Shown here: piece after piece, positions 1-64,000 of the stretch
Position numbering within the stretch: position 1 is the first letter of the stretch
Layout of the letters: every line of letters begins with the position of its first letter
Assembly (NCBI GenBank): GCA_965232515.1
Contig: CBDDPY010000002.1
Coordinates: 2,112,001 to 2,176,000 of the forward strand
From: Alphaproteobacteria bacterium
GTDB taxonomy: Bacteria > Pseudomonadota > Alphaproteobacteria > GCA-2731375
Length of the DNA stretch: 64,000 nt
Direction: 5' to 3'
Notes under the pieces: generated by a model
Databases searched by the model: none
The model's input: only the letters and a program-made list of their open reading frames with translations
Told to the model about the DNA's origin: nothing
Made by a program: the position numbers and the translations under genes

Positions 1-669
1 AACCTGCTGGTGCGGAACCGGCAAAACGACGTCGCCGGCCTGTTGCGGATCTCGATCCCGCCCAACCTCGCCGAAGACCTGTTCGTCCCCGTCGTGAATG
101 CCTTCCAGGCGGACTTCCCGAAGGCCCGCGTCTCGGTCTTCGTCACCGAGCGTCACGTCGATCTCATCGCCGACGGCATCGATCTGGCATTCCGCGTCGG
201 CGAGCTCCGCGATAGCGGCCTGACGGCGCGACGGGTCGCCGAATTTCGACCGCGTCTCGTGGCCGCGCCCGCCTATCTGGCGACGCACGGCGCGCCGGCA
301 TCACCGCAACAGCTTTCGCAGCACCGCATCGTCGCCTTCGGTGATGGACGCGCCGCCACGACCTGGCGCCTGACCGGCAGCCGGTCATCGGACACCGATG
401 CCGCCGTCACCGTAAAGCTCGAGCCGGACCTGACGATGAACGACTACCGCGGCATTCTGCACGCCGTCCGGGCCGGCGCGGGCATCGCGGAGATCCCCGA
501 TGTGATCTGCGCCGGATCTATCGACGCCGGCGATCTGATGCCGGTCCTCGACGGCTGGACCTTCGCGCCCGTCGACCTCACGGCGCTGCATGCCGGCAAC
601 AGACACGCCTCCCGCCTGGTTCGCCTGTTCCTCGACGCCTGTATCACGGCCTTCAAACAACTGCCTTAG
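1..669 (+). CDS. LysR family transcriptional regulator (5'-truncated; substrate-binding domain)
   Basis: Frame is open from base 1; GLLRISIP...VDLIADGIDLAFRVG, typical of the CrgA-like LysR C-terminal domain. Confidence 0.9.
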   Translation, partial: NLLVRNRQNDVAGLLRISIPPNLAEDLFVPVVNAFQADFPKARVSVFVTERHVDLIADGIDLAFRVGELRDSGLTARRVAEFRPRLVAAPAYLATHGAPASPQQLSQHRIVAFGDGRAATTWRLTGSRSSDTDAAVTVKLEPDLTMNDYRGILHAVRAGAGIAEIPDVICAGSIDAGDLMPVLDGWTFAPVDLTALHAGNRHASRLVRLFLDACITAFKQLP

Positions 670-682
670 CCCCAAGCTTACA

Positions 683-725
683 GTTGTGTCATGAAACTCC
701 ATCGACTAGCGTTTCAACATGAAAC
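683..725. promoter_or_regulatory. Putative HxlR autoregulatory operator pair
   Basis: Inverted repeat GTTTCA-aca-TGAAAC (711-725) overlaps the hxlR ATG; a degenerate copy GTTGTG-tca-TGAAAC lies at 683-697. Confidence 0.45.
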
Positions 726-1168
726 TCACGTCTTTCGAGGATTGGAACTGCTCGCTCGCCCAGACCATGAACGTGATCGGCGAGCGCTGGACCGTGCTGA
801 TCCTGCGCGACGCCTTTTTCGGCGTGACGCGGTTCGACGACTTCCAGCAACGGCTCGGCATCGCCCGCAACATCCTGACGACGCGCCTCAAGCAGCTCAC
901 CGATGAGGGCGTGTTGGCGCGCACGATCGGTGACCACGGCCGGCCGGAATACCGCCTGACCGACAAGGGCTACGAGCTGGTGCCGATCCTGCTCGCCATC
1001 GCGCAGTGGGGCGACAAGCACAAGCCGAACCCGAAAGGCGCGCGGGCGATCTTCGTCGACCGCAAGACCGGCAAGCGCATCCGGCGCATCGACATCCGCG
1101 CCACCGACGGCAGCAAGCTTCACCCGAGGGACATCACTTTCAAACGCGGCCCCGGCCTTTCCGCTTAG
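719..1168 (+). CDS. HxlR family winged-helix transcriptional regulator
   Basis: CSLAQTMNVIGERWTVLILRDAFFGVTRFDDF...EYRLTDKG motifs. Confidence 0.92.
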   Translation: MKLTSFEDWNCSLAQTMNVIGERWTVLILRDAFFGVTRFDDFQQRLGIARNILTTRLKQLTDEGVLARTIGDHGRPEYRLTDKGYELVPILLAIAQWGDKHKPNPKGARAIFVDRKTGKRIRRIDIRATDGSKLHPRDITFKRGPGLSA

Positions 1169-1180
1169 GGGACCCCCGAG

Positions 1181-2971
1181 ATGACCGCGGCTTACCCGAT
1201 CACCGATCACGACTACGACGTCGTCATCGTCGGGGCCGGCGGCGCGGGCTTGCGCGCGGCGGTCGGCATGGTCGAGGCCGGGCTGAAGACCGCTGTTGTC
1301 AGCAAGGTGTTCCCGACGCGCAGCCATACCGTCGCCGCCCAGGGCGGCATCTCGGCCGCGCTCGGCAATATGAGCGCGGACGACTGGCGCTGGCACATGT
1401 ACGACACCGTCAAGGGCTCGGACTGGCTCGGCGACCAGGACGCCATCGAGATCATGTGCCGTGACGCCATCCCCGCCGTGCTCGAGCTCGAGCATTTGGG
1501 CGTGCCCTTCTCCCGCACCGCGGCCGGCACGATCTATCAGCGCGCCTTCGGCGGCATGACCACGCGCTTCGGCGAGGGCATGGCGCAACGCACCTGCGCC
1601 GCGGCCGACCGCACCGGCCACGCCATCCTGCACACGCTCTATCAGGCGCTGCAGCAGCGGGCCGAATTCTTCATCGAATTCATCGCCCTCGATCTGCTCA
1701 TGGACCGCGACGCCAACGCCTGCCGCGGCGTCGTCGCCTGGAACCTGGACGACGGCGGCATCCATCGTTTCAACGCGCCGATGACGGTGCTGGCGACCGG
1801 CGGCTGCGGCCGGGTCTATTTCTCGACGACCCAGGCGCACACCTGCACCGGCGACGGCAACGCCATGGCGCTGCGCGCCGGCCTGCCGCTGCAGGACATG
1901 GAGTTCGTCCAGTTCCACCCCACAGGGATCTACGGCGCCGGCATGCTGATCACCGAGGGCGCGCGCGGCGAAGGCGGCTATCTCACCAACGCCGACGGCG
2001 AGCGCTTCATGGAACGCTACGCGCCGTCGGCCAGGGACCTCGCCAGCCGCGACGTGGTCAGCCGGGCGATGACCGTCGAGATCCGCGAGGGCCGCGGCCT
2101 CGGGCCCGAGCGCGATCACATCCACCTGCATCTCGAACACCTGGATCCGGCAATCGTCCGCGAGCGTTTGCCCGGCATCGCCGAGTCGGCCCGGATCTTC
2201 GCCGGCGTCGACGTAACGAAGGCGCCGATCCCGGTGCTGCCGACGTCGCACTACAACATGGGCGGCATCCCGACCAACCACCTGACCGAGGTGATCGATC
2301 CGACCGACGCAAACAAAGACCGGACGCTCGGCGGCCTGCTGGCGATCGGCGAAGCGGCCTGCGTCTCCGTGCACGGCGCCAACCGCTTGGGCTCCAATTC
2401 GCTTCTGGACCTGGTCGTGTTCGGCCGGGCCGCCGGCCGCCGGGCGGCCGAGCTGGTGCGGCCCGGCGCGGCGGTAAGGCGGGCGCCCGCGCATGAGACC
2501 GAGCGCGCGCTTACCCGCCTCGACCGATTCCGCCATGCGGGCGGCCCGTTGCCGGCCGCCGAGCTGCGGTTGGAGATGCAGCGCATCATGCAGACGGACT
2601 GCGGCATCTTCCGCGGCGGCGAATGGCTGCGGCAAGGCATCGCGCGCATGCGCCAGGTCTGGGCCAAGCGCGCCGACATCGGGCTCGGCGACCGCTCGCT
2701 GGTCTGGAACTCGGATCTGGTCGAGACGTTGGAGCTCGACAACCTGATGGCGCAAGCCGTCGCGATCCTGAGCGCGGCCGAGCACCGCACCGAAAGCCGC
2801 GGCGCGCACGCCCGCGAGGACTTCCCCGACCGCGACGACACCCAATGGCTGACGCACACCACCGTCCGGGTCGACGAATGGGGCGAATCCACCCTCGGCG
2901 ACCGGCCGGTGCGTCTCCACACCATGAGCAACGACGTCGAGCCCTTCCCGCCCAAGGCGCGGGTGTATTGA
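1181..2971 (+). CDS. sdhA: Succinate dehydrogenase flavoprotein subunit (stand-alone copy)
   Basis: GAGGAG FAD motif, [10 protein letters not shown] covalent-FAD His, [33 protein letters not shown]-terminal PPKARVY. Confidence 0.93.
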
Positions 2972-2986
2972 TCTGCGCCTACGCCG

Positions 2987-4363
2987 TCATTCCCGTTCAA
3001 GCGCCTCCGCAAACGCAGGATCGAGCGTCGCCGGGTCGATGCGCTCGGCCCAGGAGGTGACGGGGATCAGTTGACGCGTTGCGTCGTCGGGGTCGTTGGC
3101 GCGGACCGGGTTGACGAATTCCCAGACAATGTCGCCGTCGGCCGTCACCTCGAACAGCCGGCCGCCCACCGCCTCGGTGATCAGCGTGTTGCCGTTCGAC
3201 AGCCGTTGCTGCGCCGCCCGCACCTCGGAATCGAACGGCCTCTCGCGCGTGCCCCGGTACTGCCAGGTGATCTCCGACGTCATCGGATCGAAGGCGATCA
3301 CGCGCGAGCGACCGCCGGGCCCGAAATGGCCCAGATTGTCGAACAGCATGATCTCGCCGTTCGGCAGCACATCGGCGTCGTGCTGCGACATCCAGGGTCC
3401 GCGCAGGGCCCAGACGATCTGCTGCCGCTCCAGGTCCAGCACGGCGATCGTGTCCATGTCGCGGAACGAGAGCAGCACCTGGCCGGCTTTCGCGAACGGC
3501 AGCTTCGCCGCGGCCTCGGTGTCGATCACGTCGATCGAGTTGGTGTGCAGGAAGTCGTCGTCGTTGTACCACGAGCCCTTGTTGAGCAGCCGCGCATAGG
3601 GCGAGTTCACGAAGGCATCGATGATCGGCACGCGCTGCAGTTCCGCGCCGTCGGGCGACAGGACGACGACGGAATCGTCGATGCGCGGCATCGTCAGGTG
3701 CGGAAAGCCGTCATAGAGCTTGCGGCTGAATTCGTGCGTCAGCGCGTAGATCCGCCCGTCCGCGCCCACATCGACGTCATGGTGCGTGTGCTGCAGATAG
3801 GTCCAGAGCGGCTCGGACTCGGCGTTCAGCTTGACCAGGCCATAGCCCCAGGGCGAGTCGCCGGCGGCCACGTAGATCGCCAACAGGTCGCCGTTCGGAA
3901 ACAGATGCGCCTTGCGCCAGTACATGAAGTTGTCGGGCTGCGGGTCTTCGACGGCCGCGCTCTCGTTCCAGACCGCGCTGAACGGCAATCGCCATTCGTG
4001 CGCCACCTCGCCCGCCATCGTCACCAGCCGCGCATGCGTGCCGTCGCCGGACGTATAGAGCGTCAGGCCGGCCTGCGCCCGGGCCGGGTCGTGAATGGTG
4101 ACGCCGCGTTGGTCGCCGCGCGCCGGCACCCACAGATCGGTGCGGAACTCGTTCGGATAGTGGGTCTGCTTGGCGATCAGCGCCTGGCCGCCGCGATAGG
4201 CGTCGCCCAGATAGCGCGACGGAAACGACTCGTTCAGGATCACGAAAGCGCCGGCGACAAAGCTCAGGAACATCGCCGACAGCAGGAAGACGCCGAAGCC
4301 GATCCGCCCCGCGACCGATCCGGACGCTTCGGCATGCGCTGTCACCACCGCCTGACTGCTCAA
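2987..4363 (-). CDS. Arylsulfotransferase (ASST) family beta-propeller protein
   Basis: HHD, DFLHTNSI, QHDA, FDN and QRLSNGNTLITE motifs; N-terminal TM; start placed at TTG 4363 behind AAGGAG. Confidence 0.85.
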   Translation of the reverse strand: MSSQAVVTAHAEASGSVAGRIGFGVFLLSAMFLSFVAGAFVILNESFPSRYLGDAYRGGQALIAKQTHYPNEFRTDLWVPARGDQRGVTIHDPARAQAGLTLYTSGDGTHARLVTMAGEVAHEWRLPFSAVWNESAAVEDPQPDNFMYWRKAHLFPNGDLLAIYVAAGDSPWGYGLVKLNAESEPLWTYLQHTHHDVDVGADGRIYALTHEFSRKLYDGFPHLTMPRIDDSVVVLSPDGAELQRVPIIDAFVNSPYARLLNKGSWYNDDDFLHTNSIDVIDTEAAAKLPFAKAGQVLLSFRDMDTIAVLDLERQQIVWALRGPWMSQHDADVLPNGEIMLFDNLGHFGPGGRSRVIAFDPMTSEITWQYRGTRERPFDSEVRAAQQRLSNGNTLITEAVGGRLFEVTADGDIVWEFVNPVRANDPDDATRQLIPVTSWAERIDPATLDPAFAEALERE

Positions 4364-4517
4364 GGGCTCGGCTCCTTCTCTCTTGGATTCGGCACGCCAT
4401 ACGGACCGTCGTCTCGAATACGTGCGCGCGTGTCGGCGGATGTAAAGCGGTCGATGTGAAGGAAAATCGTGACCGAAAAGGGAACGGGCAAATGACCGGC
4501 CGCCCGGCGGCCGGCGT

Positions 4518-5006
4518 TCAGGCGGACCGGTCGGCAGCTTCCGGCGGCCAGACGATCTCGAACCGCTCGAACACGGTCTCGATACTGTCGGACATCTCGA
4601 AGCCCTCGCGCGCGGCCTGCGCGGCGAAATAGGTGCGGTGGTTCGCCAGCCAGTCGGCGCGCGTCCGGTCCCCCTCGCCCTCGTCCCAGGCAAAGGCGTC
4701 GTCGACCTCGACCAACGGCTTCACCGTGATCTCGGTCGTGCGCCAGATACATCGCGGCTCGCCAAGGCTGTCGACAACGACCACGAAATCGCCCACCCGC
4801 GGCATCGGCTCGCGTCCCGGCCCATAGTCCCGCGCCAGCGACGCGGTCGCCCGCTTACGCCCCGCCAGCACGAGGTGGAGCAGCTCGTCCATCATTTCAG
4901 CCGTATCCCCGAACACCACCACCACATAGTCCGCGGTGTCCTCGCCACTGGCCGCGACGAACGCCTGCCAGAACCGATCCGTCGCCGGTGTCTTTGTCGG
5001 GCTCAA
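4518..5006 (-). CDS. ASCH domain protein
   Basis: FGD...LLHLVLAGRKRATAS, FAWDEGEGDRT, VFERF; TTG start at 5006 behind GGAGG. Confidence 0.88.
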   Translation of the reverse strand: MSPTKTPATDRFWQAFVAASGEDTADYVVVVFGDTAEMMDELLHLVLAGRKRATASLARDYGPGREPMPRVGDFVVVVDSLGEPRCIWRTTEITVKPLVEVDDAFAWDEGEGDRTRADWLANHRTYFAAQAAREGFEMSDSIETVFERFEIVWPPEAADRSA

Positions 5007-5289
5007 TTTCGGGTACCTCCCGCGGATAAGCATACGGACGCAATAGATTGTCCCCACACAGGGGCGGCGACAAGGGCTGCATTTCCGGTCGTCGCGACGG
5101 TTAATGCAGCGCTGCATGGCGCTTATGCGGGCCCTCGGGTTCACGCCCGGCGGACGGAGCGGTATTGGAGCGCCCGTGGGGTGATGCCACGGGCCTGACA
5201 GGCGCACGGGCCGAGCGGCGAAACAACAGCAGTATCGCGTTTGGACTGAACCGCAGATCGAACTGCCAAGAAACCAAAGGACACCCGCT

Positions 5290-5700
5290 ATGACGCCCAA
5301 GCAAATCACACTCATTCAGGAGAGCCTCCGGAAGGTGCCGCCCGAGGCCGCCGCCGAGCTGTTCTACGACCGCCTGTTCACCCTGGACCCGGATCTGAAA
5401 CGCTTGTTCGTCGGCGACATGCGGGAGCAGGGCAGCAAGCTGATGTCGATGATCACCATCGTCGTTAACGGGCTGATGGATCTCGAACCGTTGCTGCCGA
5501 CGGTGCGGGCGCTGGGCGCGCGTCACGCCGGCTATGGCGTGAAGCCCGAGCACTACGACACCGTCGGCGACGCCCTGCTGTGGACGCTGGCCCAGGGCCT
5601 GGGCGACGACTTCACCGACGACGTCAAGCAGGCCTGGGCCGACGCCTACGGCCTCTTGTCCTCGACCATGATCCAGGCCTCGATGTCGAAGGCGGCCTGA
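5290..5700 (+). CDS. Single-domain globin (flavohemoglobin-like globin domain)
   Basis: FYDRLF, proximal His in LGARHAGYGV, HYDTVGDALLWTL, AWADAY. Confidence 0.92.
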   Translation: MTPKQITLIQESLRKVPPEAAAELFYDRLFTLDPDLKRLFVGDMREQGSKLMSMITIVVNGLMDLEPLLPTVRALGARHAGYGVKPEHYDTVGDALLWTLAQGLGDDFTDDVKQAWADAYGLLSSTMIQASMSKAA

Positions 5701-5795
5701 CCGAAAATACCGGTCGCCGGTCGGGGCGCCGCCATGCGCGACCGCCCCGGCTCGGCCGCCGCCTTGGCTGATGGCGGCTGACCGGCGGCGTTGGC

Positions 5796-6638
5796 TTGCG
5801 CATACGAAACCGACGCCTCATCTTGCAGGATCCGGTTCTGTGCATGGCGCCGGGGCAACTGGGCGAGGCGTTCGTGCAGTCCGGAAAGGACGTCATCGAG
5901 GTCGAAGGCCGCAAGACCGCCGTTGTCGTTAAGGGCGGCGGCGCGCCCGCCGTGGTGTTCATATCCGGCCTCGGCGACGGCATGTCATCCTGGACGCCGA
6001 TCCTTGGCCGGATCGCGGCGCGCACGACCGCCTTCGCCTACGACAGGCCGGGCTACGGTGAGAGCGCGCCGTGCAGGCATGGGCGCGCCGGCCGGGACGG
6101 CATCTTCGTCGCGCGTCATCTCAAGGCCAGCCTGACCGGCGCGGGCATCGCGCCGCCCTATGTCGTGGTCGGGCACTCGCTCGGCGGCCTCTATGCGCTC
6201 GGCTTCGCGAAGGCCTTCCCGAATGACATCGCGGGCCTGGTCCTGCTCGACATGCGCGCGCCGACTTATTCGCAAGCCTGCGCGGCCCACAGGTCCGTCC
6301 GCGCCGAAGCACCCTGGTACGCGACCCTGTTTCTGCCCGCGCACATGAAGGCCGAGATACACGGCGCCGCGATGGCCGAACAGCAGGCCCAGACGTTGGA
6401 AGAACTTGACGACATACCGGTCACGGTCGTCGCCGCCGCGAAACCCGATCCCGGCATCGACCGGGCCGTCTACGATCTCTGGCGGGACGAGCAGAAGAAG
6501 TTCGCCGACCGGCTCGCGGCCGGCAGGTTCGTCATCGCCGACGACTGCGCCCACGACATCCACAAGGACAATCCGGACCTCGTCGCGAACGAGATTCTGA
6601 CGGTCGTCGATATCGTCGCGGCCGCCCGGACGGCCTGA
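5796..6638 (+). CDS. Alpha/beta hydrolase
   Basis: YDRPGYGES, GHSLGG nucleophile elbow, C-terminal His (AHDIH); start uncertain. Confidence 0.88.
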   Translation: MRIRNRRLILQDPVLCMAPGQLGEAFVQSGKDVIEVEGRKTAVVVKGGGAPAVVFISGLGDGMSSWTPILGRIAARTTAFAYDRPGYGESAPCRHGRAGRDGIFVARHLKASLTGAGIAPPYVVVGHSLGGLYALGFAKAFPNDIAGLVLLDMRAPTYSQACAAHRSVRAEAPWYATLFLPAHMKAEIHGAAMAEQQAQTLEELDDIPVTVVAAAKPDPGIDRAVYDLWRDEQKKFADRLAAGRFVIADDCAHDIHKDNPDLVANEILTVVDIVAAARTA

Positions 6639-6694
6639 GCGACGATCGCCCGGAAAGGCGACGCCGCCGTGCGCGGCGCGTATAGTGCTCGACC

Positions 6695-7141
6695 ATGACA
6701 GACTTCGAGGTGACCGGCCGGTGCCTGTGCGGCGCGGTCGTCTACCGCGTCACGGCGCCGGCGAAGCGCCTTGAGCATTGCCACTGCACCTATTGCCGGC
6801 ATGCGCACGGCGCGCTCTACGCGTCCGGCGCGCTGGTCGATGCGGCGCACTTCCATATCGATCGGGGCTCAGAGCACCTGAAGGCCTTCACCAGCACGCC
6901 CGGCAATCACCGCTGGTTCTGCGGCGGCTGCGGTTGTCACATCTACATGTCGGTCGACGACATACCCTCGGAAATCTATTACTGGGCCGCCTCGCTCGAC
7001 GCCGACATGCATCCCGGCCACCCGGAGAATTGCGAATGGCATCTCTTCGTTGGCTCCAAGGCGAGCTGGGACCGCTTCGACCAGTCACTGCCGACACACG
7101 ACGCCTACGCCGATCGGCCCCGCCCGGACGACGACGGCTGA
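6695..7141 (+). CDS. GFA (glutathione-dependent formaldehyde-activating/CENP-V) family protein
   Basis: GRCLCGAV, CHCTYCR, FCGGCG zinc motifs. Confidence 0.9.
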   Translation: MTDFEVTGRCLCGAVVYRVTAPAKRLEHCHCTYCRHAHGALYASGALVDAAHFHIDRGSEHLKAFTSTPGNHRWFCGGCGCHIYMSVDDIPSEIYYWAASLDADMHPGHPENCEWHLFVGSKASWDRFDQSLPTHDAYADRPRPDDDG

Positions 7142-7275
7142 CAGGTCCGCGACCTGCCAATGCGTACGCCATGTGCGCCGGCTCGGGCTTGCCGCCCGTC
7201 ACGCGGACCGGGCGGCGACCCATGTGAATGTCGGCCCTCGGCATAAACCCGCGCTTGGGGGCGTTCCGATGGCCG

Positions 7276-7316
7276 GCGCCTGTCGCGTCCGTCGCGGAGC
7301 TCGACAAGGCCATCAC
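7276..7316 (-). pseudogene. MarR regulator remnant (short stub)
   Basis: Minus strand reads DGLVELRDGRDRR versus DGLVERRKGRDKR in the intact MarR at 10958-11464; it sits directly beside a copy of that gene's promoter/operator region. Confidence 0.5.
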
Positions 7317-7317
7317 T

Positions 7318-7370
7318 ATGTACGGCGCGCACGATTTTCAACTTGACTATATGTGCGCAGCGCACATAAT
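7318..7370 (+). promoter_or_regulatory. Sigma70-like promoter with MarR-type operator upstream of the GNAT gene
   Basis: TTGACT (7343-7348) and CATAAT (7365-7370) flank the palindrome TATGTGCG-cag-CGCACATA (7350-7368); second degenerate site at 7318-7334; inverted homolog of 10893-10948. Confidence 0.7.
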
Positions 7371-7378
7371 TATGGCCG

Positions 7379-7960
7379 ATGTCGAGAAAGCCCGCGACAA
7401 AGTACAAAACCAAAGCCCTCGATGCGGATACTTGGCCGGACTTCGCGCGTCTGGTCGAGGCGAACAACGGTGTCTGGGGCGGCTGTTGGTGCATGTGGTA
7501 TCACGGAAAGGGCGAAGGCTCGGACGACTCCCCGGCGAGAAAACGCGAGGCGAAGGAATGCCGCGTTCGGGAAGGACGGGCGCATGCCTCCCTGGTCTTT
7601 CATGGTACGGACTGCGTCGGCTGGTGCCAGTTCGGGTCGCCGGACGAGCTTCCGCGAATCCATAATCAGCGTGCCTATCTGGCGACCGATCCGATGCTGC
7701 CCGACTGGCGGATCACCTGCTTCTTTTCCGGCAAGGGCCATCGCGGCGCCGGCGTGGCGTCCGTCGCGCTCGAGGGGGCGATCGGGCAGATCAGGAAGAT
7801 GGGCGGCGGACGCATCGAGGGATACCCGGAAGACATCGAGGGCCGAAAGGCTTCGCCGGCATTCCTGTTCAACGGAGCGCTGCACATGTTCGAGCGCCTG
7901 GGCTTCGAGCGATCACGGAAGATCGGTAAGCACAAGTGGGTGGTGACGCTGAACGTGTAG
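7379..7960 (+). CDS. GNAT family N-acetyltransferase
   Basis: GGCWCM, VGWCQFG, WRITCFF, HRGAGVA acetyl-CoA motif, IEGYP. Confidence 0.88.
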   Translation: MSRKPATKYKTKALDADTWPDFARLVEANNGVWGGCWCMWYHGKGEGSDDSPARKREAKECRVREGRAHASLVFHGTDCVGWCQFGSPDELPRIHNQRAYLATDPMLPDWRITCFFSGKGHRGAGVASVALEGAIGQIRKMGGGRIEGYPEDIEGRKASPAFLFNGALHMFERLGFERSRKIGKHKWVVTLNV

Positions 7961-8046
7961 TCTTCTTCGTCCCGGTCTGGACGATATGCTGCCCCGAAAT
8001 AGAGAAGCCTGGCGCACTCTGACAAGGCTGCGGTGACCGAGACCCG

Positions 8047-8610
8047 TCACCTTCTCGGCTTCGCCGCAAGCGGAAGATCATCGAATAGCCCGGGCGCTTC
8101 GCCAATTTGCGCGCCTTCGATCGCGAGCATCCTGAGCTTCGTCGCAATACCACCAGCCGCCGAAAAGCCGGTGAGCCTGCCGCCCGCGCCGATGACACGA
8201 TGGCACGGCACGATGATCGGCAACGGGTTGTGGCCGAGGGCCTGTCCGACATCGCGGGCAAGCCGCTTGTCGCCGAGTTGCGACGCGATGGCGCCATAGG
8301 TCGATGTCTCGCCGGCCGGGATCGCGCGCGTTGCGGCATAGACCTGTGCTGCAAACGGATCGATCCCGCCGAAGTCGCAGACGATGGAGGTAAGATCCGT
8401 CCCTTCCCCCTCGAGCAGAGCGGTCATCGACTCGATGGCGCGACGAATAGCGGTCGGCGGCTCGCCCTTTGTGGCGCCCGTTCGCGCGGCCAGACGGCGG
8501 CCGGTGTCAGCAGAGCTTTTGTCCGGAAGGCGCGTTGCGACGACCGCGTCATTGCACCAGGCAATGCCGCAGTCACCGAGCGGAGTCGGAAAGAGCGAGA
8601 AGTGCACCAT
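8047..8610 (-). CDS. ogt: Methylated-DNA--protein-cysteine methyltransferase
   Basis: IPAGETSTYG, active-site IIVPCHRV; start MVHFSLFPTPLG at 8610. Confidence 0.92.
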   Translation of the reverse strand: MVHFSLFPTPLGDCGIAWCNDAVVATRLPDKSSADTGRRLAARTGATKGEPPTAIRRAIESMTALLEGEGTDLTSIVCDFGGIDPFAAQVYAATRAIPAGETSTYGAIASQLGDKRLARDVGQALGHNPLPIIVPCHRVIGAGGRLTGFSAAGGIATKLRMLAIEGAQIGEAPGLFDDLPLAAKPRR

Positions 8611-8764
8611 GGGTCGAGCGTTATGCACGCTTGTACACCAACTGAAGTCCTGTTTCCGAACGCTCTTCAGATGAACGAGATGCAGCCTGCCCGGCTGCAC
8701 AGAGCTTCGCGACTTTAACCTTCGGGCGATTTCGATGCATATCAGTCCTCGATCTTGCCGCCGA

Positions 8765-10018
8765 CTACGCCTTCGTGCGAGCCATTTTGGGCGGTCGGGG
8801 CAGGCGCCAGAACGCGAGCGTGCCGAGCGCGACCAATGCGCAGACCGTCAGCAGCGCGGCGCTCAGCGGGTCGATGACTTGCCCCGGCGCAAGCGATGCC
8901 GCCACGCCGCTGAGCCACTGCACCGCGGCGACGCCGGAGAACATCGCCATCGTGAACACGCTGAGCGCGCGCCCCGTCATCCTGGCGGGATATGCGGATC
9001 GCAAGTCGGCGTACTGCAGGACGATGTAGCCCGCGAAGAAGCCGTTGAAGATCGCAAGGGCAACATCGAAGAACGCTCCCACGCCGACTGCGAGCGCCGC
9101 GAACTGCGCCGCATAGGCTGCACTGCAGCCGATAATGATGGCGCGTCGCGCGCGGCCGCCAGGGTCGAAGCGCCCCAAGACGAGAGGCCCTAGCAGCGCG
9201 GCGAGCGAGACCGCGAACGCGACGTGGCCGACCTCGACAAGCGAGAGGCCGTGGCGCTGCGCGAGCAGCGGGCCCAGCCACAGCCCGCGCAGCGCGAGGA
9301 ACGCCGCGTAGGTGACTGCGGCCAGGCAGCAGATGCCGGCGGTGTAGGGCCTTAAGAGGATCGAGCCGAGATCGCGCAGCGCCGCGCCGAGGGTCTGGCC
9401 TTGAGCCCGCGACGGCATGGGCTCGTCGCGGACGCACCAGAGCACGGCGATCCAGCTCGCGGCGGCGAGCAAGGTCAGCGCAACGAAGCCCGCACGCCAC
9501 GACCAGGTTGCGATCACCCACGCAAGCGGCGTGCTAGTGATCAGCATGCCAACCCCGCCGACCCCCATCACGACGCCGGACACGGCCGCGAAGCGATCGG
9601 CCGGGTAGCGCCGGGAAATGAAAACCATCGCCGCGAGCAGCGCCGGCGCGCAGCCGAAACCGATCAGCCATTGGCCGGCGACGAGCATGGCTAAACTGTT
9701 CGCGCTGGCTGACACCGCGCTGCCGGCCATCGCGAGCACGAACGCGACGACGATGGTGCGTCGTGGCCCATGCCGGTCGAGCGCGACCCCAACCGCCGGC
9801 TGTGCGAGCGCGAAGGCGAGGTGAAACGCGCCCGCCACTGCGCCGAGTGCCTGTGCTGAGGCCCCGAACTCGGCCGCGAGCGGGTCGGCAGTGATCGTCA
9901 CGACGGTGCGAAAGGCGTGGCTGAGGATGAAGACCGCGATCAGCGCTGCGAGCATCAGCGACGTGCGGCGGCGCTCGCGTGCGGCCGTAGCCTCGGTGGC
10001 CAACACAGTCGTCCTCAC
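8765..10018 (-). CDS. MFS transporter
   Basis: About 12 hydrophobic segments; motif A GVALDRHGPRR. Confidence 0.9.
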   Translation of the reverse strand: MRTTVLATEATAARERRRTSLMLAALIAVFILSHAFRTVVTITADPLAAEFGASAQALGAVAGAFHLAFALAQPAVGVALDRHGPRRTIVVAFVLAMAGSAVSASANSLAMLVAGQWLIGFGCAPALLAAMVFISRRYPADRFAAVSGVVMGVGGVGMLITSTPLAWVIATWSWRAGFVALTLLAAASWIAVLWCVRDEPMPSRAQGQTLGAALRDLGSILLRPYTAGICCLAAVTYAAFLALRGLWLGPLLAQRHGLSLVEVGHVAFAVSLAALLGPLVLGRFDPGGRARRAIIIGCSAAYAAQFAALAVGVGAFFDVALAIFNGFFAGYIVLQYADLRSAYPARMTGRALSVFTMAMFSGVAAVQWLSGVAASLAPGQVIDPLSAALLTVCALVALGTLAFWRLPRPPKMARTKA

Positions 10019-10187
10019 GACGGCAACGGTTCCAAGGTTGAAGCCGGCGTCGGGGTACGGCCTGCTGGGGCGCGGGAGCCCCCGCTCCAGCCTTCCGCCA
10101 TGCGAGCGTCCGGACGCGGGCTAGCTGGAGCATTCGCTCCACAACGTCGGCGATCAGGCGCGAGGCTCATGAGGCGTGGGCCATGGG

Positions 10188-10802
10188 TCACTTCACGGCA
10201 AAGACGCGGTGGATGGGGCCGCCATCGCCCGTTCGGGATTTGGTCACGGCTATGACGTTGTTAAGCCATGTATAGCGGCGATCGCCGGTCTCGAATTGCG
10301 GCGCCGCACGGAAGTAGTAGCGCCATGCGCCTGCGGGGTCGTCCGGTTTTTCGAGATCGGTCGCATACTCGGCGTCTTCCGGCGCCGACCAGAACCGCCC
10401 TTGCCAATAGACGTAGAGCATTGCTTTGTCGTGTGTCTCCAGGCAGAAGCGCACATCAAGGACGCCCGTCCCATCTGGTCGAATGCGTACCCAGTCCGCG
10501 CCTGCGTCCGGCACAACACGCCCGCGCAGGTGGGGCCCTTCGAACGCGCCGCCCTTTACGAGATAGATGAGGCGCCTGCCTTCGGATATCGGCCCCACGT
10601 CCAGCGGTGGAAGATGAAGCTGGACACGCGCTTCGAACAGGAACTCCAACTCGGGAGGGCTGTGCGCGTCCCAGCCGGCGGCGCTGAGTGTCAGGCCGCC
10701 GGCGCTCGGTTCCAGGGTATGCGCGTTGCCACGCCCAACAAGCGCGGTTGCGGCATAAAGTCCCGCGCCGACAAACATATTTCTACGTATCGTATCTGGC
10801 AT
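10188..10802 (-). CDS. DUF3237 domain protein, possible twin-arginine-like signal
   Basis: GRRLIYLVKGGAFEGPHLRGRV, GADW, YFRAAPQFETGDRRYTWLN; ATG 10802 behind GGAGG. Confidence 0.85.
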   Translation of the reverse strand: MPDTIRRNMFVGAGLYAATALVGRGNAHTLEPSAGGLTLSAAGWDAHSPPELEFLFEARVQLHLPPLDVGPISEGRRLIYLVKGGAFEGPHLRGRVVPDAGADWVRIRPDGTGVLDVRFCLETHDKAMLYVYWQGRFWSAPEDAEYATDLEKPDDPAGAWRYYFRAAPQFETGDRRYTWLNNVIAVTKSRTGDGGPIHRVFAVK

Positions 10803-10892
10803 CTGTTGCCCTCCGCCCGGGTCACACTCAATTCGGGTTGGCGCCCGCCGACCTTGGCGGCGCCATGCGGCCACTGCTAAGCCACGGCGCCA

Positions 10893-10950
10893 ATCATGTG
10901 CGCCACGCACATATTGTCAAGTTGAAATTCGTGCGCGCCGCACATAATCT
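10893..10950. promoter_or_regulatory. Divergent promoter with two MarR-type operator palindromes
   Basis: ATGTGCG-cca-CGCACAT (10896-10912) and TCGTGCG-cgc-CGCACAT (10929-10945); TTGACA on minus (10915-10920), TTGAAA on plus (10922-10927). Confidence 0.7.
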
Positions 10951-10957
10951 ACGACGG

Positions 10958-11464
10958 ATGATCGACCGCAACGCCAATCTGCTCGGTGTCGTCGGGCTTG
11001 CCGTCGCCGACCGCATCGGAGACGTGGCGCGCGACGTCCTTCGTCACGGCGGTGAAACCCCCGCAGCACTGGTTGTCATCGGATACGGCTCCGGCCCCTC
11101 CAACGATCAGCTGCGACGCATTCTCGGCTTGTCCCACCCGGGTACCGTGCGCCTCGTCGATCGGCTCGTCGCCGATGGCCTCGTTGAGCGTCGCAAGGGG
11201 CGAGACAAACGGGCGATCGCGCTCTACCTCAGCGAGCGGGGCATGGCATTGCGCGAGGAACTCCTGAAGGGACGCCTCGCCGCCATCCGGCCACTGCTGG
11301 CCCCGCTGACCGGCGTGGAGCAGGAGATTCTTGCGGCGCTGCTGCATAAGATGTTGTCTTCGATGGAGACGACGGCGACCGAACGCCGCACGCTCTGTCG
11401 CCTTTGCGATAAGCGCATCTGCACCAACTGCCCCATTCCGGCCGACGCGCGGCCGGAGACATGA
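10958..11464 (+). CDS. MarR family transcriptional regulator with Cys-rich C-terminus
   Basis: LGLSHPGTVRLVDRLVADGLVERR...DKR wing; C-terminal CRLCDKRICTNC; ATG 10958. Confidence 0.9.
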   Translation: MIDRNANLLGVVGLAVADRIGDVARDVLRHGGETPAALVVIGYGSGPSNDQLRRILGLSHPGTVRLVDRLVADGLVERRKGRDKRAIALYLSERGMALREELLKGRLAAIRPLLAPLTGVEQEILAALLHKMLSSMETTATERRTLCRLCDKRICTNCPIPADARPET

Positions 11465-11618
11465 ACACTAGACGCGGACATGCATCCCGCCTGGCGACCG
11501 GCCGGATGACGCACGCGTCACCCGACGCTTCGCAGACCCGGTGGATCGTCGCCACGGGCAAGGCCCACCCGCGGCCCAGGCGAACCTTGGCTGCGGCGGC
11601 AACGGCGAGCGCGCCGCA

Positions 11619-12185
11619 TCACGGGACGAGATGCCCGATCAGAAGCTTCATGAACAGCGCCGGCACAAACCACTCGAGTCCGGGCGTCGCGCCCAGCACG
11701 CCAAGCACCAGCCCGATTGCGACCAGAGAACACGTCACGGCGATCGGCAGCTTCAGATAGCGCGGCGCGGCAAGCACCGCGAATAGTGCGATGACGAGGC
11801 ATGCGGACACCGCCGCCGCATAGGTCGCGTCAAACCCTTCGCCCCGGAACGCCCACGCGACAACGCCGATGTGCAACAGGTGAAGGCAGGTGAAGGACAC
11901 ATGCCGGCCGGCGGTCACATCGAGCCGGTGATACCAACGCTTCGTCGTTTCTGTTGCGAAGCAGACCGCGCCGCCGATGACATCGAGCGCGATGACGGCG
12001 CCCAGAAGAATGAGCCAGATGTTTGCGCCCTGCGCGGCGAGCGCCCAAGCCGCGAGGATCGCGCCTGCGGTGCCCGAACCGATCACCAGGAAGTTTTCCT
12101 GCCAACGCATGCCCGGACCGACAAGACGGTCCCACGATCCTGGCAGACCCGTACGGGGCGCGGGAATAGCAACAGACGTCTCCAT
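11619..12185 (-). CDS. Hypothetical multi-pass membrane protein
   Basis: About 6 hydrophobic segments; WDRLVGPG and TKRWYHR; RBS GAGAGGA. Confidence 0.75.
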   Translation of the reverse strand: METSVAIPAPRTGLPGSWDRLVGPGMRWQENFLVIGSGTAGAILAAWALAAQGANIWLILLGAVIALDVIGGAVCFATETTKRWYHRLDVTAGRHVSFTCLHLLHIGVVAWAFRGEGFDATYAAAVSACLVIALFAVLAAPRYLKLPIAVTCSLVAIGLVLGVLGATPGLEWFVPALFMKLLIGHLVP

Positions 12186-12590
12186 ATGTATCCTCTCAAA
12201 CGGGGAACCGGTCCGTTGGCCCCGAAGGCCAATCCCCGACCCATCCCAATGACCATTGGCATGACGCGGCGCGCGTTAACCTGCTCAAGACGTCTGTCAT
12301 CACTGGCACGGCTTCAAGACAAACGCCGCCAACATGCGGCGACCGGTCGCACTGTTTCTGGCGTCTCTCAGGCAGACACATTCGGCAACGGATCGCCATC
12401 TGGCCGCGGCGCGTCCGCACCGTGCCGGCGTGGACGTGCAGATGCCGGGCGCGGACGAGGTCGGGCGCGCCGTCATGCACCCGGGCCAGGCGCGTGGCGG
12501 CCGATGTTCTCATAGACGGGACGCTGCGGTTCTCCGTATTTTCCAGGGCAATCTTCCGTCGGAGCAAGACGAACGGCCGAGAGGTGCCGC

Positions 12591-14663
12591 ATGCGAGATC
12601 CGCGATATGACGTCCTGTTCGAACCGGTCAGAATCGGCCCGCTGACGACCCGCAACCGGTTCTATCAGGTGCCGCACTGCACGGGCATGGGCCATCGCTA
12701 TTCCCGCGGCGAGGCGCGATTGCGCGGCATCAAGGCCGAGGGCGGCTGGGGCGTGGTGTCCACCCAGGAAACCGAAATCCACCCGAGCTCCGACCTGACC
12801 CCGGCCAACGAGGGACGCCTGTGGGACGACGGCGACGCGCCCGCGTTGCGCGCCGTCGCCGATGCCGTGCATGAGCATGGCAGCCTCGCGGCCATTCAGC
12901 TGGTCCACAACGGCCTGCATTCGGCGAACCGTTACAGCCGGACGCCGCCGCTTGCCCCATCGCACTGTGTTGTCGATTGCGACGATCCCGTTCAGGCGCG
13001 CGCCATGGACAAAGCCGACATCCAGGCGTTTCGCCGCTGGCACCGCGACGCCGCGCGACGCGCCAGGGAAATGGGCTTCGACATTATCTATGTCTATGCC
13101 GGCCATGACATGACGCTGCTACAGCATTTCCTGCTGGCCCGACACAACCACCGGACCGACGAATATGGCGGGTCCTTCGAAAACCGGCTGCGTCTTTTCC
13201 GTGAAGTGATCGCGGAGACGAAAGAAGCGGCAGGCGACCGTTGCGCCGTCGCGGTGCGTCTCGCGGTCGACGAGTTCATGGACGGCGAAGGATTTCGCCA
13301 CGACCATGAAGGCCGGGACATCATCGCGGCGCTGGCCGAAGAACCCGATCTTTGGGACGTGAACCTCTCGGACTGGGCAAATGACAGCCAGACCTCCCGG
13401 TTTTCCGACGAGGGCTTTCAGGAGCCCTACACGGCGTTCGTCAAATCGCTGACGACAAAGCCGGTGGTCGGTGTCGGCCGCTACACGTCGCCGGACTCGA
13501 TGGTGCGCGTCGTCAGGCAAGGCCGGCTCGATCTCATTGGCGCGGCGCGTCCGTCGATATCCGATCCGTTCCTGCCGAAGAAGATCGAAGAAGGCCGCAT
13601 CGACGACATCCGCGAGTGCATCGGCTGCAACATCTGCACCGCCAGCGACAACGTCTCGATGCCGATCCGCTGCACGCAGAACCCGACCATGGGCCAGGAA
13701 TGGCGGCGCGGCTGGCACCCGGAAATCATCCCGCCGCTGAAGGCGCCCGAAGCGCATCTGATCGTCGGCGGCGGCCCCGCCGGCCTGGAGGCCGCGCGGG
13801 CGCTCGGACAGCGCGGCGCGACCGTGATCCTTGCCGAGAGCGGCCGCGAATGGGGCGGGCGCGTCGCCCGCGAGGCCCGCCTCCCGGGGCTCGCGGGCTG
13901 GGCGCGCGTGCGCGATTGGCGTCTTTCGCAGCTTCAACAAATGCCGAATGTCGAGATGTATCTGGAGAGCGACTTGAGCGCGGCCGACATTCTCGACTAC
14001 GGCATTCGAAACGTCGCCCTTGCCACGGGCGCCAGGTGGCGTCGCGATGGCGTCGGACGCCACCACCGCAAGCCGTTGACCTTCCTGAACCCCGAACGGG
14101 TGTTAACGCCGGACGATCTGATGCAGCCGCAGGCGACCGAACGGCTCGCATCCGGACCGCTGGTGATCTTCGATGACGACCGGTTCTACATGGCGAGCGT
14201 TCTGGCCGAACGGTTGGCGGCATCGGGCCACGATGTTCATTTCGTCACGCCGGCAGCGGTGGTCGCGCCGTGGTCGGTCAATACGCTGGAGCAGGATCGG
14301 ATTCAGACGCGCCTCATTGACCTCGGCGTGAATATCGTCCCGCTGCACGGGTTGCACGGCATGCGGGACGACCGCATCCAACTGTCCTGTGTCTACTCCG
14401 GACGCGTGCGGGAACTGGACTGCGCGACGCTTGTCTCGGTGACGTCGCGCCTGCCCGACGACACGCTCTGGCACGAGCTCACGGGCGCGCGCCGTCACTG
14501 GCCGGATGCCGGCATCGCCTCGGTGGAACGCATCGGCGATTGCCTTGCGCCCGCCCTGATTTCCGATGCCTGTTATTCGGGCCACGCCTATGCGCGTGGC
14601 GTCGAAGATCCGTCATCCGACGTCGTCAACCGGGACGACAGAGTGCAAGGACTGACCGGATGA
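12591..14663 (+). CDS. Histamine/trimethylamine dehydrogenase-family iron-sulfur flavoprotein (old yellow enzyme fold)
   Basis: YDVLFEPVRIGP...NRFYQVPHC (Cys site for 6-S-cysteinyl-FMN), CIGCNIC-x11-C 4Fe-4S motif, GGGPAG ADP-binding motif. Confidence 0.88.
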   Translation: MRDPRYDVLFEPVRIGPLTTRNRFYQVPHCTGMGHRYSRGEARLRGIKAEGGWGVVSTQETEIHPSSDLTPANEGRLWDDGDAPALRAVADAVHEHGSLAAIQLVHNGLHSANRYSRTPPLAPSHCVVDCDDPVQARAMDKADIQAFRRWHRDAARRAREMGFDIIYVYAGHDMTLLQHFLLARHNHRTDEYGGSFENRLRLFREVIAETKEAAGDRCAVAVRLAVDEFMDGEGFRHDHEGRDIIAALAEEPDLWDVNLSDWANDSQTSRFSDEGFQEPYTAFVKSLTTKPVVGVGRYTSPDSMVRVVRQGRLDLIGAARPSISDPFLPKKIEEGRIDDIRECIGCNICTASDNVSMPIRCTQNPTMGQEWRRGWHPEIIPPLKAPEAHLIVGGGPAGLEAARALGQRGATVILAESGREWGGRVAREARLPGLAGWARVRDWRLSQLQQMPNVEMYLESDLSAADILDYGIRNVALATGARWRRDGVGRHHRKPLTFLNPERVLTPDDLMQPQATERLASGPLVIFDDDRFYMASVLAERLAASGHDVHFVTPAAVVAPWSVNTLEQDRIQTRLIDLGVNIVPLHGLHGMRDDRIQLSCVYSGRVRELDCATLVSVTSRLPDDTLWHELTGARRHWPDAGIASVERIGDCLAPALISDACYSGHAYARGVEDPSSDVVNRDDRVQGLTG

Positions 14664-14686
14664 CATACCGATAACGGCGCCTGGCC

Positions 14687-15559
14687 TCACGCCGCGCGCC
14701 GGCGCTCCCGATACATGGCGTAGAGGCCGCCGGCCACGATGGCGACGACGCCGATCACCGTCCAGTGCTCGGGCCGTTCATTGAAAACAAGCCAGCCAAT
14801 CAACAAGGCAAACGCCACCGCCGAGTAGGTAAAGGGCTGCAAGGCCGATGCCTGTCCACGACGCAGCGCCGCGATCAGCCCGAAATGACCGGCGGTATTG
14901 AAAACCCCCGCCAGCAGCATCCACGTCCAGGTTTCGGCGTCTTCGGGGTGCCGCCAATCCCACGGCGCGATCAGCCCCGTCACCGCGAACATGGCGCAGC
15001 CCGTCCATAACAGCGTCGTTGCTTCACTGTCGTGGCGGCTCAACGCGCGCAGCAGAACCTGATAGACGCCCCACAGCAAGACACCCGATATCGGCAACAG
15101 GGTAAGCCACCCGAAGGTACCGAATCCGGGGCGCGACACCGCCAGCATGCCGGCGCAACCGACCAACACCGCGATCCATCGATGCACGCCGACCTTCTCG
15201 CCGAGAAATGCCGATGCAAACACCAGCACGACCAACGGCGTTGCGGCGCTGATCCCCGTGACATCGCCCAGCGGCAGGCTGCGGAACGCGAAAATGAATA
15301 CGGCGACTTCGGCCACAAGGATAAGAGAGCGAATTGCCTGAAGCACCTTGCGCTCGCTCCTGAAGGCGCGCTTCAGCCCACCGTGACGGGATATCCAAAT
15401 GAGCGCGATCGCCAGCCAGACCCACGACCGCACCCAAAGCACCTGCCAAACCGAATAGGTCTGCGTCAGGTGCTTTCCGATGGCGTCGCCGACGGTGATG
15501 CAGAACATCGCCATAAGCGTGAGCAGTATTGCGACAAAAGGCGTTCGATCGCCGTCCAT
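14687..15559 (-). CDS. DMT/EamA family transporter
   Basis: About 10 TM segments; FLGEKVG, ASALQPFTY, FNERP. Confidence 0.9.
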   Translation of the reverse strand: MDGDRTPFVAILLTLMAMFCITVGDAIGKHLTQTYSVWQVLWVRSWVWLAIALIWISRHGGLKRAFRSERKVLQAIRSLILVAEVAVFIFAFRSLPLGDVTGISAATPLVVLVFASAFLGEKVGVHRWIAVLVGCAGMLAVSRPGFGTFGWLTLLPISGVLLWGVYQVLLRALSRHDSEATTLLWTGCAMFAVTGLIAPWDWRHPEDAETWTWMLLAGVFNTAGHFGLIAALRRGQASALQPFTYSAVAFALLIGWLVFNERPEHWTVIGVVAIVAGGLYAMYRERRRAA

Positions 15560-15745
15560 TATTCTACTTTCGATTGAATTCACTGAAGGCAGGCGGCGCT
15601 GCCCCTTCGCGGTCGGAGAGGTCCCCTTCGTTCGGGAAACGAGGATAGTGGCGGGTTCGGCGTGGCAATGGGTAACCGCGATGACGGTCCCGTCGCAAAC
15701 GAGTATATAGACGACCTAGGCATACATTTTTTAGGTCTCGTCGCG

Positions 15746-16636
15746 ATGGCCGCGCCACGCCGTCAACAGGTCCCGCCGCTGAACGCGCTCCGCGCCTTTG
15801 AAGCCGCCGCGCGCCATTCGAGCTTCACCGAAGCGGCGCGGGAGCTGTTCGTCACCCCGGCGGCGGTCGCGCGACATGTGAAGGGGCTTGAAGCCTGGGC
15901 CGGTGCGCCGCTGTTCACGCGCCGCGCCCAGGGCGTCGAGCTGACGGCGCTCGGCACAAGCGTGCTGCCCGAGTTCGTTTCCGCCTTCGACAGCCTCGGC
16001 GGGGTCGTGCAATCGCTTCGGGCGCAGGTCGAACCCAACGTTGTCCGGATCGCCGCGCTGCCGTGCATCGCGCAGCTCTGGCTCGCGCCGCGAATGCCGG
16101 TCATTCGGGCTGCGGTGAACGACATCGTGCTGTCGGTCACCACGTCCGAACATCCGCCCAACCTGAAGCGCGAACCGTTCGATATGAGCATCTATTTCGT
16201 CGCCAACCCGCTCCGGGACACGCACATCGAACTGTGTCGCAACGTCACCTTCCCGGTGTGTTCGCCCGCGCTTGCCGCCGAACTGCGTGAGCCGGCCGAC
16301 CTCGCCGGCGCGACGTTTCTTCACGATGCCTGCTGGCTGCACGAGTGGGACGCCTGGCTGGCGCACGCGTGTCCGGACGCGTCCATCGACACCCGGGGGT
16401 CGGTGTTCACGCTCTACAGCTTCGCCGTCGCCGAGGCGAAGAACGGCGCCGGCGTCCTGATCGGCCACGAACCGCTCGTTCGCGGCGACCTCGATCGGGG
16501 CGACCTGATCGCGCCGTTCGAGACAAGCATCGAAGGCGACGTGAGCCTGGCCATCGAGGTCGCGCGGCCGAACTACGAAGAGCGCCCCCTCGGCAGGGTC
16601 ATCGAAGCCCTCCGGAACGCCTCGCCTCCAGCCTAG
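15746..16636 (+). CDS. LysR family regulator (GcvA/AmpR-like)
   Basis: PPLNALRAFEAAARHSSFTEAARELFVTPAAV. Confidence 0.92.
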   Translation: MAAPRRQQVPPLNALRAFEAAARHSSFTEAARELFVTPAAVARHVKGLEAWAGAPLFTRRAQGVELTALGTSVLPEFVSAFDSLGGVVQSLRAQVEPNVVRIAALPCIAQLWLAPRMPVIRAAVNDIVLSVTTSEHPPNLKREPFDMSIYFVANPLRDTHIELCRNVTFPVCSPALAAELREPADLAGATFLHDACWLHEWDAWLAHACPDASIDTRGSVFTLYSFAVAEAKNGAGVLIGHEPLVRGDLDRGDLIAPFETSIEGDVSLAIEVARPNYEERPLGRVIEALRNASPPA

Positions 16637-17487
16637 CCCGCCGGATGAAACACCCGCTCGAACGACTCCCTGAGCCAGCGGATCGTCGCCTGGATGCGGA
16701 GCGTCTGCACCGTGTCGGGATGGGCATGCAAATGCAGCGCGCGGATCAGGTCCGGCTCGCCGTCGTTCACGCGGACCAGGCGCGGGTCCGCCTCGCCGAG
16801 GCACATCGGTAACAGCCCCTTGCCGACGCCCTCGCCGACGGCGGCGCGCATGATGCCGGCATCCGTCGCGGTCAGGCGCATGCGCTCGCCGCGCCGGCGC
16901 AGGCCCTTGTGCGCGCGGGTGATGTTGGGCCGCACCGCGTCCTCGTCGTAGAACGAGACCCAGCCGTCGGGCTCTTCGGCCATGTCGCGGGCCTTGTAGA
17001 CGGCGTACGGCACGTCGCCCAGCTTGATCGCGAACTCGCCCTCGCCCGGCTCGACCTCGAACCAGATCGACAGCGAGGCCTCGCCCCGCACCCGGTTGCG
17101 CGGGATCAGCGAGATCACGCGCAGGTCGAGCCGCGGATGCGCGGCCAGGAACGGCCCCATCGCCATCCCGGCCAGCCGCTCCAGCGTCCAGGGGTTGCCC
17201 AGCAGGCGGACGGTGCCGACCGGCCCGTCGTCCGACGCCGTCACCTCGTCGATCATCCGGTCGACCCGGCGCTCGACCTCCAGCACCTGCTTGATCGCGG
17301 CCTCACCGGCATCGGTGAGCGCGAAGCCCGTCTTCGAACGCACGAACAGGATCACGCCCAGATTGGCCTCCAGCGCCGACAGCCGCCGGCCGGCCGTCGA
17401 CTGGTCGATGCCCAGCGTCTGCGCGGCCTGCGTCAGCGAGCCCGTGCGGCTGACCGCAAGCGCGACTTTCAGATTGTCCCAATCCAT
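16633..17487 (-). CDS. LysR family regulator
   Basis: MDWDNLKVALAVSRTGSLTQAAQTLGIDQSTAGRRLSALE. Confidence 0.9.
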   Translation of the reverse strand: MDWDNLKVALAVSRTGSLTQAAQTLGIDQSTAGRRLSALEANLGVILFVRSKTGFALTDAGEAAIKQVLEVERRVDRMIDEVTASDDGPVGTVRLLGNPWTLERLAGMAMGPFLAAHPRLDLRVISLIPRNRVRGEASLSIWFEVEPGEGEFAIKLGDVPYAVYKARDMAEEPDGWVSFYDEDAVRPNITRAHKGLRRRGERMRLTATDAGIMRAAVGEGVGKGLLPMCLGEADPRLVRVNDGEPDLIRALHLHAHPDTVQTLRIQATIRWLRESFERVFHPAG

Positions 17488-17716
17488 CGGTTGACCCCCG
17501 ATCTCGGTGTTTCGCATGGCGCCGCATGCTTATCAAAGCGCCCGGCCGCGGGTGTGACATAGCCCACAACCGACACTGCAGGGCTGCATAGTCCTTATGC
17601 GGTTTCTCGGGTTCCGGTCCAGCGGCCCTGCCGGTAATTGATTATGCAATCGTCGCGACGCGCTGGGCGACCCCGGTGGCGGCGCGCGGAATCTCAAATG
17701 ACGGAGGCGTCATCCG

Positions 17717-18133
17717 ATGGCGCTCAGCAACGACGAAATCGCACTGATCCGCAGCAGCTTCCGCGCGGTTACGCTGAACACGGAACAGGCCGCGGACCGC
17801 CTCTACCGCATCCTGTTCGAGATCGCGCCCGATGTCCGCGACATGTTCCTGCGCGACATGCAGCCCCAGGGCGCCATGCTGATGAGCAAGCTCGGGCTCG
17901 TCGTCTCGGAGCTGCAGAACCTGGAGGCGCTGGCGCCGATGCTGGAGGACCTGGCGCTGCGCCATGTCGCCTATGGCGTCAAGCCCGAGCACTATCCGGC
18001 CCTCGGCGAGGCGCTGTTGCGCATGCTCGCCGACACGCTCGGCGACGACTTCACGGACGAAACCCGTGCCGCCTGGGCCAAGGCCTACGACGAGCTCGCG
18101 ACGCTGATGATCGGCAGCGCCTACCGCGATTGA
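17717..18133 (+). CDS. Single-domain globin
   Basis: LYRILF, LALRHVAYGVKPEHY, AWAKAY; RBS GGAGG; divergent from LysR. Confidence 0.92.
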   Translation: MALSNDEIALIRSSFRAVTLNTEQAADRLYRILFEIAPDVRDMFLRDMQPQGAMLMSKLGLVVSELQNLEALAPMLEDLALRHVAYGVKPEHYPALGEALLRMLADTLGDDFTDETRAAWAKAYDELATLMIGSAYRD

Positions 18134-18697
18134 GCGACATGTTGCCCGAGCTCGCCCCATCCCACTCCCCCGCCGAAGAACTCGGCTTGACGAAGAAACG
18201 TCTGCGACTTCCGCCGTTTGTCATCGACCCGGAAACCTCGGACTGAAGGAACCTGTAATGAAAGTACCCGCGTTTCCGGCCGCCACCTCGGCGGCCGGCC
18301 CGTTACACGGCATCGAAGGCGCGACCGACAAGTTCTCGGTCTCGGTCGAGATCACATTCGGCGCTGCCGTCCGCAGCGACGCCGGCGATCTCGACATCTT
18401 CCCGGCCCGCCAGCGCGGCCCCGCGTAGACACGGCACGGACGAAATCGGGTTAGGCAGGCCACCCCCACCTCGACCTGGTCTGCCGATACCCGGGGGAAG
18501 GGCCGGCGTCTGGGGCCCTTCCCCATCCACCGCCCATCAATCCGAACGGCGGCGTGAACGCAATCGCCGAATTCTCAAAGCGCCGTCGAGGATTCCTCGC
18601 TGCCGTCGAGGTCGCCGGCATGCCACGTAGTGAACCGCAACCCGGCGCCATCGGCCGGCGCCAGGCACGCGCAATCCGGATCAGGAGGATCCGAATA

Positions 18698-19351
18698 ATG
18701 TCTTTTCCAGAACGCCCAGGGCATCTCGCGGCTGCCGTCATCGCCGTCTGTGTCGGCGTGATGTCCGGCACGGCGTCGGCGGCGGCAGTTCTGAACGTCG
18801 TCGGCGGACAGCTGACGGGCGCCCAGAACGTCCAGATCGGCAACGCGCTCTACGATGTGCAGTTCGTCGACGACAGCTGCATCAACATCTTCAACGGCTG
18901 CGACGACGTCTCGGACTTCGACTTCGACAATGCCGTGGACGCCGTCGCCGCCGGCCAGGCCCTGTTGGACCAGGTACTGCTCGACGGGCCCGAGGGCCCG
19001 TTCGACTCGGACCCGACGGCGACGTCGGGCTGCGCCGATGCCTTCAATTGCTTCGTCTTTATTCCCTACGACATCGACAACTCGGAACCGCTCTTCAGCA
19101 TCCCGTCCGCCTTCGCCCGCAACTTCGCCGACGGCGGCCCGAATGTCGATGACGCCGGTACCGTCCTGGGCGCGATCCCGTCTCAGAACCAGGCCGGCAG
19201 CCCGCTGATCGTCTGGGGCGTGTTCACGAAAACATCCGAGATCCCGACCCCGGGCGCGTTCTGGCTCTTCGTCGCCGCGCTGACGGCGCTCGCCATCGGC
19301 CGCCGCCGGTCGGCATTTACCACCCGACAAACCGTATCCATGAGGACCTAA
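18698..19351 (+). CDS. Secreted protein with PEP-CTERM/VPLPA-CTERM-like sorting signal (paralog 1)
   Basis: Signal peptide; acidic 4-Cys domain; EIPTPGAFWLF + TM + RRR; ATG 18698 behind AGGAGG. Confidence 0.82.
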   Translation: MSFPERPGHLAAAVIAVCVGVMSGTASAAAVLNVVGGQLTGAQNVQIGNALYDVQFVDDSCINIFNGCDDVSDFDFDNAVDAVAAGQALLDQVLLDGPEGPFDSDPTATSGCADAFNCFVFIPYDIDNSEPLFSIPSAFARNFADGGPNVDDAGTVLGAIPSQNQAGSPLIVWGVFTKTSEIPTPGAFWLFVAALTALAIGRRRSAFTTRQTVSMRT

Positions 19352-20320
19352 CGCCATGCGTATGCCAAATCCCCCATCGCTTCTTGCCGCCGCCGTCATT
19401 GCCGCGTCTGTTGGCATGTCGTCTGTCTCGGCATCTGCCGCCGCCATCCTGGACGTCATCGGCGGCCAGCTCGTCGGCGCCCGGGACGTTCTGGTCGGCG
19501 ACACGCTCTACAACGTCCAGTTCACCGAGGGCAGCTGCGTCAGTGCCTTCGACGGCTGCGACGCGGTATCGGACTTTCCGTTCGAAAATGCCGACGGTGC
19601 CCTCGAAGCCGCGCAGGCGCTGCTCGATCAGGTGTTCCTTGACGGACCACTGGGTCTGTTCGACACCGAAACGTTCACGATAGCGGGCTGCAGCAGCGAT
19701 TTCCTCTGCGATGCGTACATTCCCTTTGAGGTCGGCGACGGCGGCGCCTTCAGCGTGCGGTCCGCGTTCGCCCGGAACCATTTGCTGGAAACGGACGACA
19801 GCACGTTCACCATCATCGGCGTCACGCCTTGGGGACCATTCACGGAATTCGACACCGCCGTCCTCGCCGTCTTCTCGCCCGCCCGCACCGCCGACGTCCC
19901 GGCCCCGGGCGCGTTCTGGCTGTTCTGCGTCGGGCTCGCCGGCCTCGCCATCGCCCGCCGCCGGCCGGCATTTGCTACCCGACAAACCGTATTGAAGAGG
20001 ACCTGACGCCATGCGTATGCCAATTCCCCCATCGCTTCTTGCCGCCACCGTCGTTGCCGCGTCTGTTGGCATGTCGGCTGTCTCGGCATCTGCCGCCGCC
20101 ATCCTGGACGTCATCGGCGGTCAGCTCGTCGGCGCCCGGGACGTCCTGGTCGGCGACACGCTCTACAACGTCCAGTTCAACGACGGCAGTTGCGTCGACG
20201 TCTTCGACGGCTGCGACGCGGTGTCGGACTTCGCGTTCGACAATAGCGACGATGCCGTCGACGCCGCGCAGGCGCTGCTCGATCAGGTCTTCATCGACGG
20301 ACCCGCCGGTCTGTTCGACA
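19245..20320 (+). repeat. Direct repeat (period 655 bp) from tandem gene duplication
   Basis: The junction ...acccgacaaaccgtat..gaggacct(a/g)acgccatgcgtatgccaa.. and the following ~300 bp recur near-identically at about 19245-19665 and 19900-20320. Confidence 0.9.
19356..20006 (+). CDS. Secreted protein with PEP-CTERM-like sorting signal (paralog 2)
   Basis: Signal peptide; DVPAPGAFWLF + TM + RRR. Confidence 0.85.
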   Translation: MRMPNPPSLLAAAVIAASVGMSSVSASAAAILDVIGGQLVGARDVLVGDTLYNVQFTEGSCVSAFDGCDAVSDFPFENADGALEAAQALLDQVFLDGPLGLFDTETFTIAGCSSDFLCDAYIPFEVGDGGAFSVRSAFARNHLLETDDSTFTIIGVTPWGPFTEFDTAVLAVFSPARTADVPAPGAFWLFCVGLAGLAIARRRPAFATRQTVLKRT

Positions 20321-20643
20321 CGGAGCCGTTCGCGATAACGGGATGCAGCAGTGGTTTCCTCTGCCGGGCCTTCATTCCCTATGAGGTCGACGGCGGCGGC
20401 CTCTTCAGCGTGCCGTCCGCCTTCGCCCAGAACCACATCGACGAAGCTATGGACGGCCCCTTCACCATCAGCGGCATCGTGCCTTTGCAACCATTCACGG
20501 ATTTCGACAACGCCGTCCTCGCCGTGTTCTCGCCCGCCCGAACCGTCGACGTTGCGGCGCCGGGCGCGCTCTGGCTGTTCGGCGTCGGCCTTGCCGGGCT
20601 TGCCGTTGTCCGCCGGCGTCCCTCGACATCGCGCGGAGCGTGA
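20011..20643 (+). CDS. Secreted protein with PEP-CTERM-like sorting signal (paralog 3)
   Basis: Signal peptide; DVAAPGALWLF + TM + RRR. Confidence 0.85.
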   Translation: MRMPIPPSLLAATVVAASVGMSAVSASAAAILDVIGGQLVGARDVLVGDTLYNVQFNDGSCVDVFDGCDAVSDFAFDNSDDAVDAAQALLDQVFIDGPAGLFDTEPFAITGCSSGFLCRAFIPYEVDGGGLFSVPSAFAQNHIDEAMDGPFTISGIVPLQPFTDFDNAVLAVFSPARTVDVAAPGALWLFGVGLAGLAVVRRRPSTSRGA

Positions 20644-20759
20644 CTTCGTCACATACATCCGGCCGCTCTCATCTGAAAAAGCAACGCAACGACGGCCGGA
20701 CGGCGCCGGACAGGCGCCGTCCCGTCGGAACCTGTTACCCGCGTTTGCCAGAGGAGAGC

Positions 20760-21425
20760 ATGCAGATGGACACCGCCCAATCGACCGCCGCGCCGGCGAT
20801 GCCGCAACTGAACCGGCCCGCGCCGGCCTTCGACGCCAACACCACGGACGGCCGCAGAACGCTTGCCGACTACAAGGGCCGTTGGTTGGTCCTGTTCTCG
20901 CACCCCGCCGATTTCACGCCGGTCTGCACGACCGAGTTCATCGCCTTCGCCCAGGCCCATGATAAGTTCCAGGCCCTGAACTGCGATCTGCTCGGCCTGT
21001 CCATCGACAGCACCTTCGCCCACGTCGCCTGGATCCGGAACATCAAGGAGAAGTTCGGCGTCGCCATCCCCTTCCCGATCATCGAGGATCTGTCGATGAA
21101 GGTGGCAAGCGCCTACGGCATGATCCAGCCCGGCGCCAGCGATACCTCGGCGGTACGCGCGACCTTCGTCATCGATCCCGAGGGCGTGCTGCGCGCCATG
21201 GTCTACTACCCCATGAGCAACGGCCGCTCGGTCGACGAATTCCTGCGGCTGCTGACCGCGCTGCAGACCGCCGACGCGCACGGCGTCGCCACGCCGGAGA
21301 GCTGGCGGCCGGGCGAGAAAGTGATCGTGCCGCCGCCGCAGACGGCCGACGCGGCCGAGGCGCGGCAGGGCGAAGGCTACGACTACACCGACTGGTACTT
21401 CTGCAAAAAAGACATCGCCGCCTAG
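20760..21425 (+). CDS. Peroxiredoxin (Prx6/1-Cys type)
   Basis: LFSHPADFTPVCTTEF, YYPMSNGRSVDE, VATPESWRPGE. Confidence 0.93.
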   Translation: MQMDTAQSTAAPAMPQLNRPAPAFDANTTDGRRTLADYKGRWLVLFSHPADFTPVCTTEFIAFAQAHDKFQALNCDLLGLSIDSTFAHVAWIRNIKEKFGVAIPFPIIEDLSMKVASAYGMIQPGASDTSAVRATFVIDPEGVLRAMVYYPMSNGRSVDEFLRLLTALQTADAHGVATPESWRPGEKVIVPPPQTADAAEARQGEGYDYTDWYFCKKDIAA

Positions 21426-21437
21426 GGGCCGCGCGAC

Positions 21438-22025
21438 ATGCGCCGAATTTCCCTTGCGCTCGCCGCGGCGCTCGCGCTCGCGCTGGCGACATCCGCCGGC
21501 GCGGCGCCCGAGCCGGCGGACCCAAAACGACAGACCACCTGGCGCCTCTATCTCGACGCCAGGGAGGCCTACGACATGAAGATGGCGCGCGGCGACGAGG
21601 TGCTGTTCGTCGACGTTCGCGATCCCATCGAGATCATGTTCACCGGCTTCACGCACGTCGTCGACGTCAACGTGCCGTTCCTCATCGCCGATCGCGACAG
21701 CTGGCATCCGACGAAGCCGAACTTCGCGATGCGGCAGAACCCCGATTTCGAGTCCGGCATCGCCCAGGCGCTGGCGGCCCGCGGCCTGACCAAGGACGCG
21801 CCCGTCATCCTCATGTGCCGATCCGGCGGCGCCCGCGGCGCGCCCTCGGCGATGGCGCTCGCGGGCAAGGATTACGCCCAGGTCTACGTCGTCGTCGACG
21901 GCTTCGAAGGCGGCGCCGTGAAGGACGGCCCGCGAAAGAACTGGCGGCTGAAGGAGGGCTGGAAGAACGCCGGCCTGCCGTGGAGCTACAAGCTCGATCG
22001 CCGGAAAATGTACTTCGCCAACTAA
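21438..22025 (+). CDS. Periplasmic rhodanese-like sulfurtransferase
   Basis: Signal peptide; FVDVRDP, active-site CRSG, DGFEG, GWKNAGLPW. Confidence 0.9.
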   Translation: MRRISLALAAALALALATSAGAAPEPADPKRQTTWRLYLDAREAYDMKMARGDEVLFVDVRDPIEIMFTGFTHVVDVNVPFLIADRDSWHPTKPNFAMRQNPDFESGIAQALAARGLTKDAPVILMCRSGGARGAPSAMALAGKDYAQVYVVVDGFEGGAVKDGPRKNWRLKEGWKNAGLPWSYKLDRRKMYFAN

Positions 22026-22069
22026 TCGGCGTGTCCCACCCGCCGATCGTCGTCAGGAGAGTTCACGCA

Positions 22070-22504
22070 ATGAAACATCTGTTGTTGGCCATCGTGCTGG
22101 CCGCCATCACCGCCGCCGGCCTCGGCCCCGCCATCGCCAGCGACGACGATGACGATCTCTTTGTCGTCGTGACCTCGCCCGACCCGCAAACCCAGGCCAT
22201 GGCCATGGTGCTGTCGATACAGGCCCGCAAGCGGGGCGCCGGCGTGAACATGCTGCTGTGCGGTCCGGGCGGCGACATCGCCCTGAAGGACGCGCCGCAG
22301 ACAGTGCTGAAACCGCGCGGCGCGACGCCGCAGGGCCTGCTGAAGACATTGATCGACACAGGCGTGCAACCGCAGGTCTGCGCGCTCTACCTGCCCAACA
22401 AGGGCAAGTCGCCCGCCGACCTCATCGACGGCATCAGCGTCGCCAAGCCGCCGGCCATCGCCGCCGCCCTGCTGGCCGACGACGTCAGGCTGTTCACCTT
22501 CTAA
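22070..22504 (+). CDS. Exported DsrE-like protein
   Basis: Signal peptide; QAMAMVL, LLCGPGGDIALK, QVCALYLPN; RBS AGGAGA. Confidence 0.75.
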   Translation: MKHLLLAIVLAAITAAGLGPAIASDDDDDLFVVVTSPDPQTQAMAMVLSIQARKRGAGVNMLLCGPGGDIALKDAPQTVLKPRGATPQGLLKTLIDTGVQPQVCALYLPNKGKSPADLIDGISVAKPPAIAAALLADDVRLFTF

Positions 22505-22625
22505 ACGTCGCCGTGGCCGGCCGGCGCGTCCGGTCGTCCGCGGCGGCTCGCCGCCCTGCCGGTTAAAGAAATCTTTGCCGGCGGGCGGCTAGGCTCGGCC
22601 GCCCGACCGGAGTGCCGACGCGCCG

Positions 22626-23927
22626 ATGCAAACGCTTCACCATGTGCTGCGCCTCAGACGGCTGATGTTCCGCCTCGCGCTGACCATCAGCCTGTTGACG
22701 GCCTTGGCGATTCCGACCGGGTTCTTCCTGGTCACCTATCTCGCCAAGCAATCGGCGCTCTATTTCAAGGCGCGGCTGAACGCCGACCGGTTGGCCCGGC
22801 ATGCCGTGGTCGCCGGTCCGCCCTGGCACCAGGACCCGGACCGGCTGATCGAGCTGATCAGCTTTACCAGCGACCCGCGGGACCGAGCGCTGCAGACCGT
22901 GCGCCGGGCCTCGGGCGCCGTCGCGCTGCTGACCGGGCCGCAGCTCGACGCGCCGACCATGACCGGCACCGCCGACATCGTCGCCGCCGGCGAGCGCATC
23001 GGCGAGCTCGAGATCATGGTCAGCCTGCGGCCGATCCTGATGCAGACCTCGGTCGTGGCGATTTTCGCCCTGCTCCTCGCCGCCGCCATTCACGCCGTCC
23101 TGCACCTGGTGCCGGTGCGTGTCCTGAACGACACGCTCGCCCGCCTGCAGCAGGCGCTGACCGAGGCCAAGACCGCGAGCCGGACCAAGTCCGAGTTCCT
23201 CGCCAACATCAGCCACGAGCTGCGCACGCCGCTGAACGCCATCATCGGCTTCTCCGAGATTCTGGAGGGCCAGATGCTGGGCCAGCTCGGCCACCCGAAG
23301 TATCGGGATTACGTGCGCGACATCAACGAGAGCGGCACCCACCTGCTCGCCATCATCAACGACATCCTCGATTTGTCGAAGGTCGAGGCCGGCAAGCTGA
23401 CGCTCAACCGCGAGCCCACCGAAGCCGAGCCGCTGATGGACGCCTGCCTGCGGCTGGTCGAGCCGCGCGCCCGCGACGCCGGCGTCGATCTCGAGATGAC
23501 GTCGCCGCCCGACGGGCCGCTGCCGCCGCTCGATGTCGACCCGATCCGCACCAAGCAGATCCTGCTCAACCTGCTGTCGAACGCCGTCAAGTTCACCCCC
23601 CGTGGCGGCACGGTCCAGCTGACCGTCGAGCATCGCGCCGCCGACATGCTGGCGCTCAGCATCCGCGACACCGGCATTGGCATGACGCCGGCCGAGGCCG
23701 AACAGGCGTTGCTGCCGTTTGCCCAGGTCGACGGCACCCACACCCGTCAGTACGAGGGCACCGGCCTCGGCCTGCCGCTGGCGAAGGCGCTAACCGAGAT
23801 GCATGGCGGCGCGCTCCGCATCGACAGCGTGCCCGATCGCGGCACCACCGTGACGGTCCTGCTGCCGGTCCACCAGGTCGACGCCGTGGCGCCATCAGCG
23901 CCGGCCGCCGCCGACCGCGCCGCCTGA
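22626..23927 (+). CDS. Membrane sensor histidine kinase (HisKA + HATPase_c)
   Basis: [20 protein letters not shown]-box, [22 protein letters not shown]. Confidence 0.93.
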
Positions 23928-24040
23928 TTTTTTCGCCCAAAATCTCGAATTAGGAAATTTTCGTCACAGGGCGGTGGCGTCATTGAGCAATATGCGACAT
24001 ATTTCTTGCTGACGTCAGAATATGCACTATAATTCCGGTC

Positions 24041-25696
24041 ATGGGGATGCGAATGGGGCGCGACATGATCGATTTTCAGACCGAACCGGGGCGTTACAAG
24101 CACTGGAAGTTTCACATCGACGGCCGCGTGGCGACGCTCGCCATGGACGTGGCCGAGGATGGCGGGCTGCGCGACGACTACGAGATGAAGCTGAACTCCT
24201 ACGATCTCGGCGTCGATATCGAGCTCTACGACGCCGTGCAGCGGCTGCGTTTCGAGCATCCCGAGGTCGGCTGCGTCGTCCTCACCTCGGCCAAGGACCG
24301 CGTCTTCTGCGCCGGCGCCAACATCCGCATGCTGGCCGGCGCGACGCACGACCACAAAGTCAATTTCTGCAAGTTCACCAACGAAACCCGCGCCAGCATT
24401 GAGGATGCGACGGCCCATTCCGGCCAGCGCTATATCTGCGCCGTCAACGGCCCGTGCGCCGGCGGCGGCTACGAGCTGGCGCTCGCCTGCGACCACATCA
24501 TCCTCGCCGACGACGGCTCAACCTCGGTGGCGCTGCCGGAAGTGCCGCTGCTCGCCGTGCTGCCCGGCACCGGCGGCCTCACCCGCCTCACCGACAAGCG
24601 TCGCGTGCGCCGCGACCGCTGCGACTTCTTCTGCACGTTGGAGGAAGGCATCCGCGGCAAGCGCGCCGTCGACTGGCGCCTCGTCGACGAGCTGATCCCC
24701 CGCTCGAAATGGGGCGATGGCGTACGCGCCCGGGCCGAGGAGATCGCCGCGACAAGCCCTCGCCCCGCCGACGCCGAAGGCGTGCAACTGACGCCGCTCA
24801 CGCGCGAGATCGCCGGCGACCGCATTAGCTACGATACACTCAGCGTCGAGATCGATCGCGCGCTGCGCACCGCCGAGATCACCGTGCGCGCGCCGACGAC
24901 GGCGCCGGATGTCGCGCAAGGCGCGGCGTTCTGGCCGCTGAAGCTTGCGCGCGAGCTCGACGACGCCATCCTGCACTTGCGCCTGAACGAGACCGAAATC
25001 GGCACCTGGCTGTTGAAGACCGAGGGCGATCCAGCGTCGGTGCTCGCCTACGACGAAGTGCTCGCCGGCAACGCCGACGACTGGTTCGTCGCCGAAGTCA
25101 CCCACTATCTGAAGCGCGTGCTGAAGCGCCTCGACGTCAGCGCGCGCACGATCTTCGCGCTGATCGAACCCGGCAGCTGCTTCGTCGGTACGCTGTTCGA
25201 ACTGGCGCTTGCCGCCGACCGCAGCTACATGCTTGACGGCCAGTTCGAGGGCGACAACCGGCCGCCGGCCAAGGTCGTGCTCTCGGCCATGAACGACGGC
25301 CCCTACCCCATGCCGAACGGCCTGACGCGCATCGCCAGCCGTTTCCTCGACGACGATGGTGCGCAGGCCGCTGCCCGCGAAGCCATTGGCGCGGAACTGG
25401 AAGCGCCCGACGCCGAGGCGCTCGGCCTGATTACGTTTGCGCCCGACGACATCGACTGGGAAGACGAGGTCCGCATCGCCATCGAGGAGCGCGCGGCCTT
25501 CTCGCCCGACGCGCTCACCGGCATGGAGGCGAGCCTGCGTTTCGGCGGGCCCGAGACCATGGAAACCAAGATCTTCGCCCGGCTCTCGGCCTGGCAGAAC
25601 TGGATCTTCCAGCGACCCAACGCCGTCGGCGAGGCGGGCGCGCTCAGCGTCTACGGCACCGGCAAACGTCACGACTTCGACTTGAAAAGGGCTTGA
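24041..25696 (+). CDS. boxC: 2,3-epoxybenzoyl-CoA dihydrolase
   Basis: IDFQTEPGRYKHW, KLNSYDLGVDIEL, HKVNFCKFTNETR, WQNWIFQRPNA; start may be 24065. Confidence 0.96.
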   Translation: MGMRMGRDMIDFQTEPGRYKHWKFHIDGRVATLAMDVAEDGGLRDDYEMKLNSYDLGVDIELYDAVQRLRFEHPEVGCVVLTSAKDRVFCAGANIRMLAGATHDHKVNFCKFTNETRASIEDATAHSGQRYICAVNGPCAGGGYELALACDHIILADDGSTSVALPEVPLLAVLPGTGGLTRLTDKRRVRRDRCDFFCTLEEGIRGKRAVDWRLVDELIPRSKWGDGVRARAEEIAATSPRPADAEGVQLTPLTREIAGDRISYDTLSVEIDRALRTAEITVRAPTTAPDVAQGAAFWPLKLARELDDAILHLRLNETEIGTWLLKTEGDPASVLAYDEVLAGNADDWFVAEVTHYLKRVLKRLDVSARTIFALIEPGSCFVGTLFELALAADRSYMLDGQFEGDNRPPAKVVLSAMNDGPYPMPNGLTRIASRFLDDDGAQAAAREAIGAELEAPDAEALGLITFAPDDIDWEDEVRIAIEERAAFSPDALTGMEASLRFGGPETMETKIFARLSAWQNWIFQRPNAVGEAGALSVYGTGKRHDFDLKRA

Positions 25697-25701
25697 AGCC
25701 A

Positions 25702-27114
25702 ATGGCCATCGACTATCAGGACCGCATCCCCAACAACGTCGACCTCTCGGACAACCGCCGCCTGCAGCGCGCGCTGGAAGGCTGGCAGCCGGCCTATCTC
25801 GACTGGTGGGGCGACCGCGGGCCGACCGAGTTCCAGGGCTATGACGTCTACCTGCGCACGGCCGTCAGCGTCGAGCCCGGCGGCTGGGCCAACTACGGCT
25901 ACGTGAAGATGCCGGACTACCGTTGGGGCATCTTCCTCGCCGACCCCGAGGAAGACCGCCGCATCGGCTTCGGCGACCATATGGGCGAGCCGGCCTGGCA
26001 GGACGTGCCGGGCGAGTATCGTGGCGTACTGCGCCGGTTGATCGTGACGCAGGGCGACACCGAGCCGGCGTCCGTCGAGCAGCAGCGTCACCTCGGCGCC
26101 ACCTGCCCCTCGCTCTACGACCTGCGGAACCTGTTCCAGGTCAACGTCGAGGAAGGCCGCCACCTCTGGGCCATGGTCTACCTGCTGCAGGCCTATTTCG
26201 GCCGCGACGGCCGCGAGGAGGCCGACATGCTGCTTGAGCGCTCGTCCGGCGACGAGGACAAGCCGCGAATCTTGGGGGCCTTCAACGAGAAGACGCCGGA
26301 CTGGCTGTCCTTCTACATGTTCACCTTCTTCACCGACCGCGACGGCAAGTTCCAGCTCGCGAGCCTGGCCGAATCCGGCTTCGATCCGCTGTCGCGCACC
26401 TGCCGCTTCATGCTGACCGAAGAGGCCCACCACATGTTCGTCGGCGAGACCGGCGTCGGCCGCGTTGTCCAGCGCACCTGCGAGCTGATGCGCGAGCACG
26501 ACACCGAGGACGTGCGCCCGCACGGCGGCGTGCCGCTGTCGCTGCTGCAGAAGTATCTCAACTTCCACTTCTCGGTCTCGCTCGACCTGTTCGGCTCCGA
26601 GCTGTCGACCAACGCCGCCAATTACTACACCATGGGCATCAAGGGCCGGTTCCAGGAGGACAAGCGGAAAGACGACCACAAGCTGGTGCACGCCACTTAC
26701 CCGATCCTCGAATGCCGTGACGGCCGCTTCGAATCCGTCGACGAGCCAGCGCTGACAACCGTCAACGAGGCGCTGCGCGACGACTACATCGCCGACTGCC
26801 AGCGCGGCGTGAACCGCTGGAACAAGGTGATTGCCGATGCCGGTATCGACGTGACGCTGACCCTGCCGCACCGCGCCTTCCACCGCGCCATCGGCAGCTT
26901 CGCCGACATCACCGTCACCCCCGACGGCAAGCTGATCGCCCGCGAGGATTGGGAAGCCAACCGCGACAACTGGCTGCCCACCGCCGAAGACGAAGCCTTC
27001 GTCGCCAGCCTCATGCACCAAGTCGTCGAGCCCGGCAAATACGCCGCCTGGATCGCCCCACCCGCCCGCGGCATCAACAACCAACCGATCGACTTCGAGT
27101 ATGTGAGGATGTGA
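25702..27114 (+). CDS. boxB: Benzoyl-CoA 2,3-epoxidase diiron subunit
   Basis: IPNNVDL, TQGDTEPASVEQQ, VEEGRHLW, EEAHHM diiron motifs, DFEYVR. Confidence 0.96.
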   Translation: MAIDYQDRIPNNVDLSDNRRLQRALEGWQPAYLDWWGDRGPTEFQGYDVYLRTAVSVEPGGWANYGYVKMPDYRWGIFLADPEEDRRIGFGDHMGEPAWQDVPGEYRGVLRRLIVTQGDTEPASVEQQRHLGATCPSLYDLRNLFQVNVEEGRHLWAMVYLLQAYFGRDGREEADMLLERSSGDEDKPRILGAFNEKTPDWLSFYMFTFFTDRDGKFQLASLAESGFDPLSRTCRFMLTEEAHHMFVGETGVGRVVQRTCELMREHDTEDVRPHGGVPLSLLQKYLNFHFSVSLDLFGSELSTNAANYYTMGIKGRFQEDKRKDDHKLVHATYPILECRDGRFESVDEPALTTVNEALRDDYIADCQRGVNRWNKVIADAGIDVTLTLPHRAFHRAIGSFADITVTPDGKLIAREDWEANRDNWLPTAEDEAFVASLMHQVVEPGKYAAWIAPPARGINNQPIDFEYVRM

Positions 27115-27154
27115 CAGCACACGGCGAAGGCAGCAACTATCGACGGCCATTCAA

Positions 27155-29992
27155 TCAAACTGTTTCCACTTCGGAAAAACCTGCGGCGGCACGGATGTCC
27201 TGCGGCGTCAGCTCGCCAATGACCTTCTGGAGCTCCCTGCCGCTAAGGATGCGCTCCAGGTCCTTGTCAATATCCCCTCGACCGTCCGGCTCTATCGCGT
27301 TCGGGTGATTTTTCAGGTAGTCAGCCACCGCCGGCCAGCGCAACTGCACGATCAGCCAACGTGCCAGCGCGTTCCTGTGCGGCGTGAAGCCCTCCATCGT
27401 CCGGGCGGCGCGTGTAAAGTTGTAGGCCATGACGAACCGCTTGATAAAGCGTGGGTTCGCATCCAACAGCGTCGCGTACGGCGTCAGAATATGAGCGGTC
27501 GCTTGGCTTAGCTCCGCATCTTGAAACCGCGCCATCGCGTCCACGACCAGATCCGCGTGTTGTGACTCGTCCTCTCGCAAAATATCGAGCACCTCTTCCT
27601 CCGAAGTGCTTCTCGCGATCCGTGCCCTGCGTTCCGCCAGAACCGTACCATCATTCGACTGCGCGTCGGCGCCGGACGCGACGGCCGCCGTCAGCGCCGG
27701 AGTCGGTTCGGTCTCATCTCTCAGCAGCTTTCGTAAGAAACTGTCCTTCTGCGCATTGCTCATCGCCGGCACCGGCACTGTGACTTGAAACAGCTTTTCG
27801 AGGAACTGATAGCCCAACGGCCGGCCGGGTTCGCCGACAGCCTGCTTGTATGGACCATGCGCGACTTCGTAGCTGCGTCGGAGCCAGCGGCCGTCCGCCG
27901 CCACGATGAAGTAAATCGGCCGATGTGCCACGAATTGCTCGTTATTCGGCGACAGTTGCGGCCGATCGGCATCCAACGGAGCAGAAATCTGTCGACTATC
28001 TAGAGATGGACTGCGCATCAACGTTTGTACGGCGTCGAGCAGATCGACGACGTATTGCTGGTGGCAACGGTCCAGATCGTCGATCACGAACAACACCGGT
28101 CCCGGCGATTGCTTCCGCAACCAGTCGAAATGACCTGCCAGATCGCCCATCGGATTTGCGCGGGTGTCCCCGAACAGCTTCGCGCCACCCGGCGATCCCC
28201 ATGAGAGATACCTCAATATGGTCACCCCCAGAGCACCGACTGTTGCGATAACACTAATCGCCGCTGCCAGTAGCTTGAGAATACTCAAGGAAGAAGTCAG
28301 CCAGTTTTCGCTGCCGCCGGTCGTGATCGAGCCAACCCCAACCGATTTGTAGGCGCTCAGGCCCCCTCCACCAAATCCGCCGAACGGGTCGCCGAAGCCG
28401 ATCCAAGCGAGCACAGTGACGATCACGGCACCGAATAGCCAACCCAATCCGTAGATCGGCACGACAATCCGCGATGTTTCCCGTAACCGCAGCCAGATTC
28501 TGTCGTACCACCGCCGTTGCTGCCGCATGGCGTCTCTCATACTCTCCAACAATCCCCACCACGCCGGCCCGACATGAGCCTGGCGCCATGCGTCGAACTC
28601 GACAATCACCCACGGCGGAAGTTGAGACGTCGTACCGTTCCTAGGCTCGCCTCGTCCGTTGCCGGTTCCGGCGCGCGCCGACGGATCGTTGAACGCGTCG
28701 ACAATGAACTTCGCGATGGTTGATTTACCAGCACCCCAACGGCCCTCGAGCAGAAGCATGAAGGTCTCGGTGTCCGTATCGCAACGCAGCTCATCCAGCT
28801 TCCGCGCGACTGCCTTGGCCAGCTCTCGACGCTGCAAGAGATCGGTCTCGGCCCGCTGATCGTCGACAAGTCGCGTATCATGCCGGGCCCCAGCAATCCT
28901 ATTTCGCGGAAGGTGGGACTTTTCTGCCGATGGCGGCATTTTGGTTGACTGAAATCGCCCTTGCTCGGACAGATTGATAACGTCAGCGATCTTGCCGAGG
29001 CCTCGCCTCTGGAGATCTTCCCGCAAAGTCCCAGGCAACGAGTTGCCGCCAATCCAAAGCATTTCCAACGCAGTTAGCTGGCCGATGGCGTCCGGCAGGG
29101 CGTTCAGCTTGTTGTTGGTGAGGTCAAGAAGTTGCAGCGCCGCGAGCTCGCCGATGGCGTTCGGCAGTTCGTCCACCAGATTGTTGTGGAGGAAAAGCTG
29201 TTGCAGCGCCGTGAGTTGGCCGATGGCCTTCGGCAGTTTGTCCAGTTGGTTGTTGTTGAGGTAAAGCCGTTGCAGCGCTGTGAGTTGGCCGATGGCGTTC
29301 GGCAGTTCGCCCAGCTGGTTGTTGTCGAGATCGAGCATTTCCAACGCCGTTAGCTGGCCGATGGCGTTCGGCAGCGCGTTCAGCTGGTTGTTGGTGAGGT
29401 AAAGCCGTTGCAGCGCCGTGAGCTGGCCGATGGCGTTCGGCAGTTCGTCCAGCTGGTTGTTGTTGAGCCAAAGTATTTCCAGCGCGGTGAGCTGGTCGAT
29501 GACGTCCGGCAGTTCGTCCAACTGGTTGTTGTTGAGGTAAAGCCATCGCAGCGCCGTGAGTTGGCCGATGGCCTTCGGCAGTTTGTCCAGTTGGTTGTTG
29601 TCGAGGTCGAGCTGTTGCAGCGCCGTGAGCTGGCCGATGGCGTCCGGCAGAGCGTTAAGCTGATTGTTGTTGAGGTCAAGATGTTCGAGATGCGGGAAAG
29701 AGTTCAAAAACCGGGTGGGCAGCTTTCTTAACGCGTTGCACAGCTTCTTGTCCTCTTCGCTAAGCGCAAAATATGGCTTTTCTCTGACAGGTTCCGCCGG
29801 CCCGAGATATAGGACGCAGACGTTCGGCAGGGACGGAAGATCGGGGAGCAGACGATAAAAGTCGACCAGACCAAGGCCGCCGAGGTCGAGGGTGTCGGCG
29901 CCGGAGTCGGCGGCCTCGGCGATGCGCCGGAGGGCTTCGACCAAGCCCTCGTCCGAATCGGGCTCGTATATCGTCGCGGTCTCGTCTGCCAT
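27155..29992 (-). CDS. Leucine-rich repeat / KAP-family P-loop NTPase fusion (945 aa)
   Basis: N-cap EALRRIAEAADSGADTLDLGGLGL; ten 23-aa LRRs; Walker A EGRWGAGKST; FDAW; two TM helices; Walker B FVIDDLDRC; FLEKLFQVTVPVP; NPRFIKRF. Confidence 0.9.
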   Translation of the reverse strand: MADETATIYEPDSDEGLVEALRRIAEAADSGADTLDLGGLGLVDFYRLLPDLPSLPNVCVLYLGPAEPVREKPYFALSEEDKKLCNALRKLPTRFLNSFPHLEHLDLNNNQLNALPDAIGQLTALQQLDLDNNQLDKLPKAIGQLTALRWLYLNNNQLDELPDVIDQLTALEILWLNNNQLDELPNAIGQLTALQRLYLTNNQLNALPNAIGQLTALEMLDLDNNQLGELPNAIGQLTALQRLYLNNNQLDKLPKAIGQLTALQQLFLHNNLVDELPNAIGELAALQLLDLTNNKLNALPDAIGQLTALEMLWIGGNSLPGTLREDLQRRGLGKIADVINLSEQGRFQSTKMPPSAEKSHLPRNRIAGARHDTRLVDDQRAETDLLQRRELAKAVARKLDELRCDTDTETFMLLLEGRWGAGKSTIAKFIVDAFNDPSARAGTGNGRGEPRNGTTSQLPPWVIVEFDAWRQAHVGPAWWGLLESMRDAMRQQRRWYDRIWLRLRETSRIVVPIYGLGWLFGAVIVTVLAWIGFGDPFGGFGGGGLSAYKSVGVGSITTGGSENWLTSSLSILKLLAAAISVIATVGALGVTILRYLSWGSPGGAKLFGDTRANPMGDLAGHFDWLRKQSPGPVLFVIDDLDRCHQQYVVDLLDAVQTLMRSPSLDSRQISAPLDADRPQLSPNNEQFVAHRPIYFIVAADGRWLRRSYEVAHGPYKQAVGEPGRPLGYQFLEKLFQVTVPVPAMSNAQKDSFLRKLLRDETEPTPALTAAVASGADAQSNDGTVLAERRARIARSTSEEEVLDILREDESQHADLVVDAMARFQDAELSQATAHILTPYATLLDANPRFIKRFVMAYNFTRAARTMEGFTPHRNALARWLIVQLRWPAVADYLKNHPNAIEPDGRGDIDKDLERILSGRELQKVIGELTPQDIRAAAGFSEVETV
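29030..29689 (-). repeat. Intragenic 69-bp tandem repeats encoding LRRs
   Basis: Recurring gccgtgag(c/t)tggccgatggc...cggcag...cagctggttgttg at 69-bp spacing. Confidence 0.93.
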
Positions 29993-30174
29993 GTTTCAAA
30001 TTCAGTGGTGGCAGCTTGGGTTTGCAATTTAATGTTGCAAATAGAAGACAACAATTCCGTAATACTATGCAATGCGCACAAGATAAGCGCCCGTCTGCAA
30101 TGAGATGGTGGCCCGCGCCTCCTCGTCATGGAAGTGATGCGTTGATCGGGTGCTTGTAAGCGGAAGCGGAGAGG

Positions 30175-31281
30175 TTGACGACTACGTGCGCGGGCCGTAT
30201 GGCTCGGGTCATGGGTGTGTTGGATGATGGGTGGCACGGGGATCGGCCGGTGTCGGATGTGCCGTTTGTGCTGCGGCGGCGGGTGCATTGGGGGGATGGG
30301 GATGCGGCGCGGATTGTTTATACGGGCCGGTTTGTCGACTTTGCCTTGGAAGCCGCCGATTGCTGGTGGGAGGCGGTGCTGGGGGTGAACTGGTATCAGC
30401 TCAATGTCGAGCATGATCGCGGCACGCCGTTGGTGGCGATGCGGTTCGATTTTGAGCGGCCGTTGCGGCCGGGGGATCGGGTCGATCTGACGGTTGCTGT
30501 CGAGAAGCTGGGGCGGTCGTCGCTGGCGCTTCGGGTCGATGGCGCGAAGGTGGGGGGTGAGCACTGTTTTTCGGCCGTGCTGACCGAGGCGCTGACGGTG
30601 CCGTCGCGGATGAAGGCGACGGCGTTTCCGGACGACTTTCGGCGGCGGATCGAGGGCTATGCGCGGGAATGCGCGCTGCGCGAGACCGGCGTCAGGAGCA
30701 AACGCGAGGTGCTGGATTTCTGGTTCGCGCCACCCGGCTCGCCGGCGCGCGGCACGGTGCGCGATGTCTGGTTCAAGCCGGAGGATCCGGACACGGCCGC
30801 GGCCTTCGATCAAGCGATCCGCGACACGTTCACGGCGACCTACGAGGCGGCGGCGCGGGGCGACCTCGACCATTGGATGGCGACGGCCGACGGCTCGCTG
30901 GCGCTGATCATCGTGCTGGACCAGTTCCCGCGCAACATGTTCCGGAATTCACCCAAAGCCTTCGCGACGGACGCCAAGGCACTGAACGTGCTGGAACATG
31001 TTCTGGAACAGGGCTTCGACCGGGGCACCGGCTATGTCGACGGCATGTTCTTCTACCTGCCGCTGGAGCACAGCGAGGATCTGGAGCATCAGCGGCGCAG
31101 TGTCGCCATGTTCGACCGGTTCAAGGATGATCCGGCCGCCGAGATGGGGTTGTGGGCGGTGCAGCGGCATTTCGAGATCATCGAGCGGTTCGGGCGCTTT
31201 CCGCACCGGAATGATTGCCTCGGCCGGGAGAGCACGGCCGAGGAACTGGCGTTCCTGACGGAGCCGCATTCGTCGTTTTAG
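30175..31281 (+). CDS. Acyl-CoA thioesterase (hot-dog, 4HBT-like) fused to DUF924
   Basis: RRVHWGDGDAARIVY...LGRSSL, then VLDFWF, IIVLDQFPRNMFR, FYLPLEHSE, RFGRFPHRN in one frame; true start probably 30211-30250. Confidence 0.85.
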   Translation: MTTTCAGRMARVMGVLDDGWHGDRPVSDVPFVLRRRVHWGDGDAARIVYTGRFVDFALEAADCWWEAVLGVNWYQLNVEHDRGTPLVAMRFDFERPLRPGDRVDLTVAVEKLGRSSLALRVDGAKVGGEHCFSAVLTEALTVPSRMKATAFPDDFRRRIEGYARECALRETGVRSKREVLDFWFAPPGSPARGTVRDVWFKPEDPDTAAAFDQAIRDTFTATYEAAARGDLDHWMATADGSLALIIVLDQFPRNMFRNSPKAFATDAKALNVLEHVLEQGFDRGTGYVDGMFFYLPLEHSEDLEHQRRSVAMFDRFKDDPAAEMGLWAVQRHFEIIERFGRFPHRNDCLGRESTAEELAFLTEPHSSF

Positions 31282-31297
31282 GCTCACCTTCTCAGTT

Positions 31298-31382
31298 GGC
31301 ATCCTGGCGGAGGCCAGGATCCATGTTCGTTGTTTCTCAACATGTTGCGATGCACATGGATGCTGGCCTGCGCCAGCATGAC
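31298..31382. repeat. REP doublet (inverted pair of alphaproteobacterial-type REP palindromes)
   Basis: GGCATCCTGGCGGAGGCCAGGATCCATG ... CATGGATGCTGGCCTGCGCCAGCATGAC. Confidence 0.7.
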
Positions 31383-31485
31383 GGTTGGGGGCGTAGCGTC
31401 AGAGTGGGAGGACGCATTGCGACACGTTCAGACACCCCTACATCAGGGCTCGACAAACGCGTCATGTTCCCCACGTAATCCGTTG

Positions 31486-31935
31486 ATGTCCGAAATCGAG
31501 CAGCCGGAGGCTTCGCGCGGCACCAGACGCCTGATCCTGCTGGCGGTCGGCTGGATCTGCGTGGCGTTGGGCGCGGTCGGCGTGTTTTTGCCGCTGCTGC
31601 CGACGACGCCGTTCCTGCTGATCGCGGTGTGGGCATTTTCGCGCAGCTCGAAACGGTTGGCGGCATGGCTGTATGGCCATCCCAGGTTCGGGCCGTTGCT
31701 GGCCAACTGGGACGCCTATCGGATCATTCCGCTGTGGGCGAAATGCCTCGCCACCACGATGATGGGCGCGAGCCTGACCTATATGTGGTTCGTCGCCGAG
31801 ATGCCGTGGCCGGTGCGGATCATTGCCGCGTCCGTCTGCCTGTTCGCAGTGATCTATATCTGGAGCAAGCCGCACCGGCGGCCGGCGCCGGTTCACGTGG
31901 CGCACCGTGACGCCCGCGCGTTGCAGAACGACTGA
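31486..31935 (+). CDS. YbaN/DUF454 family membrane protein
   Basis: GVFLPLLPTTPFLL, HPRFGP. Confidence 0.9.
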   Translation: MSEIEQPEASRGTRRLILLAVGWICVALGAVGVFLPLLPTTPFLLIAVWAFSRSSKRLAAWLYGHPRFGPLLANWDAYRIIPLWAKCLATTMMGASLTYMWFVAEMPWPVRIIAASVCLFAVIYIWSKPHRRPAPVHVAHRDARALQND

Positions 31936-31954
31936 CGCTGTACCGGTTACGCTC

Positions 31955-31981
31955 GATGCCCGTGTCAAGCACGGGCATGAC
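31955..31981. repeat. Single REP-like palindrome
   Basis: GATGCCCGTG-TCAAG-CACGGGCATGAC between convergent genes. Confidence 0.6.
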
Positions 31982-32038
31982 GAAATAGGCATCGATTGAG
32001 CCGCGAGTTCGTCGTTGCCGGGCTGGAAGAACGGTTGC

Positions 32039-32704
32039 CTACCCCGCGGCGAGCTGGTCCGCTTTCAAAGTCCATTCGACGGTCTGGCGGAGGACCCTGC
32101 CGAGGGCCACGTCGAAGGCGGCGACGATGGCGCGCATGTCGGTGCCGGTGGCCTCCTGAAAGGCCTCGAAGTTGCGCGAGCCGATAATGGCGCGCTGCGG
32201 TTGCCGGATCAGCTTGGCGTTCAGGCGGACGCGCACGGTGGGCGTACTGGCGCCGTCGAGATACTCGGCCTGGAACTCGCGCAATTCGCTTTTCAGGTTG
32301 TAGTCCGAGCGCAGACCGATGGCCTGCCGGCCGACGGCGACGATGGCGCCGCTGTTCTCGAAACTTTCGACCAGCAGCGTCTGCACCATGCGCGGCGCCC
32401 GTTCGGTCCAGTTGGCCTGGGCGAAGTATTTCAGCTCGGTCGGATGGGTGCGCAGCGCGATACGCTGAACGTTCAGGCCGCCGGACGCGATCGGCTCTTC
32501 GACCACGAGCTGCCAGGTGACTTGCGGCAGCCCGTTGGAAAACGTGCTCTTCGGGGTCAACGTATAGAGATCGGTGGGCGGACCGGTCAGCTCCTGAATG
32601 ACGTTGCCGCAGCCCGCGACCGCCACGGCCAGCACCGCCGCCGCGCCAACGCCGGCGACACGCCGCTTGCGCGGCCAGGTTTTCAACGCCCCGAGCGACA
32701 TCAT
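32039..32704 (-). CDS. ABC-type transport auxiliary lipoprotein (PqiC-like)
   Basis: Lipobox VAGC; ANWTERAPRMVQ, LREFQAEY; last gene of the MCE operon. Confidence 0.88.
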   Translation of the reverse strand: MMSLGALKTWPRKRRVAGVGAAAVLAVAVAGCGNVIQELTGPPTDLYTLTPKSTFSNGLPQVTWQLVVEEPIASGGLNVQRIALRTHPTELKYFAQANWTERAPRMVQTLLVESFENSGAIVAVGRQAIGLRSDYNLKSELREFQAEYLDGASTPTVRVRLNAKLIRQPQRAIIGSRNFEAFQEATGTDMRAIVAAFDVALGRVLRQTVEWTLKADQLAAG

Positions 32705-33705
32705 TCGGCCAACACCTCGCCTGCCCGATCGCCGAACAGGAACTGCCGGGGATCGCTCTCCAGATCTTCCAACAACCGCGACGTCGAGGCGACCAGCAAC
32801 CGCGCGTCCTCGATCAGCCGCGTGAACTCGACCATGCCCTGACTGGCGAACAGATCGAGTTCTGCCTCGTGCCGGGTTAAATAACCCTCAATCTGCCGGC
32901 TGAGGCTGTCGACGCTGTTGGCGGCCGCGCGCACATCGGTGACCAGCGGCGGCAGATCGTTGTCGATAACGGCGTCGACCGTGGTCAACGTGCCGCGCGC
33001 CACGGCCAGCGTGTCGTCGGCGCCGATGGCGACCCGATCGAGCGTATCGATCAACTTGTTCAGCTTGCCGACCATCGTGCTGAGGTCACCGCTGAGTTCG
33101 TTCATGTTGACGATAATGCCCTCGAACTCTTCACCGCGATCGGCGATGCGATCGGAGAGCGCGCTGGCGTTGTTGAGGATATTGGTGATCGTCGCGCGGT
33201 TTTCCTGATTGACGATCTGCGAAAGACGTTCGACCAGGATGATCACCCGATTGATCAGCTCGGGCGCGCCGGCGAACAGCTCCTGCAGGGGCGAGGGGAT
33301 CGAGGCGATAACCGGCAGCTCATCGTCGGTGGATTCCAGGATAGGGCTTTGCGGACTGCCGCCGCTCAACTGCACGAACGACACGCCGGTGATGCCCTGG
33401 AATTCGAGCGAGGCGACGGTGTCGGTGCGAATCGGCGTGCCGCTGCCGACCTCGATGATCACGTCAACCAGACTGGGATCGTCCGCATCGATGGTGATCT
33501 CGGTGACGATACCGACCGGAATGCCGTTGTAGCGGACGTCGCCGCCGACGCTGAGGCCAGAGACGGCGCTGTCGAAGATGATCCGGTAGTAGGCGAACTC
33601 GCGGTCGATCTCGACCTTCGTCAGCCAGATCACAAAGCCGAACCCCGCCGCCACAACCAGCAGCACGAAGCTGCCGATCAACAGGTGGTTGGCGCGCGTT
33701 TCCAT
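32701..33705 (-). CDS. MlaD/MCE family protein
   Basis: METRANHLLIGSFV, VSGLSVGGDVRYNGIPVG, QGITG, helical tail. Confidence 0.92.
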   Translation of the reverse strand: METRANHLLIGSFVLLVVAAGFGFVIWLTKVEIDREFAYYRIIFDSAVSGLSVGGDVRYNGIPVGIVTEITIDADDPSLVDVIIEVGSGTPIRTDTVASLEFQGITGVSFVQLSGGSPQSPILESTDDELPVIASIPSPLQELFAGAPELINRVIILVERLSQIVNQENRATITNILNNASALSDRIADRGEEFEGIIVNMNELSGDLSTMVGKLNKLIDTLDRVAIGADDTLAVARGTLTTVDAVIDNDLPPLVTDVRAAANSVDSLSRQIEGYLTRHEAELDLFASQGMVEFTRLIEDARLLVASTSRLLEDLESDPRQFLFGDRAGEVLAE

Positions 33706-33725
33706 TCGCCAGCTACTCCCCCACT

Positions 33726-34580
33726 CTACCCGGCGCCGGGCGCTCCGCCCTTTTCGGCCCCCTCGCCGCCGGCATCACTGGCGCCGTGCGCGGCCCGGGA
33801 CCGGGGGCCGTGAAAGTACTCGCGTATCCAGGGATGTGTCTGGCGCAGCATTTCTTCCATCGGCCCGACGACAATAACACGCTTTTCGGCCAGCACCGCA
33901 ATGCGGTCGCAAATGGCAAAAAGGCTGTCAAGATCATGGGTTACCATGAAAACCGTAAGTCCGAGCGTACGTTGCAGACGCTGGATCAACTGATCGAACG
34001 CGGCGGCCCCGATGGGGTCGAGACCGGCCGTCGGCTCGTCCAGGAACAACAGCTCCGGATCGAGCGCCAGCGACCGGGCGAGGCCGGCCCGCTTGCGCAT
34101 GCCGCCCGACAGTTCCGAGGGGTATTTCGCGCCGGCGTCGGGCGGCAGGCCGACCATGCTGATCTTCAAGGCGGCGATCTCGTCCAGCAGATGCTGCGGC
34201 AGGCGCAAGTGCTCCTTCAGCGGCGCCTCGATGTTCTGGGCCACGGTCAGCGAGCTGAACAGCGCGCCGTCCTGGAACAAGACGCCCCAGCGCCGCTCGT
34301 AGAGCGCCCGCTCGTTTGGCTTCAGCGCCGCCAGGTTCTGGCCGAAGACTTCGATGCTGCCAGCGGCCGGCCGGTTCAGGCCGATGATCGTGCGCAGCAG
34401 CACCGACTTGCCCGTGCCGGAACCGCCGACGATGCCCAGCACCTCGCCCCGCCGTACGTCCAGATCGAGGTCGTCGTGGATCACGGTCGAGCCGAACTGG
34501 GTGCGCAGGCCCTTGATGCGGATGATCGGCCGTCCGTCGGCGGCCTTGCCGTTGCCCTTTGTCACCGCGGCTTCAGACAC
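33726..34580 (-). CDS. ABC transporter ATP-binding protein (MlaF-like)
   Basis: GGSGTGKS, LSGGMRKR, FLDEPTAGLDP, VTHD. Confidence 0.94.
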   Translation of the reverse strand: MSEAAVTKGNGKAADGRPIIRIKGLRTQFGSTVIHDDLDLDVRRGEVLGIVGGSGTGKSVLLRTIIGLNRPAAGSIEVFGQNLAALKPNERALYERRWGVLFQDGALFSSLTVAQNIEAPLKEHLRLPQHLLDEIAALKISMVGLPPDAGAKYPSELSGGMRKRAGLARSLALDPELLFLDEPTAGLDPIGAAAFDQLIQRLQRTLGLTVFMVTHDLDSLFAICDRIAVLAEKRVIVVGPMEEMLRQTHPWIREYFHGPRSRAAHGASDAGGEGAEKGGAPGAG

Positions 34581-35757
34581 CGATATACGAGAAGAAAATG
34601 GAGAACAGCGCGTCGACGACGATAACCAGGAAGATCGACGTCACCACCGCCTTGGTCGTCTGCTGACCGACGCTCTCGGCGCTGCCGGAAACGCGCATGC
34701 CCTCGAGGCAGCCGACCATGGCGATCAGGAATCCGAACACCGGCGCCTTGATGATGCCGACCCAGAAGCTCCAGATTCCGACCGCGTCGCGCAGGCGGTC
34801 GATGTAGAGCCCCGGCGAGATATCGAGCACCAGCCAGGCCATGATGCCGCCGCCGAGCAGCCCCATCAGGTCGGCCCAGAAGGCCAGGATCGGCAGCATG
34901 ATGACGAGCGCCAGCACCCGCGGCAGCACCAGCACCTCGACCGGATCGAGGCCGAGCGTGCGCATGGCGTCGACCTCCTCATGCACCACCATGGAGCCGA
35001 GCTGCGCGGCGAAAGCGCTGCCGGAACGGCCGGCGACGACGATGGCGGTCAGCAGGATGCCGATCTCGCGCAGCACCGACACGCCGATCAGGTTGACCAC
35101 GAAGATCTCGGCGCCGAACCGCTGCAGCTGAACGGCGCCCTGATAGGCCAGCACGACGCCGATCAGGAACGAGATCAGCCCGACGATGGGCAGCGCGTTC
35201 ACGCCGACCTGTTCCATGTGATAGACGAGCGGCGTGCCCCGCAGCCGGCGGGGCTGAACAATCGTGCGCGCCCAGGTCAGCATTATCAGCCCGAAAAAGC
35301 CCAGGACCTGGCGGGCTTCGTCCAGCACCTCGACCGTGCCCTCGCCGACACGGTTGACGCAGGCGACCAGCGCGTTGACGCGCGGCGGCGCGACCTCGCA
35401 CGGCTGATCGTTGGCCGCGACCTGCTCCAACATGACCCGGAAGTCGGGCTTGACCGCCCGCGTCTCGGCCTTCATCCCAGCCTGGCGCATATCGCGCAGC
35501 GTGCGGTGGATCAGCCAGGCGCCGGCGGTATCGAGGCGCTCGACGCCGGCGAGGTCCATGGTCAGCGGCGCCCGGTCACGGGGCGCAAGACCGCGGAGTT
35601 CGGCGTCCAGTCGCGCGATGCTGCCGACGTCCCAGACGCCGCCAGCCTGTAGCAACAAGCCACCGTCGCGCTCCGACGTCTTCAACCAACCTGACTGCAT
35701 TGCCGAATCACGCATCGCCGCAACTTGAGATAAAGCTGGCACGGCGTCCACCGGCAA
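34573..35757 (-). CDS. MlaE family permease with N-terminal STAS-like domain
   Basis: LDTAGAWL, LREIG, AGRSGSAFAAQLGSM, AESVG; start may be about 35700. Confidence 0.92.
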   Translation of the reverse strand: MPVDAVPALSQVAAMRDSAMQSGWLKTSERDGGLLLQAGGVWDVGSIARLDAELRGLAPRDRAPLTMDLAGVERLDTAGAWLIHRTLRDMRQAGMKAETRAVKPDFRVMLEQVAANDQPCEVAPPRVNALVACVNRVGEGTVEVLDEARQVLGFFGLIMLTWARTIVQPRRLRGTPLVYHMEQVGVNALPIVGLISFLIGVVLAYQGAVQLQRFGAEIFVVNLIGVSVLREIGILLTAIVVAGRSGSAFAAQLGSMVVHEEVDAMRTLGLDPVEVLVLPRVLALVIMLPILAFWADLMGLLGGGIMAWLVLDISPGLYIDRLRDAVGIWSFWVGIIKAPVFGFLIAMVGCLEGMRVSGSAESVGQQTTKAVVTSIFLVIVVDALFSIFFSYIGV

Positions 35758-35847
35758 TCAAGCGCCGGTCCCGGCGGCCGGTGCTTGCCGTCCCTCCGCC
35801 GAGGGTGCCAGACTGCGTCGGGTTGCTAAGGGGAGGGACACCACGAC

Positions 35848-36639
35848 ATGCCGAAATTCGCCGCCAACCTGACCTTCCTGTTCACCGAGATGGCGTTCCC
35901 CGACCGTTTCCGAGCGGCCGCCGAGGCCGGTTTCAAGGGCGTAGAGTATCTCTTCCCCTATGTGCGCCACAAAGAGCAGCTGGCCGAGTGGCTGACCGGC
36001 GCCGGCCTGGAGCAGGTGCTGATCAACATGCCGGCCGGCGACTGGGAGGGCGGCGAGCGCGGCCTTGCCTGCCTGCCCGACCGCAAGGGCGAGTTCCAGG
36101 AGGGCGTGGGCCAGGCGATCGAATATGCGCAAGAGCTGAACTGTCCGCGCATCCATCTGGTGGCGGGCCTCGCGCCGTCGGGCGGCGCGGAGCGGACGGC
36201 CTATGAGGACGCCTATCGCGACAACCTCGCCTACGCGGCCGACCGGCTGGCGCGGGAGAACCTGACCGCCACCATCGAGCCGATCAACGGCAAGCGCGAC
36301 GTGCCCGGTTTCTTCCTGCAGACGACGACGCAGGCCCGGGCGATCCTGGCCGAGCTGGGCAAGCCGAACCTGAAGCTTCAGTTCGACGTCTATCACGTGC
36401 AGATCATGGAGGGCGATTTGGTCGATACCTTCCGGACCTGCCTCGCCGATATCGGTCACATCCAGATCGCCAATCCGCCGGACCGGTTCGAGCCCGACGC
36501 GGGCGAGATCAACTATCCTTACCTGTTCGAGGAGATTGACCGCGCCGGCTATGACGGCTGGCTCGGCTGCGAATACAAACCGCGCGCCGGCACCGTCGCC
36601 GGCCTCGGCTGGGCCAAGGCCTACGGCATCGGCGGTTAA
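35848..36639 (+). CDS. hyi: Hydroxypyruvate isomerase family protein (Hyi/OtnI)
   Basis: MPKFAANL, GVEYLFPY, IEPIN, FDVYHVQIMEGD, GHIQIA, GEINY, GCEY. Confidence 0.9.
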   Translation: MPKFAANLTFLFTEMAFPDRFRAAAEAGFKGVEYLFPYVRHKEQLAEWLTGAGLEQVLINMPAGDWEGGERGLACLPDRKGEFQEGVGQAIEYAQELNCPRIHLVAGLAPSGGAERTAYEDAYRDNLAYAADRLARENLTATIEPINGKRDVPGFFLQTTTQARAILAELGKPNLKLQFDVYHVQIMEGDLVDTFRTCLADIGHIQIANPPDRFEPDAGEINYPYLFEEIDRAGYDGWLGCEYKPRAGTVAGLGWAKAYGIGG

Positions 36640-36650
36640 TCCAACCGCTC

Positions 36651-37868
36651 TCAGCGTTCGGTCAGCTTGAACTCGATGCGGCGGTTGCGACGGTGGGCGA
36701 TCTCGTCGTCGCGCCGGTCGATCGGCTGAAAGGCGCCGAAGCCGGTCGCGGCCAAGCGGGTCGGCGGCACGCCGTTGTCGACAAGAAACTTCACGACCGA
36801 GACCGCGCGCGCGGTCGAAAGTTCCCAGTTGGAAGGAAACCGCGCCGTCTGGATCGGCCGGTTGTCGGTGTGGCCGTCGACGCGCATGACCCAGTTGATC
36901 TTGGGCGGAATCCGACCGGCGACGTCCAGCAACATGTCGGCGAGCTTGCCCAGTTCGTCCCGGCCCGACGGGCCGAGATCGGCGCTGCCGGCCGGGAACA
37001 GCACTTCGGCCTGCAGCACGAAGCGGTCGCCGGCAATCTTGACGCCGGCCTGGTTGGCGAGCGACTGCTTGAGCTCGGCGAAGAACTCGGAACGGTATTG
37101 CTGCAGTTCCTCGACCTTGGCCGCCAGTGCCTCGTTGAGCCGCCTGCCGAGATCGGCGATGCGGAGCTGGCTGTCGGTGTCCTTTTGCTCCGCCGCTTCC
37201 AGCGCCTTCTCGATGCGGCCGAGCTGGCGCCGCAGCACGGACACCTCCTCGGCCAGGCGCGACGCCGCCGCCTTGGCTTCGGCAGCGGCCACGCGTTCCG
37301 CGGCGAGCTCGGCGTCCCGCTCGGTAAGCGATGCCTGACAGGCTTCGGCCTGGGCCTTGCGGTCGGCGGACGCCGTCTCGCTCGCCGTCAGGGCGGCGGT
37401 CTGGCTCGCCAGATCGTCTTCGAGTTGCGCGCGCAGGCGGCGCAACTGGGCGACCGCCTCGTTCAGCTCGTCGAGCTCGGCCGCGGTCTGTTCGGCCGAT
37501 TGCCGGTCGTCGTTCGCGCGCTGCTCGAGCAACGCAAATCTGTCGGCGAGCGATTCACGCTCGGTCGTGCAGCTCTCCAGCGCACCGGCGACATCGTTGC
37601 GTTCGCGTTCGAGGTCATCGAGCTGGCCCGTCAGATCCTGCGCCCGCAAGCGCATCAGATCGAGCTCTTCCTCGCGGGTGCTCAGCAGCTGGATCGCGAT
37701 CTCGACCTGTTTCTGCAACTCGTCCAGCGCCGCGGACCGGGCCTCGGCCGCCTTTAGCTTCTCCTGGACGCGCGCCGACAAGCCATTGTCGGACGGCGTC
37801 TGCGCCTCGACCATGGCCGGCGTCAGAACCGCCAAGGCGCAAGCCAAGCCGAATGTTAGGCACCGCAT
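36651..37868 (-). CDS. Coiled-coil protein with C-terminal OmpA/MotB peptidoglycan-binding domain
   Basis: YRSEFF, GDRFV, RVDGHTD, SNWELSTARA, NRRIE. Confidence 0.9.
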   Translation of the reverse strand: MRCLTFGLACALAVLTPAMVEAQTPSDNGLSARVQEKLKAAEARSAALDELQKQVEIAIQLLSTREEELDLMRLRAQDLTGQLDDLERERNDVAGALESCTTERESLADRFALLEQRANDDRQSAEQTAAELDELNEAVAQLRRLRAQLEDDLASQTAALTASETASADRKAQAEACQASLTERDAELAAERVAAAEAKAAASRLAEEVSVLRRQLGRIEKALEAAEQKDTDSQLRIADLGRRLNEALAAKVEELQQYRSEFFAELKQSLANQAGVKIAGDRFVLQAEVLFPAGSADLGPSGRDELGKLADMLLDVAGRIPPKINWVMRVDGHTDNRPIQTARFPSNWELSTARAVSVVKFLVDNGVPPTRLAATGFGAFQPIDRRDDEIAHRRNRRIEFKLTER

Positions 37869-37890
37869 CACAGGTCCCCCTCCGGACGAT

Positions 37891-38694
37891 CTAGCGGACC
37901 CCCGTCTCTGCCGCGGCATGATACCCCAGACGCGCCGACAAGGCTTGCGCCGACGCGGTCAGCGCCTCCGCGTTCGCACCGGTCCAGGAAACGTCGAAAG
38001 CGGGCTCCGGCCCGAGCACGGTCAGGACCGCCTGCAGCGAACCGTCGTGCTGAAACACCGGGGCCGACAAAGCGGCGACGCCGGGCAGCATCTGTCCCTG
38101 CACGCGGGCGAGGCCACGCTCTCGTACGTCATCAGCAAGCGACCGGGCCTCCGCCGCGCTGCACGGGACATCAGCCAGGGACTCGTCTGCACCCGCCGCC
38201 AGTTCCGCCTCCAGCATCTCCGCGGTCGCTGCCTCTGGCAGGTAGGCCAGGAAGACCCGGCCGGTGGACGACCGCAGCAACGGCATCACCGATCCGACCC
38301 GGACGTTGACGGTGACAGGGTGGCTGGCCTCGCGCCAGCGGATCACCACCGGTCCGCGATTGCCCCAGATGGCCAGCAGCACTGTCTCATCGATGGCGGC
38401 ACCGAGGTCGGCGAGCGCCGCCGCGGCCAGTTCGACCACATCCAGCCGACGCAACGCGGCGAGACCGAGGTTTAGCGCCAGACCGCCGAGCGCGTAATGG
38501 CCCGAGACCGGCTCCTGCTCGACCAGGCCGCCGCGCACCAGGCTGACCAGGTAGCGATGCGCCTTGGCCGGCGCCATGCCAGCGGCGGCGGCGAGCGATT
38601 TCAGGCTTTGCGGCCCGTCGGCGGCGGCCATGACGGCGAGGATATCGGCGGCGGTCTCCACCGACTGCACGCCGCCACGGCGATCACCGGTCAT
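37891..38694 (-). CDS. IclR family transcriptional regulator
   Basis: VQSVE, AKAHRYLVSL, SSTGRVFLA, ALSAPVF. Confidence 0.92.
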   Translation of the reverse strand: MTGDRRGGVQSVETAADILAVMAAADGPQSLKSLAAAAGMAPAKAHRYLVSLVRGGLVEQEPVSGHYALGGLALNLGLAALRRLDVVELAAAALADLGAAIDETVLLAIWGNRGPVVIRWREASHPVTVNVRVGSVMPLLRSSTGRVFLAYLPEAATAEMLEAELAAGADESLADVPCSAAEARSLADDVRERGLARVQGQMLPGVAALSAPVFQHDGSLQAVLTVLGPEPAFDVSWTGANAEALTASAQALSARLGYHAAAETGVR

Positions 38695-38711
38695 TTCGGG
38701 CGGGCGTCCGC

Positions 38712-39455
38712 TCAGCGGATGCTGCGGGCGCCGTCGACCGGAAGCGCGAGGCCGCTCATATAGCTGGCGTCGGAACTGGCGAGGAAGACGATCGCCGATG
38801 CGACCTCTTCTGCCTGGGCCATGCGGCCGATCGGGTGCTTGGCAATAATCGCGGTCGTCGCCGCCTCGAGGTCGGGCGCCTCGGCCAGCATGTTCGAAAC
38901 CATGGCCGTGTCGATGGTGGCGGGGCAGACGCAGTTCACCCGGATGTTGTCGCCGATATGATCCAGCGCCAGCGACATGGTCATGGCCACGACGCCACCC
39001 TTGGAGGCGGCATAGGCGACCATGCGGTGATTGCCGCGAATGCCATTGATCGACGCGGTGTTGACGATGGCCCCGCCGCCGCGTTTTTTCATCAGCGGGA
39101 TGGCCTTCTTGCAGCCGAGAAAGACACCCGTCAGGTTCAGCGAGATGACGTCGTTCCAGATCTCCCAGGTGGTCTCCTCGGCCGTGCCGGTGATGGTGAC
39201 GCCGGCATTGTTGATCAGGACGTCGAGGCCGCCGTGCCGGTCGGCGACATGCGCCATGGCCGCGTCCCAGTCGGCCTCCGACCGAGCATCGAGGCGAATG
39301 GCGTCGAAATCGGCGACGGCCGGAAGTTCCTCTTCGCGATAGTAACCGGCAACCACCGTGCAGCCCTCGGCAGCCAGACGCTTCGCCGTCGCCAGCCCGA
39401 TGCCACTGCCCGCGCCGGTGACCAGCGCCACCTGATTGTTGAATCTTTCGACCAT
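38712..39455 (-). CDS. Short-chain dehydrogenase/reductase
   Basis: TGAGSGIG, NNAG, YAASK, VDG. Confidence 0.94.
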   Translation of the reverse strand: MVERFNNQVALVTGAGSGIGLATAKRLAAEGCTVVAGYYREEELPAVADFDAIRLDARSEADWDAAMAHVADRHGGLDVLINNAGVTITGTAEETTWEIWNDVISLNLTGVFLGCKKAIPLMKKRGGGAIVNTASINGIRGNHRMVAYAASKGGVVAMTMSLALDHIGDNIRVNCVCPATIDTAMVSNMLAEAPDLEAATTAIIAKHPIGRMAQAEEVASAIVFLASSDASYMSGLALPVDGARSIR

Positions 39456-39530
39456 CGCCCGCTCCTCCCTTCACACCAACGTGAAACCAATTGACTAGGC
39501 CGCAACCCACAATGGCGTCAAATAATACCT

Positions 39531-40118
39531 ATGTACAAAGGCTTGGCGTCCAGCCGGGTTTTCAATGGACAGCCTGGCCAATCGTTGGTGGTGAGTGATC
39601 AAGGGACGGCGCCGGAGCATACCGTGGCATCATCATTGCGGCCCCCCTATCACAATGATGTCTCCTGGACTTCCGGCGTCCGGACGGCGGCGATCCTTGT
39701 CGGGATCGTCGCCGTTCTTCTCGCGCCGCTTTTGGCGACCGCTGCCGAAAACAAGCGCATCTCGGCCGCGCAGGCGCTGGAACAGGCGCGGGCCGGTGAA
39801 TTGACGATCATCGACATCCGCCGTCCTGATGAGTGGGCCGAGACGGGCTTGCCGGAAAACGCCGAGCGGGCGACGATCCGCTCGCCGCGCGGCAATCGCG
39901 GTTTTCTTGCCCGCATCGCCAAGATCACCGGGGACGACAAGTCGGCGCCGATCGCGCTGATCTGCGCCCGCGGCGTTCGGTCGCACCATGCGGCAAATCT
40001 GCTGCGGCAACGCGGCTTCAGCAATATCTATGATATTAACGAGGGCATGCTGGGTAACGCGCGAGGGTCCGGCTGGTTGCAGCAAGGTCTGCCGACGGCG
40101 GCCTGCGCCGACTGTTGA
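39531..40118 (+). CDS. Rhodanese-like domain protein (exported)
   Basis: IIDIRRPDEW, LICARGVRS, EGMLG...GW..GLP; true start likely downstream (about 39660). Confidence 0.85.
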   Translation: MYKGLASSRVFNGQPGQSLVVSDQGTAPEHTVASSLRPPYHNDVSWTSGVRTAAILVGIVAVLLAPLLATAAENKRISAAQALEQARAGELTIIDIRRPDEWAETGLPENAERATIRSPRGNRGFLARIAKITGDDKSAPIALICARGVRSHHAANLLRQRGFSNIYDINEGMLGNARGSGWLQQGLPTAACADC

Positions 40119-40215
40119 TCCTGTCCTCGGGCCGGTGCCTGTGCTAGGTGATCGGCGGAAAGTCGGGTGCGCGCCCGCAATATCAGTTAACGGGAAATCG
40201 CGTAGGGAGACACAT

Positions 40216-40596
40216 ATGTCATTCGCACGACTGTCAGCTTTGGCCGCGGCGGGCTTTGTCGCGCTGGCAAGCAGCGCCGCCCATGCCGGCGACCTCAAGG
40301 CCGGCGAGAAGGTATTCCGGAAATGCAAGGCCTGCCACACGCTCGAAGCCGGCGGCAAGAACAAGGTCGGTCCGAACCTGCACGGGGTATTCGGCCGAAC
40401 GTCCGGCACATCGGACGGATTCAAGTATTCGAAAGCGATGAAAGAGGCCGCGATCGTCTGGAACGACGAGACCATCGCCGCCTATCTGGAAGCGCCGAGG
40501 AAGTACATTCCGAAGAACAAGATGGCGTTCGCCGGCCTGCGCAAGCAGAAGGACCGCGACAACGTCATTGCGTTCCTGAAGGAAGCGACGAAGTAG
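40216..40596 (+). CDS. Cytochrome c2-like class I cytochrome c
   Basis: Signal peptide, CKACH, GPNLHG, KMAFAGL. Confidence 0.95.
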   Translation: MSFARLSALAAAGFVALASSAAHAGDLKAGEKVFRKCKACHTLEAGGKNKVGPNLHGVFGRTSGTSDGFKYSKAMKEAAIVWNDETIAAYLEAPRKYIPKNKMAFAGLRKQKDRDNVIAFLKEATK

Positions 40597-40623
40597 AGCC
40601 GGCGATAGTTCGCTGAACGAACG

Positions 40624-40651
40624 ACCCCCGCGCTTCGCAGCGCGGGGGTTT
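40624..40651. terminator. Rho-independent terminator between convergent genes
   Basis: ACCCCCGCGCT-TCGC-AGCGCGGGGGT followed by T residues. Confidence 0.75.
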
Positions 40652-40678
40652 GTGATTCGACCGGATGGCCGCGCGCGT

Positions 40679-41107
40679 TCAGTCGCGCACGACCAGCACC
40701 GACATCGGCGCGTGCCGGACGACGCGGGCGGCATTGGGGCCGAGCAGATAGTCCTGCAGTTCCGGCCGGTGCGAGCCCATCACGATCAGGTCGGCCTTGA
40801 TCTTCTTGGCCGTGTTCAGAACCTCCTCGTAGATGGTGCCGTGCGCGACGATGTGCTGGACATTGACGTCGCCGGGGACATGCTTTTTGGCGAAGGCCTG
40901 TAGGTCGGCCGTCGCCGTGGTGAGCGCCTTCTTCTCGAAGTCCTTCGGGAAGTACTGCGAGACGATGCTCATGCCGAAGTCCGGCACCACGGTCATGACG
41001 TGCAGGTTGGCGCCGAAGGACTGGCACAACGCAACGGCCGCCGTGATCGCCTTCTTCCAGGTGGCCTCATTGTCGAGGTCGATGGGCAGCAGGATTTCCT
41101 TATACAT
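40679..41107 (-). CDS. Universal stress protein
   Basis: MYKEILLPID, ADLIVMGSH, LLGPNAARVVRHAPMSVLVVR. Confidence 0.94.
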   Translation of the reverse strand: MYKEILLPIDLDNEATWKKAITAAVALCQSFGANLHVMTVVPDFGMSIVSQYFPKDFEKKALTTATADLQAFAKKHVPGDVNVQHIVAHGTIYEEVLNTAKKIKADLIVMGSHRPELQDYLLGPNAARVVRHAPMSVLVVRD

Positions 41108-41122
41108 GCGCGACCTCCACCA

Positions 41123-43702
41123 TTAAGCCGCCGCCAACCGCGCGCGGCGGCCGCGTTGCAGGAAGACGATCAACCCGAGCAGCACCAGCGCCGGGATGAA
41201 CATGAGTTGCTTCGGCGGCCGGTCGGCCTCGCGCTGCACACTGGCGATCTCGTAATCGAAATCGATCTGCTGCTTCTCGGCGACACTGCCGAAGACGATG
41301 TTGTCGACCAGGATCTTGCCGTCCTCCTCGCGCAGCTCGAGCCCGGCCTCGAGCAATCGCTCTGCGCCGTCTTGCTGGGCGCCAAGCGGCAGCATGACCA
41401 CTTTGTCGACCGGATCGTCGTTCAGGTCGATGCCGGTCACCCGCACGCGGATCTGCGCATCGGCCGGCATCTCGGTGGCGATGGCGACGATCTCTGTCGC
41501 CGGCGCCGCCTCCAGCGGCGGATAGACCATGTCCCACCAGAAACCGGGACGGAACAGCGTGAAGACGATCAGCAGCAGGCCGACCGTCTCCCAGATCCGG
41601 CTCTTGGTCAGGAAATAGCCCTGCGTCGCCGCCGCGAACAGCAGCATGCCAATCACCGAGGCAACGACGATGACAAAAAAGTGGAAGATGTTGTCAATGC
41701 CGATCATCAACAGCTCGGTGTTGAAGATGAACATGAACGGCAGGATCGCCGTTCGGATGTCGTAGGTGAATCCCTGTATGCCGGTGCGGATCGGATCGCC
41801 GCCCGAGATCGCCGCCGCCGCGAAGGCGGCAAGTCCCACGGGCGGCGTATCGTCGGCGAGGATGCCGAAATAGAACACGAACATGTGCACCGCGATCAGC
41901 GGCACGATCAGGCCAGCCTCGGCGCCGAGGCTGACGATTACCGGCGCCATCAGGGTCGAGACGACGATGTAGTTCGCCGTGGTCGGCAGGCCCATGCCGA
42001 GGATCAGGCAGATCACCGCCGTGAACAGCAGCATCAGCAGCAGGTTGCCACCGGAGATGAACTCGACGAACTCGGTCATCACCAAGCCGATGCCGGTCAG
42101 CGTCACGGTGCCTACGACGATGCCCGCCGCCGCCGTGGCGACGCCGATGCCGATCATGTTGCGCGCGCCGGCGATCATGCCGTCGCGGGCGTCAATGAAC
42201 CCGTCCTTCAGGGCATCGCCGAATTCGGCGTTGGCGCGAAAGATGGCCAGGATCGGCCGTTGCGTGATGACGATGAAGAGCATGAACACGGTGGCCCAGA
42301 ACGCCGACAGGCCGGGCGACAGCCGCTCGACGGTCAGACACCAGACCAGGACGCCAACCGGCAGCAGGTAATAGAGCCCGACCTTCACTGTCGGCGCCGG
42401 CTCGGGACAGTGTTCGATGTCGGTGCTGGTGCTGAGCTCGGGGAAGCGCGCCGAGTACTTCAACAGCCCTACATAGGCGACGGTCAGGATTACCGCCGCG
42501 ATCCACGGCGTCGCGTCGCCCGCGACCGGTTTCAGCCAGCCGAGGCCGTAATAAGAGATCGCGCAGAGCACGACCAGGATGATGATCGCCATGAGGAAGC
42601 CGATCAGCTTCTGCACCAACGGCGAGTCGGTCAGCCGGGGCAGGCCCTTCATGTCGGCCTTCATGGCCTCGAGATGGACGATGTAGACCAGCGCGATGTA
42701 GGAGATGATCGCCGGCAGGAAGGCGTGCTTCATGACGTCGACCAACGGGATGCCCACATACTCCACCATCAGGAAGGCGGCCGCGCCCATGATTGGCGGT
42801 GTCAGCTGGCCATTGGTCGACGATGCCACCTCGACGGCGCCGGCCTTCTCGGCCGGGAAGCCGACCCGGCGCATCAGCGGGATCGTGAAGGTGCCGGTGG
42901 TCACCACATTGGCGATCGACGAACCCGACACCAGGCCAGTCATGCCGGACGACACGACCGCGGCTTTGGCCGGCCCGCCCCGCATATGGCCCAGCAGCGC
43001 GAAGGCGACACGGATGAAGTAGTTACCGGCGCCGGCCCGTTCCAACAGCGCGCCGAACAGCACGAACAGGAACACCATGCTGGTCGAGACACCGAGCGCG
43101 ATGCCGAACACGCCCTCGGTCTGCAGCCAATAGTGGCTCATGCCCTTGTTCAGGCTGGCGCCCTTGTGCGCGATCACGTCGGGCATCCAGGGGCCGGCGA
43201 AGGTGTAGATCATAAAGACGATGGCGACGACCATTAGCGGCGGCCCGAGCGCGCGTCGCGCCGCCTCCAAAAGCAGCGCCAGGCCAACGACGCCGGTGAC
43301 CACGTCCAAGGTCGTGGGAGCGCCCGGCCGCTCGGACAGCTCGACATAGAACAGGAACTGGTAGCCGGCGGTGAAGGCGGCGACGAACGCGAGGATCCAG
43401 TCCTGGATCGGGATGTGATCGCGCGGCGAGCTCTTCATCGCCGGGAAGGCGAGGAAGGCCAGAAAGACGGCAAAGGCGAGGTGAATCGACCGCGCCTCGG
43501 CGTCGTTCAGCAGCCCGAACTTGAACAGGAATGGCAGCGGCGATGCGTACCAGAGCTGAAACACCGACCAGATGAACGGCACCGCCAACAGCACATAGGC
43601 CGGAACGCCGGTCGGCGCGCGGGCGCCGGTATCGGCTTCGGCGACAATATCTTCCGCCGCCTGGCCGGTATCGGCCTGCTGGTCCTGTTGCAATTCACTC
43701 AT
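41123..43702 (-). CDS. TRAP transporter fused 4TM/12TM permease (TAXI type)
   Basis: GGPAKAAVV, GSSIANVVTTG, PPIMGAAAF, GMGLPTTANY, DDTPPVG. Confidence 0.95.
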   Translation of the reverse strand: MSELQQDQQADTGQAAEDIVAEADTGARAPTGVPAYVLLAVPFIWSVFQLWYASPLPFLFKFGLLNDAEARSIHLAFAVFLAFLAFPAMKSSPRDHIPIQDWILAFVAAFTAGYQFLFYVELSERPGAPTTLDVVTGVVGLALLLEAARRALGPPLMVVAIVFMIYTFAGPWMPDVIAHKGASLNKGMSHYWLQTEGVFGIALGVSTSMVFLFVLFGALLERAGAGNYFIRVAFALLGHMRGGPAKAAVVSSGMTGLVSGSSIANVVTTGTFTIPLMRRVGFPAEKAGAVEVASSTNGQLTPPIMGAAAFLMVEYVGIPLVDVMKHAFLPAIISYIALVYIVHLEAMKADMKGLPRLTDSPLVQKLIGFLMAIIILVVLCAISYYGLGWLKPVAGDATPWIAAVILTVAYVGLLKYSARFPELSTSTDIEHCPEPAPTVKVGLYYLLPVGVLVWCLTVERLSPGLSAFWATVFMLFIVITQRPILAIFRANAEFGDALKDGFIDARDGMIAGARNMIGIGVATAAAGIVVGTVTLTGIGLVMTEFVEFISGGNLLLMLLFTAVICLILGMGLPTTANYIVVSTLMAPVIVSLGAEAGLIVPLIAVHMFVFYFGILADDTPPVGLAAFAAAAISGGDPIRTGIQGFTYDIRTAILPFMFIFNTELLMIGIDNIFHFFVIVVASVIGMLLFAAATQGYFLTKSRIWETVGLLLIVFTLFRPGFWWDMVYPPLEAAPATEIVAIATEMPADAQIRVRVTGIDLNDDPVDKVVMLPLGAQQDGAERLLEAGLELREEDGKILVDNIVFGSVAEKQQIDFDYEIASVQREADRPPKQLMFIPALVLLGLIVFLQRGRRARLAAA

Positions 43703-43762
43703 CGATACATCCCCCTTGCTGCCGCCAGGCCCCATTTTTGATTAACGTTTTCACGGCGCGGA

Positions 43763-44725
43763 TCACAGCCAGCCCCGCTCGCGGAAATAGCGCACCGCCC
43801 CGTCATGCAGTGGCGCAGACAGTCCCTCGCTCACCATCCGCTCCGGCTGGAGATCGCCCAGCGCCGGATGCATCTTGCGGAACTGCTCAAAATTTTCGAA
43901 GACGCCGCGCACCAGGGCATAGACGACATCGGCATCGACGTCCGCCGAGGTCACCAGGGTCGCCTTGACGCCGAACGTGGTGACGGGTTGCGGATTGCCG
44001 CGGTACATGCCGCCGGGCACCGTGGTGTAGGCGTAGTAAGGGTTGTCGGCGACGAGCTGATCGATCTCGGGATCCCGCACCTCGACGATCACGGCGTCGC
44101 AGACATTTGCCGCCTTGCCAACCGAGTCGTTCGGATGACCGACCGTGTAGATCATCGCCTGCACACGGTCGTGGCACAGCGCCAGCGACTGCTGCGCGGC
44201 CGGCAGTTCCTCGGCCAGCAGAAAGTCCTTCTTCGTCCAGCCCTTGGCCGCCATCACCACTTCCATGGTCGCGCGCTGCCCGGATCCGGGATTGCCGATA
44301 TTGACCCGCCGCCCCTGCAGATCGTCGAACCGCTGAATGCCGGCATCGCGCCGCGCGACCAGCGTGAAGGGCTCGCCATGCAGCGAGAATACGGCCCGCA
44401 GGTTCTCGAACTTGCCATCGGCAAAGGCGAGCGGTCCGCTGCCGTTGACAGCATGGAACTGCCAGTCGGATTGGGCGATACCAAACTCGATCGCGCCGCC
44501 ATGCACATTGCTCAAGTTAAAGAGGGAGCCTGCCGTCTCGATCGCCTCGCAGCCGACGCCGGCACGGTCGGCCAACCGGCAGATCGCCCTGCCGACGGGA
44601 TAGTAGACGCCGGACTTGCTGCCGGTTCCGACGACCACCTCTTGCGCTTGCGTTGTCGATAGCGGCGCTTCGCCGACGAGCGCCAACGTCGCCAGCAACG
44701 CCGAAACTGCTGTGAACCTTTTCAT
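43763..44725 (-). CDS. TAXI family TRAP solute-binding protein
   Basis: [30 protein letters not shown]. Confidence 0.94.
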   Translation of the reverse strand: MKRFTAVSALLATLALVGEAPLSTTQAQEVVVGTGSKSGVYYPVGRAICRLADRAGVGCEAIETAGSLFNLSNVHGGAIEFGIAQSDWQFHAVNGSGPLAFADGKFENLRAVFSLHGEPFTLVARRDAGIQRFDDLQGRRVNIGNPGSGQRATMEVVMAAKGWTKKDFLLAEELPAAQQSLALCHDRVQAMIYTVGHPNDSVGKAANVCDAVIVEVRDPEIDQLVADNPYYAYTTVPGGMYRGNPQPVTTFGVKATLVTSADVDADVVYALVRGVFENFEQFRKMHPALGDLQPERMVSEGLSAPLHDGAVRYFRERGWL

Positions 44726-44858
44726 GGCTGCCTCCCCCTAAAGCCGGACGTCGCCCGCCCGGCATTCCCACTTGTTTGTCGTGGGTTGCGTTTGCTCGCC
44801 ATTTCGGCCGCTCAGGCCTCAAAACACTCCAAATTCCGTTACGACAACAATGGCCAAG

Positions 44859-44891
44859 GAAAATGGGGAACGGCGCAGGGCCGTTCCCCAT
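44859..44891 (-). terminator. Hairpin/terminator after the first TAXI gene
   Basis: ATGGGGAACGGC-gcagg-GCCGTTCCCCAT with a U-tract on the minus strand. Confidence 0.7.
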
Positions 44892-44900
44892 CGGGCGCGA

Positions 44901-45881
44901 TTACATCCAGCCCTTTTCCTTGTAGTACTTGGCGGCGCCATCGTGCAGCGGCGCCGACAGGCCGTCCTTGATCATCTCTTCCGGCTTCAAGTTAGCGAAG
45001 GCCGGATGCAGCTTCTTGAAGGTGTCGAAGTTTTCGAACACCGCCTTGACGACGTGATAGACCGTGTCGGCCGGGACCGCGGTCGACGACACGAAGGTCG
45101 CGCCGACGCCGAAGGTCTGCACATCGGCGTCGCTGCCCCGGTACATACCGCCCGGTATGGTCGCGGTGCGGTAGTAGGAGTTGTCCGAGACCAGCTTGTC
45201 GACGGCCGATCCGGTCACGCTGACCAGCACGCTGTCGCACGACGTGGTGGCTTCCTTGATCGAGCCGCTGGGGTGGCCGACGGTGAAGACCATGGCGTCG
45301 ATTTTGTTGTCGCAAAGCGCCTGGCTCTGCTCCGACGATTTCAGCTCGGAGGCCAGCGCGAAATCGCCCTTGCTCCAGCCGAGCGCGTTCATCAGCACTT
45401 CCATGGTGCCGCGCTGACCGGACCCTGGATTACCGATATTCACCCGCTTGCCTTTGAGGTCCGCGAAGGACTTGATGCCGGAATCGGCACGAGCGACGAC
45501 GGTGAACGGCTCCGGATGCACCGAGAACACGGCCCGCAGCTCCTTGAAGCCGCCCTTGTCCTCGAATTTGCTGGTGCCGTTATAGGCGTGATACTGCCAG
45601 TCCGACTGCGCCACGCCCATGTCGAGCTCGCCCGCCCGGATGGTGTTGAGGTTGTAGACCGAACCGCCCGTGCTCTCGACCGAGCAGCGGACGCCGTGCT
45701 CTTTGCGGCCGCGATTGACCAGCCGGCAGATCGCGCCACCGGTCGGGTAATAAACGCCGGTAACACCGCCAGTGCCGATGGTGATGAAATTGTTCTGTGC
45801 CTGCACCGGCGCGGGCGCGCCGATCGACATCATGCCCGCCGCCACGGTAGCGGCGAAGGCGGATACAGCAATCTTCTTCAT
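44901..45881 (-). CDS. TAXI family TRAP solute-binding protein
   Basis: [45 protein letters not shown]. Confidence 0.95.
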
Positions 45882-45940
45882 GAGTGACAGTCCTCCTCGC
45901 TTAGTGTTGTGCAACCCCATGTGCCCTTTCCCACCTCGGA

Positions 45941-47275
45941 CTAGGCTCGCGTTTCCGAAATCGCCGCGTCGACCGCGCGGCCCAGTTTCTCGACGATCTC
46001 CTCGATCTGTTGCGGCTCGACGATGAACGGTGGCGCCAGCAGCACGTGATCGCCGTTCTGGCCGTCTACGGTGCCGCCACCGGGATAACAGATCAACCCG
46101 TCCGCCTGCGCCAGCTTCTTGATCCGGGCATTCAGCTTCAAGGACGGATCGAAGGGCTGCTTACCGGTCCGCTCGGCGACCAGCTCGATGGCCCGGAACA
46201 GACCGCGCCCCCGGATATCGCCGACATGCGGGTGGTTGCCGAAACGGTCGTGCAGCGCGTCGTCCAACAGCTCGCCCATGGCGTTGACGTTCTGCAGCAG
46301 GCCACGATCCTCAATCGCCCGCTGCACGGCAAGCCCGGCGGCGCAGGCCGTCGGGTGACCCATATAAGTGTGGCCGTGTTGAAAGAAGCCGGAGCCGTCG
46401 CGGACGGCATTGAAGACGCCGTCCGAGCACAACATGGCGCCGATTGGCTGATAGCCGGCGCCCAAACCCTTGGCGACAACGACGATATCGGGCACGACGC
46501 CGTCCTGCTCGCAGGCGAACAGCGTGCCGGTGCGACCCATGCCGCACATCACTTCGTCCAGAATCAGCAGGACGCCATAGCGGTCGCAGATCTCCCGGAT
46601 GCGCTTGAAGTAGCCCGGCACCGGCGGGACCGCGCCGGCCGTGGCGCCGACCACCGGCTCGGCGATGAAGCCGATGACGCTGTCCTCGCCGAGCTCCCGG
46701 ATCGTCGTTTCCAGTTCGTCGGCGACGCGCCGGCCGAAGGCCTCCTCGCTCTCGCCGTCCTCGGCGTGGCGATAGGCATAGCAGGGCGAAATGTGATGCG
46801 CCGGCATCAGGATCGGATCGAACTGCGTCCGGCGCCAGCGGTTGCCGCCAACCGACAGCGCACCCAACGTGTTGCCGTGATAGCTCTGCCAGCGGGCGAT
46901 GAAATGCTTGCGCTGCGGCTGGCCGATCTCAAGATAGTACTGTCGGGCCAGCTTGAGCGCGGCTTCCACCGCCTCGGAGCCGCCTGAAACGAAATAGACT
47001 TTCTCGATGCCATCCGGCGCCTTGGCGACCAAATACTCGGCCAGCTCCTCGGCAACATCGCTGGTGAAGAAGCCGGTATGGGCATAGGGCAACCGGTCGA
47101 CCTGGGCCTTGATGGCGGCGATGACATCGGGGTCGCTGTGGCCGAGGCAGGAGACCGCCGCGCCGCCCGAGGCGTCGAGATAGCGTTTGCCGTCCCGGTC
47201 GATGATGAAACAGCCATCCCCACCGGCCGCGACCAGCGGCTGCATCGCGGTATGGCGGTGGAAAATTGCACTCAT
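45941..47275 (-). CDS. Class III PLP-dependent aminotransferase
   Basis: [41 protein letters not shown] (PLP Lys), HGHTY. Confidence 0.93.
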
Positions 47276-48177
47276 GAACCACCTCCGGTGGACGACTCGG
47301 GCCAGTAGGCGCCGAACCGCACCAATTGCTCCTCCGACTGCGCCAGGACATCAAGTTGGGCCCGCCGACCGTCGGCGAGCAGAAAGGCGACCAGCGCCTC
47401 GGCCAACGCCTGCGCGCCGGCAAGCGAGCGGAAGAAGCTCGGACCGCCGTTCGCCGCGACGAAGCCGAAGCGGGCCGGCGCCGCGATGGGCGACACCGGG
47501 CTGTCGGAAATCGAGACGATCTCGGCCCCGACTTCGGCGGCATGCTGCACGGCCTGAACCGTCTCTCGCGTATAGGGGTCGTAGCTGATCGCGATCATGG
47601 CGTCGCGCCGATCGAGATCGCGCAACTCGTCGGCCAGCGTGCCGGCGACCCCCGTCAGCAGCGCCACTTCCTGACGAAACATGCGAAAAGAGTAGTGCAG
47701 ATACCAGGCAACCGGAAAGCACTTCCGCATGCCGGCGACATATATGCGCCGCGCCGCGGCCAGGGCATCGGCGGCGGCCTGTAACTCGTCTGCCGACGTC
47801 GCGGTAAAGGTCTGCGTGACGTTTTGGCCGCCGGCCTCGAGCAAGTCTTGAAACAGACCTTCGCGGGCCCGTGACGCCCGGCGTGTCTTGAGCTGATGCG
47901 CCCGCGCCGTCAGGCTGGCCGGACGCGCACGCAAGCGGGCGCGGAACGGCTCGCGGAACTTGGCATATCCGGGAAAGTCGAGCTGCTTGGCCAAACGCAC
48001 CATGGTCGACGGATGCACCCCTGCCCTGGCGGCAACGTCGCGCATGGAGCTCAACGCGACATCGTCCGGCGCGTCCAGCACATACCTCGCCGCAAGCTTC
48101 AACTTCGGACTGAGCATTGGGTAATACGCTTCCAAGCGTTCCGTCAGATCCTGTGTTTGCAACATGCCTTCGCCCAC
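47272..48177 (-). CDS. MurR/RpiR family transcriptional regulator
   Basis: AGVHPSTMVRLAKQLDFPGY HTH plus SIS domain. Confidence 0.92.
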   Translation of the reverse strand: MGEGMLQTQDLTERLEAYYPMLSPKLKLAARYVLDAPDDVALSSMRDVAARAGVHPSTMVRLAKQLDFPGYAKFREPFRARLRARPASLTARAHQLKTRRASRAREGLFQDLLEAGGQNVTQTFTATSADELQAAADALAAARRIYVAGMRKCFPVAWYLHYSFRMFRQEVALLTGVAGTLADELRDLDRRDAMIAISYDPYTRETVQAVQHAAEVGAEIVSISDSPVSPIAAPARFGFVAANGGPSFFRSLAGAQALAEALVAFLLADGRRAQLDVLAQSEEQLVRFGAYWPESSTGGGS

Positions 48178-48379
48178 TCCCGAAGACTCCCCAGAATAGG
48201 CTAATCAGCGTTTGGCGGTGTCCGCAACAAATGAATCAAATATGCTTCACAAAAATCATATGATTCATTGCGAACCGTTCGCTGTTTGCTTGCATCGATC
48301 CGTCGCGAGACGATAAGTTTTGCCGAAGAGTCGCGCCAGTTCGCCTAGTGGCGCGGCCGAATGCGCTATTCGCGGGAAC

Positions 48380-49636
48380 ATGGGCGACGGGTTCGTCGTA
48401 ATGGACACGTCAAACCAGGTCCTTGAGTTCTTCGAATTCGTCGAGAGTCAGCCGCGGCAATCCGTGCGGCAGCTACTCGACAAGATTCTGCTCAAGAGCC
48501 GTCTGTTGACAGGTGCCGAGGCGGGCACCGTCTTTGTCATGCGCAAAAAGGGCGCGCAACGCTGGCTGGAACCGGCGAGCGTACAAAACGACCGCGTCGC
48601 GGTCCGCTCCCGGGATTTCGTGGTGCCGGTGACGAACGCCAGCATCGCCGGCTACGTCGCCGGCTCGGGCGACATCGTCCGGGTGGCCAACGTCTACCGG
48701 CTGCCGTCGTCGGCGCGCTATGCCTTCAATCCCGACTTCGAGCTGAGGGGCTATCGCACGGTGTCGGTGATGTGCTTCCCGATCAAGAACTATCAGGAAG
48801 ACGTCATTGGCGTTGTGCAGCTGATCAACCGCCAAGGCGATGGCGCGAATCAGCCGATCGCCTTCGAGGCCGGCCAGGCCCGGCTGGTGACGCTGGTGGC
48901 CCGGGCGCTGGCGACACATATCGAGCGCGCCCAGCTGCTGGAAAACATCCGCGACAAGAACGCCAAGCTGCGGCTGCGCAATCAGCAGCTGGCCGAGCAG
49001 CGGTCCCAGGTCGTTTCGTTGCAGGCCGAGACCGAAGACGCCTTCATGCTGTCGATCAGTCTGCTGGCCCGGGCGGCCGAGATCCACGACGAAGAGACCG
49101 CCAATCACATCGTCCGGGTCAACGAATACAGCTTCTATCTGGCCGACAAGCTCGGCATGCCAAAGGCGTTCTGCGACGAGATTCGTTATTCGGCGCAGCT
49201 GCACGACGTCGGCAAGATGAGTGTGAACTCGGCCGTGCTGAAAAAACGCGGCCGGCTAAATGTCGACGAGCGGGCGGAGATGGACCTGCATCCGCTTTAC
49301 GGTTTCCAGATCCTCGAGCCCTCGCCGCGACTGAAGCTCGCGGCCGAAATCGCGCTGCACCATCACGAGAAGTGGGACGGCTCCGGCTATCCGGCCGGCG
49401 TCAGCGGCGAAGACATACCGATCTCGGCGCGCATCGTGTCGCTGGCCGACGTCTACGACGCCCTGCGCTCGAAGCGTCCGTACAAACCCGCCTACAGCCA
49501 CGAGAAAACCTGTAAGATCATGATGAAAGGCGACGATCGGATCGATCCGATCGCCCATTTCGACCCCAATCTGCTGCGGCTCTTCGGCGAACACCATGCC
49601 GGCATGCGAGACATCTACAAACGGCTCGCGGACTAG
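48380..49636 (+). CDS. GAF + HD-GYP phosphodiesterase
   Basis: GAF (SIAGYVA, IGVVQLIN), LHDVGK, HHEKWDGSGYP, ADVYDALRSKRPYK; start 48380 or 48401. Confidence 0.92.
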   Translation: MGDGFVVMDTSNQVLEFFEFVESQPRQSVRQLLDKILLKSRLLTGAEAGTVFVMRKKGAQRWLEPASVQNDRVAVRSRDFVVPVTNASIAGYVAGSGDIVRVANVYRLPSSARYAFNPDFELRGYRTVSVMCFPIKNYQEDVIGVVQLINRQGDGANQPIAFEAGQARLVTLVARALATHIERAQLLENIRDKNAKLRLRNQQLAEQRSQVVSLQAETEDAFMLSISLLARAAEIHDEETANHIVRVNEYSFYLADKLGMPKAFCDEIRYSAQLHDVGKMSVNSAVLKKRGRLNVDERAEMDLHPLYGFQILEPSPRLKLAAEIALHHHEKWDGSGYPAGVSGEDIPISARIVSLADVYDALRSKRPYKPAYSHEKTCKIMMKGDDRIDPIAHFDPNLLRLFGEHHAGMRDIYKRLAD

Positions 49637-49687
49637 GCTGCGCGTGGCTGGATATCAATCGAAAATGCGCTCCGGCTCCGCGGGCGC

Positions 49688-51967
49688 GTGGGCGGCGCAA
49701 TGATCTCGCTGCGACGATTGCGGCGCTATGTCGTTTACCTGCTGCCGCTCATCGTGTTGACGACGGGCGTCGTGCTGTATCGCGAACAGCCGCAATTCCT
49801 GCAGATCTTTCAACTCAAGCTGTTCGACCTCTACCAACAGATCCAGCCGCGCGAATATGAACCGGCGCCGGTCAAGGTCATCGACATGGACGACGCCAGC
49901 CTGGCCCGGATCGGCCAGTGGCCCTGGCCGCGAAACAAGCTGGCCGACATGCTGATCGTGCTGTTCGAGGCCGGCGCGGCGGTCGTCGCGTTCGATGCCG
50001 TGTTCGCCGAACCGGACCGGACCTCGCCTGACGAGATCCTGCCGGTATGGTTGAACGTCCCTTCCCTGGACGCCGGCCAGTTGCCGCCGGAATGGCAGGA
50101 ATTCTCGCAAGCCATCCTGCAATCGGTGCCCGACCATGACGAGCTGTTCGCCGAGGTGATCGCGCAGACGAATGTCGTACTCGGCGTGCCGTTCACGGAC
50201 GACAGCGGCGGACGACCACCGACCGTGAAGGCGGGATTTGCCACGGCCGGCGACGACGATCCGCTGGAATTCGTGCCGAGCTTTGAAAGCGTCACGCCAA
50301 ATCTACCGCAGCTCGAGGCGGACGCGGCGGGCATCGGCAGCTTTACCTTCACCCCGGACGCGGACAGCATCGTTCGTCATGTCCCGTTGATCATGCGTGT
50401 CGGCGACAATCTGGTTCCGTCACTCGCCGCCGAGGCGCTTCGTGTGGCGCAGGGCGCCCGGAGCTATGTGATCAAGACCGGCGGCGCCAATATGGAGACG
50501 AACTACGGTGAAGCCAGCGGCCTGAACCACGTCAAGATCGGCCACGCCGATGCCGTGCCCGTCGACGAGGCCGGTAAGATGTGGGTGCACTACACCCGCG
50601 ATGTTCCCGGGCGCGTGATTCCGGCCTGGAAAATCTTTGAAGCGGACTTCGATCCCAGTCTGGTCGAGGGCCAGATCCTGTTCTTCGGCACCAGCGCCGC
50701 CGGCCTGAAGGATCTGCGCACGACGCCGCTGAATCCGGCCGAAGCCGGCGTCATGGTCCACGCACAGGTCGCCGAACAGATGATCCTCGGCCATTTCCTG
50801 GAGCGGCCGGACTGGGCATTCGGCGTCGAATTCACGTTTATCCTGGCCTTGGGATTGATACTGATCGTGGTAACGCCGCGGGTCGGCGCGTTGGCCGCGG
50901 CGGCGATCGGCGCCGGCGCCGTGGCGTTCGCCATGGGCGTGTCGTGGTATCTCTACACCGACCAACGGCTGTTGCTGGACCCGCTCTATCCGGCGATCGT
51001 CACGGTCGCCGTCTACATCGGCAGCTCGCTGCTGAGCTATTTGCAGACCGAGGCGGAAAAGCGTCAGGTGCGCGGCGCCTTCAGCCAGTATCTCTCGCCG
51101 GCACTGGTGGAACAGCTGGCCCGGGAACCGGATCTGTTGAAGCTGGGCGGCGAGCTACGGGAAATGACGTTCCTGTTCTGCGACGTCCGCGGCTTCACCA
51201 CGATCTCGGAAGGATTCAAGGGCGATCCGCAGGGCCTGACCAAGCTGATCAACCGTTTCCTGACACCGATGACGGACGCCATCCTGGCCCGCGGCGGCAC
51301 CATCGACAAATACATGGGCGACTGCATCATGGCGTTCTGGAACGCCCCGCTGGACGATAAGCAACATGCCGATCATGCCTGTGACGCGGCGCTCGCCATG
51401 TTCGAGGAACTGGGCAAACTCAACGCGGAGTTGGTCGCCGAAGCCGAGGCCGAAGGACGCGCGTCGGCGCCGCTGAATATCGGCATCGGCCTGAACACGG
51501 GCGACTGCGTGGTCGGCAACATGGGCTCGCAACAGCGCTTCGACTATTCGGTCCTGGGCGACGCCGTCAACCTCGCCTCGCGCCTGGAGGGCCAATCGAA
51601 AAACTACGGCGTCGGCGTCGTCATCGGCGACGACACGCGCCAGCGCGCGAACGGCTTCGCCACCATCGAGCTCGACCTGATAGCCGTGAAAGGCAAACAG
51701 GAGGCGGCGAAGATCCACGCGCTGCTGGGCGACGAGAAGATGACGCACGACGCTCGGTTCACCGAGTTGAGCGACAAGCATGCGCGTATGCTGTCGGCCT
51801 ATCGCGATCAACACTGGGACGAAGCCGAAACGCTGCTCGGCGAATGCCGTGCGCTCGACGGCGCCTTGGAGGTGCTGTACGACCTCTATGAAGAACGCAT
51901 CGAGTATTACCAGGAGAACCCGCCCGGCCCCGACTGGGACGGGGTCTTCGTGGCCACCAGCAAATAG
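49688..51967 (+). CDS. CHASE2 domain adenylate/guanylate cyclase (class III)
   Basis: GQWPWPR, FAEPDR, three TMs, FCDVRGFT, DKYMGD, GDAVNLASRLEG. Confidence 0.95.
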   Translation: MGGAMISLRRLRRYVVYLLPLIVLTTGVVLYREQPQFLQIFQLKLFDLYQQIQPREYEPAPVKVIDMDDASLARIGQWPWPRNKLADMLIVLFEAGAAVVAFDAVFAEPDRTSPDEILPVWLNVPSLDAGQLPPEWQEFSQAILQSVPDHDELFAEVIAQTNVVLGVPFTDDSGGRPPTVKAGFATAGDDDPLEFVPSFESVTPNLPQLEADAAGIGSFTFTPDADSIVRHVPLIMRVGDNLVPSLAAEALRVAQGARSYVIKTGGANMETNYGEASGLNHVKIGHADAVPVDEAGKMWVHYTRDVPGRVIPAWKIFEADFDPSLVEGQILFFGTSAAGLKDLRTTPLNPAEAGVMVHAQVAEQMILGHFLERPDWAFGVEFTFILALGLILIVVTPRVGALAAAAIGAGAVAFAMGVSWYLYTDQRLLLDPLYPAIVTVAVYIGSSLLSYLQTEAEKRQVRGAFSQYLSPALVEQLAREPDLLKLGGELREMTFLFCDVRGFTTISEGFKGDPQGLTKLINRFLTPMTDAILARGGTIDKYMGDCIMAFWNAPLDDKQHADHACDAALAMFEELGKLNAELVAEAEAEGRASAPLNIGIGLNTGDCVVGNMGSQQRFDYSVLGDAVNLASRLEGQSKNYGVGVVIGDDTRQRANGFATIELDLIAVKGKQEAAKIHALLGDEKMTHDARFTELSDKHARMLSAYRDQHWDEAETLLGECRALDGALEVLYDLYEERIEYYQENPPGPDWDGVFVATSK

Positions 51968-52103
51968 CGCGCGCCGCGCGGCAAGCTGCCGACGACGACA
52001 ATTGACACGCCGGTCGCGAATTCGTGGCTGGGACACGAACCGACATTCGGATAGCCTTGTCGGGAACCAACGACATGCCGTTGGCGGCACGGAGAGACGT
52101 TCG

Positions 52104-53120
52104 ATGCGCGTTCAACGCCTGATAAGCCCGGTTGCCAGCGTTGCTTTCGCGCTGCTGTTCAACCTGGTCGCTGCGGTCGCACCGGCAATGGCCGACACCG
52201 CGCCTTTCGATCTCAACGACACCGTCAAGGCTGTCGTCAAGGTGACCGCCGAGGTTCCGGCGGACGCCCGCACAGCCGCGTTCCTCGGCACGGAACGCGA
52301 AGGCAACGGCGTCGTCATCGACGACGATGGGCTGGTGCTGACCATCGGCTACCTGATCCTTGAGGCGATGTCGGCGAACGTCGCCAATGCCGCCGGCGAG
52401 ATGGTGCCGGCGGAAATCATCGCCTACGACTATGACACCGGATTCGGCCTGCTGCGCGCGCTGGACCCGCTCGATATCGAACCGCTCCGGCTGGGCAGCG
52501 CCGGTGAGCTCAAGGAACGCGATCCGGTCCTGGTGGTCGGCAACGGGGGCCAGGAGGCGACGATCGGCGCCTTCGTCGTCTCCCGCCGTGAATTTGCCGG
52601 ATACTGGGAGTATTTGCTGGACAGCGCGATCTTCACCTCGCCACCGCACCCGAATTGGGGTGGCGCGGCGCTGATCGGCCCAAACGGACGTCTGCTGGGT
52701 GTCGGCTCGCTTCTGGTGCGGGACGCGATGCCGCCGCCGGATCTGATTCCCGGCAACATGTTCGTGCCGATCGACCTGCTCAAGCCGATCCTCGGCGAAC
52801 TCCTGGAGCTCGGGCGGAGCGCCGGCAAGCCGCGGCCTTGGCTCGGCATGTTCTCGGCCGAATCGCTCGGCCGCGTCGTGGTGACGAGCGTCGCGCGCGA
52901 CGGACCGGCGGACAGCGCCGGAATCGAATCGGGCGACGTCGTGGTCAGCGTGTCAGGCGAGAATATCGAGGATATGGGCCGGCTCTACCGCAAGATCTGG
53001 TCGCTGGGCGAGGCGGGTGTGGACGTGCCGATCACCGTCCTGCGCGGCAGTCAGGCGCTGGACATCGTTGTCCGTTCGGGCGACCGCTACGACTATCTAA
53101 AGCTACGGCAGACCTACTGA
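52104..53120 (+). CDS. Trypsin-like (S1C) protease homolog with PDZ domain; catalytic triad degenerate
   Basis: GNGVVI, LTIGYLI, PNWGGAALI, RPWLG, GPADSAGIESGD. Confidence 0.85.
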   Translation: MRVQRLISPVASVAFALLFNLVAAVAPAMADTAPFDLNDTVKAVVKVTAEVPADARTAAFLGTEREGNGVVIDDDGLVLTIGYLILEAMSANVANAAGEMVPAEIIAYDYDTGFGLLRALDPLDIEPLRLGSAGELKERDPVLVVGNGGQEATIGAFVVSRREFAGYWEYLLDSAIFTSPPHPNWGGAALIGPNGRLLGVGSLLVRDAMPPPDLIPGNMFVPIDLLKPILGELLELGRSAGKPRPWLGMFSAESLGRVVVTSVARDGPADSAGIESGDVVVSVSGENIEDMGRLYRKIWSLGEAGVDVPITVLRGSQALDIVVRSGDRYDYLKLRQTY

Positions 53121-53268
53121 CCAATCCGCGCGCCGCGTCGGGACGCGTTAGGATCGAGCCCGAATCAGGCTGAGCATCCACATACGCCACGGGTAGTGTG
53201 TCAAACGCCGTCAACCACAAAATTTAGTTGCGGGTGTCCACGCGGCCTGCTAGATGATGCAAATAGTT

Positions 53269-54135
53269 GGGGCGTCGGGGCGCTGAAGCCGAAGCTCTAG
53301 CGTCGTGTCCCGCTAAGGACACCCCCGACACCCCAGGAGCCGGTCTCGCTCCCCACACCCGCCAGCAGCGGGCTCAGCTTACGGTCGCTTCGTGCCGTCG
53401 ACGTTCCGGGTCGTCGACCGCGCGTTGCGAGCGTTGTTTTCCGTTCGGGTTCCGGAAGCTGCCGGCAACAACTCCTCGCGAAGTTCCCGCCGGTCTCCGG
53501 CCCGCCGCGCCCGAGGGCGCGGCGTTTCGGAGAGTTCCGCTCCCGATCGACCGCCGACCGAACAGCCATCCGCCACGCCCGAGGGCATCGCAGTCGACCG
53601 TGTCCGCCGACAATCGGCTGGTCCGGATCGCGTCGCCCCTGGCGCAAACGATGTCCGAAGACTTCGTTCGACACCCTGGCCGCACGATCGGAGCGGGGTT
53701 GGATCTGCCCGACCGTTCGACGTCGCGACCCGAAGGCCACACCGTCTCGCAATCGGACGGACGTGATATCGCCCCGGAGGGTAACACCACCGCCTCGCCC
53801 CTGGCCGGCAAACACGAGGCCTGCCAGCCGGACGAAGCCCCTTCCCCAGCCGAGGCCGCTGGATCCGGTCGTACGCCCGAAGGCGTCGCGATCTGATCGT
53901 CGCTGCCCCGCCAGCGGACGGATGGGCCATGTGCCAGACCGTCCGACCGGCCCGAAGGCCAACCTTCCGATCCGACGACCGCTCCGTCCACGGAGAACGT
54001 GCCGTCCCGCATCGAAGAACTGTCAAACCCGAAGGTTCTTGGCTCTCCGACCGAAGCCTGATCGTGGGGGCGTCATGGTCGACCCCGAAGGGTTTTCCGC
54101 TTCGCCTTCTCGACCGATGCTTCGGCGCTAACGCG
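53269..54135 (-). ncRNA. Candidate large structured non-coding RNA (unassigned family)
   Basis: Eight CCGAAG (= cUUCGg on minus) hairpin loops plus related loops, multiple long stems, no credible ORF. Confidence 0.55.
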
Positions 54136-54201
54136 TGCAGTTAGAGTATTGATGGGTGGCAGAAAGAAAACAACAAGAAAAATTGACAAAACCTAAAAAA
54201 T

Positions 54202-54263
54202 CTGTGAATAGTTGGAATAGAAAAACACAATCTATTCACAGTTTATCCACTAAAAAATCCACA
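54202..54263. promoter_or_regulatory. Cluster of DnaA-box-like 9-mers in an AT-rich tract
   Basis: TGTGAATAG 54203, CTATTCACA 54232, TTATCCACT 54243, AAATCCACA 54255 (consensus TTATNCACA). Confidence 0.55.
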
Positions 54264-54489
54264 TACGATGACTTCCGGTCTTTTTTTGAATTCATGAAGC
54301 ATCTATATAGTAGCGGCGACCGCCAAACAAACCGGATTTCCTCGGATCGATGCACGACAAATCGGTTCGACATGCCGCAATCCGGCGCTAAATGGTAGCT
54401 TGCGCCGCGCAAACGTGATTGTTAGACCAACCGATGCCGCGCATTGCCCGGTTCGCAACGCGAATCGTCCTATCTGCCGGGAGTCCCGC

Positions 54490-55110
54490 ATGCTATCCCG
54501 CCGCACATTTTTCCTCAGTCCTCTCGCTGTCGGATTGCTGCCGGCGACGGCCAAGGCGGAGGCTTCCGCCGAAGCCGTGAACGGCGCCAGCCAGTTCATA
54601 CAATGGCTTGCCGACCAGGCCATTGCGGTGCTGGGCGCAAGCAACTCGACACTGGAGACGCGGGAGGCGGAGTTCCGCCGGTTGCTGGGACAGGGATTTG
54701 CCCTGCCGTTCATCAGCCGGTTCGTTTTGGGCCGCTACTGGCGGACCACGACCCCAGAGCAGCGAGAGGACTATCAGGAGCTGTTCGCCGAGTACATCCT
54801 GCGAACCTATTCGAACCGCCTTGGCGGCTATGCCGGGGAGACCTTCAAGGTCACCGGGGCCCGCCCCGCCGGCAAACAGGACATTCTGGTCGCCACGCGG
54901 ATCGATCGTCCCAGCGGTCCGCCGATCAAGGCGGACTGGCGCGTTCGCATCTTCGACAACGAATACAAGATCATCGATATCATGGTCGAAGGCGTCAGCA
55001 TGGCCGTGACCCAACGGTCGGAATTCACCAATGTTGTCCGCAGCCAGGGTATCGACGGCCTGCTGCAGGCCCTGCGCGCGCGCACCGAGCGGATGCCGGC
55101 GACATCGTGA
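54490..55110 (+). CDS. mlaC: MlaC/Ttg2D family phospholipid-binding protein
   Basis: SRR-type signal, FVLGRYWR, DWRV, KIIDIMVEGVSM..TQRSEF. Confidence 0.9.
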   Translation: MLSRRTFFLSPLAVGLLPATAKAEASAEAVNGASQFIQWLADQAIAVLGASNSTLETREAEFRRLLGQGFALPFISRFVLGRYWRTTTPEQREDYQELFAEYILRTYSNRLGGYAGETFKVTGARPAGKQDILVATRIDRPSGPPIKADWRVRIFDNEYKIIDIMVEGVSMAVTQRSEFTNVVRSQGIDGLLQALRARTERMPATS

Positions 55111-55139
55111 CCATCGAGCGACAAAGGAATCGTACCGCC

Positions 55140-55982
55140 ATGCCTCTGTTGCACTTTGACCCCGATAGCGACCGCCCACGGCGGGCCGCGCTGGCTTCGC
55201 TGGCGATCGCGGCGGCGCTGCTGGCGACGACACCGTCATTGGCCGACATCGCGGCCGGCTACGAAGCCTATCAGCGCGGGGATTTCGCCGCCGCGCTCTC
55301 GGAATGGCGACCGCTGGCCGAAGCCGGCAATTCGCGGGCGCAGTACAATCTCGGGATCCTGTATGACGAAGGCCGCGGGGTCGCACGCGACCGCGGCCAA
55401 GCCATCGCCTGGTGGGAGAAGGCGGCGAAACAGGACTACGCCCCGGCACAGCACAATCTGGCCAGTCTGTATATTGGTGGCGACGGCGTCGTCCAGGATT
55501 ACGCGAAAGCAGTTACCTGGCTGCAACGCGCCGCCGACAATGGCTTGGCCCGGGCCCAGTATACGCTCGGAAAAATGTTCTACGACGGTCTCGGAATCCC
55601 GGCCGACCGCACGGCATCGGCCCGCTATTATCGCCTGGCTGCGGACCAGGGCCTGGCCCGGGCCCAATACAATCTGGGCAAGCTCTATCGCGACGGCGAC
55701 GGGGTCGAGCAGAGCGACGCGGAGTCGGTCAGATGGTTCGCGTTGGCGGCGCGCCAGGGCTATGCGAAGGCGCAGAACCACCTGGGCACCCGATACGCAC
55801 GCGGCATCGGCGTCAATCGCGACGACGTGCAGGCCTACAAGTGGGCAGCGCTCGCGGCCCGGCAAGGCCATGCCGCGGCGAACGAGAACCTCAAGGTTCT
55901 GCGCGGCCGCATGACGTCCGCAGACATCGAGAAGGCCGAAGCCCTGATCGCCGCCTTCCGGCCGGAACGCAAACGCGAATAG
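55140..55982 (+). CDS. Sel1-like repeat protein
   Basis: Repeated AQYNLGxxYxxGxGV...AAxQG. Confidence 0.92.
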   Translation: MPLLHFDPDSDRPRRAALASLAIAAALLATTPSLADIAAGYEAYQRGDFAAALSEWRPLAEAGNSRAQYNLGILYDEGRGVARDRGQAIAWWEKAAKQDYAPAQHNLASLYIGGDGVVQDYAKAVTWLQRAADNGLARAQYTLGKMFYDGLGIPADRTASARYYRLAADQGLARAQYNLGKLYRDGDGVEQSDAESVRWFALAARQGYAKAQNHLGTRYARGIGVNRDDVQAYKWAALAARQGHAAANENLKVLRGRMTSADIEKAEALIAAFRPERKRE

Positions 55983-56089
55983 CCGCGGACCATCGTCCGC
56001 CGGATCACGCGCCCCCGGGAGCGGGTGACGTGACAGGCCGCATCGGACCTGATTTACTCGCGCCTGGATCGGCCCCGGGGGCGTTTCGT

Positions 56090-57640
56090 ATGCACTGGTT
56101 CAACCGCCGTCGCGCGGCGGCGCTCAGCACGTTCGTTGGCGTAGTGACGATGACCGTCGCGTCGGTCGCGGCCGGGCAATCGTCGGCGCCGGGGATTGCG
56201 GCGCGCATAGATGCCGCTGTCAGAGCCAACCAGGCGTCGCTGGCCGCGGCCGGTACCGGCCCCAATGCGCAGTCAGCCGCGCTGCAGGCCCAGCGGCGCC
56301 TCGAGAGCGAGTTGAGCGCGATCGTTGTCGGCACGATAGCGCAACGCCCCGATCTGTTGACATCCGTCGTTCAGGCGGCCGTCAATGCCGCGCCGCCGGC
56401 CCGTAACCGCATCGCCAACCGGGCCGCCAGCGCCTATCCGGGCTATGCCACGCAAGTCTACGCCGCCGCCGGCATCGACCCGGCGACAGCGCCCGCCTAT
56501 CCGCAGGCCAACTTCGGACTGACAACGTTTCCGGGCGCGCCGACTTATGCGCCCCGAGCAGCGACGCCCGCCATCAGCGCCAGCTATGCCCGGACCTCGC
56601 GGGCAAGCCGCAACGCCGATGTCGCAAGCCGCGTCGTGGCTTCGATTGCCGCCAATCCCGCCCAGGCCGAGACCATCGTGCGCGACGCCGTCGCCCGCGC
56701 ACCGGATCAGCGCGACAACATCGTCCGGACGGCAGGCCGATCGTTTCCCACCTTCGCCGGCCGCATCGCTACCGCGGCCCAGTCGGCGCCCGTTGCACGC
56801 CCGGCGAGCCAGACAAGCCCGGCGCCGCCGTCTCCGGCCGCCACACCGATCGCGCAGCGCCTGCCGACAGCGGGCCCCGCCGCAACCGCCAGTTCCGCGG
56901 CGCGACAAGCGACGCCGGCCGCGTCCCCGGCAGAGACCTCGGCGGGCCTTGTCGGTCCCGAGGAGGCCCGCGATCCGATCGAGTCGTTCAACCGGGCCGT
57001 CTTCGCGTTCAACGAAACGGTCGATTTCCTGATTTTGCGACCGGTCGCCTGGACCTACAACAAGATCACGCCGGATCCCGTCATCTTCGCCGTGCGCCGC
57101 TTCTTCGACAATCTGGGCTCGCCCGTCATCTTCGCGAACGACCTGTTGCAGCTCACGTTCGACGATGCCGGAGTCACGTTGGGACGGTTTGGCATCAACA
57201 GCACGATCGGCCTGTTGGGCTTTTTCGATGTCGCGGAAGACTTCGGTCTGGAACGGCATACAGCCGATTTCGGCCAGACCCTGCACGCCTACGGCACCGG
57301 CCCCGGTCCGTACATCGTGCTTCCCCTCCTCGGCCCGTCGACGGCGCGGGACGGCGTCGGCACGGTGGTCGACATTTTCCTGGACCCGCTGACCTATCTT
57401 CTCGGTTCGCCGGAATCCTATATCGTCACCGGCAGCCAGGTGGTGGTCGCCCGCGAGGCGCTGCTGGAGCCGCTGGACGAGCTGAAGCGAACGTCGGTCG
57501 ACTACTACATCTCGCTGCGCAGCGCCTATTACCAGCGCCGCGCGGTCGATCTGAACAAGGGCCGCGGCAGCGGCGGCGGCGCGGCCATCGACGAGCTGTT
57601 CGATTCGCCCGAGCTCGACGACGAAGCGGCGCCCAACTAG
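56090..57640 (+). CDS. mlaA: MlaA/VacJ family protein with long N-terminal extension
   Basis: C-terminal DPIESFNRAVFAFN, RFGINSTIG, DFGQTL, GPYIVLPLLGPSTARD, Y..LRSAYYQRR. Confidence 0.88.
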   Translation: MHWFNRRRAAALSTFVGVVTMTVASVAAGQSSAPGIAARIDAAVRANQASLAAAGTGPNAQSAALQAQRRLESELSAIVVGTIAQRPDLLTSVVQAAVNAAPPARNRIANRAASAYPGYATQVYAAAGIDPATAPAYPQANFGLTTFPGAPTYAPRAATPAISASYARTSRASRNADVASRVVASIAANPAQAETIVRDAVARAPDQRDNIVRTAGRSFPTFAGRIATAAQSAPVARPASQTSPAPPSPAATPIAQRLPTAGPAATASSAARQATPAASPAETSAGLVGPEEARDPIESFNRAVFAFNETVDFLILRPVAWTYNKITPDPVIFAVRRFFDNLGSPVIFANDLLQLTFDDAGVTLGRFGINSTIGLLGFFDVAEDFGLERHTADFGQTLHAYGTGPGPYIVLPLLGPSTARDGVGTVVDIFLDPLTYLLGSPESYIVTGSQVVVAREALLEPLDELKRTSVDYYISLRSAYYQRRAVDLNKGRGSGGGAAIDELFDSPELDDEAAPN

Positions 57641-58264
57641 ATGTCGCCGCCCGCCACCGACGCGGCCGCATTCGGTCCGCTCGTCAGGCTGAACGAACCG
57701 GCGTTCGTGCATCCCAGCGCCTCGATCTACGGCAAGGTGACGATCGAACAGGGCGTCAGCATCTGGACGAACGCCGTCTTTCGCGCCGAAGCGCACGAGA
57801 TCACGGTCGGCCCCTACAGCAACATCCAGGATTTCGTCATGCTGCATGTCGCCGCCGAGACCGGCACGCATGTCGGCGCCCACTGCTCGATCAGCCACCA
57901 CGCGACCGTCCACGGCTGCACGATCGGCGACAATTGCCTGATCGGCATCAACGCCACGGTGATGGACGGCGCGGTGATCGGCGACAACACGATTGTCGCC
58001 GGCCATTGCATCGTGTCCGAAAACGCCGAGATCCCGCCGAATTCGGTCGTCGCCGGCGTGCCCGGCCGGGTCGTCAGATCCCGCAACAACTGGATCGCGA
58101 ATCGAATGAACGCGTTTTTCTACCACCAGAACGGTCTGGCCTATGCGATCGGGCAGCATCGCCGCTGGGACGGCCCGGAATGGACGGAGATCTTTCAGGC
58201 CGAACGCGCGCGCCTGGAGGCGGAATTCGCTACACTGCTGGAAACCGGCGCACAGGTCGCCTGA
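57641..58264 (+). CDS. Gamma carbonic anhydrase-like (CaiE/PaaY) hexapeptide protein
   Basis: SNIQD..LH, ISHHATVHGCTIGDNCLIG, AGVPGRVVR. Confidence 0.9.
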   Translation: MSPPATDAAAFGPLVRLNEPAFVHPSASIYGKVTIEQGVSIWTNAVFRAEAHEITVGPYSNIQDFVMLHVAAETGTHVGAHCSISHHATVHGCTIGDNCLIGINATVMDGAVIGDNTIVAGHCIVSENAEIPPNSVVAGVPGRVVRSRNNWIANRMNAFFYHQNGLAYAIGQHRRWDGPEWTEIFQAERARLEAEFATLLETGAQVA

Positions 58265-58305
58265 CCCCGCCGCCGGTCGATCCCCGAACACCAGACGGTT
58301 GCAAC

Positions 58306-59298
58306 ATGGAAAAACCCTATCTGCTCTTTCTCGGCGACGTGCATGACGAACTCGCGGCCAAGACGGCTCATGGCATTGCCGACTGGCGGCCCGACTGGTG
58401 TGTCGGCCAGCTGCGGCTGCCGGGCTGCCAAGCCGACACCGTGCTGAGTGACATCACGGTGGCCGAGGCCGCCGAACGCGGCGCCAAGACCTTCGTGATC
58501 GCCGTGGTCAATTCAGGCGGCACCATGCCCGAGAGCTGGACCGACACCATCGTCGACGCCATTGAACACGGCATGGACGTGGCGAGCGGCCTGCACATGC
58601 GGCTGCAGGACTTTCCGGCGATCGCCGACGCCGCGGCCAAGCGTGGCCGGCGGCTCTACAACGTCCGGCACAGCGAACAGCAGTTCGGGACCGGCAAGGG
58701 CCATAAACGTGCCGGCAAGAGGTTGTTGACGGTGGGCACCGACTGTTCGGTCGGCAAGAAATACACCGCACTAGCGCTGGAGCGCGACATGCGGGCCCGC
58801 GGCATGAACGCGGATTTCTGCGCCACCGGCCAGACCGGCGTCTTCATCGCCGAGCGCGGCGTGGCAATCGACGCCGTGGTCGCCGACTTCATCTCCGGCG
58901 CCGCCGAATGGCTGAGTCCGGAAAACGCGCCCGACCATTGGGATGTGATCGAGGGCCAGGGATCGCTGTTCCACGCCGCCTTCGCCGGCGTCTCGCTGGG
59001 CCTGCTGCATGGCTCGCAGGCGGACGCGCTGGTGCTGTGCCACGAACCGACCCGCACGCATATGCGCGGCCTGCCGCATGCGCCGATCCCGGACCTGACC
59101 CAATGCATCGACGCCAATATCGCCAGCGGCAAGCTGACCAATCCGGATTGCCGCATGGTCGGGGTCAGCATCAACACGGCGGCGCTCGACCGAGAGGCGG
59201 CCGAACGAGTATTGCGGTCGACGGAAGACCGCCTGGGCCTGCCCTGCGTCGACCCGATGACGGTCGGCACTGACGCCATCATCGACCGGCTGGACTGA
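58306..59298 (+). CDS. dgcN: D-glutamate N-acetyltransferase (DUF1611)
   Basis: PYLLFLGD..LAAK, VASGLH, VGTDCSVGKKYT, ATGQTG, IEGQGSL; adjacent to dgcA. Confidence 0.88.
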   Translation: MEKPYLLFLGDVHDELAAKTAHGIADWRPDWCVGQLRLPGCQADTVLSDITVAEAAERGAKTFVIAVVNSGGTMPESWTDTIVDAIEHGMDVASGLHMRLQDFPAIADAAAKRGRRLYNVRHSEQQFGTGKGHKRAGKRLLTVGTDCSVGKKYTALALERDMRARGMNADFCATGQTGVFIAERGVAIDAVVADFISGAAEWLSPENAPDHWDVIEGQGSLFHAAFAGVSLGLLHGSQADALVLCHEPTRTHMRGLPHAPIPDLTQCIDANIASGKLTNPDCRMVGVSINTAALDREAAERVLRSTEDRLGLPCVDPMTVGTDAIIDRLD

Positions 59299-59299
59299 C

Positions 59300-60280
59300 A
59301 TGCCGGCGCTGCACGCGGCCCGAGAAACCTGGCCATTGCCGGGCGAGTTCAGGATATCGCGTGGCGCGCGCACCGAGAGCATCGTCGCGGTCGTCGAGAT
59401 CGAGGATGGCCCGCATCGCGGCCGCGGCGAATGCTTTCCCTACCCACGCTATGGCGAAAGCGTGGAGTCCGTATTGCAGCAAATCGATGACATCAGGTCG
59501 GAGATTCAGGCCGGAATGTCCCGGCAGGCACTCCAGAGCCTGCTGCCCGCCGGGGCGGCGCGAAACGCGATCGATTGCGCGCTCTGGGATCTGGAAGCCA
59601 AGACGGCGGACCGGCGGGTCTGGGAACTGGCCGGATTGCCGCGACCCGAGGTCGTGACGACAGCCTATACGCTCAGCCTCGGCGAGCCGGCGGCGATGGC
59701 CGCCGCGGCACGCGAGGCCGCCGACCGGCCGCTTCTGAAACTGAAGCTGGGCGGCGCGGACGATATCGCGCGGGTCGCGGCCGTGCACGAGGCCGCGCCG
59801 GCGGCCGACATAATCGTCGATGCGAACGAGGCCTGGACGCCGGACATGGTGATCCCCCTGAGCCGTGCATTGGCCGCTCTCGGCGTCACCATGATCGAGC
59901 AACCGCTGCCGGCCGACGCCGATCAGGCGCTGGCCGAGATCGATCATCCCGTGCCGATCTGCGCCGACGAGTCCTGCCACACGGCCGCCGACGTGTCTGC
60001 GCTGGCCGGCCGCTATGACATGGTCAACGTGAAGCTCGACAAGACAGGCGGCTTGACCGAGGCAATCGACCTGATTGACGCCGCGCGGGCGGCCGGCCTC
60101 GACCTGATGGTCGGGTGCATGGTCGGGACATCTCTCGCCATGGCGCCGGCGACCCTGATTGCCGGTGCGGCCCGGTATGTCGACCTCGACGGTCCGTTGC
60201 TGCTTGCCCGCGACCGCGATCCGGGACTGCGCTACGACGGTAGCCGGCTATCTCCGACGACGCCGGAAATCTGGGGCTGA
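59300..60280 (+). CDS. dgcA: N-acetyl-D-glutamate racemase / dipeptide epimerase (enolase superfamily)
   Basis: FRISRG, KLKLG, DANE, EQP, ADES, VKLDKTGG, GCM, DLDG. Confidence 0.88.
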   Translation: MPALHAARETWPLPGEFRISRGARTESIVAVVEIEDGPHRGRGECFPYPRYGESVESVLQQIDDIRSEIQAGMSRQALQSLLPAGAARNAIDCALWDLEAKTADRRVWELAGLPRPEVVTTAYTLSLGEPAAMAAAAREAADRPLLKLKLGGADDIARVAAVHEAAPAADIIVDANEAWTPDMVIPLSRALAALGVTMIEQPLPADADQALAEIDHPVPICADESCHTAADVSALAGRYDMVNVKLDKTGGLTEAIDLIDAARAAGLDLMVGCMVGTSLAMAPATLIAGAARYVDLDGPLLLARDRDPGLRYDGSRLSPTTPEIWG

Positions 60281-60423
60281 GGACCGGCCGGCCATCGGAC
60301 GTCCGCCCGCGGGCGAAGATCAGCCGGTCCGTCGCGCGCGCATCCACACACACGTTCCCACCAAAGATAGATGTTGAATACTTGCGCAAATTCACTTAAA
60401 TTTCTTGAGTAATTTAAATAAAA

Positions 60424-60480
60424 ATAACAAATTATTAACCATATCCAATTATATATTCACTTCTGTAAATAATGAGTTAA
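60424..60480. promoter_or_regulatory. CtrA-like boxes upstream of pilin
   Basis: ATAA-N7-TTAAC (60424-60439) and TTAA-N7-TTTAC on minus (60465-60480) in an AT-rich region; CtrA control of pilA is established in Caulobacter. Confidence 0.5.
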
Positions 60481-60639
60481 TAAAACTGAAGTTATTTTAC
60501 TTGATCAACTTCGATTTTCGATCTAGATTCCTCGCATTCCACTCCGTCGAAGGACCAATGCGTCTGACGCATTCCGTCTACGTTCGGCGGTTTTACGGCC
60601 ACTGCTGCAAATGGTCTGGAATGGATAGGAGGACCCACA

Positions 60640-60849
60640 ATGCTGCGGGTTATTACGGAAGCTCAGTCGACGTGGATGCGCGTCCGCAAGTTCGTCAAGG
60701 ACCAGTCGGGCGCCACGGCGATTGAATACGGCCTGATCGCCGCCGGCATCGCCGTCGCGATCATTACCACCGTCTTCGCGCTCGGTACGGATATCGACGC
60801 CTTCTTCGTCGACATTCAGACCAAGCTGCAGAACGGCGGTAGCGGCTGA
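60640..60849 (+). CDS. flp: Flp family type IVc pilin
   Basis: DQSG|ATAIEYGLIAA Flp motif; RBS AGGAGG. Confidence 0.95.
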   Translation: MLRVITEAQSTWMRVRKFVKDQSGATAIEYGLIAAGIAVAIITTVFALGTDIDAFFVDIQTKLQNGGSG

Positions 60850-60891
60850 TTTGCCGTCGGCGTTTATCGCCGACGCAATTCGCTACGGGCA

Positions 60892-60933
60892 ATCCGGGGG
60901 CGGTGCGCACGCCCGCCCCCGGATCCCTTTTTT
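60892..60933 (+). terminator. Rho-independent terminator after pilin
   Basis: ATCCGGGGGCGG...CCGCCCCCGGAT followed by a T-tract. Confidence 0.8.
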
Positions 60934-61005
60934 GTTGTATTCACGGTATCCTCGGCCGTCGAATGTCGGTACCAATCGGTTCCAACGGCCGCTGCCGGAA
61001 CGCGC

Positions 61006-61500
61006 ATGCTGCCTGACCTGCTGAGCTGGCTATTCCCCCTCGCCTTGGTCTGGGCGATGGTTTCCGACACCCTGACGCTGGAGATCCCCAACAGTATCTC
61101 GGTCGGACTTGTCGCGGTGTTTCTCGCGCTCGCTCTGCTCGCCGGAACGGACTATGTCACCGTCCTGATGCATCTGGGCGCCGGCCTGGCCATGCTCGTC
61201 GCCGGCGCCGGGCTTTTCTTTGCGCGCATTGTCGGTGGTGGCGATGCCAAGCTGCTGGCGGCAGTGTCGGTCTGGACCGGATTTCAGCTGCTGCCGATAT
61301 TCCTTTTCTATATGGCGGTCGCCGGCGGCGTGCTCGCGCTTAGCCTGCTGATCTATCGTCGACTGCCGCTGCCGGCGCGCTTCGCGGCAAATCCCTGGCT
61401 GGACCGCCTCCACAATCCAAACGAGGGGGTTCCCTACGGTGTCGCGATCGGTCTGGCCGGCCTATTCGTGTTTACCAATTTGCCTGTGTTTACAAATTAG
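61006..61500 (+). CDS. cpaA: Prepilin peptidase CpaA/TadV (A24)
   Basis: SDTLTLEIPN, GGGDAKL, VPYGVAI. Confidence 0.93.
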   Translation: MLPDLLSWLFPLALVWAMVSDTLTLEIPNSISVGLVAVFLALALLAGTDYVTVLMHLGAGLAMLVAGAGLFFARIVGGGDAKLLAAVSVWTGFQLLPIFLFYMAVAGGVLALSLLIYRRLPLPARFAANPWLDRLHNPNEGVPYGVAIGLAGLFVFTNLPVFTN

Positions 61501-61712
61501 TCACAGGGAAATTCGATAAAAAACCGCGCGTATTCGAGGATTTTCCCTCTGACGGTAAGCATCTATTAAGAAAAACAGCAACGGTAAATTAACAGATTCG
61601 GTTCATCGTTTCGCCCCTGACACTCGTCGGAAAATAGAAACAGAACAAACCGGCGGCAAGGCGTTGTCCCTGACAAGACAATGTCGACGTCAACAAAGAA
61701 AAGGGCGCGGTC

Positions 61713-63293
61713 GTGAACCTAGCACGCATTCTCTTGATCGTGGTCGCGTTGGGCATGGCAGGCCTGACGGCCTTTCTGATCAACAACTATCTGACCAACA
61801 AAGAGAACGAATTCGCGAGCAATCAGACCACCGAGCAACAGCTGGTCGGTGCGGTCGAGGTCTTGGTCGCGGACCGTGACATCGCGGCCGGCGAAATCGT
61901 CAATGACGGCGTTCTGCGCTGGCAGGCCTGGCCGGAAACCGCGGTCAACGAGAATTTCGTCTCGCGCAGCGACGAGAGCAGCGCCGCCGGCATCGAGGGC
62001 GCCGCCGTCCGCAGCGCCATCATGGCCGGCGAACCGATCGTGACGAGCAAGCTCGTCATGTCCGATCAGCCGGGTTTCCTGGCCGGCGCCCTGCGCCCGG
62101 GCATGCGCGCGGTCACCGTCGAGGTCGACGAGGTCAGCGGCAATGCCGGCTTCATCCTGCCAGGCAACAGGATCGACGTGATCCTGACTCAAGAAGTCGA
62201 CGTCGCGACGCCGGGTGGCGACACGGGCAAGAAACGGGTCAGCGAGACCGTGTTGACGGACCTGCGGGTGCTCGCCGTCGACCAACAGGTCAACGACCTC
62301 GAGGAAGAGCCTAAGGTCAGCAAGACGGTGACCTTGGAAGTCGACGTCAAGCAGGCCGAGACCGTCTCCCTTGTCAAGCGGATGGGCGAGCTGTCGCTCT
62401 CGCTGCGCAGCGTCGCCCGCAGCGACAACGAGACATTGTCGGCCAGCATGTTCACCGCCGACGATCAGATCAGCCGGTTCCTGAGCCCGATCTACATGCC
62501 GGTGCTGACGGCCCGGCACGACATCAAGGCCGGCACGTTGCTGCGGGACCTGGATATCGAGTGGCGCGCGCTGCCGGACGGCATCGAGCCGAACGGCCTG
62601 GTGCTGAAGTCGCAGGTGCCGATGACCTCGATCCGCGGCGCGCTGCTGATGCAGGACATCAGCGCCGCCACGCCAATACGCCAGGACATGTTGATCCAGC
62701 CGAACCAGCAAGGCTTCATCATCGCCGCGCTGAACCCCGGCATGCGCGCGGTATCGGTGGCGGTCGACCAGGTGACCGGCGTCTCCGGCTACATCTCGCC
62801 CGGCGACCATGTCGACGTGATCATGATCCACGAGGTCAAGGACACATCCGATACGCCGGTCCTTGATCCGCGCCGGTTCGCCGAGACCATCGCCGAGGGC
62901 GTCCGGCTGCTGGCGATCGAGAAGCTGTCCAGCCGCAAGACCGGCAAGCCGAAAATCGGCGAGACGGTGACGCTGGAAGTCGACCCCCGGCAGGCCGAAG
63001 TCATCGCGCTGGCGCAGCAAATGGGCACGCTGTCGTTGACCGTGCGGTCGGTGCCGGCACTGGCCCTGGAGAGCTCGACGCCGCGCGACGAGCCGTACAC
63101 GAGCGATCTGTTCGTCAGCGGCGCCGTCGCCGACTTCCTGAGCTTCGGCACCCGGCGGGCGCCGCAGCTGCTTGCCCGACGGGGTCAGCGCAACCGCAGC
63201 GTCGTATCGGCGCCGGCTCGCCGGCCGTCGGCCGGCGGCACCGTCCGGGTCTACCGATCCACCGCCCAGTCAACCGTTCAGATCAGTCGATAG
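61713..63293 (+). CDS. cpaB: Flp pilus assembly protein CpaB with duplicated SAF+RcpC module
   Basis: LRPGMRAV...GFILPGNRIDVI...RVLAVD...VTLEV...LSLSLRS, then a second LNPGMRAV...GYISPGDHVDVI...VTLEV...LSLTVRS. Confidence 0.9.
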   Translation: MNLARILLIVVALGMAGLTAFLINNYLTNKENEFASNQTTEQQLVGAVEVLVADRDIAAGEIVNDGVLRWQAWPETAVNENFVSRSDESSAAGIEGAAVRSAIMAGEPIVTSKLVMSDQPGFLAGALRPGMRAVTVEVDEVSGNAGFILPGNRIDVILTQEVDVATPGGDTGKKRVSETVLTDLRVLAVDQQVNDLEEEPKVSKTVTLEVDVKQAETVSLVKRMGELSLSLRSVARSDNETLSASMFTADDQISRFLSPIYMPVLTARHDIKAGTLLRDLDIEWRALPDGIEPNGLVLKSQVPMTSIRGALLMQDISAATPIRQDMLIQPNQQGFIIAALNPGMRAVSVAVDQVTGVSGYISPGDHVDVIMIHEVKDTSDTPVLDPRRFAETIAEGVRLLAIEKLSSRKTGKPKIGETVTLEVDPRQAEVIALAQQMGTLSLTVRSVPALALESSTPRDEPYTSDLFVSGAVADFLSFGTRRAPQLLARRGQRNRSVVSAPARRPSAGGTVRVYRSTAQSTVQISR

Positions 63294-63300
63294 GCCTGTC

Positions 63301-64000
63301 ATGAAGCGATCATTGTATAGCGCGGCTGTCTTCGGCCTCGGCTGGTTGTTGCTCGTTGTTGCTGTGGCGCCGGCGACCGCGCAGAACCTTGTGACCAGCG
63401 AGCTCAGTGGGATCGACCTGAGCGACACCAGCAGCGGTCGCCATATCAGCCTGCCGCAGGGCAAGGCGCGGATCATCACGCTGCCGGTCGACGTTCGCGA
63501 CGTCCTGGTCTCAAATCCGGAGGTCGCCGATGTCGTGGTGAAGACCCAGCGGACGATCTACCTGCTGGGCCGCGAAACCGGCGCCACCAACGCCTTCTTC
63601 TTCGACGCCGAGGGCAACGAGCTGCTGCGGCTGGAAATCGCCGTGCAGCTGGACGTGGAAGCCGTCAACGACGCGCTGTCCGCCCTGATGCCCGGCATCG
63701 ACGTGCGGGCGCGCGCCGTCAACAACAATCTGTTCCTGTCGGGCACCGTGCGCTCGCCCGACATGGCCGAGAACGCGCGCAAGATCGCCACGCGGTTCGT
63801 CGAGGAGGACGAGGACGTCGTCAACATGCTTGCCGTCGTCGAAGATCAACAGGTTCTGCTGCAGGTCCGCGTCGCGGAGGTCTCGCGCAACGTGCTGAAG
63901 GAGCTTGGCGCCAATCTGTTCGATTCGATAACCGGCAACTTCACGACGATCACGTCGGGCGACCTGTTCACACGGACATTCACGCAAGGCGCCTCGGTGG
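63301..64000 (+). CDS. cpaC: Pilus secretin CpaC/RcpA (3'-truncated)
   Basis: MKRSLY... signal peptide; VLVSNPEVADV, GATNAFFFD, BON-like segment, QVLLQVRVAEVSR; open to the window end. Confidence 0.9.
   Translation, partial: MKRSLYSAAVFGLGWLLLVVAVAPATAQNLVTSELSGIDLSDTSSGRHISLPQGKARIITLPVDVRDVLVSNPEVADVVVKTQRTIYLLGRETGATNAFFFDAEGNELLRLEIAVQLDVEAVNDALSALMPGIDVRARAVNNNLFLSGTVRSPDMAENARKIATRFVEEDEDVVNMLAVVEDQQVLLQVRVAEVSRNVLKELGANLFDSITGNFTTITSGDLFTRTFTQGASV

Follow-up and report, generated by a model that had tools for sequence, protein, structure and literature searches.

PifA, which is encoded by the F plasmid, mediates exclusion of phage T7. The consequences of PifA action are described as membrane depolarisation and nucleotide leakage (10.64898/2026.03.01.708804). 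In Enterococcus faecalis, four KAP P-loop fusion proteins, EF_KAP and three of metagenomic origin, are reported to protect the cell from phage (PLoS Biol 2026, PMC13552941). According to the same account, EF_KAP is inactivated by a Walker B mutation or by deletion of its fused region, and it is reported not to act by abortive infection (PMC13552941). In conflict systems built on effector-associated domains, a KAP ATPase is also described as able to replace the STAND NTPase (PMC8195603), and LRR-containing NACHT proteins are described in bacteria (PMC12169576). Tmn, a P-loop NTPase with a TM hairpin, is presented as a decameric Mg2+ exporter with a solenoid arm that detects a phage protein (10.64898/2026.03.01.708804). 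Antiphage protection by KAP proteins has been shown only recently. Most of the KAP members tested carry fused regions of unknown fold; the protein described here, LRR-KAP, carries a textbook ligand-binding domain. A literature search found no published description of an LRR and KAP fusion.

The gene for LRR-KAP is located in a 64,000-nucleotide stretch from an Alphaproteobacteria bacterium (GCA_965232515.1 CBDDPY010000002.1:2112001-2176000), hereafter the window (Table 1). It is carried by an inserted segment whose edges are the stop codon of boxB (27114) and the start codon of a thioesterase-DUF924 gene (ATG at 30211). Homology with a genome of the same genus (G001) stops at window position 27114 and restarts at 30210, and in four of nine loci of relatives (G004, G010, G008 and G013) the thioesterase-DUF924 gene comes immediately after boxB, in agreement with the initial annotation, which placed the gene as an insertion in the box cluster. 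These flanking genes form part of a benzoate-degradation cluster, and the window neighbours are catabolic and envelope genes, with no defence island among them. As had also been noted, LRR-KAP (minus strand) runs antisense to its two neighbours, which are on the plus strand: it converges on boxB across a 40-bp gap and diverges from the thioesterase-DUF924 gene. The GC content of the insert is 57-61% vs about 66-70% in the flanks, and that of the whole gene is 59.7% vs 65.5% for the genome. The KAP half had been singled out as less GC3-biased, and its value (0.698) is indeed lower than that of the LRR half (0.756), but both halves lie below the neighbouring genes (0.81-0.92); the linker has a GC3 of 0.59 and the gene as a whole 0.72. 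No partner gene and no integrase or transposase was found inside the insert, and neither a target-site duplication nor terminal inverted repeats were found to flank it. In the upstream region, a TTGCAA-N7-TTGCAA palindrome is present at about 30022-30040. The gene is a single-copy gene and the sole PF07693 match in a profile search of the genome, with three segments above the cut-off. As an insertion, LRR-KAP is solitary, foreign in composition and equipped with an upstream region of its own; judging from sequence, it was horizontally acquired and is accessory.

Table 1 Features of the LRR-KAP locus in window coordinates.
Feature	Position	Strand	Description
Inserted segment, ~3.1 kb	27115..30210	.	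One gene and its upstream region
LRR-KAP coding sequence	27155..29992	(-)	945 aa plus stop (27155-27157), ATG start, one intact ORF
Upstream region	29993..30210	.	AT-rich, divergent; presumed promoter/operator
N-cap, aa 1-99	29696..29992	(-)	Helix, first irregular LRR-like unit, insert
LRR array, aa 100-329	29006..29695	(-)	Nine regular 23-residue repeats and a degenerate tenth
C-cap and linker, aa 330-392	28817..29005	(-)	Partly disordered by prediction
KAP NTPase first part, aa 393-506	28475..28816	(-)	Pfam KAP_NTPase; Walker A, FDAWR 466-470
TM helix 1, aa 507-537	28382..28474	(-)	Hydropathy
Gly-rich loop, aa 538-563	28304..28381	(-)	Predicted outside cytoplasm
TM helix 2, aa 564-597	28202..28303	(-)	Hydropathy; model helix 564-598
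KAP NTPase core second part, aa 598-760	27713..28201	(-)	Walker B, AADGRW 698-703, FLEKLFQ 730-736
KAP-family C-terminal helical domain, aa 761-945	27158..27712	(-)	H834, NPR848xIKR

An assembly chimera was ruled out as the origin of the fusion by a read-derived contig that crosses it and by its recurrence in two other proteins. The LRR to KAP junction lies inside a 2842-nt contig from run X1, which may be the source sample itself; this contig covers 26391-29232 with 0 differences and is followed by pieces at 29227-29577 and 29572-31386. Because the X1 pieces meet inside the repeat array with overlaps of only 6 nt, the exact number of repeats is without independent confirmation. In a second sample of the same study (run X3), an identical piece spans 26934-27243 across the boxB/KAP junction. 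LRR-KAP is a real, rare protein. The two proteins that share the fusion come from other sources and have a common layout of N-cap, LRR and KAP module: P0002 (982 aa) and P0003 (747 aa) are 59% and 48-55% identical, respectively, to LRR-KAP (P0001) in the KAP half, the latter range depending on the comparison. The N-cap is conserved in all three proteins (66-71% identity of P0001 to P0002 and P0003), and the ATG start agrees with the starts of the homologs.

The NTPase half is recognised by Pfam as KAP_NTPase (PF07693, E 2.5e-21, 76.6 bits vs a cut-off of 20) in two stretches, and the Atlas neighbours of the protein are all KAP clusters. The Walker A motif LEGRWGAGKST (G417-S424, nt 28721-28744) and the Walker B motif IDDLDRC (637-643, I637-C643, nt 28064-28084) are accompanied by FDAW (466-469), FLEKLFQ (730-736) and NPRFIKR (846-852). 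Every invariant residue of the KAP family is kept: W419, G420, G422, K423, W469, R470, D641, R642, C643, D700, W703, F730, K733, F735 and Q736 are invariant in 93 sequences, in which D638 and D639 are conserved at ≥90%. Two hydrophobic segments (aa 507-537 and 564-597, Kyte-Doolittle mean >1.6) lie between Walker A and Walker B, the first preceded by an Arg-rich cytoplasmic flank. Insertion of TM helices within the P-loop domain is a KAP feature that was reportedly described by Aravind et al. in 2004. Since the hairpin lies between the two Walker motifs, the two halves of the NTPase, like the LRR domain, are predicted to be cytoplasmic and the short Gly-rich loop to be outside. By its profile match, its Walker A and Walker B motifs and its inserted TM helices, LRR-KAP is a KAP-family protein; translation, Pfam and hydropathy bear out the single 945-aa ORF with these motifs that was first annotated. 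Neither a Roc or COR domain (Pfam) nor a separate enzymatic effector domain was found in the protein.

The N-terminal half consists of tandem LxxLxLxxNxL units that match the LRR profiles LRR_14 (E 2.1e-48), LRR_8 (1.6e-33) and LRR_4 (4e-34), and is an LRR domain. Ten 23-residue repeats had been counted; the regular units (aa 100-306) number nine, whereas the tenth (aa 307-329) is degenerate. At the nucleotide level, TRF reports a period of 69 with 9.1 copies and 79% matches over 29056-29680. Variation within the array is concentrated at repeat positions 4, 5, 7 and 9, the x positions of LxxLxLxxN, and at positions 14, 15 and 18. This pattern recurs between proteins: in a protein-level comparison of P0001 with P0002, for which the variable positions were set from the repeats of P0001 itself, the LRR scaffold positions are 82% identical (118/144) and the variable positions 25% identical (16/63). 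The KAP core of the same pair is 70% and the C-cap/linker 44-46% identical, and the hairpin (30%) and Gly-rich loop (23%) are the most divergent part; the loop also differs in length among homologs. The closest relatives keep the N-cap, C-cap and KAP module but diverge in the number of LRRs (10, 11 and 3 across the three proteins) and at exposed LRR positions. The assignment of these repeats to the type found in Roco proteins is upheld by more distant matches. A metagenome scan with the whole protein returned one locus only, which encodes an LRR-Roc protein related to the LRR half. Among plasmid records, 230 match at E <= 1e-8, with no place covering >=80% of the query; the best 15 of these are all in the LRR region, with one (H2) reaching aa 444, and the match extending over most of the query is to an LRR-Roc-COR-EAD1 protein from a cyanobacterial (Calothrix) plasmid.

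The AF2 model of the KAP half is confident, with blocks mostly at pLDDT >90, values <50 in the linker (aa 350-366) and low values in the Gly-rich loop. The TM segments are modelled as two consecutive helices (H495-514 and H517-532) and a third at 564-598. In the full-length model the LRR part is incorrectly helical (pLDDT about 30-40), the alignment being non-homologous in this region. When the LRR half was modelled alone from a single sequence, ten strands with ~23-residue spacing were obtained at low confidence (pLDDT 51.6). The closest solved folds to the NTPase are those of RdrA (8fnu_A, Z 12.3, rmsd of 3.9 Å over 208 residues; 8fnt_B, Z 11.8), and the VIA alignment to RdrA spans model residues 385-749. 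Cdc6/ORC, BrxC, ZAR1, CED-4 and Avs3 follow at Z 7.9-10.6, the values for ZAR1, NRC2, CED-4 and Avs3 against the NTPase core being 7.9-8.7. Foldseek returned nothing from the PDB at E <= 0.001, with RdrA the best match (E 0.0097), and a sequence search of the PDB gave chance-level cytochrome b5 matches only (E >= 0.009).

The KAP module occurs with many partners. In a set of 101 KAP-clade proteins, whose modules were counted by hand from precomputed Pfam annotation with five members checked, the N-terminal domains include WD40 (19), TIR_2 (14, of which 7 also contain WD40), Clp_N (6), Peptidase_C14 (5), LRR (3), NB-ARC/NACHT-type (3), NYN (2), trypsin-like (2), TPR (2), Pua-like (2), and one each of CHAT, SIR2_2 and Roc-COR, the last being joined to KAP in P0049. 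The extra part is N-terminal in all 101 (N-extensions of 4-560 aa, C-extensions of <=154 aa), and TM segments lie between Walker A and Walker B in nearly all of them. On this annotation, the KAP clade is seen to carry swappable N-terminal modules (WD40, TIR, caspase, CHAT, LRR and others). The NLR-like logic proposed at first is therefore retained in part: the slot does hold repeat sensors or death/effector-type domains, but the LRRs of LRR-KAP are N-terminal, in the order of Roco proteins.

LRR-KAP may tentatively be viewed as a stand-alone, inner-membrane-anchored KAP signalling NTPase with a Roco-type LRR solenoid in its variable N-terminal slot. By analogy, a function in biological conflict or defence appears somewhat probable. 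This defence reading derives from the domain logic and from the published antiphage KAP proteins, and is without support from genomic context. A specific sensor-to-membrane mechanism, that of an immune sensor, is plausible on the same analogy and is offered with reserve. In such a mechanism, the concave, aromatic-rich face of the LRR solenoid would bind a cytoplasmic invader protein, for example of a phage or other mobile element. With the ligand bound, the NTPase would be free to assemble with itself in a nucleotide-dependent manner, as RdrA, Tmn and STAND proteins do, and the hairpins, once assembled, would disturb ion balance or membrane integrity and thereby stop replication of the invader. 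As no enzymatic effector domain is present, the membrane hairpin itself is the presumed output. KAP proteins do not as a rule have a lethal membrane output, since EF_KAP is reported not to act by abortive infection, and this term, when applied to LRR-KAP, is an assumption. A bolder version of the proposal, which we consider somewhat unlikely, makes LRR-KAP a one-protein, membrane-inserted analogue of the NLR resistosome in which KAP has replaced the Roc-COR of a Roco protein, an invader protein is recognised by the cytoplasmic LRR solenoid, and the TM hairpins, assembled by the NTPase, are themselves the effector, as an ion-conducting or membrane-perturbing ring.

Searches with defence profiles and of homolog neighbourhoods did not corroborate the defence reading. 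No PADLOC system model fits LRR-KAP, and the matches obtained are short and local to the P-loop: QatA at positions 2-59 of 646, PDC-S20 over about 28 residues, and PifA (E 2.8e-4) at model positions 14-66 of 720 only. The NCBIfam QatA model scores 47.3 bits vs a cut-off of 600 over positions 3-60 of 628, with no QueC or TatD-like neighbour at the locus. STAND models match the P-loop locally at scores below their cut-offs (NPHP3_N, 24.7 vs 24.8; nSTAND_NTPase5, 21.6 vs 34), and no Avs or bNACHT model is matched in PADLOC at E <= 0.01. At this same threshold, neither YobI-ATPase (Pfam) nor tmn (PADLOC, the release of which may lack a tmn model) is matched. A clear defence gene was observed among the six nearest ORFs at only one of 22 homolog loci, a small sample with crude ORF calling. 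The single full-length PADLOC match there is SoFic (locus L038). The 122 flanking ORFs are mostly metabolic by Pfam, with few mobile or defence-type matches (AbiEi_2, Hypoth_Ymh with an IS fragment, Fic, TerD and a Rep protein). This comparison is a distant one, as the homologs are <=35% identical and mostly actinobacterial. A tblastn search of phage records with the KAP half gave no match.

These ordinary surroundings, together with the missing defence island, are what would be expected if LRR-KAP were a non-immune membrane signalling or scaffolding NTPase that regulates assembly of a membrane complex, with the LRRs bound to an endogenous partner; the KAP family was in fact first proposed to regulate membrane-associated complexes (cited in PMC13552941 and 10.64898/2026.03.01.708804). 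The distribution of the protein argues otherwise. A search for the KAP half recovered it from 0 of 32 other genomes of the order and from 2 of 400 of the class, a result that also disposes of vertical conservation. The gene is moreover a strain-specific insertion of foreign composition, the number of LRR copies is not constant, and the N-terminal modules are interchanged with death/effector-type domains. Since sporadic occurrence, foreign composition and module swapping are marks of conflict genes and not of a conserved cellular function, this non-immune role is judged unlikely.

A second alternative reverses the roles within the protein. The KAP-TM part would be the sensor, detecting for example nucleotide status or, by way of the hairpin and outer loop, a disturbance of the envelope or membrane. 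The LRR solenoid would provide the output as an adaptor, either capturing or sequestering a protein of the host or the invader or bringing in an effector whose gene lies elsewhere. The slot occupied by the LRRs holds effector types in relatives (TIR_2, Peptidase_C14, CHAT, trypsin-like, SIR2_2 and NYN), so an N-terminal module is not in general a sensor, and the constant part, KAP, TM and C-terminal domain, is suggested as the sensor or switch. The low identity of the hairpin and loop is likewise as expected for a surface under pressure, and synergy between Tmn and the sensory-switch ATPases of other systems has been reported (10.1101/2022.08.21.504612). However, TM segments often diverge fast without sensing, and the variable LRR positions behave like a ligand-binding face. 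In the TIR-WD40-KAP proteins (7 of the 19 WD40 members), the enzyme is far N-terminal and the repeats adjoin the NTPase, which is the usual effector-sensor-switch order. Reversed roles are thus regarded as distinctly unlikely.

It is very unlikely that LRR-KAP is a neutral or decaying passenger, recently transferred and unexpressed or functionless in its host. Its foreign composition, the lack of any site in a sigma-70 consensus scan of the upstream region, the mere 40 bp between its stop codon and that of the convergent boxB and the absence of RNA runs among those listed as containing the sequence would suit a passenger, but the 945-codon frame is intact with all invariant family residues present, and identical sequence is found in contigs from the second sample. 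Least probable of all is a host-interaction protein whose LRRs mimic eukaryotic LRRs and bind a eukaryotic host factor, like pathogen LRR effectors: the best NCBIfam models for the LRR part are the type III effectors XopAC, XopAE and XopL and a Leptospira LRR protein, and runs under the same species label include poly-A RNA libraries, so the sample may be eukaryote-associated, but these matches are limited to the generic LRR region (105-133 bits vs cut-offs of 450-1000), a cytoplasmic NTPase with an internal TM hairpin does not have the layout of a secretion substrate, the nearest LRR relatives are bacterial Roco proteins, and the KAP relatives occur mainly in free-living Actinomycetota.

If the resistosome analogy is right, LRR-based pattern recognition was joined in bacteria to each of three different switch NTPases (STAND, Roc and KAP) independently, and the KAP hairpin would be an executioner element. 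In bacteria, repeat sensors such as LRR, WD40 and TPR and switch NTPases of the STAND, Roc and KAP types behave as exchangeable modules, which bears on the evolutionary assembly of NLR-like receptors. LRR-KAP is compact and encoded by a single gene, in which sensor, switch and output could be separable by simple mutants and LRR swaps. Should it have no role in conflict, it would caution against inferring immune function from domain logic alone.

Among the described systems, RdrA of RADAR provides the best structural match to the NTPase core and is a ring-forming defence ATPase. Unlike LRR-KAP, it is without a TM hairpin or LRRs; there is no sequence-level match, with no RdrA hit in PADLOC, and no RdrB deaminase gene neighbours LRR-KAP. 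Bacterial NLRs, bNACHT and Avs proteins similarly combine a repeat sensor with a P-loop switch NTPase. In these proteins the NTPase is of the STAND type and the repeats are C-terminal, whereas LRR-KAP has a KAP NTPase, N-terminal repeats and a TM hairpin, and is without a separate effector domain. Roco proteins (LRR-Roc-COR) share both the LRR type and its position N-terminal to the NTPase, but LRR-KAP has a KAP NTPase and TM hairpin in place of Roc-COR. PifA is likewise a KAP-family P-loop NTPase, encoded by a single gene on a mobile element, with a membrane-directed outcome; it is without LRRs, gives only a partial profile match and is said to lack TM helices (10.64898/2026.03.01.708804). 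The EF_KAP group, compared here by its description (PMC13552941), resembles LRR-KAP as a single-gene system with a KAP NTPase, TM helices and a fused variable region. In that group the variable region is described as C-terminal with no known domain, in contrast to the N-terminal LRR solenoid of LRR-KAP. Finally, Tmn (YobI family) also has two TM helices inserted in the P-loop domain of a single-gene product, and its cytoplasmic solenoid-like arm, the proposed sensor, resembles the LRR-KAP layout. Tmn belongs to a different family, however, and its arm is described as ARM-like, C-terminal to the core and without recognisable repeats; the decamer and Mg2+ export are described for Tmn and not for KAP proteins. 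By analogy, Tmn may nonetheless be a plausible model for how a hairpin NTPase acts on the membrane.

The product of the LRR-KAP gene (P0001) belongs by profile to the KAP family and also carries an LRR domain. Pfam matches to LRR_14 (E = 2.1e-48) and LRR_8 (E = 1.6e-33) span approximately residues 85-320, and KAP_NTPase (PF07693) is matched at E = 2.5e-21, scoring 76.6 bits where the cut-off is 20. All of the motifs quoted in the initial annotation are present in the translation, in the order in which they were described there. In equivalent profile tests, P0001 is not a STAND/NLR, QatA, PifA, Tmn/YobI, Roco or RdrA protein. At the DNA level, the LRR array is a 69-nt tandem repeat of 9.1 copies with 79% matches. 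Because an Arg-rich flank precedes the first hydrophobic segment and the loop between the two segments is Gly-rich with one Lys, the positive-inside rule predicts that both ends of this hairpin, the LRRs and the whole NTPase are cytoplasmic.

Features of the LRR-KAP gene, its surroundings and compared loci (aa, residues of P0001)
Feature	Position	Strand	Description
Histidine kinase gene	window 22626-23927		precedes boxC
boxC and boxB	window 24041-27114		adjacent, stop and start overlapping
LRR-KAP coding sequence	window 27155-29992	minus	single open frame, 945 codons, ATG start
Regular LRR units	aa 100-306		nine, 23 residues each
Degenerate tenth LRR unit	aa 307-329
Walker A	aa 417-424
Hydrophobic segments	aa 507-537 and 564-597		between Walker A and Walker B
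Walker B	aa 637-643
Divergent intergenic region	window 29993-30210		218 bp, AT-rich
TTGCAA-N7-TTGCAA	window about 30022-30040		perfect palindrome
Thioesterase-DUF924 gene	window 30211-31281		ATG at 30211; 356 aa, thioesterase (4HBT_2) fused to DUF924, directly downstream of boxCB
Repeated element	window 31285-31395		~90-110 nt, between thioesterase-DUF924 and DUF454 genes
boxB-thioesterase gap, same-genus genome G001	L027, G001:C268, 130-1165		~1 kb
ORF in the G001 gap	180-428	minus	82 aa
Calothrix LRR-Roc-COR-A-COR-B-EAD1 gene	L123, 5905-8820 (AP025021.1)		971 aa

The possibility that the fusion is an assembly chimera was examined with public reads. A contig from run X1 covers 26391-29232 with zero differences, running from boxB through the entire KAP half and the linker into the LRRs, and further X1 pieces cover 29227-29577 and 29572-31386. 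Run X3, a second sample of the same study, yields identical pieces, one of which (26934-27243) spans the boxB/KAP junction. X1 may be the source sample of the genome, and its pieces join within the repeat array by 6-nt overlaps only; therefore, the LRR-KAP fusion is confirmed, and the number of LRRs is not confirmed by the reads. P0002 (982 aa) and P0003 (747 aa), which come from other sources, contain the same fusion: like P0001, they have the N-cap (66-71% identical), C-cap and KAP half, with 11 and 3 LRRs, respectively, so that a chimera is contradicted both by the reads and by these relatives. Separately, most runs with the same species label as the DNA runs that contain this sequence are poly-A RNA-seq libraries, and two such runs have no reads that map here; this label may denote a eukaryotic source and not the bacterium.

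The LRR-KAP gene is a solitary foreign insertion. It is convergent with boxB, 40 bp separating the two stops, and divergent from the thioesterase-DUF924 gene; the genes around it in the window are catabolic and envelope genes. All 18 other genomes of the family that were searched have boxB, and a whole-protein search of 30 relatives returned weak LRR-only matches and nothing else. Among nine relatives' loci that were fetched, none has an LRR-KAP match: in four (G004, G010, G008 and G013) boxC-boxB is followed directly by the thioesterase-DUF924 gene, in three (G003, G009 and G019) the same neighbourhood has a gap of ~0.8-2.4 kb, and in the 19-kb stretches of G014 and G015 the thioesterase-DUF924 gene was not found. 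In G001, a genome of the same genus that is 81% complete, homology to the window ends at the boxB stop and restarts at the thioesterase start, with different DNA of REP-like repeats and an ORF lacking a Pfam match in between. This intergenic spot thus differs in cargo between two species of one genus and is, by these alignments, an insertion hot spot. None of 32 other genomes of the order has a match to the KAP half, and in a sample of 400 other genomes of the class just 2 do, at 31-37% identity; this distribution speaks against the vertical conservation considered at the outset. LRR-KAP is the sole PF07693 gene of its genome, and a search for an integrase, a transposase, a target-site duplication or a terminal inverted repeat marking the insert found none. 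Its composition is also atypical, with a GC content of 59.7% versus 65.5% for the genome. The initial annotation attributed a weaker GC3 bias to the KAP half; this half is indeed low (0.698, versus 0.81-0.92 in eleven neighbouring genes), but the LRR half is atypical too (0.756), so the deviation belongs to the whole gene.

Several further observations concern this neighbourhood. The palindrome in the divergent intergenic region may be a putative operator for a regulator encoded outside the insert. The recurrent adjacency of the thioesterase-DUF924 gene to boxCB in G004, G010, G008 and G013 suggests a role tied to benzoyl-CoA oxidation; just one half of the thioesterase-DUF924 protein is matched in G003, G009 and G019. 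A boxA-like reductase gene is absent after boxB here and in the relatives' loci inspected. The repeated element looks REP- or MITE-like, and its own chromosome contains 19 copies that are 70 nt or longer (28 HSPs), while G001 gives at least 40 matches of 86-91% identity. Two small contigs of the assembly, C3 (5,516 nt, 45.8% GC) and C4 (10,862 nt, 42.3% GC, versus 65.5% for the chromosome), could represent foreign replicons or contamination.

Searching with the KAP half by a word index retrieved 101 proteins; when 1.84 billion representatives were searched exhaustively without a profile, 2,233 matched at E <= 0.001, 765 of them at E <= 1e-30. All 101 follow a common plan: a variable N-terminal part (4-560 aa), the KAP core, in which a hydrophobic hairpin follows Walker A by about 70-100 residues, and a helical C-terminal part with little beyond. 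By hand count of the precomputed Pfam column, the N-terminal modules of these 101 are WD40 (19), TIR_2 (14, 7 of them also with WD40), Clp_N (6), Peptidase_C14 (5), LRR (3: P0001, P0002 and P0003), NB-ARC/NACHT-type (3), NYN, trypsin-like, TPR and Pua-like (2 each), and CHAT, SIR2_2 and Roc-COR (1 each), the remainder having an N-terminal part without a recognised domain. Pfam confirmed the names CHAT, Pua-like, Roc, COR and Trypsin_2, and several other accession-to-name assignments are provisional. With a simple LRR pattern, at least three units were detected solely in P0001 and P0002 among 221 proteins; the LRRs of P0003 were found by Pfam. The fourth-closest relative, P0004, is 45-50% identical in the KAP half and has an unrelated 136-aa N-terminus; on this sequence comparison, N-terminal modules are swapped even between close relatives. 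In reference genomes, the KAP clade is mainly actinobacterial, with no member above 35% identity to P0001.

Consistent with the proposal that the LRRs are of the Roco type, the closest relatives of the LRR half among the matches listed are Roco proteins of bacteria: one is an LRR-Roc protein encoded on a metagenome contig, the other an LRR-Roc-COR-EAD1 protein from a plasmid of Calothrix sp. PCC 7716. The latter, a Roco protein with an effector-associated domain, is encoded on a mobilizable plasmid and flanked by a transposase and hypothetical proteins without Pfam matches. The repeats of the P0001 array differ mainly at positions 4, 5, 7 and 9, the x positions of LxxLxLxxN, as well as at 14, 15 and 18; the residue at position 7 is always D, Y, W or F. 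In LRR structures, these x positions form the concave strand face. Between P0001 and P0002, identity is 82% (118/144) in the LRR scaffold, 25% (16/63) at the variable positions and 70% in the KAP core, in a protein-level comparison whose position classes were defined on P0001 itself. This pattern is consistent with diversification of a putative binding face.

To place the KAP core structurally, a model was built from a 93-sequence alignment. Confidence is high for the KAP half but not for the LRR part, because the aligned sequences share no homology in that region; modelled by itself from the single sequence, the LRR half gives ten strands at about 23-residue spacing with a low pLDDT of 51.6. 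No solved structure related to P0001 by sequence was found, and Foldseek returned no match to the model at E <= 0.001. An aligner independent of Foldseek ranked RdrA of RADAR first (8fnu_A, Z 12.3, rmsd 3.9 Å over 208 residues, model 385-749; 8fnt_B, Z 11.8), followed by Cdc6/ORC (about 9.3-10.6), BrxC (9.5-9.6), ZAR1 (8.7), CED-4 (8.3) and Avs3 (7.9), the lower matches being in a Z range that the aligner calls common. From this ranking, the KAP core as modelled is an AAA+/STAND-like switch fold closest to the ring-forming defence ATPase RdrA.

A conflict or defence role is favoured by the character of the insertion, which is sporadic, foreign and limited to one gene, by the alternation of repeat sensors with death/effector-type domains in the N-terminal slot, by the varying LRR number and exposed positions and, by analogy, by published KAP and Tmn work. 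PMC8195603 describes replacement of the STAND NTPase by a KAP ATPase in effector-associated-domain conflict systems, and PMC10907252 includes KAP NTPases among diversity-generating retroelement targets. PMC13552941 reports that E. faecalis is protected by EF_KAP and by three KAP fusion proteins of metagenomic origin, that protection requires Walker B as well as the fused region, and that EF_KAP does not work through abortive infection. In bioRxiv 10.64898/2026.03.01.708804, Tmn is a decamer that exports Mg2+ and senses phage RIIB via a solenoid arm, and PifA is described as membrane-depolarising; the TM hairpin of Tmn within the P-loop domain is noted there and in 10.1101/2022.08.21.504612. 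Other results count against such a role or at least do not favour it. PADLOC recognised no system in LRR-KAP, with P-loop-local matches to QatA, PDC-S20, LeoBC and PifA only (NCBIfam QatA, 47 bits versus a cut-off of 600), and the surrounding genes are the catabolic and envelope genes noted above. Around 22 homolog loci, 122 ORFs, up to three per side, were called by a crude GC-based method that did not recover the KAP gene itself at 3 of the 22 loci; they are mostly metabolic by Pfam and include no recurrent partner gene; PADLOC found one full-length match there, SoFic in L038, and three generic partial matches.

Beyond the established architecture, acquisition and family modularity and the predicted topology, we infer ligand binding, assembly and membrane output: the cytoplasmic LRR solenoid would bind an invader protein, binding would license nucleotide-dependent assembly of the KAP domain, and the assembled TM hairpins, proposed as the output because P0001 has no enzymatic effector, would act on the membrane. 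As a whole, this mechanism is put forward tentatively, as a serious possibility. That the protein is instead a non-immune membrane scaffold is unlikely, given the points that count for a conflict role. A reversal of roles between the LRR and KAP-TM parts is rather improbable, and a silent passenger gene is very doubtful. An LRR protein directed at eukaryotes is highly improbable.

A full-text literature search that reached neither the family-defining 2004 paper nor the supplementary files of PMC13552941 turned up no description of an LRR-KAP fusion. In general terms, bioRxiv 10.64898/2026.03.01.708804 does refer to KAP NTPases that contain repeats. It is plausible that P0001 functions in the way of the tested KAP fusions and of Tmn. 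Its logic resembles that of NLRs, but the order of LRR then NTPase is not theirs; this layout is instead the one found in Roco proteins.

What the first reader, a model, noticed from the sequence alone, without database searches (positions are those of the whole stretch)
53269..54135. Candidate large (~870 nt) structured ncRNA studded with cUUCGg tetraloop hairpins
Seen: between the protease homolog and mlaC there is no credible gene, only overlapping low-complexity ORFs. CCGAAG occurs 8 times (53289, 53655, 53730, 53877, 53952, 54029, 54051, 54085); my rough chance estimate at this GC content is under 1. Each copy caps a stem, e.g. ACGCC-CGAA-GGCGT, GGCC-CGAA-GGCC, AACC-CGAA-GGTT. On the minus strand these read C(UUCG)G; there is also one C(UCCG)G (53774) and three C(CUCG)G loops (53511, 53579, 53850). 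Higher-order pairing is visible: 53269-53280 with 53323-53334 closes a junction containing two hairpins, 53537-53549 with 53685-53696 closes a ~135-nt domain, and 53915-53921 pairs with 53939-53945. Several stems have G-U on the minus strand where plus has C-A, though a few favour plus. Established: cUUCGg is an extra-stable RNA tetraloop common in structured RNAs. Inference: this is a transcribed multi-domain RNA. I do not recognise rRNA, tmRNA, RNase P, SRP, 6S or intron motifs; the size class is that of GOLLD/ROOL/OLE/MISL, but I cannot assign it.
Basis: partly seen in the sequence, partly recalled or inferred. Interest (0 to 1): 0.88.

Follow-up and report, generated by a model that had tools for sequence, protein, structure and literature searches.

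The report
New hairpin-studded RNA gene family
The flagged stretch is an ~885-base non-coding RNA gene packed with ultra-stable hairpins, and it belongs to a conserved family of alphaproteobacterial RNAs that matches nothing in the RNA-family library searched and that sits behind a promoter carrying DnaA-type binding sites.

Summary

**In G000**
- The region is non-coding and single-copy.
- It holds the densest CUUCGG cluster in the 7.39 Mb genome.
- The minus strand folds far better than shuffles (z -9.2); the plus strand less so (z -3.2).
- 53 G-U pairs exist only on the minus strand.

**Homologues**
- Its 3' ~110 nt (hairpin, three-way junction, U-rich tail) has homologues in 24 of 32 other genomes of its family, 7 of 13 of a second family, and 11 of 150 other sampled families of the class.
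- None was found in 150 phylum-sample genomes.
- Four helices covary: 30 of 33 pairs have double changes.

**Shared architecture**
- An AT-rich promoter has TTATNCACA (DnaA-box consensus) sites at fixed positions.
- A conserved 5' hairpin follows.
- The body is hypervariable, G-rich and made of hairpins (182 to ~1480 nt): 194 sense against 8 antisense CUUCGG.
- The 3' domain is conserved.
- Genes recur divergent from mlaC-Sel1-mlaA (as here) or from sdhC.

**Limits**
- No Rfam family matches, and seven literature searches found no description.
- Function is unknown.

The parts
53255..54141 (-). Predicted ncRNA gene, about 885 nt, from a start near 54136-54141 to the U-rich tail near 53255
   Evidence: The start is placed by the conserved -10 element and 5' hairpin, which lie at a fixed distance from the upstream boxes in 16 of 17 loci. 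The end is placed by the 3'-domain model hit 53252-53362. Both boundaries are inferred, not measured.
54124..54138 (-). Conserved 5' stem-loop GCACGC-GUUA-GCGCC, followed by GAAGC (54119-54123)
   Evidence: Alignment of 17 homologues (A5). The consensus is GCACGC-GNNA-GYGUS-GRAG. The G000 copy has mismatches at the base of the stem.
53363..54118 (-). Hypervariable, G-rich body made of long hairpins (about 40-77 nt each, loop spacing about 75 nt), most capped by cUUCGg, cCUCGg, cUCCGg or cGCGAg
   Evidence: MFE and pair probabilities. Loop spacing. Hairpins H3 and H7 are similar to each other: score 40 against a null maximum of 20.5 +/- 2.3. The body does not align between families except at block A.
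53992..54007 (-). Block A, GGACGGCACGUUCUCC, an internal conserved motif
   Evidence: Found with at most 3 mismatches in all 8 aligned mlaC-linked homologues, and in none of the other 14 loci examined in that call, at least four of which lie beside sdhC.
53252..53362 (-). Conserved 3' domain. Hairpin Pa (53336-53352). P1 (53323-53334 with 53269-53280) closes a three-way junction holding P2 (53305-53322) and P3 (53281-53302). A U-rich tail follows (about 53255-53268).
   Evidence: Model R1 scores it at 107.5 bits. Covariation: 93.5% of cells are paired against 73.3% in shuffles, and 30 of 33 pairs change on both sides. RNAalifold recovers the same four helices.
54145..54173 (-). Sigma-70-like promoter: -35 TTGTTT (54168-54173), 17-nt spacer, -10 AATACT (54145-54150)
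   Evidence: My reading of the sequence. Homologues carry TTGnnn, then 17-19 nt, then (A/G)ATACT at the same place after a T-rich run. The tool's stricter consensus scan did not call it.
54203..54263 (-). Four DnaA-box-like 9-mers in the AT-rich region: TGTGGATTT (54255-54263, 7 of 9), AGTGGATAA (54243-54251, 8 of 9), TGTGAATAG (54232-54240, 8 of 9), and the inverted CTATTCACA (54203-54211, 8 of 9)
   Evidence: They lie at -110, -99 and -70 from the RNA start, as in the homologues. None is a perfect match in G000. In 26 of 32 loci at least one is perfect. That DnaA binds them is inferred from the recalled consensus TTATNCACA.
54140..54300 (.). AT-rich divergent control region (38% GC in a 65.5% GC genome) between the RNA gene and mlaC. 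It holds a plus-strand TTGACA-18-AATAGT match (54183-54212) facing mlaC.
   Evidence: Composition. Promoter scan. The same dip in GC is seen in the homologous loci.
54490..57640 (+). Divergent neighbours mlaC (54490-55110), a Sel1-repeat protein (about 55140-55982) and mlaA (about 56801-57640)
   Evidence: Pfam: MlaC 1.1e-43; Sel1 1.6e-47 and MlaA 1.1e-69. mlaC lies divergently upstream of the RNA in 9 other genomes. The full mlaC-Sel1-mlaA trio was confirmed by Pfam only for G410.
52104..53120 (+). Convergent neighbour: a trypsin-like protease with a PDZ domain
   Evidence: Pfam Trypsin_2 5e-15 and PDZ_2 1.1e-11.

Best explanation
Window 53255-54141 (minus strand) is a stand-alone gene for a large structured non-coding RNA. 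It belongs to a conserved alphaproteobacterial RNA family that I could not find described.

Shown:
- The gene has four parts: (1) an AT-rich control region with 9-mers matching the DnaA-box consensus at fixed positions, (2) a short conserved 5' stem-loop, (3) a body that differs completely between lineages but is always G-rich and built from stable hairpins, usually capped by cUUCGg, and (4) a conserved 3' domain (hairpin plus three-way junction) ending in a U-rich tail.
- The helices of the 3' domain covary.
- The body grows by duplication of hairpin units: one homologue carries a 29-nt unit 13 times.

Inferred:
- It is transcribed from the sigma-70-like promoter, under some control by DnaA, and ends at the three-way junction acting as an intrinsic terminator.
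- The functional core is the two conserved ends, about 180 nt, as in the shortest homologue.
- The hairpin body is an expansion tolerated, or selected, for generic properties: stability, nuclease resistance, and escape from Rho, which needs unstructured C-rich RNA.

My best guess at its action is a stable trans-acting scaffold or decoy for a protein partner, made in step with DnaA activity. I give that last step about 0.3. The confidence value given for this explanation is for 'a transcribed, conserved, structured ncRNA gene of an undescribed family'.
For: Strand-specific structure in G000:
- z -9.2 on the minus strand against -3.2 on the plus strand.
- 53 G-U pairs against 12 A.C oppositions.
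- Non-coding and single-copy.

Homologues:
- BLAST over 400 genomes of the class found the 3' domain in 2.
- Model R1 found it in 7 of 13 genomes of family f198, in 11 of 150 other sampled genomes of the class, one per family, and in 24 of 32 other genomes of G000's own family.

Covariation on 23 sequences:
- 93.5% of cells paired against 73.3% in shuffles.
- 30 of 33 pairs with double changes.
- Score 0.608 against 0.244 (0 of 500 shuffles reach it) and at most 0.167 when the partners are slid.
- RNAalifold finds the same four helices, 27 of 30 pairs with compensatory changes.

Promoter:
- 26 of 32 loci have at least one perfect TTATNCACA within 200 nt upstream, and 31 of 32 have at least two with one mismatch or fewer.
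- The boxes sit at fixed offsets, mostly about -123, -111 and -71.
- There are 1.41 perfect boxes per 200 nt against 0.0054 in 555 control windows.
- The 5' hairpin lies 109-121 nt from the second box in 16 of 17 loci.

Body:
- 194 CUUCGG on the sense strand against 8 on the antisense in 26.2 kb of 31 RNAs. Flanks have 0.51 per kb per strand.
- G exceeds C in 29 of 31.
- A tandem 29-nt unit repeated 13.1 times in G434b.
- Another member (G010) folds with z -5.1 on the sense strand and -1.0 on the antisense.

Recurrent synteny:
- Divergent from mlaC in G000 and 9 other genomes of 3 families.
- On the sdhC side in 6 genomes of 6 families.
Against:
- The G000 copy is among the less canonical. None of its DnaA-like boxes is perfect. 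Its 5' stem has mismatches. Its U-tail (AACUAUUUGC) is weak, and the terminator scan called nothing.
- The covariation alignment was fitted to the model, which leans towards the structure.
- RNA starts in the 8 g6 genomes and 5 other loci were set by eye or by offset.
- Nothing shows what the RNA does. DnaA binding is inferred from a recalled consensus only.
- The literature library is partial and supplements were closed, so a prior description may exist.
Confidence: 0.82

Rival explanations
1. The locus works mainly at the DNA level. On this reading it is a DnaA-binding site cluster (a titration or reactivation site of the datA or DARS type, or a secondary or relic replication origin) and the adjacent GC-rich hairpins are incidental or serve DNA structure.
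For: DnaA-box consensus sites are the most position-constrained feature of the family. They lie in an AT-rich dip. In Caulobacter an ncRNA gene (ccnA, 182 nt) lies inside the origin and contains weak DnaA boxes (passages read in PMC8959179).
Against: - In G000 the locus is at 2.166 Mb. The cumulative GC-skew minima are at about 4.2 and 5.81 Mb, hemE is at 4.389 Mb and dnaA at 4.585 Mb, and the skew does not turn at the locus.
- The structure is strand-specific, with G-U pairs and compensatory changes, which DNA hairpins would not require.
- A promoter and a U-tailed 3' structure frame the element.
- The two readings are not exclusive: the boxes may act on DNA as well.
Confidence: 0.08
2. It is a decaying or selfish repeat: a cluster of REP/BIME-like palindromes, a MITE, or a degenerate CRISPR-like array inserted between the protease gene and mlaC, with no function for the cell.
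For: - In 23 of 29 related loci the protease gene is followed directly by mlaC, so G000 looks as if it carries a 1.37 kb insertion.
- The hairpins are quasi-periodic at about 75 nt, and some resemble each other.
- Homologues sit in different contexts, and a few genomes have two copies.
Against: - It is single-copy in G000. No dispersed relatives appear with blastn-short (best E 0.13) or nhmmer. TRF finds no tandem repeat.
- The linkage to mlaC recurs in three families, so it is more likely ancestral than a recent insertion.
- The ends are conserved and covary across families, while the body is not conserved.
- The pattern hits that really were repeat arrays had 1-3 distinct units, unlike this region.
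Confidence: 0.05
3. Only the 3' ~110 nt is a functional unit: a conserved, branched intrinsic terminator or a small RNA. On this reading the roughly 770 nt upstream in G000 is a neutral spacer, and its hairpins reflect composition and mutation bias rather than selection.
For: - The body does not align between families, and its length ranges from almost nothing (182 nt in total in G437) to about 1.4 kb.
- 5 of 31 members lack CUUCGG.
- Folding outliers in 300-nt windows are only about -3 sd against the rest of the window.
Against: - CUUCGG is enriched 14-fold on the sense strand only, across 31 RNAs.
- The body folds far better than shuffles, on the sense strand only, in two distant members.
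- Block A inside the body is conserved in all 8 mlaC-linked members aligned.
- The promoter and 5' hairpin are conserved at the far end of the body, so the whole interval is one transcription unit.
Confidence: 0.05

Closest known systems
Large bacterial ncRNAs of unknown or partly known function (OLE, GOLLD, ROOL, raiA, HEARO)
   Same: It is several hundred nucleotides or more, highly structured, non-coding and a stand-alone gene. Abstracts of PMC12286853 and PMC10861870 were seen in search listings.
   Different: It matches none of their Rfam models. Those RNAs conserve an ornate core over most of their length. Here only about 180 nt at the two ends, plus one 16-nt block, are conserved, and the body is a hypervariable hairpin array. 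The phylogenetic range (Alphaproteobacteria) and the DnaA-box promoter also differ.
CcnA of Caulobacter crescentus (PMC8959179; abstract and passages read)
   Same: It is an alphaproteobacterial ncRNA gene physically associated with DnaA boxes. CcnA is 182 nt, which equals the length I assigned to the shortest homologue; that is a coincidence of my chosen bounds.
   Different: [quoted passage not shown] The G000 locus is more than 2 Mb from hemE, dnaA and the GC-skew minima, and its boxes lie upstream of the promoter. No CcnA sequence was available to me, so homology is untested.
Protein-sponge RNAs built from repeated hairpins (CsrB/RsmZ type), recalled
   Same: The architecture is modular, with many similar stem-loops between defined ends. 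Copy number varies between species. The sequence is purine-rich with many GGA triplets, which I read by eye in the sequences printed.
   Different: In CsrB-type RNAs the protein-binding GGA sits in the hairpin loops. Here the loops are UUCG, a structural tetraloop not known as a protein-binding signal. I did not test whether these genomes encode CsrA. This is a resemblance in how it might work, not membership.
REP/BIME palindrome clusters and CRISPR arrays
   Same: They show quasi-periodic hairpins at intervals of 60-80 nt in intergenic DNA. My hairpin-pair pattern scan retrieved arrays with 1-3 distinct repeat units, which I read as CRISPR-like; this was not verified.
   Different: There is no repeat family in the genome and there are no exact repeats. 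The stems span the whole unit, so no spacer-like segments are left.

Membership tests
The new family defined here (3'-domain model R1/R2) | 3' domain: hairpin Pa plus a three-way junction P1/P2/P3, followed by a U-rich tail | tested here: met
   G000 scores 107.5 bits with R1 (it is one of the three seed sequences) and 84.2 bits with R2. The helices covary across 23 sequences.
The new family defined here | DnaA-box-like 9-mers at about -123, -111 and -71 from the RNA start, in an AT-rich region | tested here: met
   G000 has three sites with at most 1 mismatch, at -110, -99 and -70, and none is perfect. 31 of 32 loci have at least 2 such sites.
The new family defined here | 5' stem-loop GCACGC-GNNA-GYGUS followed by GRAG | tested here: met
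   The G000 copy is GCACGC-GUUA-GCGCC-GAAGC, with two mismatched positions at the stem base.
The new family defined here (mlaC-linked subgroup) | Block A, GGACGGCAnGUUCUCC, and a divergent mlaC gene | tested here: met
   G000 matches 16 of 16 positions at 53992-54007. All 8 aligned mlaC-linked members carry the block. mlaC is confirmed by Pfam.
Rfam families, including GOLLD, ROOL, OLE, raiA, HEARO, 6S, RNase P, tmRNA, SRP and group I/II introns | A covariance-model score at or above the gathering threshold | tested here: not met
   No match at gathering score anywhere in the 64 kb window. Only sub-threshold hits, judged to be noise (best E 0.47; all scores 5.5-16.6 bits against gathering thresholds of 40-101), appear in permissive searches of the region. 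ARAGORN finds no tRNA or tmRNA. The 20 homologous loci gave only one unrelated tRNA.
REP / BIME / MITE dispersed repeats | Many related copies dispersed in the same genome | tested here: not met
   One copy by BLAST. The best short hit elsewhere has E 0.13. nhmmer with 13 sub-units finds only the region itself at E<0.01.
CRISPR array | Near-identical direct repeats separated by unrelated spacers | tested here: not met
   TRF finds nothing at minimum score 30. The direct repeats are 12-17 nt two-copy matches only.
Chromosomal origin (oriC / Cori) | Location at the GC-skew minimum, near hemE or dnaA | tested here: not met
   The locus is at 2.166 Mb. The skew minima are at about 4.2 and 5.81 Mb, hemE at 4.389 Mb and dnaA at 4.585 Mb.
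CcnA | Sequence or structure homology to Caulobacter ccnA; a CtrA box in the promoter | not testable with these tools
   No ccnA sequence or model was available. Custom models cannot be run on the named control genomes. I did not look for TTAA-N7-TTAA sites.
CsrB/RsmZ-type sponge | GGA motifs presented in hairpin loops; CsrA encoded in the genome | not tested
   The loops are UUCG, CUCG, UCCG or GCGA. I did not search for CsrA.

The most novel reading that the evidence does not exclude
This is the founding example of a new class of bacterial RNA. It would be a DnaA-box-controlled, highly stable ncRNA whose conserved ends form the working core and whose body is an evolving concatemer of UUCG hairpins. 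The RNA would report replication-initiator status to the cell, or to the divergently transcribed envelope-lipid (mla) or respiration (sdh) operons that share its control region. Possible modes of action are as a protein scaffold or decoy, or through higher-order assembly.
Probability: 0.25. Interest if true: 0.92.

Novelty: categorically new. Interest (0 to 1): 0.86.

Why it matters
Large structured bacterial RNAs are rare, and each new class has opened new biology.

- **Reach.** The family spans many alphaproteobacterial families: 11 of 150 sampled families, plus 24 of 32 and 7 of 13 genomes in two families searched in depth.
- **Regulation.** Its promoter architecture points to the replication initiator DnaA. 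That gives a testable link between the cell cycle and an RNA.
- **Evolution.** It shows an unusual mode of RNA evolution: fixed ends and a body that expands by hairpin duplication from almost nothing to 1.4 kb.
- **Annotation.** Rfam-based RNA scans do not detect it, and the 0.2-1.5 kb intervals appear as gene-free gaps next to mla or sdh operons.

Models R1 and R2 and the motif geometry make the family directly searchable, and the hypothesis testable in any culturable member.

Tried and rejected
**Protein-coding reading.** Rejected. There is no codon periodicity. No Pfam hit reaches E<=1 for six of the seven ORFs; the seventh had a weak DUF6946 match (E 0.029, 14.2 bits against a cutoff of 27).

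**tRNA or tmRNA.** None found.

**Known Rfam family.** None.

**Dispersed or tandem repeat.** Rejected.

**Direct BLAST for homologues.**
- 40 relatives and the 33-genome order gave only 28-62 nt matches on other contigs, which I take as chance.
- Plasmid and phage collections gave nothing.

**Synteny route.**
- The same-genus genome G001 breaks its contig inside the cyclase gene, so its locus is not assembled.
- The metagenome scan with the protease found no relative above 63% identity, and only 1 of 80 loci had mlaC downstream.
- This used the only metagenome scan to little effect.

**Architecture patterns.**
The 25 loci with the most CTTCGG mostly had loop-closing stems of only 1-3 pairs; I read them as tandem repeats, not hairpin arrays.
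These were exact-repeat arrays or coding repeats with codon periodicity.
- Neither scan found an analogue, and both were truncated.

**'Insertion' reading.** I first read the 1.37 kb as an insertion peculiar to G000. I withdrew this after finding mlaC linkage in other families.

**Origin of replication.** Rejected by location.

**Literature.** Seven searches returned listings and abstracts only. Passages of one paper were read. None describes this RNA. Supplementary files were not consulted, and a homologue table such as the CcnA one cited could bear on this.

Full report
**1.

CCGAAG is on the plus strand at all eight stated positions. The chromosome carries 3835 CTTCGG and 3914 CCGAAG in 7.33 Mb. 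About 0.46 are therefore expected per strand in 870 nt. The eight copies are the densest same-strand cluster in the genome, and the rRNA operons reach four.

The interval 53121-54450 shows no codon periodicity, whereas the flanking genes show a spread of 0.27-0.45. Its overlapping ORFs hit nothing significant in Pfam.

Folding:
- The minus strand of 53200-54160 folds to -525 kcal/mol (z -9.2 against 20 dinucleotide shuffles).
- The plus strand folds to -437 kcal/mol (z -3.2).
- The minus-strand structure has 339 pairs, 53 of them G-U.
- 74% of bases are paired.
- 12 of 17 hairpins are capped by UUCG, CUCG, UCCG or GCGA.
- Copied onto the plus strand, the structure loses those 53 pairs and 187 kcal/mol.
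- Only 12 A.C oppositions, the reverse case, exist.

The hairpins are long (about 40-77 nt) and their loops are spaced at about 75 nt.

**2. What it is not**

- No Rfam family reaches threshold in the region or anywhere in the window.
- There is no tRNA or tmRNA.
- It is single-copy.
- It has no dispersed short relatives and no tandem repeat.
- BLAST against 40 relatives, the whole 33-genome order, plasmids and phages gave nothing useful.
- Two pattern scans for 'arrays of UUCG hairpins', in viral and genome contigs, returned only tandem or coding repeats and exact-repeat arrays.

In 23 of 29 related loci the protease gene is followed directly by mlaC. I therefore first read the 1.37 kb as an insertion peculiar to this genome. 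That reading did not survive (section 5).

**3. Homologues**

A BLAST search of 400 genomes of the class hit two genomes of one genus in another family. Identity was 81-82% over 60 nt, and the match was to the last ~100 nt of the predicted RNA.

Aligned, the three sequences share a hairpin and a three-way junction. The junction's third arm differs at four pairs by compensatory double changes. I built a covariance model of this 3' domain (R1). It found matches as follows:

| Set searched | Genomes with a match |
|---|---|
| Second family (f198), all four genera | 7 of 13 |
| Class sample, other genomes, one per family | 11 of 150 |
| G000's own family, other genomes, at other loci | 24 of 32 |
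| G000 itself | 1 hit at E<0.01 (a second, 19-bit match at E 0.04 was set aside) |
| Phylum-wide sample, with R2 | 0 of 150 |

The phylum search scored few of the candidates per genome.

On 23 aligned copies:
- 93.5% of cells form pairs, against 73.3% in shuffles.
- 30 of 33 pairs show changes on both sides.
- The covariation score is 0.608, against 0.244 in shuffles (0 of 500 reach it) and at most 0.167 with the partners slid.
- RNAalifold recovers the same four helices on that alignment.

The alignment is fitted to the model, which favours the structure. The size of the effect and the slid controls argue that it is real.

**4. A shared gene architecture**

Oriented on the RNA strand, the loci share four parts.

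(a) A sharp AT-rich dip holds 9-mers that fit TTATNCACA, the DnaA-box consensus as I recall it.
- Typically two lie in one orientation at about -123 and -111, and one is inverted at about -71 from the RNA start.
- 26 of 32 loci have at least one perfect box within 200 nt.
- 31 of 32 have at least two boxes with one mismatch or fewer.
- There are 1.41 perfect boxes per 200 nt, against 0.0054 in 555 control windows.

(b) A T-rich run is followed by TTGnnn, 17-19 nt, and (A/G)ATACT.

(c) A 5' stem-loop, GCACGC-GNNA-GYGUS-GRAG, lies 109-121 nt from the second box in 16 of 17 loci tested.

(d) A body follows, and then the 3' domain with a U-rich tail.

Predicted lengths run from 182 nt to about 1480 nt. 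The bodies do not align between families, but they share their character:
- G exceeds C in 29 of 31.
- CUUCGG occurs 194 times on the sense strand and 8 times on the antisense in 26.2 kb. The flanks have 0.51 per kb per strand.
- One genome has 19 in about 1.2 kb.
- Five RNAs have none.
- One homologue's body is a 29-nt unit repeated 13.1 times. The body therefore grows by duplication of hairpin units.
- In G000, hairpins H3 and H7 still resemble each other.
- A second member, G010, folds at z -5.1 on the sense strand and -1.0 on the antisense.

**5. Genomic context**

In G000 the RNA gene diverges from mlaC-Sel1-mlaA.

| Context | Genomes |
|---|---|
| mlaC divergently upstream of the RNA | G000 plus 6 genomes of the second family, 1 genome of a third family, and 2 of the 3 genus-g4 genomes of G000's own family |
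| On the sdhC/sdhD side (one locus has a GreA/Rnk-like gene in between) | 6 genomes of 6 further families |
| Between an iron alcohol dehydrogenase gene and a PQQ dehydrogenase gene | genus g6; Pfam checked in two genomes |

The neighbouring Sel1 and MlaA genes were confirmed by Pfam only for G410.

The mlaC-linked members share an internal 16-nt block, GGACGGCAnGUUCUCC, which G000 matches exactly. The G000 arrangement is therefore probably old, and g6 moved or replaced the gene.

**6. Not the origin of replication**

The locus lies at 2.166 Mb. The cumulative GC skew has minima near 4.2 and 5.81 Mb and does not turn at the locus. hemE is at 4.389 Mb and dnaA at 4.585 Mb.

The nearest published parallel I found is CcnA of Caulobacter, a 182-nt RNA gene lying inside the origin and containing weak DnaA boxes (passages of PMC8959179). 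I could not test homology.

**7. Reading**

- **Shown:** a conserved, strand-specific, covarying RNA structure framed by a conserved promoter region and a U-tailed 3' domain.
- **Inferred:** transcription, the exact ends, DnaA control, and termination at the three-way junction.
- **Guess (about 0.3):** a stable trans-acting scaffold or decoy. Its ends would carry the specific function. Its G-rich, hairpin-dense body would give stability and would protect an untranslated transcript from Rho and from nucleases.

In G000 itself the boxes are all one or two mismatches from consensus, the 5' stem is imperfect and the U-tail is weak. This copy may therefore be regulated or terminated less tightly than others.

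**8. Limits**

- There are no expression data and no access to earlier scan notes.
- The genome samples are partial, so counts mean 'found in those searched'.
- Starts of 13 homologues were set by offset or by eye.
- Seven literature searches and Rfam found no description. The library is incomplete and supplements were closed.

Noticed in passing
G000 contigs C3 (5516 nt) and C4 (10862 nt): These contigs have 46% and 42% GC, against 65.5% for the chromosome. They may be small plasmids, phage DNA or contamination.
   Followed up: no
window 60201-61000: A low-GC patch (0.41-0.62) whose minus strand folds unusually well in a 300-nt scan. It holds the strongest outlier in the window, at 60701. No Rfam family matches there.
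   Followed up: partly
window 22301-22800: This GC-rich stretch folds well on both strands in the 300-nt scan.
   Followed up: no
L399 (G434b) 1084-1597: A second RNA-family copy in genome G434 has a body made of a 29-nt UUCG-hairpin unit repeated 13.1 times (116-nt super-repeat, 3.2 copies). Its promoter holds CTTGTGGATAA repeated 3.5 times.
   Followed up: partly
L402 (G160) 1001-1106 and 1871-1980; G437 contigs C1 and C2: Some genomes carry two copies of the RNA gene. They are in tandem in G160 and nearly identical on two contigs in G437.
   Followed up: partly
L404, L405, L407, L403, L402, L409: In six families the RNA gene lies on the sdhC/sdhD side. Downstream and convergent lie a malyl-CoA-lyase-like gene (HpcH/HpaI) in G159 and G173 and a mesaconyl-CoA hydratase gene in G128.
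   Followed up: partly
G000:C2:5966989-5967930: A paralogue of the PDZ protease (53% identity) lies elsewhere on the chromosome. The best protease match in the same-genus genome G001 (52% identity) scores the same as this paralogue does (E 4.6e-107 in both), so it may correspond to the paralogue, not to the window's gene.
   Followed up: no
L248, L302, L306, L323 (genome contigs): Arrays of near-identical repeats containing GCCTTCGGGC at 60-145 nt spacing occur in Gemmata, Neisseria, Kingella and Thermomicrobiales records. They are probably CRISPR arrays whose repeats form UUCG hairpins.
   Followed up: no
g6 loci, e.g. L425 (G019), about 20-30 nt before the RNA start: In genus g6 a further DnaA-like word, TGATCCACC, overlaps the -10/start region of the RNA promoter.
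   Followed up: no
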